64,000 nt of DNA, from contig OZ024743.1 of the NCBI GenBank assembly GCA_964016885.1, forward strand, positions 378,014,001-378,078,000, written 5' to 3'. Positions 1-64,000 of the stretch are shown here, one piece after another. Every line of letters begins with the position of its first letter. Positions within the stretch are counted from its first letter, which is position 1. The position numbers were made by a program, and so were the translations under genes. The stretch is from Eledone cirrhosa. Taxonomy: Eukaryota. The notes beneath the pieces were generated by a model. The model worked only from the letters and a program-made list of their open reading frames with translations, searched no databases and was not told where the DNA came from.

Positions 1-227
1 GTGCCATGATAGCAAGATGGGCCCCAGTCCCTCTTAGAGATCAGTGGCTCCAATTAAGTATTGACTTGATCTGTGACAGCCCATCCAACCCTTTCTAGCA
101 GGGGAAGTGAATATTAAATGATGGGGGTATGAAATGCAAAGTTGACCGTTGATATGTAGTCTATGAAATATTGCTGCCTGTATCAGTACAATTTATATCA
201 TACTTTTTGTTGTCTTTCTATTTGCAG

Positions 228-336
228 ACGAAGGAACCATTAGAGCAGGCTGTGAAATTCTTGAAACCTTTACAACAACTGGCACAAAATAGAATAGAAA
301 CGCATTTATTAGCTTATGAAATTTATTCCCGAAAAG
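228..336 (+). CDS. NAA15: NAA15/16 internal coding exon (TKEPLEQAVKFLKPLQQLAQNRIETHLLAYEIYSRK)
   Basis: Polypyrimidine tract and tttgcag acceptor, G|gtaatg donor. Translation resembles the remembered NAA15 segment PLEEAIKFL.PL...IETHL.AFEIY.RK. Upstream exons lie outside the window. Confidence 0.92.
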
Positions 337-566
337 GTAATGTAGTCATTTATTAGAGTTTTAAGTAAACAATTATTTACATGTGAAATATTACATTATT
401 ATATTATTGGTACAGATGATAGCAAAAAAAAAGGAGGTTCATTTTAGAGTGAAACGTCTATTTCAAATTTCATTTAAAAGAAATAGTATTATTTAGTTGT
501 TAAAAGAATAAAGGATTTAAATTAATAACCTTCATTTTTTTTAAAGCTCTATTACTTAACTCTTAA

Positions 567-1866
567 CCCTTTAGCATTCGCATTAATTTTCAAATGTCAT
601 GTTTATCTGTTCGCATTATTTTGATGGTGGATTGGCAGTATCGGTAGAGGGTCGGACGCCATGCTTTGACGCATTGAGTTACGGCCCTTGCCATTCTGAG
701 TTCAAATCCCGCCGAGGTTAACTTTGCCTTTCATCCTTACGGGGTCGATAAAATAAAGTACCAGTAATACACTGGGTAATTGCTGGCCTTGTGCCAAAGT
801 AGAAACAATTATTTTGATGGCGGTGGATTGGCAGTATCAAGAGGCCTTGCTTTCCAGCATAGTTACATCCCTTTACGATCTGAGTTCAAATCCCGCCGAG
901 GTTGACTTTGCCTTTCATCCTTACGGGGTTGATAAAATAAAGTACCAGTAATGCACTGGGTAATTGCTGGCCTTGTGCCTAAAGTAGAAACAATTATTTT
1001 GAGTTAATCATACTCAAGAGGGTTATCAATTTTATTTGTTTGTAATTTTCTTAATTTTCTATGTGCAGGCTTGAAATTTTGTCACTAGATGTTTAAATAT
1101 CAATAATTTACAATTATATAATTTTACCTGATTTTTTTTTGGTCAAATTTGACTTTTATGGGCAGATGAAATAAATTAATAAGGGCATTTGAAGTATCAA
1201 CCAGGTGCAAATACTGGTTTAATTTTAAATACGTTGTTTTCGGCATAATACTTATATATAAGGATCACCGAACATAATATTTATGGTAAAAAATGCTTGC
1301 ATTCCCGCAGCATCTGTCGGTCGCCAAACAGGTCGGGTTTTCCTCGATTTGAAATCTGTTGTTGGGCATATCGATTAATCCCTTCTGCCACAACTTCGAA
1401 GAAAGTTTGTGGGTAAAAACAAAAAGAAATAATCCAGTGCTTTAGCATCGGGAGCTAATGTGTGTTGTGGACCAGTATTTTTAATAAAATCAGGAACATA
1501 TATTGGTGTGGTATTTTTCAAAACAACAATCATCGTCGGATGAAATTTCAGAAATGTAAACATCTGATTCATTTGAAGATAAATCACTTCATTCTGAATG
1601 TCGTTGTGTGTAAAACCTTCAAAGTCGGTATCGCCACTTTCACAAGCCATGTTGATAAACAAAAAATCTGTTCTACTTTCAATGTTAAAAAAAACACATG
1701 TTGTTTTAAGTTGTTTCACTATATCAAGTGTTAATTTTCGTGGTGAAGGCCTAATTTCGCAGTAATCTCGAATTGACGAAATTTTGATGATGGTTTGTTT
1801 ATTTTTAGAACAATATTTTAGTGTGGGTGTTATCGGCCGGTTTCAGGCAGTTTGAACACTAAAGGG
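567..1866 (-). mobile_element. Internally deleted piggyBac-like DNA transposon in an NAA15 intron, with nested SINE dimer
   Basis: TTAA at 563-566 and 1867-1870 flanking inverted termini CCCTTTAG...CTAAAGGG. Minus-strand remnant of a transposase N-terminus: acidic SDTDFEGF start, then ALDYFFLF...INRYAQQ. Confidence 0.8.
626..995 (+). mobile_element. Head-to-tail dimer of tRNA-derived SINE family A
   Basis: A-box-like TGGCAGTATCGGT and B-box GAGTTCAAATCC. Conserved body gttaactttgcctttcatccttacggggtcgataaaataaagtacc (Deu/Nin-domain-like from memory). Ten or more copies in the window. Confidence 0.85.
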
Positions 1867-2222
1867 TTAATATCCTGTAATGATTGAGCTGTTTAGCTGA
1901 AAATGACAAAAAATTGATTTGTTAATTCCAGTGCTTATAGTATGATAGTGTTGTAAAAATTTGTAGTATTAAGAAAAATATTTTATTATTTAATGTGATG
2001 TAGTCAAACTGCTGTTTTGTACTTTTCAAGAATATCTTGCTAATGCAGTTTGATGTGGTACAGGACATTCAGTTAATGTTGCAACTCCATAAGCCCTAGT
2101 TATTTATCAAGTAGCAACTAGCCATTTTTTTGGTTTCTGCCTGCTCATATTTTGTCATAGTTTTTTTTTGTGTGATTTTAGAGTTTATTTTAATTTTTTA
2201 ATTTAATTTTTTTTTATTTCAG

Positions 2223-2321
2223 GAAAAGTGTTATTAATGTTACAATCTATAAAACGAGGACACAAATTAGATCCTAACCACTATCTTTTACATGTGTGTA
2301 AAATGAGGTTCTTGCAAACAG
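2223..2321 (+). CDS. NAA15: NAA15/16 coding exon (GKVLLMLQSIKRGHKLDPNHYLLHVCKMRFLQT)
   Basis: tttcag acceptor, G|gtaac donor, phase 1 at both ends as required. Resembles NAA15 K.LLMLQS.KR...D..H..LH.C..R. Confidence 0.92.
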
Positions 2322-2688
2322 GTAACAACTAAACTTTCATTCTCTAAGACAGCATTCATTAACTCTGTGAAATAAATAAAGTAGTTATTGAGAATATGCA
2401 AGCTTGTATATATATCCCTGTTTTTATGTTTTTAGAATAGGTTCACTGTATTCCTGTGAGTTAGATTGTATAAGGGGACTAAATGGGTTGGCATCTGTTT
2501 GTAAAACAATGCCTTAAAACATCCCATTCAACCCATGTCAGCAAGGAAAAGTGGATGTAAAAATAATAATGATGATTATGTGGCACTTTCTATTTGCTAT
2601 CTGCACATGTAGCTATATCATATTCATGGTGCGCGGTGGAGGCTGTAGAAATGATTTAATAGCATATTAAATATCAAATGATACATAT

Positions 2689-2897
2689 TCATCATCATCA
2701 TCATCATCATCGTTTAACGTCCATGTTCCACGTTTGGACGGGAGTTTTGCCACTTGAGGCAAGAGTGGTTGTCTTGCTCGCATAGGACTGTCTGGCGGGT
2801 TTTCTACAGCTGGATGCCCTTCCTAACACCAACCACATTTACAGTGTGGGGCTGGGAGGTTTTTACCGTGTTACCTACACGGCCACATTACAGTGTG
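2689..2897 (-). mobile_element. RTE 3' UTR/tail fragment with (GAT)n tail
   Basis: Near-identical to the 3' UTR of the RTE copy at 29768-29990; appears as (CAT)n on the + strand. Confidence 0.8.
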
Positions 2898-3869
2898 GAA
2901 TATATACATATGTATAAATATAGTAAAATAAAAAAAACAATGCTTATTTATACATAGTATATATTATTATTTATTACACATAAATTAACAATTTTATTTA
3001 TAATATATTATTTACAATTTAGGTGTAGGCAGGTCTCTCTGGAAATAGTTGAGGGCGCTGAGGGTATTACGTGGCTGTGACGGGGTGGGGTGGCCCCAAA
3101 AGTTTAAGAACCTTTGACCGAGTTGATGAGATTTTTTTCCTGGCTGAAAGATGCAAGTCTAAGAGAATTTAGGAGATTTTCAAACATGAACACCCTATTA
3201 GCTGGATGGTTATTGCCATTTCTTAAAATACTGTGGTTGATGGTAGAGAAGTAGACCAGTCAAAATCTAGAAGAGAAGAATGGGATTACATGGCAGTAAG
3301 TAGAACAGCATCTGTCGGTTGGTAGGTTATAGTTGGGAAACCTTTTCTATCAGTCCTCTGTAACACAAATTTGGGCAATTTGTCATGCACCGAGTATAAC
3401 ATGCTAACAATCATTTGAGGCCATCATGTATCATTATCACCATTCATTACAAAAGAAGAAGAAACAGCTAAAAGTACTCAATAGTTTTGTTAGACTGAAC
3501 ATCTTTAAAGAAAGGTTTACTACTGTCAGTCCAAATTATTTTGTATCTCTAATTTTTATAATGAGAAGTTGTTTTTTTAAACACATTAATGCTTCATATA
3601 TTTCAGTTTTAGTGTTTGCTTTTTTGCTCGAGAAAAATATTTAGCTGTACTCTTTAAAGGTTGTCATCAAATTTGGAAATAATCTTAATACTATAAATTA
3701 CTAATTACAGACCAAGTTGGAAAAGAAGATATAACCATCACATTTAAAATATATCCATTTTATATCATAGTGTTTATTTGACTTTCATATCACTTTTTCT
3801 ATTCTTGTAAGAATGGTATGGCTTTTAAAATTTCTTGTAGCATGTTTTATAGCCAAATATCATACTTTC

Positions 3870-4185
3870 TACTTCGCTCACTTATTCTTGAGAGGGTTGT
3901 GGGGACAGAATTCTCAAATACCCTTTCCAGCAAGTCATGTCAGAAGCAACCATCTCTAACTGATCCTGCTGGATCTTCAAGTCAGACCAGCCAAGCTCAT
4001 GGATGTTATCCAACCATCTTGCTCGGAGTCTACACCTGGGTCTCTTGCCAGTTGGTTTTGTCTGTAAAATTTGGCCGGTGATTCTTTCCTGAGACATTCT
4101 AACCACATGCCCATAGTATCGGAGCTGTGATCTTTCAATTCGAAGAAGTAGCGACTCTACCTGGAGTGGCTATGCTAGAAGCCAA
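3870..4185 (-). mobile_element. 5'-truncated RTE-type LINE 3' end
   Basis: YYGHVVRM...GKRPRCR.R.RWLDNI, the typical RTE ORF C-terminal motif. Confidence 0.75.
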
Positions 4186-4232
4186 TAGGACAAAACTGAA
4201 CAGTACAATTATTCTACATGTATCATAAGTAT

Positions 4233-4412
4233 TCGGCAGTATCGGTAGAGGGTCGGAGGCCATGCTTTGACGCATAGAGTTACGGCCCTTGCCATTCTGA
4301 GTTCAAATCCCGCCGAGGTTAACTTTGCTTTCATCCTTACGGGGTCGATAAAATAAAGTACCAGAAATGCACTGGGTAATTGCTGGCCTTGTGCCAAAAA
4401 GTAGAAACAATT
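4233..4412 (+). mobile_element. SINE family A
   Basis: Same sequence as 626-810. Confidence 0.85.
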
Positions 4413-4502
4413 AATGAAAAAAGACTAATTATAAAGTATTTATATATTATTTACAAATTTTATTTATCTATTTTTAAATGTTAATATTTTTTTAATTTAT
4501 AG

Positions 4503-4646
4503 TCAAGATGAAAACTCAATTGCCAGAAAGTATACAGACTGTTCTTGACCAAGAAATGCGGTTGATTTATGGCAACAAAGATGCAAAAACACTGAATGAA
4601 GAATTCTTAACCAAAAACAGCAAATCCATGCCCCATTTAGCATCAG
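4503..4646 (+). CDS. NAA15: NAA15/16 coding exon (VKMKTQLPESIQTVLDQEMRLIYGNKDAKTLNEEFLTKNSKSMPHLAS)
   Basis: ttatag acceptor, CAG|gtaaaa donor, 144 nt, frame continuous. Resembles TVL.QEM..L.G.....NE.FL..NS.S.PH. Confidence 0.9.
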
Positions 4647-5323
4647 GTAAAAACTTATTGTGATGCCAACACTAGTGAATTTACCTTGAATCGGTCCTGT
4701 ACTCACTACACTATGTTACTCCATTCATTCAAGGTAATGCGATCAAAAGGGTAAATAGAAAAGTGAGTAATGACCAGAGAGGGAAAAGGTTGACTTGGTG
4801 AGAGGTATAACAATACGATGTGAGAAACATAGGATTGTGGTGGGGTGAGGTGGCGAGATAGTATTGTAGGGAATGAATAAAGAGAAATAGTAATGGGAAA
4901 AAGTGAAAGTATGATGGAAGAAAGTAATGTGAGAGTATGAGGGGAGGGACTGTAAAGGTGAAGAATTAGGGATAGTAATGGGAGAAGGAGTGAGAGTATG
5001 ATGGGAGGAACATTATAGAGCGATAATTTAAGAAAGGTAATGTAGAGGAGTGAATATGTAAAGGGAGTCAGTGATGAGGTAAGAGGGTGAGAGTGAGATG
5101 GGTGAAACTGAAAAGGTGGATGGGGGTAATTAAAAGAGACTAATGGGAGAAATTGTAGAGGTGATAATTATTATCCATTTTGTGATATAATAATTAACAA
5201 ATAAGCATAAAATTTAAATACAATTGAAAACATTTAAATTATGGGAAGAAATATGAATGAATGTATTTATGTCTCTGGAGTTTTCAAAATTGATTGTTTT
5301 GCTCTTTTGTCTAAATCCTTCAG

Positions 5324-5421
5324 GTGCTAGGATAATGTACGAACTTGACCCATCAACAAAAGAAAAAGCTGTTGCATTAGCAAGCTCTTTGTCAAATGAC
5401 CTTGAAGGTTGTACTTTGGAG
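5324..5421 (+). CDS. NAA15: NAA15/16 coding exon (GARIMYELDPSTKEKAVALASSLSNDLEGCTLE)
   Basis: ccttcag acceptor, GAG|gtaagt donor, phase 1 to phase 0. Resembles A....Y.LDPS....A..LA..L...L. Confidence 0.9.
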
Positions 5422-6319
5422 GTAAGTAATTGTTAAACATCTTTATATTCTCAGGTAAAATAACTGACAATCTACAACAGAAGCAAGCATATAACTCGTT
5501 ACAACATTAGACTAGTGGTTCCCCAACATTTTCACAACCAAGGGACCCATTTATTTAATCCTTCTTGATACTAAATTGCCTGAAACGGCCCCTTATTTTG
5601 TGATAGAAAATTAATTGTTTTAAAGTATTTATATTTGATTCAAATTCCACTAAGATCAACTTTGTCTTTTATCCTTTCATGGTCAATTTAAAAAAATATA
5701 TATATCAGTCTAGTACTGGGGTTGATTTTTTCCCCTCTGTATCTCTTTCTTCAACTTTCTCTTTTTATGAAAGAAATCAGGTATGTTCAGGCTTGGAGAG
5801 GCAATGAACTCCACCAGGTTTAAAATGCCTAAAGCATGCGTACCCTTACAACTCCATCAGGGGTTATGGGTACAAGGATGCATACATATTTATCTAAAAA
5901 CCAATCATAATAAAAGATTTTATTCTTCAAATTCTTGATTATTTTGGAACTTATTTTAAAATCATAGGTTTTCATTTGAAATAGGGTAATGAGTGTTGAA
6001 TGAATTTTTTTCTTCGAGCGCAGAGTTTTGTCTCAAAGCTCACAGAGCCCCAGAGGTTTGCAGTCTACATTCTAATACTGTAAATTTTCACAACCATTTG
6101 TACATTATTAAAGATACTAAAAAAATTTCAATTAACAAGATGGTGGTGCCCCAGCATGGCATCAACTTCTTTGCTGAAACACATAATAGAGTAAACTCAT
6201 TTTTAGTTATTTTCTATCAAATCATTACAGGGTGATCAATTACTGCATGGAAGAGTTATTTTAGCCATGTAAAAACACAAAAACTGCTAACTTTGCTTTA
6301 TATATATCATTATTTCTTG

Positions 6320-6501
6320 TGGATTGGCAGTATTGGTAGAGGGTTGGACGCCATGCTTTCCAGCATAGTTACGTCCCTTTATGATCTGAGTTCAAATCCC
6401 GCCGAGGTTGACTTTGCTTTTCATCCTTACGGGGTCGATAAAATAAAGTACCAGTAATGCACTGGGTAATTGCTGGCCTTGTGCCTAAAGTAGAAACAAT
6501 T
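6320..6501 (+). mobile_element. SINE family A
   Basis: Same sequence as 818-995. Confidence 0.85.
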
Positions 6502-6721
6502 ATTTCTTGGTGTCAAAATTTGTGTTGCACTGTTTGCTAAATGGCTAAAATGTCTCTTCCACACAGCAATTGTTTTAGTTTCAATACTTGGTCTCAGATC
6601 AAGGCAACTCTGACATTACAAGATCTTAAGAGTTAAATTTATCTTCAAATATGTTACATATTTGAAACATGATAAAGGGACTTTTATTTATTCGACAAAT
6701 TTCAATTCGGTTATATAATGT

Positions 6722-6950
6722 TTGCCGCTGACTACGAGGTTCCTCTCTTCAATGGCGGCTCGCCTAATAGAGGTAACTGGCGAATCTCGCAAGGGCGCTT
6801 GTCTGTTCCAGCGCATTAGCCTCGCCATCACCCGAAGCAACGCTGCGAGTGTGCTGGCTTACCTCAAAAGTCATTAGAGAGATCGTCCAGTACACCTTGC
6901 TGCTGTCTTTTGCTCTGGTGTTGGTTCGGTTGTTCACCTCTTCCTTTACA
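6722..6950 (+). mobile_element. 3' end of a CRE-like (RLE-type) non-LTR retrotransposon
   Basis: GC-rich island. 6722-6877 reads ...MAARLIEVTGESRKGACLFQRISLAITRSNAASVL...*, matching the L.QR.S.AI.R.NA.SV C-terminus of CRE-like elements. Confidence 0.65.
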
Positions 6951-7080
6951 TTTTCTTTACTGTTTTAAATGAGGATTTTTTTTTCTTTTTTTTTTCTAGT
7001 ACTGTTTGGTATTCCATCTTAAGTTTCCACACAGTTTTTTTTCTCTCTTCTTTTATTTAAACATTGCCTTTCTCCCTTCC

Positions 7081-8151
7081 CCCTTTAGCATTCACATTAA
7101 TTTGTCAAATGTCATGTTTATCTGTTCACATTATTTGCAGTTAATTGTACTCAAGAACATTATCAATTTTATTTGTTTGTAATTTTCTTAATTTTCTATG
7201 TTCAGATGCTTAAATATCAATAATTTACAATTATATAATTTACTAACTCATGCTAGCGTGGAACATCGATGTTAAACGAAGATGATGATGACAATTATAT
7301 AATTTTACCTGATTTTTTTTGGTTAAATTTGACTTTTATGGGCAGGTGAAATTAATTAATAGAGCCATTTAAAGTATCAACCAGGTGCAAATACTGGTTT
7401 AATTTTAAATACGTTGTTTTCGGAATAATACTTGATATATAAGGATCACTAAACCTTATATCAGTGCTCCAGTAATTCCACAGTCTTGGAAACTGTTTTA
7501 TACTGAACATATTTACGGTAAAAAATGCTTGCATTTCCGCAGCATCTGTCGGTCGCCAAACAGGTTGGGTTTTCCTCGATTTGAAATCTGTTGTTGGGCA
7601 TATCGATTAATCTCTTCTGCTATAACTTCGAATAAAGTTTGTGGTGAAAACAAAAGGAAATGATCCAGTGCTTTAGCATCGGGAGCTAATGTGTGTTGTA
7701 GACCAGTATTTTTAATAAAATCGGGAACATATATTGGGTGGTATTTTTCAACCACGTTGCTGTAATATTTTCAATGGCATCCTGGAGATCTCCTTTGTTT
7801 TCATTTTCAAAACAACAATCATCGTCGGATGAAATTTCAGAAATGTAAACATCTGATTCATTTGAAGATAAATCACTAATATTATCTTTTGTTTCTTCTT
7901 CATTCTGAATGTCGTCGTGTGTAAAACCTTCAAAGTCGGTATCGCTACTTTCACAAGCCATGTTGATACACAAAAAATCTGTTCTACTTTCAACGTTAAA
8001 AAAACACGTGTTGTTTCACTATATTAAGTGTTAATTTTCGTGGTAAGGGTCTAATCTCGCAGTAATCTCGAATTGACGAGATTTTGATGACAGTATTGTT
8101 TATTTTTAGAATGATATTTTAGTGTGGGTGTTATCGGGCGGTTTGAACACT
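7081..8151 (-). mobile_element. Second copy of the piggyBac-like element, right terminus clipped
   Basis: Colinear with 567-1866 and starts CCCTTTAGCATTCAC. Transposase N-terminal remnants in ORFs 7686-7973 and 7513-7755 (ALDHFLLF...IAEEINRYAQQ). Confidence 0.8.
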
Positions 8152-8244
8152 TACTTTTGTTATTTAATTTTTTTCCCTCTTTCTTTTTCTTTGAAACATT
8201 AGAAAGCTGAAAGGAAAGCAAATTTGTTCATATTTCATTCTTAT

Positions 8245-8292
<48 letters not shown>

Positions 8293-8953
8293 CAAATATA
8301 AACTAATCTAGACACACAATACATGCAATTACTTAGCTACGAAAATATGTTTAACACAAAACAACATCCATTACAAACAAAATCATCTACCAAATACTTC
8401 ATGTCTAGTCCACGAAAACCTGAAATTCTTAACCAAGAAATGAATCAAATCCACAATTAAATTACATTTAATTCTCATTACTCATAATCTCTTCTTATTT
8501 TTGTGGAAAATTGTTTGTAATTACATTTTTTTTTTCCTAAATAAAAAAACAAGCAAAAATAATAAATAAACAGTCAGAAAGCTTCCTAATGTTGGAGAGA
8601 ATTCTGTCTTGATTCCTCTCGCTATATTTGATATTGAAGCAATATGCTTCAGGTACTAGATCCTGAGACCATATGTTTTAAGCAAAGACAAGAGAACAAT
8701 GACTAGAATTTTAATCAACTAATAAAGGTGGATATAAAAGAACATGGTTGACATCCTGAAGCTATCTAATGTGGGTTTACCCCCCCCCCCCCCCGAAATC
8801 CTACCACACTCAATATGTTAGAAGCAGCAGTCAAATCTTCAGACCACACCCTAACATTTTAAAAACCAAAGGTCAGATTAGATACATTATACTTGAAAAG
8901 TCAAAGACAAATTATTAAGGGTGGGGAGTGTTCATAGTGAGAATAGCTTTGAT

Positions 8954-8999
<46 letters not shown>

Positions 9000-9617
9000 C
9001 CGGGTTCAATCAGGGGTAACCACAGTAAGTAAGGTACTCAATACATTGATATAAATTCATTCACACAGATTAAACTATAAAATGAAATAAATTCACATAA
9101 TTATTCATTAATCATTATGTCACTCACTCACCTTAAAAGTAACTTAAAACGACTGGCAAAAAACATTCTAAACTAGGTAAAGTGTTCATATTTATATTAA
9201 AACCTTTGATCATAATTTCATCTAAGAGATTTTTGCTAAGTAATGTTCCAAACACCAAAAGTTAATTTACTAAATTCCTAGAAATTTTTGATTCTTTTAA
9301 TTGAAACATTGACAGTGCATTTCATTAGAAGTGTGGTAACAAAAGGGTGTGTTAGAATTTTTTCAAATGATTAAGTGCCTTTATTTTAAGTTCTAAGATT
9401 GCTATTAAAGTATTTATATTTTTAATTTTTCAATGTTAATGAAGTCTTTTTTTTTTTTTTTTTTTTTCATAATTACAATATTGTTCTGACATTCTAAAAA
9501 CAATGTTTAAATTAGGTACCTTTCTTTATTTTAATTTCTAAGATTGTTATTAAAGTATTCATATTTTTAATTTTCCAATATTAATAAAAAAAAAAAATGT
9601 TTATCTTATAATTGCAG

Positions 9618-9797
9618 CATTGTTGTGATGTTCTGAAAACAATGTGCCGAGGTGAATTTGGTAAATTGGATAAAGAAATTCAGGATTACCAGCGTCAATG
9701 TCACAGCAGATTCTCTGTTGCATCAGCTTTCATTGTGCCTGTGTGTTCATCACAAACTACTAGTGAACAGATTGTCACCAATGGAGCTCCATCATAA
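9618..9797 (+). CDS. NAA15: NAA15/16 terminal coding exon (HCCDVLKTMCRGEFG...YQRQCHSRFSVASAF...NGAPS*)
   Basis: ttgcag acceptor in phase 0, TAA stop at 9795-9797. Resembles the NAA15 C-terminus C..VL.....G..G......Y...CH..F..A.AF. Confidence 0.88.
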   Translation, partial: HCCDVLKTMCRGEFGKLDKEIQDYQRQCHSRFSVASAFIVPVCSSQTTSEQIVTNGAPS

Positions 9798-12759
9798 AGC
9801 AACTTGTGTCCTAACTCTGCTGCTGCTGTTGCCACGCTGCCAACAATATTCAGCCAACCCAAAATGCCTGCCTGCTCAGACTCAGTTGTGTCCCCTCTCC
9901 CCTTTTGGTGGTTACTAACCATCATTATAAAATATTAACAACTTAATCTCTATTATGGCAACTATTATGTTGAAGTACAATAGAGAGCAGCTACTTGTTT
10001 GTGCACACTGTCATCTTTCTATGTCATAGAAAGCTTTTTATCAAATGAAGTTGAGTTTTGATACAAGGCAGGGATATAAGGATTGACTGTTTTTAATTTA
10101 TCCAGACTCCACTCTTTTGTGATAAAAATCTAGGTCAAAAGCATTACCCCCCCCACCCTTTGCCATTTTGCTGATTGTGCTGAGTTGACCACCAGTTTAG
10201 CATGTGGTGTGCTAAAATAGTTTTCTTCTTTAGATTGCTTCATTATTTGGATTATTTTTAGTTTTATTATTATTAATTATTACTGTTATTATTATAATTA
10301 TTATCATCATCATCATCATAGTAGTAGTCCTCTGCCATGTTTCTGCAGACTTCTACTATATTTTAAAAAATTTATCCACCAAAAAAACAGCTATGTTAAG
10401 GAAGCAACAAATGAATAACATTTTTTTAAAAAAGAAGTAATTAGTTGTAAGTTTGTATTGTAAGAAATATTTTGATAAAAAAATAGTATTACGAAGAATG
10501 TGCTCTTACACAAATGCAGTCATGTAAACAAATTACATACTTCATAAACTAAAAACTTACAGTTTACTGCAGCTTTCTTCACTTAAAAACACTATATTTT
10601 GATGTAGTTTATTAAATTTCGGTTGTCTGATTTTGTAAAGAGTGCAATATTGGACAAACCATACAGTTTCAATATCTTAGAGTGGTATAAACCATAAGAT
10701 CTTGTCAATTTTTTTCTTCTTATTCCTTTGGGGGGGGAAAAAGGTGGAAAGTGTGTCATGAAATGGATATTTTTGCCTTTTTTTTCCATTTTTATTAATG
10801 AGTGCAGCTTTGATAATTTAAAAAAATTATTTAGGTAATAATAAGTACTCTTCCCTCTGATGTGTTGGCAAATGGAAAACTATGAAGGGAGGTATGAACA
10901 AACACATGTATGCGTGTGTGCACATATGCACATGCATTCATATGCATGCATATATATATATACACAGAAAAATAAAATACAATGATCTCCATTGTCTTGG
11001 GATTAAAAAAAAACTTTTTTATTGTTTTGATGGTTGATAGTGTTTTGAAATATAACAGTAAATGCTTTCCTCATTATGATTTAACAGGAGAGATGCTAAA
11101 AAAAGTGATGAGAAAAAGAAAAGATGATGTAGCCATTAAAATGGTTTTTCAAAGTCACAAAAAAGCAAAAATGACACTAATTTTATTTCTTTATTTAAGA
11201 TGCTCCAAGTTGTCATACATTGCCTTGTTATAGTGCTGTAAGTGCATTTTCTTTGTTTAAAGAATGCATTAAATCTTTTGTTTTAGGGTATTCTAAAATT
11301 AAAATAGGTTTGCTGTTGGATAAATCTTTTATTAAGGTTTCATCCATTGCCTGTTGAAGGAGACTTGATGTTTTCTTTCCTCCAAGAAAATCAGGGGGTG
11401 CCACCCAAAGATACTGTTACATATATTAATAATGAAACATTAGCTATGAAGGAAGACTATTGATATAAATCTAAAGATGATTTCACATTTGCAAGTATTT
11501 TGTTTCAAATAGAAGATTAATATATTAGAAAATATTTTTAATTTCATAACAAAAACATCTCTTTTTTCCTACAAATATAATATTCTATTGCATATATTCC
11601 TTCCTATCAACAAAACAGCTAATTTTATTTTACCTTACATGTTTTTGCCATAGATTTCATTACAATTAAAAACTATTTGAGCTACTTTTTATTCTCTTGT
11701 TTAGTTTAGATTTTTGTGTGGAATATTTTACTGATAATGCATATATATACATACATACACACCACACACACACATATAATACAATACACACATACACACA
11801 CATATATATATGTATATATGATGTGTGGGAATCACTGATCAGAAATTTCAAATAAATGAAATGTTTTCAAAATTTGATCAAATGTAATATGTTAAGAAAG
11901 GAATTTCTCTTAGATTTGAAACTTCATTACTAGATATTTACCAGAATATTCATTTTTGATTTGTGACAATCTTAATTTATGCATTATTTTAATTAGTTTT
12001 GAAAATTTGCAAATTAAGTGGCTTTTGTTCTCTTTTATCTACCTAACTACCTCTAGTTTAAATTTCTTGTGTTTGTAAATGATTTTACTTCCTTCGTATT
12101 AAATATGTTGACCCTTCTTCTGTTTAATATCTCCTTACTGGTCTTCAATGAGTTTCTATTCTCTGTAACCATTTTAAAGTGAAAATATTATGAACCACAT
12201 TGTAACTTTTGGTTAATGTCAACTAAAACTTGTAAATTCAATTAGTCTTGATTTTCTATACTTCTCATAAGTTTAACCACTACGATTAAACATTTTTTTT
12301 CTTCACTAAACCACCTTTATTTATTATTAGAAATAAATAGAAAATTGCAGACTGTTCACATTCATTTTCAGAGTTTGTGTAGATATTTTTATGAAAAGCC
12401 TGAAGTTATATCTTGATAGAAATATGTTTGTATTAGTAAGTCGGGTTATTGTTGTTGTTAGCCATTTATTTATCTGGTGTCTCATTTCCATTTTCATCAC
12501 AACCTTGACTACCTCTACTTGACATTTTATTTATTCACTAATTCAACCATATTTCTAAGGAAGGCCACTGCCTAGAATTTTCAAATAATTTTGAAAATAA
12601 TCAAGAATTTGGAGGAATTAAGTAATATAAACTAACCTTCTCATTACGTTGTTTGGAACATAAATTTACAAAGATCCTTACATAAAACTATGATGGAAGG
12701 TTTAAGTTTTTAGATAAACATAAACACTTTAACATTTACATTATTTACTATTGTATTTT

Positions 12760-12916
12760 AATGGTAAAGGCTTTATCTCACATAATATCGAATCTATGAG
12801 ATTTTGATATTTCTTTTGAGAACAATACCTTTATATTGGTATGGGCGGCCGGTTTGAAGAGAAAGAAGTGAGAGAATTTTGGCCAGATACGGCTGGTTTA
12901 AATGCTAAAGGGTTAA
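12760..12916 (-). mobile_element. Terminus of a second piggyBac-like family
   Basis: Ends aatgctaaaggg+TTAA; diverged reverse complement of 33345-33515. Confidence 0.6.
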
Positions 12917-13837
12917 TATAAACAGTTTTATATTATAGAACTAGTGGCAATTTTAGGTGGTTTGGTATCAAAAGGTTTAATGTAATTTTAAATCTTTGCA
13001 ATTGAGCCATTTGAACATTATATTCAGGTAAGTTAGATTTTAAAAAGTTGACACTCTTAAGTGAAAAATAATATTTTTATTTATTTATTTATTTATTAAA
13101 ATAAAATAGGTGAAAATGAATTATTTTTATTTATTAAATCTAGTTATGAAATATAAATAGTGATGATATAACTTACCAAAGAGTGTTTCTGATTGAAATT
13201 CAAAGACAATTTTCTATTTGCTATTTGTGTAATAAATAGCAAAGTGTGATATAGGGAGTTTTAATGAAGTCTTCTTATATACCTCCAAAAACAACTGACA
13301 TAATGTGTTTTATTAAATAATTATTTTTAATTTAGGCACAAGGCCAATGTTTTATTAATATTAATTATATTTACATGCCAAAAATATTGTTGAAAAGAAA
13401 TGAAGGAAACAAAAAATGTTTCTTTCTGTTTTTAATTGTACAACAGTGAGGGATTAGAACTTTGTTGATTTAGATATATCAGGAAGAAAGTATAGGCACA
13501 CATCTTATCTCTGTAAAATAATAAACACACTAAAAATAATGCAAATTTAGTAACCAGTTTGGGTAAAAAAAATATTGGAAAATGTAAGATGGCATTTATG
13601 ATCAGCAATTTCCCGCAAGAAACAGATGTTTGGCATTATACTATTTAGGTAGTTAGATACCTTTGTAAAATTACTGGCTTAAAAGACAAAATCTGTTGTT
13701 TTTTTATACATATATATATTCAATATATACATTTCAATTTTCAGTGATATAAAACACATTTCCATATTGCATTGTGATCATTTTCTGGATATATTTAACT
13801 TACTGAACTGAATGTATTATAATTCTCTCTCTCTGTG

Positions 13838-17846
<4,009 letters not shown>

Positions 17847-17848
17847 AT

Positions 17849-19045
17849 TCTACTGAGAAAGCTGTCCAATATTGGTGTCACTGAAAGCTGCTGCAGTGGA
17901 TCAAGAGCTTCCTGTCAAACAGAACCCAACATGTTGTAGTTGAGGGAGTCAAATCAAGCCCAGCCAAAGTCAGTAGTGGAGTCCCACAAGGCACTGTGTT
18001 GGGCCCACTTCTCTTCATCATCTATATTAATGACATCACTGACATCATCAAACACAGCAACATTAAAATTTTCGCTGATGATTCCAAGCTCCAAAAGGTC
18101 ATCAATGGCGTGGATGACCGGATAAGCCTTCAGTCAGACCTACTGGCTGTTACCCAATGGGCAGAAAAGAACAACATGTTACTGAACGAAGACAAATTCG
18201 AACTGATCCACTTTGGAAAAGAGGATGCTCTGAAACTCCCGTACTCCCTTCCCTCCGGGGAAACTCTCGTGGCATCTAACAACATCAGAGACTTGGGAGT
18301 AACCGTGGACAGCAACATAAGCTGGACCACGCATATAAGCAGCAAAGTTGACATGGCCCGCAGAATGTGTTCCTGGATCCTCAGAACCTTCCAGTCGAGA
18401 GATTCCCGCACCATTATCCTTCTCTTCTCTACTTTCGCCCGACCACACCTTGAATACTGTTGTCCACTGTGGTCTCCCCACACGAAACAAAGTATCATGA
18501 AACTTGAAGCTCCTCAAAGGGCAATCACGAAAAAGATAGATGGCATGTCAGACCTTGACTACTGGGGTCGATTGGAAAACCTGAAACTTTACTCACTCCA
18601 ACGTCGCCGTGAGCGTTATATTATCTGCATGATGTGGAAAATGTTCCATCATCACTGCCCAAATGATGTTGGCATCGCCTTCAAGATACACCCAAGCTTG
18701 GGCCCCGTGCTATCCGTCCCATTCAAAATCTAAATCGCAACTCATAACAACAATTACGGCACAATTATTTCACCTCAATCGGCCCTGCTCTCTTCAACAT
18801 CACACCAGGACACGTCAAAACAGAAACTGACCACACAAAATTCAAGAAGTATCCCGGACAAATTCCTCCAAGTAATCCCGACAAACCACCCACACCCGGA
18901 TATGTCTCCGCAAACAGTAATTCTCTTCTCGAATGGGCCATGGTGCCCAAATCCTGAATTGAAAGACTTCGCCAGGTGGTGCTATTAAGTTAGACATGGC
19001 CTGGGCCAATACTGGCCAAAACATTTCAAAGTTATTCAAAGTTAC
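17849..19045 (+). mobile_element. 5'-truncated CR1-group LINE (RT C-terminal half, frameshifted)
   Basis: WIKSFLSNRTQ, GVPQGTVLGPLLFIIYIND, FADDSKL, RDLGV, RPHLEYCCPLWSPH, LYSLQRRRER; short ttcaaagtta tandem tail. Confidence 0.88.
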
Positions 19046-19090
19046 ATACATATATATATATATACATATATATATATACATATATACATA

Positions 19091-19122
<32 letters not shown>

Positions 19123-19139
19123 CATATATATATATATAC

Positions 19140-19172
<33 letters not shown>

Positions 19173-19173
19173 C

Positions 19174-19270
<97 letters not shown>

Positions 19271-19376
19271 CATATATATATATACATATATATATATACA
19301 TATATATATATATGACATATATATATATATATATACATACATATATACATATATATATATACATATATATATATAC

Positions 19377-19416
<40 letters not shown>

Positions 19417-19472
19417 ATATATATACATATATATATATACATATATATATATACATATATATATATACATAT

Positions 19473-19521
<49 letters not shown>

Positions 19522-19653
19522 CATATATATATACATATATATACACATACATATATATACATATATATATATACATATATATATATACATATATATATAT
19601 ACATATATATATATACATATACATATATATATATACATATATATATATACATA

Positions 19654-19694
<41 letters not shown>

Positions 19695-19699
19695 ACATA

Positions 19700-19740
<41 letters not shown>

Positions 19741-20097
19741 ACATATATATATATACATATATATATATATACATATATATATATACATATATATATATAT
19801 ACATATATATATATACATATATATATATACATATATATATATACATACATATATTCATACATATATATATATACATACATTCATACATATATATATATAC
19901 ATACATATATTCATACATATATATATACATACATATATTCATACATATATTCATACATATATATATACATACATATATTCATACATATATTCATACATAT
20001 ATTCATACATATATATATACATACATATATACATACATATATACATACATATATACATACATATATACATACATATATATATACATATATATATACA
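19046..20097. repeat. (TA)n/(TACA)n microsatellite
   Basis: Directly visible. Confidence 0.97.
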
Positions 20098-20510
20098 TGG
20101 TGGCTGCCAACTCGTTTTCGAGTACGGCCACTACTTTATATCCATGTAGGAGAACCCCTACCGAAGCGCTGAACGAGTGTGACTTTTTAGTCCAGCCAGC
20201 GACTTGAAAACTCTGGTACAAACACTACACTTGTGACAATTATTGACACATAGTGCTGGGCCCATGGTACCATGTGACGACAGGTGCAGAGAGATCTCCA
20301 GATATAAAGCAATGCCTGTGCCGTGAAGCCTTTATAGTGAGCAAAGGCACTGCACAAAGCCAGTCCCACTCTCTTAACCAAGATGATATTTACCAAAAAG
20401 AAGAACAAGTCAACATCATTGGATACCATCAGGGTTGCAGGTGTTATATCAGAGTTTTCCTTCTCCTAGAATTCTGCCTTGACAAAGGCTAAGGGGTCAT
20501 CTCTCCCGGA
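20098..20510 (-). mobile_element. Probable RTE-like 5' UTR fragment
   Basis: Minus strand carries ttagcctttgtcaaggcagaattctaggagaaggaaaactc, resembling a recurrent RTE 5' UTR motif (from memory). GC-balanced island within microsatellite. Confidence 0.4.
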
Positions 20511-20524
20511 TATATATACATACA

Positions 20525-20558
<34 letters not shown>

Positions 20559-20740
20559 CATACATATATACATACATATATACATACATATATACATACA
20601 TATATACATACATAGATATACATACATATATACATACATAGATATACATACATATATACATACATATATACATACATAGATATATATATACATACATATA
20701 TACATATGCATATATACATATACATACATATACACATACA

Positions 20741-20776
<36 letters not shown>

Positions 20777-21230
20777 TACATACATATATATATACATACA
20801 TATATACATACATATATATATACATACATATATATATACATACATATATATATATACATACATATATACATACATATATACATACATGCATATATACATA
20901 CATATATATATACATACAGTATATATATACATACATATATATATACATACATATATATATACATACATATATATATACATACATATATATATACATACAT
21001 ATATATATACATACATATATATATACATACATATATACATACATACATATATACATACATATATATATACATACATATATATATACATACATATATATAT
21101 ATATACATACATATATATATACATACATATATATATACATACATATATATATACATACATATATACATACATATATACATACATATATATATACATACAT
21201 ATATATATACATACATATATATATACATAC

Positions 21231-21261
<31 letters not shown>

Positions 21262-21397
21262 CATACATATATATATATATACATACATATATATATATAT
21301 ACATACATATATATATATATACATTATATATATATATACATACATATATATATATATACATACATATATATATATATACATACATATATATATATAT

Positions 21398-21430
<33 letters not shown>

Positions 21431-21602
21431 CATACATATATATATATATACATACATATATATATATATACATACATATATATATATATACATACATATA
21501 TATATATACATACATACATATATATATATATACATACATATATATATATATACATACATATATATATATATACATACATATATATATATATACATACATA
21601 TA

Positions 21603-21643
<41 letters not shown>

Positions 21644-22045
21644 ACATACATATATATATATACATACATATATATATATATATACATACATATATATATA
21701 TATACATACATATATAACATACATATATATATACATACATATATATATATACATACATATATATATATATATACATACATATATATATATATACATACAT
21801 ATATATATATACATACATATATATATATACATACATATATATATATACATACATATATATATATACATACATATATATATATACATACATATATATATAT
21901 ATACATACATATATATATATATACATACATATATATATATATACATACATATATATATATACATACATATATATATACATACATATATATATACATACAT
22001 ATATATATACATACATATATATATATATACATACATATATATATA
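20511..22045. repeat. (TACA)n/(TA)n microsatellite
   Basis: Directly visible. Confidence 0.97.
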
Positions 22046-22645
22046 CGAGCTGATAAATTCCGACCTCACACGCTTACACCTCTCCAAGACAATGTCACTG
22101 GACCGAAACCTTTGGCGGTACTCAGTAATAGAGAAGACCCGCCTTACCTAAATACAAAGTAAAAACCTACTACAGTCAGTAGGCACCTCTATCAAAACAC
22201 ACCCCCGTCCCACCACCTCCACACCGCCCTTTCAATGTAAAGTTATGTTGGACCCACAACATCCAGGCCGAAACAAATGAGATCGTGTAGGTGTCACGAC
22301 AAAAAACACACAGTCCACGCTGTAAATGTGGCCGTGTAGGCAACACGGTAAAAACCTCCCAGCCCCACACTGTAAATGTGGTTGGTGTTAGGAAGGGCAT
22401 CCAGCTGTAGAAAACCCGCCAGACAGTCCACGCTGTAATGTGGCCGTGTAGGCAACACGGTAAAAAACCTCCCAGCCCCACACTGTAAATGTGGTTGGTG
22501 TTAGGAAGGGCATCCAACTGTAGAAAACCCGCCAGACAGTCCTATGCGAGCAAGAACCACTCTTGCCTCAAGTGGAAAACCCCCGTCCAAACCCATGCAA
22601 GCATGGAACAGGAACGCTAAACCTGATGATGATGATGATGATGAC
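22046..22645 (+). mobile_element. 5'-truncated RTE LINE: ORF end, 3' UTR with two 112-bp units, (GAT)n tail
   Basis: [34 protein letters not shown] is almost identical to the copy at 30161. Confidence 0.85.
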
Positions 22646-26145
<3,500 letters not shown>

Positions 26146-26212
26146 TAATGAGTGTGTGTTATTGGTCTCGGGTGTGCGTTAGGGAGAAAAGAAAACGTTA
26201 TAATTTACTCAC

Positions 26213-26460
26213 CAAAGAATTGTGGTCGAAAGAACGATACAGATAGTGATCCGTAAAACGGTTCGAAATATAGGAAAGTTGTGCAATGAAGAAACTCCGA
26301 CTACTCGCTGCCAATGAACCAAGTGGCGGAGAAGAAGAAGAATAAGAATGTGTATGTGTTCGCCTGCATGTGTCGAAGTGAAAGCCGCCGCACTACACTG
26401 CAACAACAACAGGAAGCTGCTAGCAGGTGGAACGTTCGAGATCGTAATGGGCGAGAACAT
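26213..26460 (-). CDS. Candidate first coding exon of an unidentified gene with a hydrophobic N-terminus
   Basis: CpG-rich unique island. ATG at 26460 is open to a consensus donor TTG|GTGAGT. No homology recognised and no downstream exon found. Confidence 0.3.
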
Positions 26461-27571
26461 CGACTGAGAAAAAAAACAGTGTCAAATTCCGAACGTTTTG
26501 TACTCTAAACAATAGTCTTACTGACGGAAATAGCCGAGCTGTTCGTAGTCAGTGAAAACACTCGGAAAGAATAATGTCGAAGAAAATATTTCTCCTGAAT
26601 GGAATTAACAGCTTCGTTTAGTATCATTTTTTTTTTAACTTTTCATTCCGAAATTTGAGCGGCACTTTCAAACGATTCGTGGCTATTTTATTGAACATGG
26701 CAATTTTTACCAGTTTAATATTTTCCCCCGGTTACACTTGGCTATTTGATGCCGTTGTCATGGTAATTGCGCTCACTAGACGTCATGATATTGTTTTCAT
26801 TTTAGTTACTTGTCTCTCTCTTACTCTTTATCCCTCCCTCTCTCTTCCCCCATCTCTCTCTCTCTCTCTACCACGTCTAAACTAAGTAGAATTAATAACT
26901 ATTTCTAACGTAATTCAAACACAAAGTTACAAATAATACAGGTTTCTTTTTTCAATAATGACACAAGTATCAACATTATAAACGTGTATAATATTGCTCA
27001 AATATCTTAATAGTAATAAATAGTAGGTGTATTAAAAAACATAATGATTATTAAACGATGTTGACACAGCGATTACTCCCCGTAATATTACTGAACGAGT
27101 ATTGGATAAAATCTTTCAACATCAACCATGTAAGCGTTAGGTGAATGTTAATTATAGATGCCGCGCGTGTGTGTGTGTGTATCTACGAGGGGGCACTGGA
27201 TGACACTGCTCATCCCGCCAACTTCCACCACCACACACACAGATATACACACACCTCTTACTTTTATTAGCTTTCGATGGTGCATTCTTGGGTTTAGAAA
27301 TAAAAAATAATTTTACGGTGATATATTTTATGCTGAAACTCTGCTTTGAATTATTGCGAATTGGCGTGTGTACCTAGAAGACCAAAGCCGAGCGACAGTT
27401 TGGAGTAGAGTGTGTATGTTTGAAAGAGAGGCGAAATATCAACAATTATTACCAAAACTAATTCACAACTTTATTAAACACACGTGATTTAAAGAAAAAT
27501 AAATTAATATATGAAATAATTTACATAACATTGCATTATTTAGATTTTAGTTCATTTATATATTTTATGAT

Positions 27572-27735
27572 AATGGTTTCTACTTTAGGCACAAGGTCAG
27601 CAATTGGGGGGGGGGCTGCAAAGTAGATTAAATCTACTCCAGTGCATTACTGGTACTTTATTTTATCGACTCCGTAAGAATGAAAGGGCAAAGCTAACCT
27701 CGCCGGGATTTGAACTCGGAACGTAAAGAGTCATA
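27572..27735 (-). mobile_element. SINE family A (older copy)
   Basis: Reverse complement of the family A body and B-box. Confidence 0.75.
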
Positions 27736-27804
27736 AGTCAAGAAAACTAATTGCTCATTTTGAAGGTAAAAATTTAATCAATAGAAAACAAAACATCATG
27801 CATA

Positions 27805-27840
<36 letters not shown>

Positions 27841-28629
27841 TGTCTCTATCTATCTCTATATATATGTATATATGTGTGTGTGTGTGTATATATATCTCTA
27901 TATATATGTATGTATGTGTATAACGAAAACAAGGCAGAAAGGGGGAAAAAAATTTTAAGGAGAAACCTTAAAGAAGGTTTTTTTAAAAAGCAAACGAAAG
28001 ACAGAACTCCAAGCTCTTCAGCGGTCCAGATGGACTTTGACAGTTTCAACCCCTACTGACGGTATTGCTGGTCCACCCATGATCACACCGTCTGACACAA
28101 GCCAAAGTGTTGTCTGGAGTAAAAAACAAACAAAACAATAACCTACTGCAATAAAGCCATAACAGGTACACAGAGTTTCATGTGACGACTGGGTGAAGGT
28201 ATTTTGTTTTTCATAGCAACAATAGTGTCGTGACTCTGAAAAAAAAAAAAGGTAAAGGAAGCAAAAGAAAGGAAAAAGGCAAGAAGTACAAAATAATGTA
28301 TCGTGTTATAAAATGTAATCCATTGAAATTATTGGGGAGAGAAGAAAGAACACATTCGTCACAGATTAGTTATAAAAAAATTAACAAAGGCAACGAATCA
28401 AAACAAGGCAGAGCGAACAAATATTCGTTTATAAAGGAAATCTTTAAAAAAAATTATTTTAATAAAAATAACAAACAAAAAACACAGAACACCAAAATGT
28501 TCAACTTTCGAGAAGGACTTTGGCAGTTTCGACCCCTACCAATATATAATATGATCACAATCAGAAATACCTGGAAGTGGATACTAAACAAAGTAACAAT
28601 ACATCACATTCTATCAAAAAACAAAGAAG

Positions 28630-29510
28630 CAACAGGTTCAAAATTTCGGGCAGCAATTATCAACATTGGTACCATGAAAGGTGGGTCTAGAGAAATTGTA
28701 GAGATGTTAGAGAGGAAGTACATAGATGTATGTTGTGTACAAGAAATATGATAAAAAGGAGCTTCAGCCATCCTAATCACAGGCAAGGAACATTTGTACT
28801 AGCTTTTCTTAGAAGGAGAGAAATGAGTGGATGAGATAATTGAGGTTGTCAGTGTGTGTAATAGGATAATTAAGCTTAGACAAGCCTTAGGCATCACCAC
28901 AGCTTCTATAAACTCTGCATCACACTACATGCTGGACTTGCAGACAAACAGAAAAACCGCTTCTGTGAGGTCCTATTGCCAACTACTATAATGACAAATG
29001 ATGATGACCTCATTACTTCAGCTGGTGACTTCAATGGAGATGTTAGGGACCACTTCGATGTCTTTCTTGGTGTGTGTGGAGGTTATGGGTATGGTACAAG
29101 AAATGAAGAGGGGATGATGACCTATAGTATAGAGGAAAATTAGGAATTTCTATGTGACAGTCTCTGAAGACCACAGACCAGGTCTGTGGCTGGTCTGTGG
29201 TCCCAGCAAGGCAGAAAGTGACATGGTGGTGGAATGATAAGGTAGACAGAACCATAAAGAGTGAAACAACAAGCCTAGAAAGACTGGAACAAAAGGGGAA
29301 ACAGAGAGCAATACCAAATAGTTAGAAAAGAGGTTAGGTGCCAGGTATATATAGCAAAGGGCAAAACAGTAAAGAAGAAATTTGTTCATGTACTACAATG
29401 TGAAGATGAGAGGTGTGAAGTGTTCCAGATTGTGAGACAGTGTGCCAGAGAAAACTGGGACATTGTTGGAAAAAATGTGTCTGAAATAATAGTGGAGTAC
29501 TTTCAGACAC
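28630..29510 (+). mobile_element. Decayed RTE LINE 5' part (APE endonuclease)
   Basis: INIGTMKG.S.EIVEMLERKYIDVCCVQE and AGDFNG motifs, with stops and frameshifts. Confidence 0.75.
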
Positions 29511-29546
29511 ACCTTGTATATAAATAATATACAAACACACATGATG

Positions 29547-29720
29547 TTGGCAATATCAGTAGAAGGTTGGACGCCATGCTTTGCAGCATAGAGTTACGCC
29601 CCTTTATGGTCTGAGTTCAAATCCCGCTGAGGTTAACTTTGCCTTTCATCCTTACGGGGTCGATAAAATAAAGTACGAGTAATGTATTGATAATTGCTTA
29701 GCAGTAATGTACTGCTAATT
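29547..29720 (+). mobile_element. SINE family A
   Basis: A/B boxes and conserved body. Confidence 0.8.
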
Positions 29721-29767
29721 ATTTTCTTATTGATTTCTATTGATTTCTTGACATATTAACGAGGATT

Positions 29768-30772
29768 CATCATCATCATCATCATCAACGTTTAACGTCC
29801 GTGTTCCACGCTTGCATGGGTTTGGACGGGGGTATTCCCACTTGAGGCAAGAGTGATTGTCTTGCTCGCATAGGACTGTCTGGCAGGTTTTCTACAGTTG
29901 GATGCCCTTCCTAACACCAACCACATTTACAGTGTGGGACTGGGAGGTTTTTACCGTGTTGCCTACACGGCCACATTACAGCGTGGACTGTGTGTTTTTT
30001 TGTCGTGACACCTACACGATCTCATTTGTTTCGGCCTGGATGTTGTGGCACCAACATAACTTTACATAGGAGGGGGTGGTGTGGATGGGGGTGTGGGTGG
30101 TGGGACGGGGGTGTATTTTGTTAGAGATGCCTACTGGCTGTAGTAGGTTTTACTATGTATTTAGGTAAGGCGGGTCTTCTCTATTACTGAGTACCGCCAA
30201 AGGTCTCGGTCCAGTGACATTGTCTTGGAGAGGTGTAAGTGTGTGAGGTCGGAGTTTATCAGCTCGTCCCAGGATTTTCTAGGTCTGCCTATTCCGTGGC
30301 TACCGTCTATCTTTATTGCCCTGCACTTTGTTATACAGCTATCGACTTTCATGCGCATCACGTGTCCGTACCAACGTAGCCTTCTCTCGAGTAAACAACA
30401 TCTGATCCCTCTTATTTCTAATTTTTTCCTTAGTTCGTTTATGCTTTGCCGTTCACGTATATTACTATTACACATCCAGCGGAGCATGCAAGCTTCGTTC
30501 CTCTCTAGTCTGCGTATATCCTCTGCGCACAATGCCCAGGTCTCACTGCCATGCAACATTGCTGTTCGTATGCAGGCATCATACAACCTGCCTTTCATTT
30601 TTAGGGAGAACCCTTTAGCGGCTAATAGTGGTATAAGCTCTCTGAACCTTTTCCATCCAGTTCTGACTCTAGCTACTGTACTTTCGGAGCACCCTCCCCC
30701 ACTGCTGATTTTGTCACCCAGGTAACGGAAGCTGTCCACTATTTCTATAGAGCCCTCTGCGCAATTGAAAGA
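29768..30772 (-). mobile_element. 5'-truncated RTE LINE with 3' UTR and (GAT)n tail
   Basis: ORF 30161-30739: F.YLGD, RTGWKRFREL, KGRLYDAC.R.AMLHGSETW, RRLRWYGHV.R, GRPRKSW. Confidence 0.9.
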
Positions 30773-31339
30773 GTTATAAAAAATTATTAATTGTCAATAT
30801 TTGCTGAAGTTCATATAAACAAATATGAAATTTAACATGGAAACATTATAGATTCAGTTAAACCAAAATACAATTTGTTGTTTGTTATATAGTTTTCTAG
30901 AATAATTTCAGATATCTCAATAACAGCCCTATTTAGATATATCTAACTAAAAGTTACAATATATGTCCATGGAAATGCCTTTGCAGTTTTGTCCATGGGG
31001 CACAGCCCAAACACAACCCTGCCATAGGTCCAGAGGTCTACCACCCTCTTCCCTTCATCCTCCCTTTCTTCTGTGGCCCTAGAGTCCTTGCTTTTTCCCT
31101 CCTTTTCCTTTCATTTATGGCATTTATAGTCCTTTCCTCTACTTTCCCATACAGCCAGACTTGCCCTTCTTTACCACTTTCCTTTTTTCTCATTACTTAA
31201 TTTTGCTTTTATCTTTCTTTTTCATATTTATGTAATTATCAATGGTTTTTGAGCCAACTTTGTGAATAAAATTATCATCATTATCATCATCATTTAACGT
31301 CTATCTTCCACGCTAACATGGGTTATAAAAACGATTATA

Positions 31340-31657
31340 ATGGAGGCACATGGCTTAGTGGTTAGGGCATTGGTCTTGCAATCGAAAGGTTGTGAGTTCA
31401 ATTCTCAGACCGGGTGATGTGTTGTTTCCTTGAGCAAGACACTTTATTTCACATTGCTCCAGTTTACTCAGCTGTAGAAATGAGATGATAGGACTGAGGT
31501 CCCTATCATTCGTGTAGGCGGCAAAAAAGCACCCAGCACTCACTGTAAATGAGGTTGGTGTTAGGAAGGGCATCCAGCTGTAGAAATCGAGCCAGAATCA
31601 GTTCCCGTCCCACCCTTGCAAGCAGGGACAAGCGGACGTAAAATGATGATGATGATA
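31340..31657 (+). mobile_element. tRNA-derived SINE family B (CORE-like body, RTE-derived tail)
   Basis: TGGCTTAGTGGTTAG A box, GAGTTCAATTC B box, ccttgagcaagacactt...ctcagctgtagaaatgag body, RTE-like tail plus (GAT)n. Confidence 0.8.
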
Positions 31658-32654
31658 GTCTAATAAATATATATATGAAAAATGGTTGTTTTATAGAAAC
31701 CAGCATAACATAACCTCCTAATGTTTGGTGATCTATTCAATAACACACCCAGTATACTCTGTGAAGTAGTTGATGATAGGAAAGGCATTTAGCCATAGAA
31801 AACCTGCCAAAGAAAGGGTCAGATGGACTCTTGAGCTATGTCAAAAACATGACAACGTCCCTAATGCAGGTGATTTACATGATAAACACACTCAGTAAAC
31901 TCTGTAAAGTGGTCAACAATAGGAAGGGCATCTAGCTGTAGAAAACCTGGCAAACAAAGGGTTGGGAGAAGTGCCAGATTTATTTACCATTGTGCTTAGG
32001 TGTGCTTAAGCACAAGGTCCCATTGGCCGGGTGGGGGGGGGGGGTCATCTTCCTGCCAAAAAATTGTTAACCTCCTTCAGGGCCCAAGTATGGGGCCTCA
32101 TAAATCCAGCATTGGTTGGGAGGATTTTTGAACAATGTCAAGGACATGACAACTTTTCTAGTGCTGCTACCACAATAAAATGCACTCGAGATCACTCGAG
32201 ATCACCTGGATCACCTTGAGTTTAGTGGCTCCGCTTGAACACTAAAAGGTCTGTGATGACACGTCCAACTGCTAGCAGGGAAAATGGACACTAAACAATG
32301 ATGATGATGAAAATATTGTTTCTGTTGTTGTACAGTCCATATTTATTTCATATTGAAATAAATATTGACTACATAACAAAGGAAGTACTCAAGTGGAGTC
32401 ACTGACCATCTTGTATGCCGGGGGGGGGGGGGGGGGGGGGGGGCTACACATCATGTTTCTGAGCCAATATTTTGATAACAAACAACATAACTATAGAAAC
32501 AGATGGTTATTATTTTTACGTGGTTTATTGCTGAAAATAAAACTTGTAACTTAGAAGGTTTCAGAAAAAAAAGACAAATTTTAGATTTGTTTTTTTTTTG
32601 TTATGTTTTTTTTGTTTGTTTGTTTGTTTTGTTTTTTCATTGCTTAGTCAGAGG

Positions 32655-32960
32655 TGACCAAACGTGCATAGCTCAATGGTTAGACTGTCTGGTTCATAAT
32701 TGTAAAGTTGTGGGTTCAATTTCTGAATCTAACAGCATGTTGTATCTTTGAGAAAAACATTTCATTTCACATTGCTTCTATCTACTCAGCCAAAAAACAC
32801 AAGTGCCAGCTGTAACTGGAGGTGGTGGTGGTGGTGGTGGTGGTGGTGATGGGGCTTAACCTTGTGATGAACTGGCATATACTAGTTTTGTACTCTCAGT
32901 AACTGAATACCAGTGAAACTGGTATAAGCTGTAGCCTGATGATCGCCCTAAGGTAGCCCT
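32655..32960 (+). mobile_element. Older SINE family B-related copy
   Basis: TAGCTCAATGGTTAG and GGTTCAATT boxes with a diverged body. Confidence 0.6.
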
Positions 32961-33344
32961 CAGAACCCTTGCAGAACTCCTGAGATTGGTTGGGACTGAA
33001 GAGAAAAGTAAGAAGACAGTAAGGTACATTGGATGCAGCAGCTGTCCTCAGATCAGTGACCTGGTTCTAATGCTTACAACAGAAAGTGTATTCTGCTAAA
33101 AGCTCTCAATAGTGAGGTAGTGGTGTTAAACCAGGTGACAGGTTATGTCTGTTATCAAAAAATTTGTTTTAAAGGTACAGTACATTCAGTGTGTTTCCAC
33201 ACAGTTTCTGACTATACAATTTTGTTCACAAAGATTGAGTCAACCCAACACTATGGTTGAAAGCACTTTCCCAAAATGGAATTCTATGATTGTGAAACAA
33301 ATTTCTGAACCTCATGGCCATGCCCTAATTCTAACTCAAGAAGC

Positions 33345-33515
33345 TTAACCCTTTAGCATTTAAACCGGATGTATCCAGCCAGAATTCTCTCACCTCTTTC
33401 TTTTCAAAATGGCCGTAACTGGCCCCCTCATATTGATGTTAAGATATTGTTCTCAAAATAAATAATATCAAAATATCATAGATTCGATATTATGTGAGAT
33501 AAAGCCTTTACCATT
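33345..33515 (+). mobile_element. piggyBac-like terminus (second family)
   Basis: TTAA+CCCTTTAGCATTTAAACC; homologous to 12760-12916. Confidence 0.6.
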
Positions 33516-34339
33516 GTTGGTATGCCTTTGATTACAAGTCTGCTCAAAATCACAGATCAAAATTCTTTAAATACTTCTACAATATTTTTCATATATTCGA
33601 CCCAACAAGTATGTTAAGGCTATTTTCCCTACTAAAGCACAGGCTAGTCTTGCAGGCCTTATAACAAGCTTGATTGTACTTATTATGGGGTCCTTTTGAG
33701 ACAATGTTTTATGGTCATATACCCTTCCTCATGCCCACTCATTTACTTATTACATACAGTGATAAATATATCTATCTCTTCTATGATACATTGAGAAATA
33801 TTCACAAACATATGCTATTTTGTTTTTTACTGTCTCAGCCTTTAACATTGAGGGTTCACATGGAAAAAAGATGAGATGTTCATGGCTGGAATATTTTTTA
33901 TCATGTTTACTTCATCAAGGCTGACAGGGAACTAAATAGCAGCAACAAGAACCATCACAACACAAGGACTTTAAGGCTTTTTTTTACTTGTTAAAGGAAA
34001 GGTTAGTCTTGCAGACTTAAAGACAGGCTTCCTACTTAACATGAGGTTCTTTTGGGGGCAATTCTTTACAGTTAGATGCCCTTTTTAAGGTCAGCTATTA
34101 TAATTACCTCTAATGACACACAGGGATACAGCATACCTATTTTAAATCACATATATGCTGCAAAGCAACTGTGTGTATGTATGGACCCGTAACATCTAAT
34201 GAAGTTGTAGGAATACCATCATGACATACAGCATGTCTTGGGCACTTTAAACCTGGTGGAGCTAGTACCCTCTCCAGGTCAGAACACAGCTGAATTTTTC
34301 CAGAAAAGGAGAGAGTAAAAAAGAGGGAGTGAGAAAATA

Positions 34340-34510
34340 TATAGAGAAAGAATTGACCCCTGAACTTGACTGGTACTTTTTTTATCAACTTTGAAAGGAA
34401 AAAAGAAAAAATTAACCTCAGTGGGATTTGAACTCAGAGTCTGCAAAACGATGGAAAAAAAAACCACTAAACATTCTGTCTGGCATTCTAATGGCTCTGC
34501 CAATTTGCTA
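34340..34510 (-). mobile_element. Diverged SINE family A-related copy
   Basis: tggtacttt...ttaacctcagtgggatttgaactcag. Confidence 0.65.
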
Positions 34511-35858
34511 CAGCAAAAATAAGAAGATGAGAAATAAAATAAGGAAGATTACCTGCTGCCAAGAAAAGAATGTCTTTTAAAAATTCTAAATGATTAAAGT
34601 GATATCCAAGTGGTTTTACCATATTTCTCTCAAACATGTGTCTTTAAAAATAATAACAGACTAAGATTGTATAAACAATCTTTATCTATTTAAATCCAAT
34701 ATGGTAGTTATGTTCAGAACCTAGTTATTATCATTGAAATAATTCAGGCATATTTAAATCTACCATGATAAAACCCCATCAACCGTTTGAGAAATTCTTC
34801 AAAATACAATCCATTTTTGAAGTTCCAGAGAAATTCTATCTACCGTTGTTCAGTCTTATTCCACATTTCATACATTGACTTTTTCTATCCATTTTCCCCC
34901 ATCATCCATTCTATTAAACAGTCTTTGATAATGTTCAGCTTCCTGGTGAATTGCTCTTCCTCTTTATTCTTCACCTTCTTCTTTTCTTTGCTTCTCTCCC
35001 TTTCCTTGTTTTTATTTTTCCTTTGGTCGAAATCCATCTCTACTTTGAGACATCTGTTCTTGCCAACTTCAAGTACTATAATTTTCTAAAGTATTTCCTT
35101 TATTCCAATACATTTCCACGCATTCAATAAAGAATTCTTTATATATATCACTCTCTTTCTGATCAGTTTTTATATAACAATCTCAATCGCTCTCTCCTAT
35201 ACTATGAATAATCAGTTTCAGACTCTCACACAACATTCCATATTTCCTGTATAATATTTCTGAAATTCTAAATTAATGGCTTAAGATCAGCTGTAATGGA
35301 TGCCGCAATACCAATTTCTGTGAAGCTATCAATATAGTAATCGCTTATTCTAGCTATTAAGAAGAGCTTACCGTTTATGGAGAGTCTGGGTGCTTAACAT
35401 AGGGGCAAGAGAAAGAAAGAGATTATATAGTTTGATTTAGCATATCCTTATTCTCAGTTCAAACCTTGCTAAGGTCAATTTAACCCATTATTCAATTGTG
35501 TTCAATTGAATAATGTCATAGATTTTTTTTTGTTATTACACACACATATATAAACATACGTATTTATATATATATTGTTATACTTTGGGTCATGCTGCCA
35601 ATAAAAACACATGCATCTGTTGGTTTTCACTTCACACACACACACATATATGTATATATCAAATGAAAAAAAATGGAGTTAAAGACTTGTGTTAATCCCC
35701 TGTAATTTAATGAGCTCAAGGTAGTAAGAGTAAGTTTTGAATTTCGAGGGGTAGAGAACCACTAGAGTGAAATATATAGAGTCTACGAAAAGTGTGGAAA
35801 ATACATAATAATTGGAAAGGTAAATTAAAATGCACAAACTCACCTTTATAATTATAAA

Positions 35859-35941
35859 ACACCTGGACAGACTCAAAGAAGAGAATGTTTCGCCATAAAC
35901 AGTGTCAGAACCATAACGCCCTAGGGCTTGTCAACAGGTGT
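35859..35941 (-). ncRNA. Type I hammerhead ribozyme motif with U3-A8 core variant
   Basis: Minus strand: ACACCUG-UUGACAA-GCC...GGC-GAAAC...GUC-CAGGUGU. Perfect 7-bp stem I; stems II and III present. Confidence 0.7.
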
Positions 35942-36179
35942 AAAGGTGAATGGCGAAATATTCTCAAAATTCAAAACATACTCTTTTGTGTGTTCTCCTC
36001 TATATATTATATATTATATGTTATATATATATATATATATAACATATATGTATATATATATATATAACAAAGGAAGTGTGGTAAGGAACCAGGTGGACCA
36101 TAACGCACCAGAAATAGCCGTCGAAACGGCTTGAGCTCTGCCATCGGGTTCTTGAACATTTTGATATATATATATATAT

Positions 36180-36345
36180 ATAAGAAGTGACTAAAAGAAT
36201 TGGTATCAGGAATGGTATTTGGCTGTAAAACATATTGCCTTAAAAATTGTCCATTCTAACCCATGCCAATGTGGGATGACAACATAAAAACAATGATAAT
36301 ATATCTAACCCCCCCTCCCCCGCTCTCTCTCTCTATATATATATA
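36180..36345 (+). repeat. Left arm of a ~165-bp inverted duplication (partner 37200-37384)
   Basis: Reverse complement match with about one mismatch outside the simple-sequence runs. Confidence 0.9.
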
Positions 36346-37149
36346 GTCATGACAAAAAACACACAGTCCACGCTGTAATGTGGCCGTGTAGGCATCACGG
36401 TAAAAACCTCCCAGCCCCACACTGTAAATGTGGTTGGTGTTAGGAAGGGCATCCAGCTGTAGAAACCCCACCAGACAGTCCACGCTGTAATGTGGCCATG
36501 TAGGCAACACGGTAAAAACCTCCCAGCCCCACACTGTAAATGTGGTTGGTGTTAGGAAGGGCATCCAGCTGTAGAAAACCCACCAGACAGTCCACGCTGT
36601 AATGTGGCCGTGTAGGCATCACGGTAAAAACCTCCCAGTCCCACACTGTAAATGTGGTTGGTGTTAGGAAGGGCATCCAGCTGTAGAAAACCCACCAGAC
36701 AGTCCACGCTGTAATGTGGCCGTGTAGGCAACACGGTAAAAACCTCCCAGTCCCACACTGTAAATGTGGTTGGTGTTAGGAAGGGCATCCAGCTGTAGAA
36801 AACCCACCAGACAGTCCACGCTGTAATGTGGCCGTGTAGGCATCACGGTAAAAACCTCCCAGCGCCACACTGTAAATGTGGTTGGTGTTAGGAAGGGCAT
36901 CCAGCTGTAGAAAACCCACCACACAGTCCACGCTGTAATGTGGCCGTGTAGGCAACACGGTAAAAACCTCCCAGTCCCACACTGTAAATGTGGTTGGTGT
37001 TAGGAAGGGCATCCAGCTGTAGAAAACCTGCCAGACAGTCCTATGCGAGCAAGACAATCACTCTTGCCTCAAGTGGGAAAACCCCCGTCCAAACCCATGC
37101 AAGCGTGGAACACGGACGTTAAACGTTGATGATGATGATGATGATGAGG

Positions 37150-37153
<4 letters not shown>
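36346..37153 (+). mobile_element. RTE 3' UTR insertion with 6 tandem 112-bp units (36364-37035) and (GAT)n tail
   Basis: Units start at 36364, 36476, 36588, 36700, 36812 and 36924. Tail matches the 29768 copy. Confidence 0.9.
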
Positions 37154-37199
<46 letters not shown>

Positions 37200-37247
<48 letters not shown>

Positions 37248-37384
37248 AGGGGGGGTTAGATATATTATCATTGTTTTTATGTTGTCATCCCACATTGGCA
37301 TGGGTTGGAATGGACAATTTTTAAGGCAATATGTTTTACAGCCAAATACCATTCCTGATACCAATTCTTTTAGTCACTTCTTAT
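37200..37384 (-). repeat. Right arm of the inverted duplication
   Basis: See 36180-36345. Confidence 0.9.
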
Positions 37385-37437
37385 GACACACAGAGACACA
37401 GATTACCTATTCTAAACCAGATATATGCCTGTACCTA

Positions 37438-37470
<33 letters not shown>

Positions 37471-37615
37471 GTATATAACGGGCTGCCCTTTCTAGCAGCT
37501 CGTCCCTCAGAGGCCACTGGTTCACTGCCCTTAAACACGCTGTGACTTCTCTCTCCCACGTGTAGTTGGACGGCCACTTTAAAAATTCTCTTAGTGTTGT
37601 CTGAAATGTATAGCC

Positions 37616-37701
37616 TAACACACGCTGATGAACCTGGGTTATTTTATTTCCGTCAACAACTTAACGGCGAAACAGATCACTTTGGATTTGTACGTGTGTT
37701 A
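37616..37701 (+). ncRNA. Type I hammerhead ribozyme motif (probable Penelope-like LTR remnant)
   Basis: UAACACACG-CUGAUGA-stem II-C-GAAAC-AGAUC/GAUUU-GUA-CGUGUGUUA. 9-bp stem I and 7-bp stem III; A.C mismatch at 10.1-11.1. Confidence 0.72.
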
Positions 37702-37984
37702 TATAGTGATAGAGGTATTTATTTACGCTTTAATTTATATTTTTAATTATCGTGTCTATATTCTGCCTTCCATAGGTTATAGATTCCATACACTGGTGGT
37801 TTTTCCCTGTTTTATTGATGGCGCACTGTATCTCTCTCTAGTGTGTTACCTTTTCAACATATTGTATATATATATATATATATATAAAGCATCGATCGAC
37901 TTTCGTCAAATAGGACCGAGGAAACAATGTTTCCGTTGGTCTTTCCAGTTGCTAGTACTATCTATCGATCACAACTCCAGGTAG

Positions 37985-38072
37985 AAGGAGCAATGTGAAA
38001 TAAAGTGTCTTGCTCAAGGACATAACGCATCACCCAGTCCAAGAATCGAACTCACAACCTCAAGATTGTGAA
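37985..38072 (-). mobile_element. SINE family B fragment
   Basis: Reverse complement of the B box and body. Confidence 0.7.
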
Positions 38073-38453
38073 CATATATATATATATATACACAAATATT
38101 CCAAGTCATGCTGGCAAGCACTCAATGGGTTAAAAGACCAGAGCAATAAACATAGGTTATAAAAGCCATAGATGCCAACCCCCACAGAAAATTCTTCTGA
38201 ACATAGCCGCAGCAAACCAAAGCTGACCTGCCAGCTGACCCCTTAACACCACTACCACTACCAACACAATGGAGGAGGTCAGCTGTACTTAAACAAAAAC
38301 AACTACAACAGATTGTCTTGCCTCAGAAAAATTTCTATATATTCCACTTCCTCAGAGAAATAACAACGCAACCAGGAGCTGGACATATTGTATATTGACG
38401 AAGTAAAACACACTTAAACAACATGTGTACCCGTCTCTACCACACCAATTCGA

Positions 38454-38508
38454 ACTGCCTGAAGATGTCACAGCCAATGATGGCTGTCACCGAAATATAT
38501 ATAGCAGT
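38454..38508 (+). ncRNA. Minimal type I hammerhead ribozyme motif with palindromic stem III
   Basis: ACUGC-CUGAAGA-(ACAGCCA/UGGCUGU hairpin)-GAAA-UAUAUA-UA-GCAGU. Confidence 0.62.
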
Positions 38509-38769
38509 ATACTCTTTTACTCTTTTACCTGTTTCAGCCATCCGGCTGAGGCCATGCTGGGGCACCGCCCTTGGGGGTATATCTATAATTTATAATAAAC
38601 GAAGCCAAATTTTACCTATTTGACTTAATTATTTTACATTACTCCGGAGTAAACAAACCAGCCTGCGTACTTCGTCGAGTGCTCCAATCTGCATACTGAG
38701 GTGTCGGTAAACAACCAACATATACTCAAAATATATATATATACATATATATACATATATATATAAAAT

Positions 38770-39997
38770 TGATGGAAGCTACGGAGTAGGTAGACGCAGA
38801 AAAACCTGGGATGAGGTGATAAAAACTGACCTTGTGCACTTACACCTCTCTAAGACAATGTCACTGGATCGACACCTTTGGCGCTATAATACCCGCCTTT
38901 TCTTACATGCAAACTTAAATCTACAGTCAGTAGGCACCTCTTAACCCAATATACACTGCACCCCACACACCCTGCTCCATCCTCCCACTTCCACCCTTTC
39001 TCTCTAAAGTTATGTTGGTACCACAGAACATCTAGTCCACACTGTAAAGTGATCATGTAGGTGTCACGGCAAAAAGCACCCAGTCCACACTGTAAAGTGA
39101 TCGTGTAGGTGTCACGGCAAAAAGCACCCAGTCCACACTGTAAAGTGGTCGTGTTGGTGTCACGGCAAAAAGCACCCAGTCCACACTGTAAAGTGGTCGT
39201 GTTGGTGTCACGGCAAAAAGCACCCAGTCCACACTGTAAAGTGATTATGTAGGTGTCACGGCAAAAAGCACCCAGTCCACACTGTAAAGTGGTCGTGTAG
39301 GTGTCACGGCAAAAAGCACCCAGTCCACACTGTAAAGTGGTCGTGTTGGTGTCACGGCAAAAAGCACCCAGTCCACACTGTAAAGTGATCATGTAGGTGT
39401 CACGGCAAAAAGCACCCAGTCCACACTGTAAAGTGGTCGTGTTGGTGTCACGGCAAAAAGCACCCAGTCCACACTGTAAAGTGATCATGTAGGTGTCACG
39501 GCAAAAAGCACCCAGTCCACACTGTAAAGTGGTCGTGTAGGTGTCACGGCAAAAAGCACCCAGTCCACACTGTAAAGTGATCATGTAGGTGTCACGGCAA
39601 AAAGCACCCAGTCCACACTGTAAAGTGATCATGTAGGAGACACAGTAAAATGGCTCCCAGTCTACACTGTAAAGTGGTCGTGTAGGTGACACGGCAAAAA
39701 GCACCCAGTCCACACTGTAAAGTGATCATGTAGGAGACACAGTAAAATGGCTCCCAGTCTACACTGTAAAGTGGTCGTGTAGGTGACACGGCAAAAAGCA
39801 CCCAGTCCACACTGTAAAGTGATCATGTAGGAGACACAGTAAAATGGCTCCCAGTCTACACTGTAAATGTGGTTGGTGTTAGGAGGGGCATCTAGCCATA
39901 GAAAACCAGCCAGAAACAGTTCTATACGAGCGACACACGGTCACCAACCAATCTTGCCTCAAGTGGAAGATGGACATTAAACGATGATGATGATGAC
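38770..39997 (+). mobile_element. 5'-truncated RTE LINE whose 3' UTR contains 17 tandem 48/49-bp units (39033-39851)
   Basis: [38 protein letters not shown] end; unit CAGTCCACACTGTAAAGTGGTCGTGTAGGTGTCACGGCAAAAAGCACC; (GAT)n tail. Confidence 0.9.
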
Positions 39998-40004
39998 ATA
40001 ATAA

Positions 40005-40115
40005 TAATTGTTTCTGCTTTTGGCACAAGGCCAGCAATTACCCACCCAGTACATTACTGGTACTTTATTTTATCAACCCCGTATAGATTAAAGGCAAAGT
40101 TAACCTCAGCGGGAT
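40005..40115 (-). mobile_element. SINE family A 3' half
   Basis: Reverse complement of the body. Confidence 0.75.
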
Positions 40116-40794
40116 GATATAATAATAATAAAAGGACAAATTGTTATGTCTTCGTTATGTTTATTGTGTAGTGACGCGTGTTTCGCTATTGATCAGCTAT
40201 ATACACACACATACACACACGCGTGCGTGCACACACAAATACACAAACATATATCAACGCACACACACACACATATAGATACAGCCACGCATACACACAC
40301 ATGCACATGCACACACACACCCACACACACATACATGCACACACGAATATACACACACACACTCAGACACATACATGCATGCATGCACATTAACATACAT
40401 ACACACACACATATTAGCTCAATCATACAACACACAAGTACACACACTTACACACATACACACAACACATCCTCAAAGGTGAAGGTTACTGCACCGAATC
40501 TGGTATTTTCTAGCCTAAGGTCTTTTTAACCAATTGCTTTCAAGACAATGCAAACAGAGAAATAAAAGAATAAATATATAAATGGTTAAATAAAAGACAG
40601 TACAGAATATTGGTAATAATGGAGTGGAATGGAAAATGACCTATTATGAGTGCGATTTCCTTCATTGCTAATATAACCAGTTGATTAGATTCTTGCTAAA
40701 TGGTTGGGTTTTTTATTCATCAGAAAAATATGAATACAAACAGACATTCATAACACCTTGTGGGATTACCTGGACAAAAAAGCAGATGTGACAG

Positions 40795-41390
<596 letters not shown>

Positions 41391-41419
41391 AAGATGTTAC
41401 ATATCTATAGTTTATATAT

Positions 41420-41732
41420 AATGGTTTCTTATATAGGCACAAGGCCAGCAATTTTGGGGGGAGGGAAAAGTCTATGAAATCGATCCCAGTGCGTGACTGG
41501 TACTTTATTTTATCGACCCCGTAAGGATGAAAGGCAAAGTTAACCTCGGCGGGATTTGAGCTCAGATCATAAAGGGCCGTAACTCTATGCGGCAAAGCAT
41601 GGCGGTTTATATATAATTGTTTCTACTTTTGGCACAAGGCCAGCAATTACCCCAGTGCATTACTGGTACTTTATTTTATCGACCCCCGTAAGCATAAAAG
41701 ACAAAGTTAACCTTGGTTGGATTTGAACTCAG
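41420..41732 (-). mobile_element. Two adjacent SINE family A copies
   Basis: Two reverse-complement bodies with B boxes. Confidence 0.8.
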
Positions 41733-41881
41733 TGTGTATGTATGTGTGTATGTATGTGTGTATGTATGTGTGTATGTATGTGTGTATGTATGTGTGGCAG
41801 TTTATATATAATATCATGGTATATTATACGACATGAATAACATGGTGTATACATGCTAGTTTATAGAGACTCTATTCAGAT

Positions 41882-42256
41882 AAGTGTCATGGAAGTGTCA
41901 TGGAAGTGTCATGGAAGTGTCATAGAAGTGTCATGGAAGTGTCATAGAAGTGTCATGGAAGTGTCATGGAAGTGTCATGGAAGTGTCATGGAAGTGTCAT
42001 AGAAGTGTCATGGAAGTGCATGGAAGTGTCATGGAAGTGTCATGGAAGTGTCATGGAAGTGTCATAGAAGTGTCATGGAAGTGCATGGAAGTGTCATAGA
42101 AGTGTCATGGAAGTGTCATAGAAGTGTCATGGAAGTGCATGGAAGTGTCATGGAAGTGCATGGAAGTGTCATGGAAGTGTCATAGAAGTGTCATGGAAGT
42201 GTCATAGAAGTGTCATGGAAGTGCATGGAAGTGTCATAGAAGTGTCATGGAAGTGT
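41882..42256. repeat. 11-bp minisatellite (GAAGTGTCATG)n with GAAGTGTCATA and 10-bp GAAGTGCATG variants
   Basis: About 34 units visible. Confidence 0.95.
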
Positions 42257-42337
42257 TCACATCTTCTACAAAGGAAGGAAAATGGTAGAAATGTTACTAA
42301 AGTTTTTTTGTGTTTCACAGAAAGGTATAATTAAAAA

Positions 42338-43479
42338 TATGTATGTATGTGTGTATGTGTGTATCTATGTGTGTGTATATGTATGTGTGTGTGTATGTAT
42401 GTGTGTGTGCATGTGTATGTATGTATATGTATGTGTGTATGCGTATGTGTATATGTATAAGTATGTGTGTATGTATGTGTGTATATGTGTGTATGTATGT
42501 GTATATGTATGTGTGTATGTGTATGTATGTGTGTATGTATGTATGTGTATATGTATGTATGTGTGTATGTATGTGTGTATGTGTGTATGTATGAGTATAT
42601 GTATGTGTGTATGTATGTGTGTATGTATGTGTATATGTATGTATGTCTGTATGTGTGTATCTATGTGGCTATGTATGTATGCGTGTGTGTATGTATGTAT
42701 GTATGTATGTGTGTATGTGTATATGTATGTGTATGTATGTGTGTATGTATGTGTATGTATGTATGTGTGTATATGTGTGTATGTATGTGTATATGTATGT
42801 GTGTATGTGTATGTATGTGTGTATGTATGTATGTGTATATGTATGTATGTGTGTATGTATGTGTGTATGTGTGTATGTATGTGTATATGTATGTGTGTAT
42901 GTATGTGTGTATGTATGTGTATATGTATGTCTGTATGTGTGTATCTATGTGGGTATGTATGTATGCGTGTGTGTATGTATGTATGTATGTATGTGTGTAT
43001 GTGTATATGTATGTGTATGTATGTGTGTATGTATGTGTATGTATGTATGTATGTATGTGTGTATGTATGTATGTATGTATGTGTGTATCTATGTGTGTGT
43101 GTATGTATGTGTGTATGTATGTGTATATGTATGTGTATGTATGTGTGTTGTGTGAGTGTGTGTGTAATTATATATATATATACATACACACACACACACA
43201 CACATATATACATGTGTGTATGTATGTATATATATTTGAGTGTGTATGTATGAATGTGTATAATTATATATACACATACATATATAACTCTAACATCATT
43301 ATCATTTAATGTCCATTCTCCCTACAAGCAAGGGTATAAGTATATATATATTGACACACATTTATATATATATATATATATACACATGCATATACATACA
43401 TTTATACATATACATATATATACATATATATATATATATACACATGCATATACATACATATATACATATACATATATAT

Positions 43480-43554
<75 letters not shown>

Positions 43555-43580
43555 TACATATACATATACACACACACACA
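42338..43580. repeat. (TG/TATG)n then (TA/CA)n microsatellite
   Basis: Directly visible. Confidence 0.95.
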
Positions 43581-44138
43581 TTTATATTGTTGTGAGAACT
43601 GTTTCTATTGTGTGTATATCATCACAGTGTGATTAATTGTAGTATTGATTTCAAGAAGATATTATTCTCAGCCACAAATAATAACACTTATCATAGATAC
43701 TCAAGTAAACCACTGTAACCGCTTGTCTTGCATCTGCTTCCAAACAGCTGCTTTTTTCTCTAGTACATTCCCTCTGTTCAGAGAATAAGAAGAAGCATCA
43801 ATGTTTACAGAAATACTCTCATCATTTACAATGGTTCAACATCTGTAGTGAAACACAAGCAGAAAATTATCAGAATCTAGCAGAAAATGTATTACAATAT
43901 TTCCTTTCTTTTTTCAAAAGTGAAAAAATAAATCTAACAAAAAACTGTGTCTCACCTGTTTTTGAAAACTAATAAAAATAATTTTAAAAAACAAAAAAAC
44001 AGGACAACTAACCCCCAAAACAAAACAGAAAAAGGTTATATTGTGTCTCATCTGTTTTTGAAAATTATAAAGGGATATTAAGTTTGCAGACTATTCAATT
44101 TTTTATTTTTACTATTTAGTTAGTATATATATATACAT

Positions 44139-44191
<53 letters not shown>

Positions 44192-44670
44192 AAAGTTATA
44201 TTTAATTTGTTGGGACTATCCAGAGAATTTTCAACCGTCAAGGTTGTTTTTCCGCGGGTATGTCAACATTTATAAAACAAATTTAGTATTTTATCTGATG
44301 AAAGCGCACCAAAATTTGCCTAGGTTGCCCTTGAAATATATATAATAAAATAATTATGGTTTTATAAATATAGTTTCCATTTATAAATATATTGTATATA
44401 TATATGCAGTTTTCAACTAGCAATAACCACACCCCAGATAACCCTCATTGGCTATGGTACTGTCTCTCTCTATATGTATGTGTCTGTGTTAAACTTTGAG
44501 AAGCTGATATGTCATATGCAAAATATTGGAATTCAAATTCTACAAAAAAAAAATACGCCGGATTAGCAGTTCTAGGTGTGCTCACTTACATATTAACGAA
44601 ACATGTCAGTCACTTAATAGATGTTAATCCTTCAATTGCAAAATATTGGTGTATTCATGTGATTTATTAA

Positions 44671-44724
<54 letters not shown>

Positions 44725-44733
<9 letters not shown>

Positions 44734-47700
44734 GGTAGATGTCTGTCTGTGTGTGTATGAATTTTATGCATTTCCACATTTCTCTACCGATTTTGATGAA
44801 TTTTTTCCAATGTGCTCCAAATTTACCAGGGCAGGTCAACGCGTAATTATTTTTGCCAAACATTTCCTGCTTCTAGGAAAAAAAATCGATAAAACTAAAT
44901 ACATGCTGTAACCCTCTCTCTTACACGCTTCATTCCTCTCACTACAAATCAAAAATATATGAAACTACATACATGTTGCAACTCTCTTTAAAAGGTTCAT
45001 CCTTTCCTCTACTCCACTCTCAATCTTCTCTGCAACTCTCTTTAAAAGGTTCATCACTCTCTCTACCCGCCCCCCCCCCCCCCTCAATCTCCTCTGCAAC
45101 TCTTTTTAAAAGGTTACTGCCTCCGTCTACTACTCTATCACCATTACAATTTAGAACAACGACAAAATTCTTTTGAAGGAACGCGACACAAACTTTGAAA
45201 CCTAAGCAACACAACAACCATAGCTTTACTCTCTCCGTCGCTCTTCCCTCTCTCTACAATAGATTATTCCCCCTCTCTATAATTTAACTGCTTTACTCTC
45301 TTCATGCTTCTAAGTTTAACACTAGCTTCACTCTATCCATCGCTCTTCTCTCTGTATATAATAGATCATTTCCCCTATTCGTTCGGGAACGCGAAAAAAA
45401 CTTTGAGAACTAAGCAACACATCATTTTATACAACAAACAGTCATAACGACACTCATACATCAAATATCAAAATTTAAAAAGCCGATAACACTAAATACA
45501 TACTGTTCTCTCAACGTTACATTTTACATCAAATAACAAATATTCAAAAGCAACAGATGAATTTATAAAACAACAAACTCTCTGTCGCTCTTCACTCCCT
45601 ATATGGCAACACTGCAGAGAGAGAAACAATGTATATGATCAAATGGAGCGTTCCATATATACCCCCTCTCTATAATTTAACTGCTTTACTCTCTCTGTCG
45701 CTCTTCACTCCCTATATGACAACACTGCAGTGGAGCGTTCCGTATTGACATACGGCTTATCTGGGGCATTTTCACTCGGCTTATTGTAAATAACAACCCG
45801 CAAAATAACACTTCATATAACAGATTAATGCTATAGACCTATGAATCGGAATGTAACCCATGAACCTTTTCCTGGGCAAAATTATTCAAATAGACATGAC
45901 CTCATTGCCAGAGTGTTCAGACTGAAACTGGCTAAACTGATGGCTTTAATCAAAAAAAGGGTCAGGTATTTGGGGCTGTAAAATGTGACATGTTCACCGT
46001 CTAATGGCAAAAACGAGGGCTGCCACATGCTCACATTTTGATTTGGTTAGCTGATAAAATCAATTCAAGTGCCATAGACAGCTTCATTTCGGCTGAAATC
46101 ACTAACCCAGCAACTGACCAGGAATTACATGACATCGTCAAAGGTAACATGATTCATGGTCCGTGTGCGTCGGGTCCTAATGAGCATCACACGTATCTGA
46201 AAGGGGGGGGGGGGGGTCGTGCAGTAAGGGATACCCCAAAAATTTGTTGACCAGACTCAGACTGGTTGCGACGGGTATCCCCTGTACAGGCGGAGACGGC
46301 CCGAGAACGGTGGCTTCACCACAACAGTAAGGGGAGGTCAAGTCGACAATAGATGGGTGATCCCTTACTGCCCGCTTCTCTTGAAGATGTTCAATGCCCA
46401 AATCAACGTTGAGTTTTGCAACTCCGTCAAGTCGATAAAATACATATGCAAATATGTAAATAAGGGCTCTGATGCCGCAATGTTCGCATTTCAAGCTGAA
46501 AATAGCAAGGACGAGGTCACAGAAAACCTGGCGGGGCGGTACATCAGTAGCAATGAGGCTTTTTGGCGCCTATTTGGTTTACCCCTACACCAATGTCACC
46601 CCGCCATCGCACAGCTTGCGGTACATTTGGAAAATGGGCAAAGGGTTTACTTTATGGACCAAACCGCCGCCAAGTTGGCCACCGATCCGAAAGAGACCAC
46701 TCTGACGGGTTTCTTCAAACTTTGCCAGTTCGATTCATTTGCGCAAACAATTGTGTACCCCAGGTTCCATCCTACTTTATATGGTCGAAAAACACTTGGG
46801 TGCGAAGAAAGTCAGGTCAGGCTGCTGAAAGACATCTTGGTGTAAAATTTGACAGCTGTCTTGGAAGGGTTTAGACTGTGCCCCCCAAGTCAGCATGAGT
46901 GCTTTCATCTCCGCCTTCTTCTGCATGAAGTTATAGGCCCACAAAGTTTTCAGGACATCAAAACTGTTGATGGAGAAATATGTGATACATACCGGGAAGC
47001 CTGCTTTAAGCGAGGTCTTTTGGAAGATGATTCGCAATGGGATTCCACTTTAGCAGAGGGTGCTTTGTTGAAATCACCTAAAGGTCTACGGGAACTCTTT
47101 GCTATTTTGCTTCAAAAGTGTGAATTGGGTGATCCCAAATCTTTATGGGTCAAGTACAGAGACTTCATGTCTGAGGATTTCCTGCGCCTGGCTCATCTGC
47201 AGTATAGTTCAGTGGAAGTTGGTTACAGCGACATTATCTACAACAGGGCATTCATTGATATCGAGGACGCCCTCCTCGACATGGGTGGGAGTGAGTTGGC
47301 GACGTATGGCTTGCCGTCGACCGTCAGAGAGGAAGCTAACACGTTGGCCCCGGATTTGTTGCGTGAAACAGCATATGACATCAAATCTCTTTCCCAATAC
47401 TAAGAGGAAAATGAGCCCAAACTTCTGTCGGACCAAAGGTTGGCCTATTTAACTATCATTGACGCGGTTCAAAATCAGACTGGGGGTATTTACTTTCTCG
47501 ATTACCCCAGGGGTACCGGAAAAACTTATGTAACAAAATTGATTCTCGCTAAGATTCTTCAGGAGAAAAAAATTACGTTGGCCGTTGCATCGTCCGGGAT
47601 CGCTGCTACTTTGCTGCCGGGAGACAGGACAGCATATTCAACCTTTAAACTCGCCTTGGATTTAGTAAAAACTGAGACACCAACATGCAATATCAGCAAG

Positions 47701-49097
47701 AGTTCACACGAAGCTCTGGTTCTCAAAAAATGTTGCCTCATTGTTTGGGATGAGCGCACAATGGCACACAAGGGTGCCCTTGAGGCATTGGACAGGACCC
47801 TGAAAGACATTAGGGATTCTACGGCTCCTATGGGTGGCGTAACCCTTCTGCTATCAGGGGATTTTCGGCAAACACTGCCTGTCATCCCCAAAGGAACAAG
47901 AGATGATGAAGTGCGTGCCTTCCTTAAGTCGTCCATGTTGTGGCTCCAGGTGAATAGTTTGTACCTGAGCACAAATATGCGTGCTCATTTGCATGGTGAC
48001 AACATGTCTGCAGCATTTGCTCAGAACATTTTAGCACTTGGTGAGGGCAAGGTCCCTGCGGATGACAAGGGCGGAATAGCAATCGACTCCCTGTGCAACA
48101 TTGTGAGCAGCCCTTCTGACCTTTGGAAAGCAGTTTTTCCTAATGTCTCATCTAACTTTAAAAACCTCGATTGGCTCAGCAAAAGAGCCATCCTTGCTCC
48201 GAAAAATACCATGGTTAATTTTATTAACGAGCAGCTGATTGAGAAAATTCCCGGTAAAGAACACATCTTCAAATCTATCGACCGGACGTCAGACCCCGAC
48301 GATATCGTTAATTATCCGGTTGAGTTATTAAATTCCCTTGAGCCTCCAGGGCTCCCACCTCACATTCTTAAGCTTAGGGTTGGCTGTCCCATTATGCTAA
48401 TAAGGAACTTGCGTCCACCAAAGCAGTGCAACGGTACTCGTATGGCCGTCAAGTCACTGACGCCCACTTGATTGAGGCCACCATTGTAACGGGGTGCGGG
48501 AGAGGGGAGAATGTTTTCATTCCAAGGATGAACCTTTGCCCCTCGGCGTCAGATATCCCGTTCGATTTCCGGCGATCCCAATTTCAGGTGAGACCATGTT
48601 TTGCCATGTCCATTAACAAGTCACAAGGGCATTGTCGGTGGCGGGCATCCATTTGGGGGAGCAATGCTTCTCCCATGGCTAACTTTATGTTGCCTGTTCC
48701 CGCGTAGGGAGCAGGAATGGACTTTTTGCTCACACTCCTCAAGGGATGACACGCAATATCGTCTACAAAGAGGTGCTATAGATGTTGGTGCATGTGTTGG
48801 AGGTGTTGGAGCTATGGCGTTTGGAAAACTGGTAGGGTCACCCATAGCGGACAGATCTGACACCCAGCGGCATCAGGGCCACCATCTTGCAACTTTGGTC
48901 TACTAAATTCGCTATTGGAAGATTATTAACCCATCATTGATTGTCCAAAATGCTAATTGGTTCGTAACTATTAATAACCGGTTCAACTGCTTTATGCACT
49001 TAATTGATAAACTTATGCGCTTTCAAGATACGTTTACCTGTTTGTAACTTTTCATAGTAAATGAACAAACCCGAGCAACGCCGGGTTAAACTCCTAG
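44725..49097 (+). mobile_element. Helitron with decayed RepHel gene
   Basis: 3' end CCCGAGCAACGCCGGG hairpin plus CTAG (49094-49097) followed by T. The 5' end lies in a (TA)n tract and is shared with the next element. Confidence 0.9.
45855..48780 (+). pseudogene. Helitron Rep (HUH) plus Pif1 helicase coding region, with stops and frameshifts
   Basis: RHDLIARVF, *WQKRGLPHAHIL (HUH), IKYICKYVNKG, GRYISSNEAFWR, YPRGTGKT, IVWDE, GDFRQTLPV, STNMR, CNGTR, FAMSINKSQG. Confidence 0.9.
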
Positions 49098-49128
<31 letters not shown>

Positions 49129-50324
49129 GAAGATGTCTGTCTGTGTGTGTGTATGATTTTTATGCATTTCCACATTTCTCTATCGATTTCGATGATTTTT
49201 TTTCCAACGTGCTCCAAATTTACCAACGATGGTCAACGCGTAATAAACTTTGCCAAAAATGTTCTGCTTCTATGAAAAAATCGATAAAACTAAATACATG
49301 CTGTAACCTTCTCTCTTACACGCTTAATCCCTCTCTCTACTACCCTCAAAAATCGATGAAACTACATACATGTTGCAACTCTCTTTAAAAGGTTCATCCC
49401 CCCTCAACTCCCCTCTCCATCTCCTCTACTCCCCTCTCACATCAATTTATACAACAACAAAAATAGTCATAACGACGCTCATACATCAAATAACAAAACT
49501 TAAAAAGCCGGTAAAACTAAATACATTTCATTCAAAACATTTTCTAAGTGAGTAATATCTGTATACAAAAACTACAACGGTACGCCATGGGGCCCACCCC
49601 CAGCCCCGGCGGACAGAATGGAGAAGGCGTTTTCCCAGAGGACGGCAAGGAAGACGCGCTGGAAAAGCCACTCCAACTCGCGGGGCTGACACCTGCGGCT
49701 GGCCAGCTCAGCGCCTATGGTGGTGAGTAAGGAGGTGGCCCTGGGACCGAGGACACCGGAAGTCTTCACTGCCAGGAGTACGACCGCAAACCTGTCGGAG
49801 AGCGACCGGTATTTGACCATTACATTTTACATCAAATAACAAATATTGAAAAGCAACAGATGAATTTACACAACAAACGTAATCATAACGACGCTTAAGC
49901 ATTTATTTACCTGAATCTCAACAAAGACATTATATTTTATTGTTGTCCTTTTTGTAATATTTTTTTTTTTTTTAGCACTATGAGACAAAAAAATAATGAG
50001 AACATTTTTTTCAGGAACGTCTGATTTTGATGATTTTTTTTCCAGTGTGCTCCAAATTATCGCCCCTGTTTACGTTCTTTTGTGCTATAACTCAGACGAG
50101 CTTGGCTTACAGGTTTGACCTGCTATTTGACGTGCATTCTTCATACAACTTACTTAGTACTCACTTTCCACTTATTCACTGTTCAATTGAAATTTTTCGC
50201 TACCCCCTCCCCTTCCTTGCTTACCCGTATTTACTTTCTTTGCCTCAAAAATCATAATTGAGTGGAATCATTAAGAGTACTTTAAAGCAATTAAACTCCG
50301 AGCAACGCCGGGCACTTCTGCTAG
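49098..50324 (+). mobile_element. Non-autonomous Helitron in tandem with the previous one
   Basis: 5' part homologous to 44730-45000 and 45430-45575; 3' CCGAGCAACGCCGGG...CTAG at 50321-50324. Confidence 0.85.
49526..49820 (-). mobile_element. CRE-like LINE 3' end nested in the Helitron
   Basis: KY...F...AVKTSG.LGP.A...IG..L...PRE..WLFQRV.LAV...NA.SIL; absent from the homologous site in the first Helitron. Confidence 0.7.
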
Positions 50325-50341
50325 TATATATATATATATAT

Positions 50342-51498
50342 AGGGCACATACAATTCCCGAGATCAATGGACAAGTTCTCTCCAGCAATATCTGTCCTTC
50401 ATCATCGCTGCCACGTCCTGCAAATCCCGGTGACAACACATATCATCTTTGGTTTTCTTCTTCCAGTGTGTCCATGTAGGGGCGGGCTCCCATAAGACCA
50501 CTGAGTGTAGTGTCAGCTCCGAATGTCAGTGAGCGTGTCCAGCTAACCTCAGTCTTCTCTGTGTCAATTGCGAGCTAACTTTTGGGAGGCTGCCGTATAG
50601 CTCTGAGTTCTTCATCCTCAGTGCATACTGGTTAATGTTCAGAGCCAACCTCAGCATCCTCGTGTAGCACCCATCCACTAGCTGAGTTAATCTCTTGGTC
50701 AGTGTCCAAGTCTCAGATCCGTACAGCACCACAGACTTCATTGTAGCAACAAAAAGACAGATCTTCAGGTCTTTATGAAGGTCCAACTTCCACGCTGACC
50801 TCAAACTGTGGCATGCTACCCAGGCTTTGCTCTTCCTCTCCACTACATCATCGTCTGTGTTCCCAAACTCTGCTCCCAGATACAGGTAGTCCTTAATCAA
50901 CTCTAGCGGCTTCTCGCCCACGTTCATAATCTCTGGCTCTTTGATGTTCTCGATCATACTCTTGTTTATTCTTAGCCACACACTCATCGACACAGTCTCC
51001 ATCTCTTGCATCAACTGCTCAGTCTCCTTCACTGTGTTTGTCACCAGAGCTATGTCGTCAGCAAATTCAGCATCTGATATCTTTTTAGCCTTAACTCTCC
51101 CACTCTGAGCCGGTGTTACAGTGAAGCCCAAGTTCCAGTACCAAAGAAGGGAGATCTCTCTGATACCAACAACTACCAGGGCATCTTACTGATGTCACTT
51201 GTGGCAAAGACCCTCAACAGGATGATTCATAACAGGATCCAGCTCGGGATGGAAAAGAAGCTCAGGGACAACCAGATAGGCTTCAGAGAAGGAAGATCAA
51301 CCACTAGTCACATCCTGATGCTGAGGAGAATTCTAGAGGGGGCTAGAGCAAAGAGCCCTCCTGCTGTCATGGTTTTCATTGACTTCAGGAAGGCCTTTGA
51401 TTCTGTGGACCGAAATTGCCTGATGTAGATCTTACAGGCTTATGGAATCCCCAACAAGATAGTAGATCAAGTAGATATCACTGCTCTACACCAACACC
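50342..51498. mobile_element. RTE-type LINE with inverted 5' segment
   Basis: 50342-51131 on minus encodes FADD...YLYLG...LYGSETW...RRLRLAGH. 51132-51498 on plus encodes VPVPKKGD...QIGFR.GRST...FIDFRKAFDSV. Confidence 0.85.
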
Positions 51499-51969
51499 AT
51501 ATATATATATATATGTGAATGTTTCTGCCCAGCACTAATATTGCATCCATAAAATTGTATAACTTTCAATTCATTATCAGAAAGTTACTATTCTTTCAAA
51601 AAATATTTAATTATTGTAACACATTTAACACCTTATTCTGGTGACTTGCTATGTAGTTGGATAAGTTATTCATATTATCTATTATCCTTAAATGACTCTG
51701 TTCTTGAGTGTTTTGTCAGATTTTATATCAGAGTGACCTTCTCTCGCTCCACAAAAAAAAATCTTTATTATATGGCCATTGACTTTCCTAAGTTCCTCCG
51801 TCTTTTGACGAGTCTTGATTTTCTTCCTGCAAGGTGTACAAAATCACTCACCTCACCCAGAAAGTTTGGTGGGGTGTCGTTTTAATCGCTGATGACCCAA
51901 GCATGCACAGGTTGTACTGGGTTACATATTACCAGTAGCCCTGAAGAACGACCTGACATAATATATATG

Positions 51970-52005
<36 letters not shown>

Positions 52006-52389
52006 AGCTGACGGCCGTATGTATGTAACAAACTTTTTGCCAAACTGCTGAACCAAACAGCACCAAATTTGCACCATAGATGTAACTTTTTCCAACTAAG
52101 AAAGTGAGGGTATTTTTGTCTACTAAATTTAGTTAAAAGATTAAAGATATTTTATTGTTTATTTAAATATCCACTTCTTTACAATTTTCAAATGTCAACA
52201 CTTCCGCTTAGCGATCTCTCTCTTTCTTAGTCTGTCTTTTTAGATAGATACATAGCTATAACGTTGTGCCCTTATAATATCTGTCTGTATGTCTGGCTAT
52301 CTGCATTACGAAAACCATTCTGTACATTGACTTTGTGATCTGTGTGTGTGTGTATATATGTATATATAGTGTGTGTATATATATATATA

Positions 52390-53905
52390 TTTGACAGAGT
52401 TCCACGTGCAGTAATCTGGTGGGCTCTTAGAAAACTAGGAGTAGATGAATGGCTTGTGAAAGCGGTACAAGCCATGTATAGGGGAGCAGTCAGCAAAGTT
52501 AGGATTGGCAATGAGTATAGCGAGGAATTTAGCGTACAGGTTGGGGTCCACCAGGGCTCTGTTCTTAGCCCTCTCCTGTTCATCATAGTCCTGCAGGCAA
52601 TAACGGAGGAGTTTAAGACCGGATGCCCATGGGAACTCCTGTATGCTGATGACCTCGCACTCATAGCTGAATCTATGGTAGAACTAGAGAATAAATTCCA
52701 AACCTGGAAGCAGGGACTAGAGAGAAAGGGCCTCAAAGTCAACATGACAAAGACTAAGGTCCTTATAAGTAGACGAGAAAACAGAACCCAGATCCCCTCA
52801 GGGAAATGGCCTTGCTCAGTATGTAGGAAAGGTGTAGGTAGGAACTCCATTCTTTGCCCCAAATGCAAACAATGGGTACACAAGAGATGTAGCGGGATCT
52901 CAGGAAGCTTAATTAAGAATGTAGGATTCACATGCAGCAGCTATGCTGAAACAGCAAGCAAACAGCCACAGGAAACAAGTACCACCAATCTCTGGGAGGG
53001 CCCTGTAGAAACAGTAGACAGCTTCTGCTACCTAGGTGACCGAATTAGCAACGGAGGTGGGTGCTCAGAAAGTACAATAACTAGGGTAAGAACGGGATGG
53101 AAGAAGTTTAGGGAACTACTACCACTGCTAGCTGCAAAAGGCTTCTCCCTCAGAATGAAAGGCAGACTGTATGATGCGTGTATCCGAACAGCGATGTTGC
53201 ATGGTAGTGAGACCTGGGCGCTGAAGGTGGAAGACTTACGTAGATTAGAGAGAAACGAAGCCTGCATGCTCCGATGGATGTGTAACAGTAATATACGTGA
53301 ACGACAAAGCATAAATGAATTGAGAGAGAGACTGAGCATAAGAGGAATCAAATGCTGCGTGCAGGAGAGGCGGTTACGCTGGTATGGACATGTGATGCGT
53401 ATGAAGGATGACAGCTGCATAAAAAGGTGCAGAGCACTAGAAGTTGATGGAAACCGCGGAGTGGGGAGACCCAAGATGACTTGGGATGAGGTGATAAAAG
53501 CCGACCTTACCCAACTACACCTCTCAAAGTCAATGACACACGACCGTGACTTCTGGCGTCACACAGTAATACAGGGTACCCGACCTCCCATGGGTACATG
53601 CTGAAGCATATAAACAATATGCCCCCCCCCCCCACCGCAAGGTGGTCGTGGAGGTGCCACGGCAAAAAAGCACCCAGCCCACACTGTAAAGTGGACGTGT
53701 AGGCGCCACGAAAAAGCACCCAGCACTCACTGTAAATGAGGTTGGTGTTAGGAAGGGCATCCAGCTGTAGAAATCAAGCCAGATCAGTTCCTGTATGAGC
53801 AAGGCATGGTCAGCCGACCAGACACTGCCCACAACAGGACAACCCGTCTAACCCATGCTAGCGTGGAAGAACGGACGTAAAACGGTGATGATGATGATGA
53901 TGATG
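52390..53905 (+). mobile_element. 5'-truncated RTE LINE with uninterrupted RT C-terminal ORF (to 53604), structured 3' UTR and (GAT)n tail
   Basis: FDRVP, GVHQGSVLSPLLF, LLYADD, Cys/His finger CSVC...CPKC..WVHKRC, YLGD, MLHGSETW, RWYGHV. Confidence 0.92.
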
Positions 53906-54319
53906 ATATATATATATATATATAGTGTTAGTATCATAAATAAGAGACAGTTTAATTTGTACATTTTATTACAGCATTCCTTTATACTTATATATACATA
54001 CATAAACATGTTATTTACAGTTGTATAAAAAGAAGTATAATTGTTTCTACAAGGCCAGCAATTATCCCAGTACATTACTGGTACTTTATTATATATTATA
54101 TATATAATACAACATTCCTCTCTCTTTCTTACTCTGTCTCATTAATACTATACTATACTATATATTTTTAACAATAATACTATACTATATGTTTTCAACA
54201 GTAATACTATACTATACTATATATTTTCAACAGTAATACTATATATACTACACAGACGACTTATCTGTTTATCCAAGCGAAGCTAGATACGTCAACTATA
54301 TATACATATATATGGATGT

Positions 54320-54368
54320 CGTAGAACACGCCAATGGTTGCCGGGCGCCAACCGGACGGGCCAGCTAG
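54320..54368 (+). mobile_element. Helitron-like 3' terminus
   Basis: GC-rich subterminal palindrome-like sequence, then CTAG|T into (TA)n. A possible 5' part lies near 52000-52330. Confidence 0.5.
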
Positions 54369-54387
54369 TATATATATATACAATTGT

Positions 54388-54982
54388 CTGATCCGGACCA
54401 ATTCTGATCAGGCCGGATCAGGCAAAACCGGATCAGACTGGATCGGATCAAACCAGATCAGACCAGCCCAGATAAAACTGGGCTGGATAAAACCAGATAA
54501 AACCTGACAGATCAGATCAAACAGGGTTAGATCAAACCGAATTGGATCAAACCAGATCAGATCAAACCAGATTGGATCAGATAAGATAAGACTGCATTGG
54601 TTCAAATTGGACCAGATCAAACCAGATTATCAAATTGGACTGAGTCTGACCAGATCGGATCAAACCAAACCAGATCAAATATGATGAGGCCGGATTGGAT
54701 CAAATCGGACCAGATCAGATCAAACCAGACTGGATCAGACCAAGATCAGGTTGGATCGGATTGCTCCAGACAATATTGGGCTGGATTGGATTAGACCAGA
54801 TCGGGTCAGACAGGATCAGATTTGATTGCTTTGGACCAGATTGAGCCAAATCAGATCAGTTTGAACCGGAACAAAATTGTCCAGATTGAATCAAAATGGT
54901 CAGGTCAAATCAGACTGTATTGGCCTGAGTCAGATTGGACTGTCCAATGCAATCCAGTCTGATCTGATTCGGCCAAATCTAA
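54388..54982. repeat. Degenerate pentamer satellite (GATCA/GACCA/AACCA/GATTG units)
   Basis: 5-nt periodicity visible over ~600 bp. Confidence 0.85.
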
Positions 54983-55765
54983 TAGATGAAGAGTTGTTGT
55001 GATATATGTATGGCCACTGCCTTTGGTTGTTGTTCTTGGTGTCACACCTTTTAACTGTTGTGTTTACTCTGGATGGTAATGTAGTGACACATCACTCTAT
55101 TGAGTGCTTTGTGATTACCTCAAACAACTCGAGTAGTACCTGCTATATGGCAGCTACAACTTTGATTCATACCTAATATAATAATTATATATATATTTTA
55201 TTTATATATATATTTATATATATATTTGTTGTGTCCCAATGTGCACTGCAATGAACGGTATCAACCTTATTCACCAAAATCTTATTGATTTGAATGAGTT
55301 GTTTTTCCCATTGTCTATGTCCTATTTTGAATACACACACACACACACACACGCCACTATTTGACTGCTATTTCTAGCAGGTCGAGTAACCTGGCCATGT
55401 AGATGCTGTTTCACCTCACTTTATTGGCCTCCTCATGTTTGTGATGTGTATGCAGCAGTAAGTCACTATAAAATTAGACCTTCTAATTAAAACAACTTTA
55501 AAAAACAATGAAACAAGGTACATAATAAATTATCTAAATATCGAAACTGATCAATAACATATCCAGTTTTAGAAGTGAGAGAGGATTAGAAATGAGTCAA
55601 ATCAGCACACGACATGCCATCAATCAAAAAAACTGAAGTGTAATGGTGTTGCTGTTGTTGTTTTTTGTTGTTGCTCTTGTTGTTGTTTGTTGTTGATGTT
55701 ATTGGTAATATTCTTGTTTATGTTGTTAGCTTTACTTCAGATTTATCATTATTATTATTGTTATT

Positions 55766-58700
55766 CCTTGAATCTCAGTCATTGATGTTGGTTAACTGGA
55801 AAGTCCGTTGGATTGAATATCAAGCCACTACCTGCAGCCTCAGATATTCAGGACGTATCGGAGGGTTCTTGCCGTTCCAAGCAAGCATGCCTTTTGAAGC
55901 GTTCCAAAAAGCGTGAAGGGGCCGATTTTCTTTAACCATCCCTGGAAACCTTTGGAGATAGTCCCCAGTGCGCCTATGACAATCGGGATCACTTTGACTT
56001 CATGGCAGTTCCAAATCCTTTTCACCTCCCACTTTAGGTCCTGGTATCGGTTAATTTTCTCCCTCTCCTTCTCTTGCACTCTCGTGTCGAACGGGCAGGC
56101 CACATCCACAATCAGGCACGATCTTTTTTCTTTGTCCACAACCACCAGGTCAGGTCTATTGTGTTCCAGTTTTTTGTCCGTCTGTATCCTAAAATCCCAC
56201 AGCACCTTCACCTGACTGTTCTCCATCACCGCCTCTGGCCTATGCTCATACCATTTCTCAGAATGTGGTAGATTGTTTACTTTGCACAGGTGCCAGTGGA
56301 TCACCCTGCCCATCACATCGTGTCTCCAGCCCTTATAGTGGGTCTGGGCTAGGTGTTTACACTCGGACACAATGTGAGCCACAGTCTCCTCTCTCTCTCC
56401 ACAGATCCTGCACAGTGGGCTAGCCTCCTCCTTGTAGATATGGTGCTTCAACCACTTCGTTTTGAGGGCCTGCTCCTGCGCAGCCATTAGCATTCCTTCT
56501 GTAGCCTTTTTGAGGTCTCCTCTTCTCAACCAGTTCCATGTCTGTGGATCTCTAAATTCAGTTTTCTCAAAGAAGGTACTATGAAGGGATTTTCCCTTAA
56601 GGCTGCTCTTCCTCCTTGATGTTATTTCCTCCTTGGGTATCCCCTGGCCTACTCTCCCCTCCTTCAGTACAGCTCTGAGCATTGGCTCCTTACTATAGGT
56701 CACGTATTTGTATAGGTTGTTTTTCTCCATCTGAACACAGTCCTCTATGCTGATAAGACCTCTTCCACCCTCAGATCTCCTTAGGTAGAGTCTATCGACA
56801 TCACTCCTCTTGTGGAACATGTTGTAGATAGTCAATAGCTTCCTAGTCTTCCTATCCATTTCTTTTTGTTCAGCAACATTCCATCTCAGAATTCCCGCAC
56901 TGTACCTAATAATAGACACAGCTCGGGAATTTACTGCGCTTATGGCATTTCTGCTGTTCAGATGTGACTTCAATACGCTCCTTACTCTCCGAATGTATTC
57001 AGTTCTTAACAATTCCTTCATTTTTTTGTTCTTTATGCCATCAGCCTCCAGAACGCCCAAATACTTGTATCCTTCCTCAGAGTCAATTTCCTTTATCATC
57101 TCACCTGTTGGTATCTGGATCCCGTTACTTCTGCTCAACCTACCCCTCCTCATCACAATAACTCCACATTTACCAATACCAAACTGCATACATATATCAC
57201 TGCTGAAAATACGGACAGTGTCAACAAGCACATCCAACTCCTTCTCACTTTTCCCGAAGAGCTTAAGATCGTCCATGAAGAGGAGGTGATTGATGGTAAG
57301 CTCTCCCCTTCCCAACTTGTATCCTGCTCTCACTTTTCGCAGCATAATGGTCAAGGGCATCAGGGCAAGGACAAACAACAGAGGGGACAGGCTATCTCCC
57401 TGGAAGATACCTCTCTTGATCTTCACGCTTCCCAAGGATACTCCAGTTGATGTCAACTCTGTCTCCCAGGACCCCATACTCCTGCCCAGCAACTCTCTGA
57501 TGTTATCTGCCACCCTGAAGATCTCCAGGCTTTTGGTGATCCAGGAATGAGGCACCATGTCAAATGCCTTTCTGTAGTCTATCCATCCCATGGCAAGATC
57601 AGTGTGTCTCCTCCTGCAATTCCCCATTACCATCTTATCAATAAGCAACTGGTCCTTTGTACCACGTGACTTCTTTCGGCATCCTTTCTGTTCGTCCGGC
57701 AACAAGTTGTTTGTGTGGAGGTGATGGTAGATTTCCTCAGACACAATGCTCGTCAACAGTTTCCACATTACGGGCAGACATGTGATAGGTCTATAGTTGG
57801 TAACATCATTACCCTTGATTCGGTCTTTCATTATCAGAACTGTGGTACCTTTTGTCAACCACTCTGGCACCTCACCCGACACCAAGCAGTCATTGAACAT
57901 GGCCGTCAGCTTCGGGTGGAGGGATGTTAAATGTTTAATCCAATACCCCTGCACACCATCTGGGCCTGGTGATTTCCAGTTGGTTAGTTTTTTGGCTTGC
58001 CCCTTAAGAGTTTCAACTGTGATACTCAAATCAGTCTGTTGCTGTGCCTGCTCACCGATCTCCCTCTGTACTGTCTCAATCCACCCTGCCTGGGCATTGT
58101 GTCTAACATCCTGCTCCCATATTCCTCTCCAGAATGTTTTAGCTTGTTCCGCCCCAGGGATCAAGTCGGTGCCTCTTTCTTTCCCCTCAAGCTGTCCAAA
58201 CAGCATCTTCTGGTTGTTGTCGAACATGCGGTTCTGTTTATACTGACTGACTCTGTTCTCGTATCGCCTGATTTTGGCACTCTTTGCTACAATGCGTTGC
58301 TTCAATTCCTCTATGATAATATTTAGCTTTTTACTCCTAGTTTTGTATTTTATTTCCAGTCTATTTTTAGTGCCTATGTTTTTTAGTGTCCCATTCAGTA
58401 GTGACTCAAGCTTTCCTATGTCATTTCTCATTTCCCCGATTTGCCCACTCAGTCGCTTCTTCCACCACGGCTCTGCTCTTTCTTGTCTGTTGTTTCCTCT
58501 CGCTTTTATACCTAGTAGTTTCCTCACCGTATTTGCTGTTGCTTTGAGGATATTGTTGCACTGGTGAAGACTCCTCGCCTCAAGGTATGGGATGACTTTG
58601 TTTACCTTAGCTGTTGTTTCTTTTAACTTTTTCCTGTCTACAAATCTTAGGTTCATAGGTCTCCCACTATCATTGTTCAACTCATCTACCACTAAATTTA

Positions 58701-59275
58701 GGATGTCAACCGAATCTTGTCCTAGCCCGTCAGCATTCATCTCCTCAGTGGCCGTATCTCTGTTCCAGGTATTATTTATCTCAGTATTCAGATCATTGTC
58801 TGCTTCGGGTGGTTCCTCCGCTCTCAGGACCTCCTCACCTTCATTTCCCGCCGGCTCGCTTGTCTGGCATACTACACCCGCCATCTCCAAGCCATTCTCT
58901 CTGCTCAGTTCCTCCAGTTCCAGCTCGCTTATCCACCCATTAGTTCTTATTACCCGAGCCTGCCCGGCCAATTTTTGTTCATCTAATTTAAATAAACCAA
59001 TCTCGTTCCAGATGTTATGCATCCGTCTCCTGTAGCCCCTCTCCTTGGGGTTACTTTTCAGGTAGCATTGCATAACAGTTCTATTCAATTCTTTCGTCCA
59101 GTTGGTTCTGGCCCCTTTCCTTCTTCTTCTTCCTCCAACATCAGCAGTATTTCGTTGACAGTCAGGTTCCTGCTGCTGAGCCAGGGGGCACCTGTTGGGT
59201 GAGAGTCTGTCACATGACGTTCTAGTCTCCATTTCACCGTTATTCGAACTGTTTATGTTCGATATTTAAACACTC
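55766..59275 (-). mobile_element. Apparently full-length R4/Dong-like non-LTR retrotransposon in a (TAA)n-type tract
   Basis: Single RT-CCHC-RLE ORF with TTA/TTG trinucleotide tracts on both sides. Confidence 0.88.
55840..59232 (-). CDS. 1130-aa reverse transcriptase / restriction-like endonuclease protein
   Basis: NWKSPGPDG, YRPITCL, QKGC, WIDYRKAFD, GIFQGDSLSPLLF, LFMDDLKL, GGRGL, CRICG...HIVSEC, RHD, RPDLVVVD...DVACP...K..RY.DL; no stops. Confidence 0.93.
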   Translation of the reverse strand: METRTSCDRLSPNRCPLAQQQEPDCQRNTADVGGRRRRKGARTNWTKELNRTVMQCYLKSNPKERGYRRRMHNIWNEIGLFKLDEQKLAGQARVIRTNGWISELELEELSRENGLEMAGVVCQTSEPAGNEGEEVLRAEEPPEADNDLNTEINNTWNRDTATEEMNADGLGQDSVDILNLVVDELNNDSGRPMNLRFVDRKKLKETTAKVNKVIPYLEARSLHQCNNILKATANTVRKLLGIKARGNNRQERAEPWWKKRLSGQIGEMRNDIGKLESLLNGTLKNIGTKNRLEIKYKTRSKKLNIIIEELKQRIVAKSAKIRRYENRVSQYKQNRMFDNNQKMLFGQLEGKERGTDLIPGAEQAKTFWRGIWEQDVRHNAQAGWIETVQREIGEQAQQQTDLSITVETLKGQAKKLTNWKSPGPDGVQGYWIKHLTSLHPKLTAMFNDCLVSGEVPEWLTKGTTVLIMKDRIKGNDVTNYRPITCLPVMWKLLTSIVSEEIYHHLHTNNLLPDEQKGCRKKSRGTKDQLLIDKMVMGNCRRRHTDLAMGWIDYRKAFDMVPHSWITKSLEIFRVADNIRELLGRSMGSWETELTSTGVSLGSVKIKRGIFQGDSLSPLLFVLALMPLTIMLRKVRAGYKLGRGELTINHLLFMDDLKLFGKSEKELDVLVDTVRIFSSDICMQFGIGKCGVIVMRRGRLSRSNGIQIPTGEMIKEIDSEEGYKYLGVLEADGIKNKKMKELLRTEYIRRVRSVLKSHLNSRNAISAVNSRAVSIIRYSAGILRWNVAEQKEMDRKTRKLLTIYNMFHKRSDVDRLYLRRSEGGRGLISIEDCVQMEKNNLYKYVTYSKEPMLRAVLKEGRVGQGIPKEEITSRRKSSLKGKSLHSTFFEKTEFRDPQTWNWLRRGDLKKATEGMLMAAQEQALKTKWLKHHIYKEEASPLCRICGEREETVAHIVSECKHLAQTHYKGWRHDVMGRVIHWHLCKVNNLPHSEKWYEHRPEAVMENSQVKVLWDFRIQTDKKLEHNRPDLVVVDKEKRSCLIVDVACPFDTRVQEKEREKINRYQDLKWEVKRIWNCHEVKVIPIVIGALGTISKGFQGWLKKIGPFTLFGTLQKACLLGTARTLRYVLNI

Positions 59276-59592
59276 TTATTATTGTTATTATTGTTATTAT
59301 TATTATTACTATTATTATTATTATCATTATTGTTGTTGTTGTTGTTGTTGTTGTTTTCTTTTTAAAGTGTCTCAAACACGATTGCAAGGCCACAGCTCTA
59401 TGCCGTTGCCTCAAAGATCAGCAGATTAAATTTCTCGATGTGGCAAATCAATCTTAGCAGAACTGGGCAAACATATTGATCTGGGGATTTATTATTATTT
59501 TTAATATGCTATGGTGTGGTTAAGAAGGCACAAGCATGGCTGTGTACTGTGTCATTAACATATGTATGCTTATACATACATTTATATATATA

Positions 59593-59664
<72 letters not shown>

Positions 59665-59721
59665 AAATGAAGTAACGGACTCAGAAAGTCGCGTTAGTCC
59701 CTGTAATATTATATATATATA

Positions 59722-60673
59722 GGCTATGGAAACAACAGTTGGAATGAAGAGGACTGAGAGTGAACATAGCTAAGACAAAAGTATTGATAAGTAGAAGAGA
59801 GGACAACACTCCGATTCCATCAGGAAATGGCCATGTTTGATATGTAGAGAAGGAACTGGCATAAATTCCATAAAATGTACGCAATGCAGATCTTGGGTAC
59901 ACAAGAGATGTAGCGGGATAGCAGGCAAACTAACAGGTAGGGAAAACTACGTATGCAGTAGATGTACAGGGAAAGTTGGCAGTATTAATCGCATTGATAG
60001 ACACATTTTTCCAATGCAGGTGGGTTCTATAAAAGTGGTTGATAGCTTCCGGTACCTAGGTGATCAGATTAGCATGGGAGGGGGGAGGGTGTTCCGAAGC
60101 CATAGTATCTAGAATAAGGACGGGTTGGAAGAAGTTTAGGGAGCTGCTTCCTTTGTTGACAAAGAAGGGTTTCTCCCTGCATACGAAAGGACGGTTATAT
60201 GATGCCTGTGTGAGATGCGCGATGCTGCATAGTATTGAGACATGGGCAGCAACTGCAGAAGATATGCGACGGCAGGGAGAAATGAAGCCAGTATGCTCCA
60301 TTGGATGTGCAATGTCAATGTGCGTGAACGACCAAGCATGGACGAGTTGAGAAAGAAACTGGGTATAAGAGGGATAAGTTCTGGTGTGTAGGAGAGAAGG
60401 CTGAGATGGTATGGACATGTGTTGCGCATGGAGGATGACCGCTGAGTAAAGAAGTGCCAAAAAATCCCAGTAGAAGGAAGACGCAGTAGAGGTAGACCAC
60501 GTAAAACATGGGCGGTGGTGGTGAGAGCAGACCTCAGATCGCTGAAACTCACTGAGGAGATGACGAAGGACCGTGACAAGTGGAGAGATGCTGTGCTGAA
60601 TAGGACCCATCCAACTCTTGCAAGCAGGGAAAAACGGATGTAAAATGATGATGATGATGATGATGATGATGAT
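59722..60673 (+). mobile_element. Decayed RTE LINE 3' half with (GAT)n tail
   Basis: GL.VN.AKTKV, C..C...WVHKRCSG, FRYLGD, RTGWKKFRELLP, RWYGHV, GRPRKTW, with frameshifts. Confidence 0.88.
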
Positions 60674-60832
60674 ATATATATCTGTCTAAACCCATGCTAG
60701 CATGGAAGATAGACGTTAAACGATGATGATGATGATGATGAATGATTATGATGATGATGATGATGATATATATATATATATATGTTTATATATAGAGAGA
60801 GAGATGGAGGAGACTAAACAATAATACAATAA

Positions 60833-61023
60833 TAATTGTTTCTACTTTTGGCACAAGGCCAGCAATTAGCCAGTGTATTACTGGTACTTTATTTTATCGA
60901 CCCCGTAAGGATGAAAGGCAAAGTTAACCTTGGCGGGATTTGAACTCAGAATGGCAAGGGCCATAACTCTATGCGTCAAAGCATGGCGTCCGACCCTCTA
61001 CCGATACTGCCAATCCACCGCCA
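60833..61023 (-). mobile_element. Full-length SINE family A
   Basis: Reverse complement of 626-810. Confidence 0.88.
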
Positions 61024-61242
61024 TGGTTTGAAGATTCACTCAATCTTTTTATATACATGTAAATTTAGAGTACAAACAAAAAAGAAATTAGTTCATACAA
61101 AATTATAGGTAGGTTTGCAGAAACAATCATGGTCTTGTATCGACTGGTTTTGCTAAGGTTTGCTTTTCAAAGTTTCATTTTCAAGGTAACACTTGTGTGT
61201 AAGTATATATAAACATGTAGAACAAATATTTATTATTAGTAC

Positions 61243-61353
61243 AGATTAAAAGTTTAAGCAATAAATTTCTGCTTTCACCCTAAGTGGGATCATCTGAAAC
61301 TTATGATCCCACTTAGGGTGAAAGCAGAAATTTATTGCTTAAATTTTTAATCT
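61243..61353. repeat. Near-perfect inverted repeat (51-bp arms, 9-nt spacer)
   Basis: 61243-61293 versus 61303-61353, one mismatch. Confidence 0.93.
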
Positions 61354-61709
61354 ATAATAATAATATACACTTATATATATAGAGATTCATAGGTGGCCCA
61401 GGTCCAAAAATAATGAAAGCAATAATATTGAATGTATTTAATTTTTGGAATCCATAATTGATGTTAAGTATCCCAGGATTACTGGATATATCAACAATGA
61501 TACTAACTGGGAAATTAGCATTTTGATAAATTAATGGTTTTCATAAGAGAAACTGTATAGTTTTAGTTGATTACTGATCCATGGAAGTGATGGGCGATAA
61601 GGAGGATAGTTTATTTATTTCTAGGATATAATTACATAAATGCTCAGCTTGCACACACACACACACATATATATATATATGTATATGTGTGTGTGAGTTT
61701 ATGTATATG

Positions 61710-61749
<40 letters not shown>

Positions 61750-61751
<2 letters not shown>

Positions 61752-61922
61752 CATCATCACCGTTTTACGCTAGCATGGGTTAGACGGGTTGTCCTGTTGT
61801 GGGCAGTGCCCGGTCGGCTGACCTTGTCTTGCTCATACAGGGACTGATTTTAGCTCTATTTCTGCAGCTGGATGCCCTTCCTAACACCAACCTCATTTAC
61901 AGTGAGTGCTGGGTGCTTTTTG
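61750..61922 (-). mobile_element. RTE 3' tail fragment (subfamily of 53700-53905)
   Basis: Reverse complement similarity, including gggcagtg...ggtcggctgacc. Confidence 0.75.
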
Positions 61923-62582
61923 TCATTGACTTGATTCATTATTCATCAAAGATATATCAATGGATCAAAATGTCAATGGATCTTTAGTTTTTTAGAGGGG
62001 AGGGGGTTCTGTCATGTATGTATGAACCCCACCCTATACCACACACCTCCACCTACCACAACTTGTAGTTGTGCCATAGTGTCATATAGCATTATCATCA
62101 TTTTTACATCCACTTTTCCATGCTTGAATATTAGTCGTGCTTTTCATAATTTTGGCTGGATGTTTTCCTATCACCACCACTTAACAGCATGGACTGGTTG
62201 CATTCTTCATGCCACCAGCACTAGAGAGGTTGTTGTACCAGACTTAAGAGTCTTCTCCACCCTGTCTTGGGCATTTTATACATGGCAGATCTTATCCCTT
62301 CTCAGTCTTTTTCACTTTGTCCCATGTCTTCCAATGTCTTTCTCTACCTCAAGATTCATCAACTTCAATGGTTCGTCATCCTCAATATGCATCACCACCT
62401 TCTCTTTTGATGCCTCTCACATCCAGTTTTTCTCACAATTCATCTGTACTCCATCATTCATCTCCAGTGATATTACACCTTTTCTGCAGATTGTTCCTCT
62501 CATTTTTCCCAGGTACTGCCAGTCTTCTGTATTCAAGGCCCGTGTCTCACTACTATGCACCACTGCAATTTATACACATACA

Positions 62583-62915
62583 ATGGAGGCACATGTCTTA
62601 GTGGTTAGAGCATTGGCCTTGCAATTGAAAGGTTGTGAGTTCAATTCTCAGACCGGGTGATGTGTTGTTTCCTTGAGCAAGACACTTTATTTCAAGTTGC
62701 TCCAGTTTACTCAGCTGTAGAAATGAGATGATAGGGACTGGGGTCCATATCATTCCACTGCAAAGTGGTCGTGGAGGTGCCACGGCAAAAAAGCACCCAA
62801 TGAGGTTGGTGTTAGGAAGGGCATCCAGCTGTAGAAATCAAGCCAGAATCAGTTCCGGTCCCACCCTTGCAAGCAGGGAAAAGCGGACGTAAAATGAAAT
62901 GATGAAATGATGATC
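62583..62915 (+). mobile_element. SINE family B
   Basis: Near-identical to 31340-31657. Confidence 0.85.
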
Positions 62916-63386
62916 ATATAGCCTACCCTTCACTCTGAGAGAGAAAAACCTTTTGTTGCTAGCATAGGTAATAGCTCCCTCTATTTCTTTCACCCTATTC
63001 TTATTCTGGCTACTGTGTTTTTGGTATGCCCTCCTCTCCTACTAATTTGATCACGAAAGGAAAATAAACTATCCACTATTTCTAATGCTCCTTCTGAGCA
63101 AATGATGGAATTTATTTTCATTGTGCTCTCATTGAAAACTACTCCTATATTCTAACACATGCACAATTTACCTTTTCTGTCAGTCCGTCTGTAATCCCAC
63201 TATATAGAATTTTTACTGACTCTTTGAGGATATCGGGGTCTTATCTTCTTTCTTATTTATTAAAAATTAGATTTTTCCCAAGTTTATTCTGAGACATTTC
63301 AGTTCCATGTTTTTCTTCCATGTCTTTAATTTTCTCTTTTCTTGCTTATATATGATATATGTATATATACATACAACTTCATTTAG

Positions 63387-63429
63387 ACCGAGCTGAGGAT
63401 CTGAATAAGGTGAAACATTTGTTCTCAGT
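63387..63429 (+). ncRNA. Degenerate minimal hammerhead motif
   Basis: ACCGAG-CUGAGGA-short stem II-GAAAC-AUUU-GUU-CUCAGU; one stem I mismatch. Confidence 0.45.
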
Positions 63430-63475
63430 ATGGTGAACTAACTGTTGTGGAACTACTTATATATATATATATATA

Positions 63476-64000
63476 CAGTGAGTCCTCGATATACGGTATA
63501 TATGTGATCCTGAAACCCTTACCGTATATCGAATTACCGTATAAAGAACTCATTGTAACATGAAATAGATAGGGATGCATTCCAGTTCATCGAAAAAGTC
63601 ATCCCTACAGAAAAGAAATAATGTTTTTTTTTTATTTACTGTACCTTGCACATGGCGCGTAGTCCATCAGATGATGTGCCACTTCATTTGTCCCTCCCGA
63701 GGCTAAGGGACAGTATGGGTTTCAGCCCTTACTCATCTTGGGCTGAGTTGGCAGGGGAGGATGAAGGTGATGTGGGAGGCTCAAAAACCAACAAACTCGT
63801 TGACTGCAGTGGATATTGAAGGGCCAGCTGCAGCACGGTTGGCAGGTGTGACTGGCGTGAAGAAAGAGTAGATGGAGGACTGTTTGGCGGTGTTTCTTTT
63901 GGCTTCATACATTTCTTGGTAAATCTTGACATTTTTCTCGACGTCTTGAGCCACTTTGCTGCTCCTAGCAGGGTTGTGGTCACGCTCCTCCAGGGTTTCT
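63476..64000 (-). mobile_element. Tigger/pogo-like DNA transposon 3' end (continues beyond the window)
   Basis: TA|CAGTGAGTCCTCGATATACG terminus with subterminal ccgtat repeats. Minus frame 63999-63781 reads D.NPARSSKV...IYQEMYEAKR...QSSIYSFF, like Tigger transposase C-termini. Confidence 0.75.

Follow-up and report, generated by a model that had tools for sequence, protein, structure and literature searches.

The window analysed here, 64,000 nucleotides of the Eledone cirrhosa genome (assembly GCA_964016885.1, contig OZ024743.1, positions 378,014,001 to 378,078,000), belongs to a 378.8-Mb contig whose end is ~0.8 Mb away. At 38765..38893 on the forward strand, which is also that of the other RTE-type and SINE copies described below, the window carries what is left of an RTE-type LINE ORF, the C-terminal 43 codons, in a 5'-truncated copy whose start adjoins an (AT)n run. 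The remnant is followed by the C-rich 5' part of a 3' UTR (38894..39032, ~140 nt), which matches 39 other listed places at 83–90% and whose 3' end resembles a degenerate repeat unit by inspection. The tandem array then begins with 12 48-nt 'alpha' units at 39033..39608, each a combination of two predicted small folds termed PK1 and PK2, the latter with a GGUG/CACC crossing stem. It continues at 39609..39851 with alternating 49-nt 'beta' (GGAG/CUCC) and 48-nt units, which form a 97-nt higher-order repeat with private changes. Beyond the array lie a terminal PK1 in a 21-nt form (39852..39872), a stem with a purine-rich loop that is the most widely conserved part of the tail ('module C', 39872..39911), the end of the 3' UTR (39912..39982), from which a deletion of ~31 nt has taken the terminal hairpin, and a (GAT)n tail (39983..39996).

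The array at 39033–39851 thus consists of 17 units (14 of 48 nt, three of 49 nt), and a terminal unit starts at 39852; Tandem Repeats Finder calls a 48-nt array at 39034–39867. The count of 17 units plus a terminal unit between the ORF end and the (GAT)n tail, as given in an earlier note on this DNA, was reproduced, the ORF remnant was matched and the tail is present. A C-to-T change of the terminal PK1 recurs in the array only directly after the 49-nt beta units, which fits duplication of the 97-nt block after that change had occurred. The terminal hairpin that the array copy lacks is present in 40 of 43 relatives, these being the relatives, out of 58, with module C and the tail in range.

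The source of the unit was traced through the ORF remnant, which over 41 aa is 61% identical to residues 986–1026 of a 1039-aa ORF encoded elsewhere in this assembly. This ORF is the sole one of at least 200 aa at its locus and contains Exo_endo_phos, RVT_1 and PHD domains, that is, APE endonuclease, RT and PHD. RTE-clade LINEs are defined by a single ORF with APE endonuclease and RT and by the lack of an ORF1. The 1039-aa ORF has this single-ORF layout, the window copy being tied to it by the short match above, and (GAT)n of at least three repeats ends 29 of 30 young copies as well as the array copy. From the layout and the repeat tail, we take the element to be of RTE type. The proposal that the unit is a segment of an RTE-type LINE 3' UTR is therefore supported.

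A young copy of this type with a normal tail lies in the same window (52339..53907). A protein search with part of it (52339–53604) returned 129,989 first-look candidates; 150 of them were scored and 30 loci fetched. Beyond this genome, homologous ORFs are plentiful (1072 of 8000 candidates). The tail of the young copies runs in the order GNRA hairpin, PK2, PK1, a weakened PK2, PK1, module C, terminal hairpin and (GAT)n. One young family (L401–L430) carries an 89-nt repeat of PK2/PK1 variants with an extra segment, and shows tandem expansions at several loci. A related subfamily is found at 36363..37155, where a 112-nt unit (PK1, PK2, PK1, module C) is expanded six times and followed by a tail; the same unit occurs in one or two copies at 2698–2902, 22310–22535 and 29880–29991.

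The tail block is also shared by a tRNA-type SINE at 62583..62915, with a second copy at ~31340–31656. The SINE head is A- and B-box-like by inspection, and ARAGORN called no tRNA in the window, the SINE head included. The SINE retains PK2, PK1, module C and the terminal hairpin, the stretch between them having been dropped, and the differences between the SINE and LINE terminal hairpins are compensatory. As a separate observation, the SINE body has a second PK1-like stretch with CAG/CUG and CUCA/UGAG pairings (31459–31483 and 62703–62727), a string found at 31 places; the conserved CORE domain of animal SINEs has a similar motif.

An intact unit can be parsed as PK1 followed directly by PK2, i.e. 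as two abutting H-type folds. PK1 would comprise 3+4 or 4+3 bp with linkers of 1, 0–1 and 4 nt, and PK2 a first stem of 5–6 bp, a crossing stem of 4–5 bp and an A-rich loop of 6–7 nt. The earlier note's version of PK1, CAGU/ACUG with all four loop bases paired, leaves no L1 linker; the 3+4 and 4+3 forms are workable. In 2000 dinucleotide shuffles, judged by criteria chosen after the unit had been seen, both folds abutting were obtained 0 times, the larger fold alone 25 times and the smaller alone 659 times. The parse of each unit into two pseudoknots accordingly beats shuffled sequence, but many units have lost stems: PK2 (5+4 bp) is retained in 9 of the 17 array units and PK1 as 3+4 bp in 8, with a 3+3 core in all 17. 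The proposed figure of about 35 is thus an overcount where intact pseudoknots are meant.

The pairing variants listed previously were all found for GGAG/CUCC in the 49-nt unit, for CUCA/UGAG near 31535 and 53720, and for UCGUGG/CCACGG near 53645. AGG/CCU in the 112-nt family is also present, but as merely 3 bp in a shifted register. Further, neither the array nor the tail matches an Rfam family, whether at gathering level or with the E limit relaxed to 10, the region 36300–40100 giving only AT-repeat noise. A self-cleaving ribozyme was considered as a candidate and set aside: no hammerhead, pistol or HDV core was recognised by eye, and there was no Rfam match.

Variation among subfamilies is most informative for PK2. 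Four further seeded searches added subfamilies, giving 340 loci at 295 distinct places, and PK2 was parsed at 228 places without use of pairing. At these places the crossing stem reads GGUG/CACC 162 times, GGAG/CUCC 59 times, and mixed forms 15 and 5 times. The innermost pair of the first stem is U-A (116), G-C (62), C-G (29), U.U (91) or U.C (48) depending on the family, and the one-base linker varies freely. Among 18 hand-picked subfamily states, 90.4% of cells pair compared with 85.4% in shuffles, and five pairs are changed on both sides (1 of 500 shuffles; slid controls at most 1); of the five, one can be traced to a misaligned row and another occurs in one row only. Two of the four crossing-stem pairs change on both sides. 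A lax check of all column pairs, run after 24 of 42 states had been dropped as CpG decay, gave two Watson–Crick types in 3 of 11 predicted pairs versus 11 of 199 others. RNAalifold on 18 rows returned 8 pairs at -1.88 kcal/mol. The notion that the junction base always pairs was discarded, since every base finds a partner where one side offers U and the other G.

PK2 is not uniformly kept. Five of the 18 rows are unpaired at one crossing pair, and two young families have a disrupted or shifted crossing stem in their last unit (GGCG/CACC, 35 places; GGCA/CUCC, 18 places), both of them retaining an intact PK2 upstream. Compensatory changes in both stems nonetheless favour the suggestion that PK2 variation across subfamilies preserves pairing, with few independent lineages and chosen rows behind them, and they argue with moderate force for a predicted PK2 pseudoknot in the ancestral 3' UTR.

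For PK1 the signal is mixed. Its second stem shows an A-U to U-A change in terminal units and a C-G to U-G to U-A series in two other families, and both stems are available in 21 of the 24 commonest strings. The first stem, CAG/CUG, is invariant and so yields no covariation, and covariation tests were not significant (231 and 26 of 500 shuffles, seven rows each). Of the earlier pseudoknot model, the second stem thus shows two double changes, while the first stem and the tests add nothing; the comparison only weakly suggests that PK1 forms a pseudoknot.

Module C has a wider distribution than the rest of the tail, occurring in at least 121 metagenome stretches, and PK1 and PK2 are absent upstream of it in the metagenome stretches listed. 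Module C was also considered as a third pseudoknot. The crossing stem is found at 23 of 117 metagenome loci, compared with a shuffle mean of 14.7 and a maximum of 27, and as this is not above shuffles no such pseudoknot is claimed. In runs from three other organisms, a loose-end consensus has the PK1 and PK2 frame before module C, at a consensus agreement of ~0.5–0.65 with families mixed. A zebrafish 3' RACE sequence contains a motif similar to module C, as given in the available text of PMC5147938. At three metagenome loci (L170, L183 and L225), module C and the end of an RTE-like ORF, ~180–220 nt apart, are on opposite strands.

How the 17 units arose can be judged from the copy number of relatives. 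Exactly two PK2 modules are present in 30 of 30 young copies fetched, the window's own young copy included. A sample of 29 relatives of the array subfamily, picked by the upstream flank and hence independently of the array, has no unit in one, one unit in eight, two in 13, 7–20 units in four and an interrupted arrangement in three. In the usual subfamily tail a 48-nt unit and then a 49-nt unit precede the terminal block; beta is simply the normal second unit and its GGAG/CUCC pairing a subfamily trait. A sample of 79 10-kb regions at even spacing, 790 kb in all and with small contigs over-represented, contains 54 module C matches, with 0–2 units in 48, seven units in one and five unparsed; arrays with at least four unit starts number four in these regions. 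Rough scaling of this sample to the 3.0-Gb genome suggests ~200,000 tails.

Long arrays are idiosyncratic. Among those listed from 30 loci, they reach at least 84 unit starts and have private higher-order orders. In 22 arrays of at least eight units, a mean of 84% of the units have a string absent from the other arrays, and of 231 pairwise comparisons between arrays, 212 reveal no identical unit in common; the shared run is one unit in 16 comparisons, two units in two and five units in one. Stem-breaking changes are spread through whole arrays, for example at locus L138, and the long arrays keep an intact PK2 in 204 of their 584 units. Taken together, two-unit young tails, locus-private unit orders and mostly broken stems indicate that the long array is likely a LINE-derived minisatellite that grew in place after insertion. 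Near-identical neighbouring units would have been amplified by unequal exchange or slippage, like those of any minisatellite. The long train at this locus, taken alone, would then represent ordinary repeat turnover, and the array is an example of a LINE tail as a prolific minisatellite seed.

A close parallel is provided by sSat, the SINE-derived satellite type of squamates. According to the available text of PMC10702118, it too is a tandem internal retroposon segment with a longer terminal unit that runs to the element end, and it shows variable copy number and alternating di- or trimeric patterns for which unequal recombination was proposed. In the octopus array, an internal segment likewise stands in tandem with an extended terminal unit, and copy number and order vary between loci. 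Unlike sSat, which is SINE-derived, the array has an ORF remnant upstream and its source is a LINE 3' UTR, making it the LINE counterpart; further, the parent already has two near-identical units and the unit coincides with a predicted RNA fold. A subtelomeric preference is another trait of sSat; the window represents one locus, ~0.8 Mb from its contig end.

The reading that accounts best for these observations, with a probability of about 0.55, is that the array grew in place from a two-unit 3' UTR whose predicted chain of stacked hairpins and pseudoknots serves in template recognition by the RT. The ancestral 3' UTR would have been a chain of 4–6 abutting small H-type folds, with PK2, predicted as a stem of 6–7 bp, a linker of 1–2 nt, a crossing stem of 4–5 bp and an A-rich loop, stacked on the PK1 helix. 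The ORF protein may bind the block and the terminal hairpin, loading the RNA for target-primed reverse transcription, and the SINE may retain the block in order to borrow the LINE machinery. At least one intact PK2 would be kept per family while duplicates decay. That the short chain loads RNA on the RT is suggested by the block shared with the SINE and by the precedents of LINE/SINE tails and the R2 pseudoknot, and by this analogy a role of the short chain in RT template handling is likely.

As to the first of these precedents, the shared 3' tail of SINEs and LINEs has been taken as the part recognised by the LINE protein, and RTE-clade LINE/SINE pairs share, like the present pair, a 3' end with a terminal hairpin that shows compensatory changes (PMC3747384, PMC6007223, as far as their available text goes). 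The available portions of these two reports describe the hairpin only, the word 'pseudoknot' occurring 0 times in the main text of either. The second precedent is the A-clade R2 element, whose small 3' UTR pseudoknot is, in the accessible text of PMC12180492 and PMC12222951, bound by the protein and required for insertion, with compensation rescuing the pairing. R2 and the LINE tail are alike in having a small pseudoknot, here a predicted one, in a non-LTR 3' UTR upstream of a terminal stem. As those texts have it, R2 carries one pseudoknot-hinge-stem in the last 65–67 nt, read by the zinc fingers of an element with a restriction-like endonuclease. The present element differs in encoding APE, RT and PHD and in having a predicted chain of 4–6 modules ~70–250 nt from the tail, so that its tail falls outside the A-clade R2 type in both protein domains and position.

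A different role for the short chain would be that of an RNA stability or translation element of the tobamovirus kind, which would block 3' exonucleases or replace poly(A) on a (GAU)n-ended RNA. Tobamovirus H-type folds are comparably small, and abutting small H-type folds with A-rich loops match their geometry. The LINE tail ends in (GAT)n and not in poly(A), and in both systems small H-type folds, predicted ones in the LINE, follow one another within a 3' UTR that lacks poly(A). Translation is stimulated by the TMV domain, an effect for which poly(A) can substitute (PMC5382211, in its available text). Moreover, RT recognition could fall to the terminal hairpin alone, a separate structure that shows compensatory changes of its own. 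The LINE tail differs from that of tobamoviruses in ending in a hairpin and (GAT)n with no tRNA-like end, and its block is kept in a non-coding tRNA-type SINE. Retention of the block in an untranslated SINE would go unexplained by a pure translation enhancer, which disfavours the tobamovirus-like translation role that the earlier note had put forward, and the Rfam search likewise gives a stability or translation element no family to belong to. On balance this role for the chain is possible but unlikely.

The crossing stems could also be incidental, the units being simple hairpins in which the PK2 first stem is joined by a GNRA or an 8-nt-loop hairpin. The nested minimum-energy fold of a unit is indeed two hairpins, and nested folding, which cannot model pseudoknots, finds no unusual stability (z of -1.26 to +1.04 over seven stretches). 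The GNRA hairpin competes closely with PK1 (-3.9 versus -3.7 kcal/mol), and both the young LINE and the SINE have it in place of PK1 in their first module, to which no other fold is open; there it has 5 bp and a U-A to C-G change, and in the 112-nt lineage the first PK1 has decayed. The broken crossing stems of young families and the invariant first stem of PK1 point the same way. Against hairpins alone, only 11 of the 23 common PK1 strings that were scored would allow a 4-bp GNRA hairpin, which shows no double change in internal units, whereas both PK1 stems are available in nearly all common strings (21 of 24, as above). Further, the double changes at half of the PK2 crossing pairs are left without a reason, and the crossing stem contributes 7.6–10.1 kcal/mol of stacking before loop costs. 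That the units are hairpins only is consequently rather improbable.

A bolder proposal extends the stability role across animals: a LINE lineage and its SINEs would use a modular chain of stacked 3' UTR mini-pseudoknots in place of poly(A), protecting and loading (GAU)n-ended RNA as tobamovirus 3' UTRs do, with modules added, decaying and re-paired across subfamilies and module C spanning animal phyla. We regard this as doubtful. If a reading of the chain as a poly(A) substitute were true, the ~200,000 copies could be a source of such elements for the transcripts of the host.

Finally, that the long train is itself functional and mobile, many-unit elements being transcribed and retrotransposed with copy number tuning RNA fate, is very improbable: expansions are frequent (4 of 29 relatives with at least seven units, and at least 84 starts among the arrays listed), but young copies are fixed at two units, unit orders are locus-private with stem-breaking changes through whole arrays, and the array copy is truncated and without the terminal hairpin. 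The arrays sampled also point away from sister insertions with a long array in common. The functional, copy-number-variable train of the original proposal is therefore unsupported, and the '35-pseudoknot train' is unlikely to act as a functional unit.

On the preferred reading, RT recognition of the short chain, interest thus shifts to the two-unit tail. RNA recognition and protection in poly(A)-less APE-type LINEs is known mainly as a terminal hairpin with a repeat tail (available text of PMC6007223 and PMC3747384), and in the literature found, a LINE 3' UTR pseudoknot has been shown only for A-clade R2 (PMC12180492 and PMC12222951, in the text available). No published description of the pseudoknot chain was found in a search that covered subscription papers thinly and had Repbase, Dfam and figures outside its range. 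The chain is not described in the available parts of PMC13282606, PMC4758252, PMC5737381, PMC6274825 and PMC11481361, and the motif is absent from the supplements of PMC13282606 (one file) and PMC4758252 (three of four files). As predicted from sequence, the short pseudoknot chain would constitute a new form of structured LINE tail. With a conserved multi-module chain, a very abundant young family of RTE type whose 1039-aa ORF is intact, a partner SINE and natural compensatory variants, the question lends itself to direct testing.

The window contains several further features. On the reverse strand, between (AAT)n-type repeats, 55840–59265 holds an uninterrupted 1141-aa frame that matches RT and, weakly, a zinc finger; its motifs suggest an R4/Dong-like element encoding a restriction-like endonuclease, which may be intact. 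A PIF1 helicase fragment at 46228–48471 (forward strand) probably belongs to a broken Helitron-like element. The only Rfam match at gathering level in the window is to U4 snRNA at 44362–44477 on the reverse strand (49.8 bits against a gathering threshold of 46). Region 13839–26147 is a degenerate AT-rich microsatellite of ~12 kb with a LINE fragment inserted near 22000–22650, and an 11-nt minisatellite of ~34 copies occupies 41882–42256.
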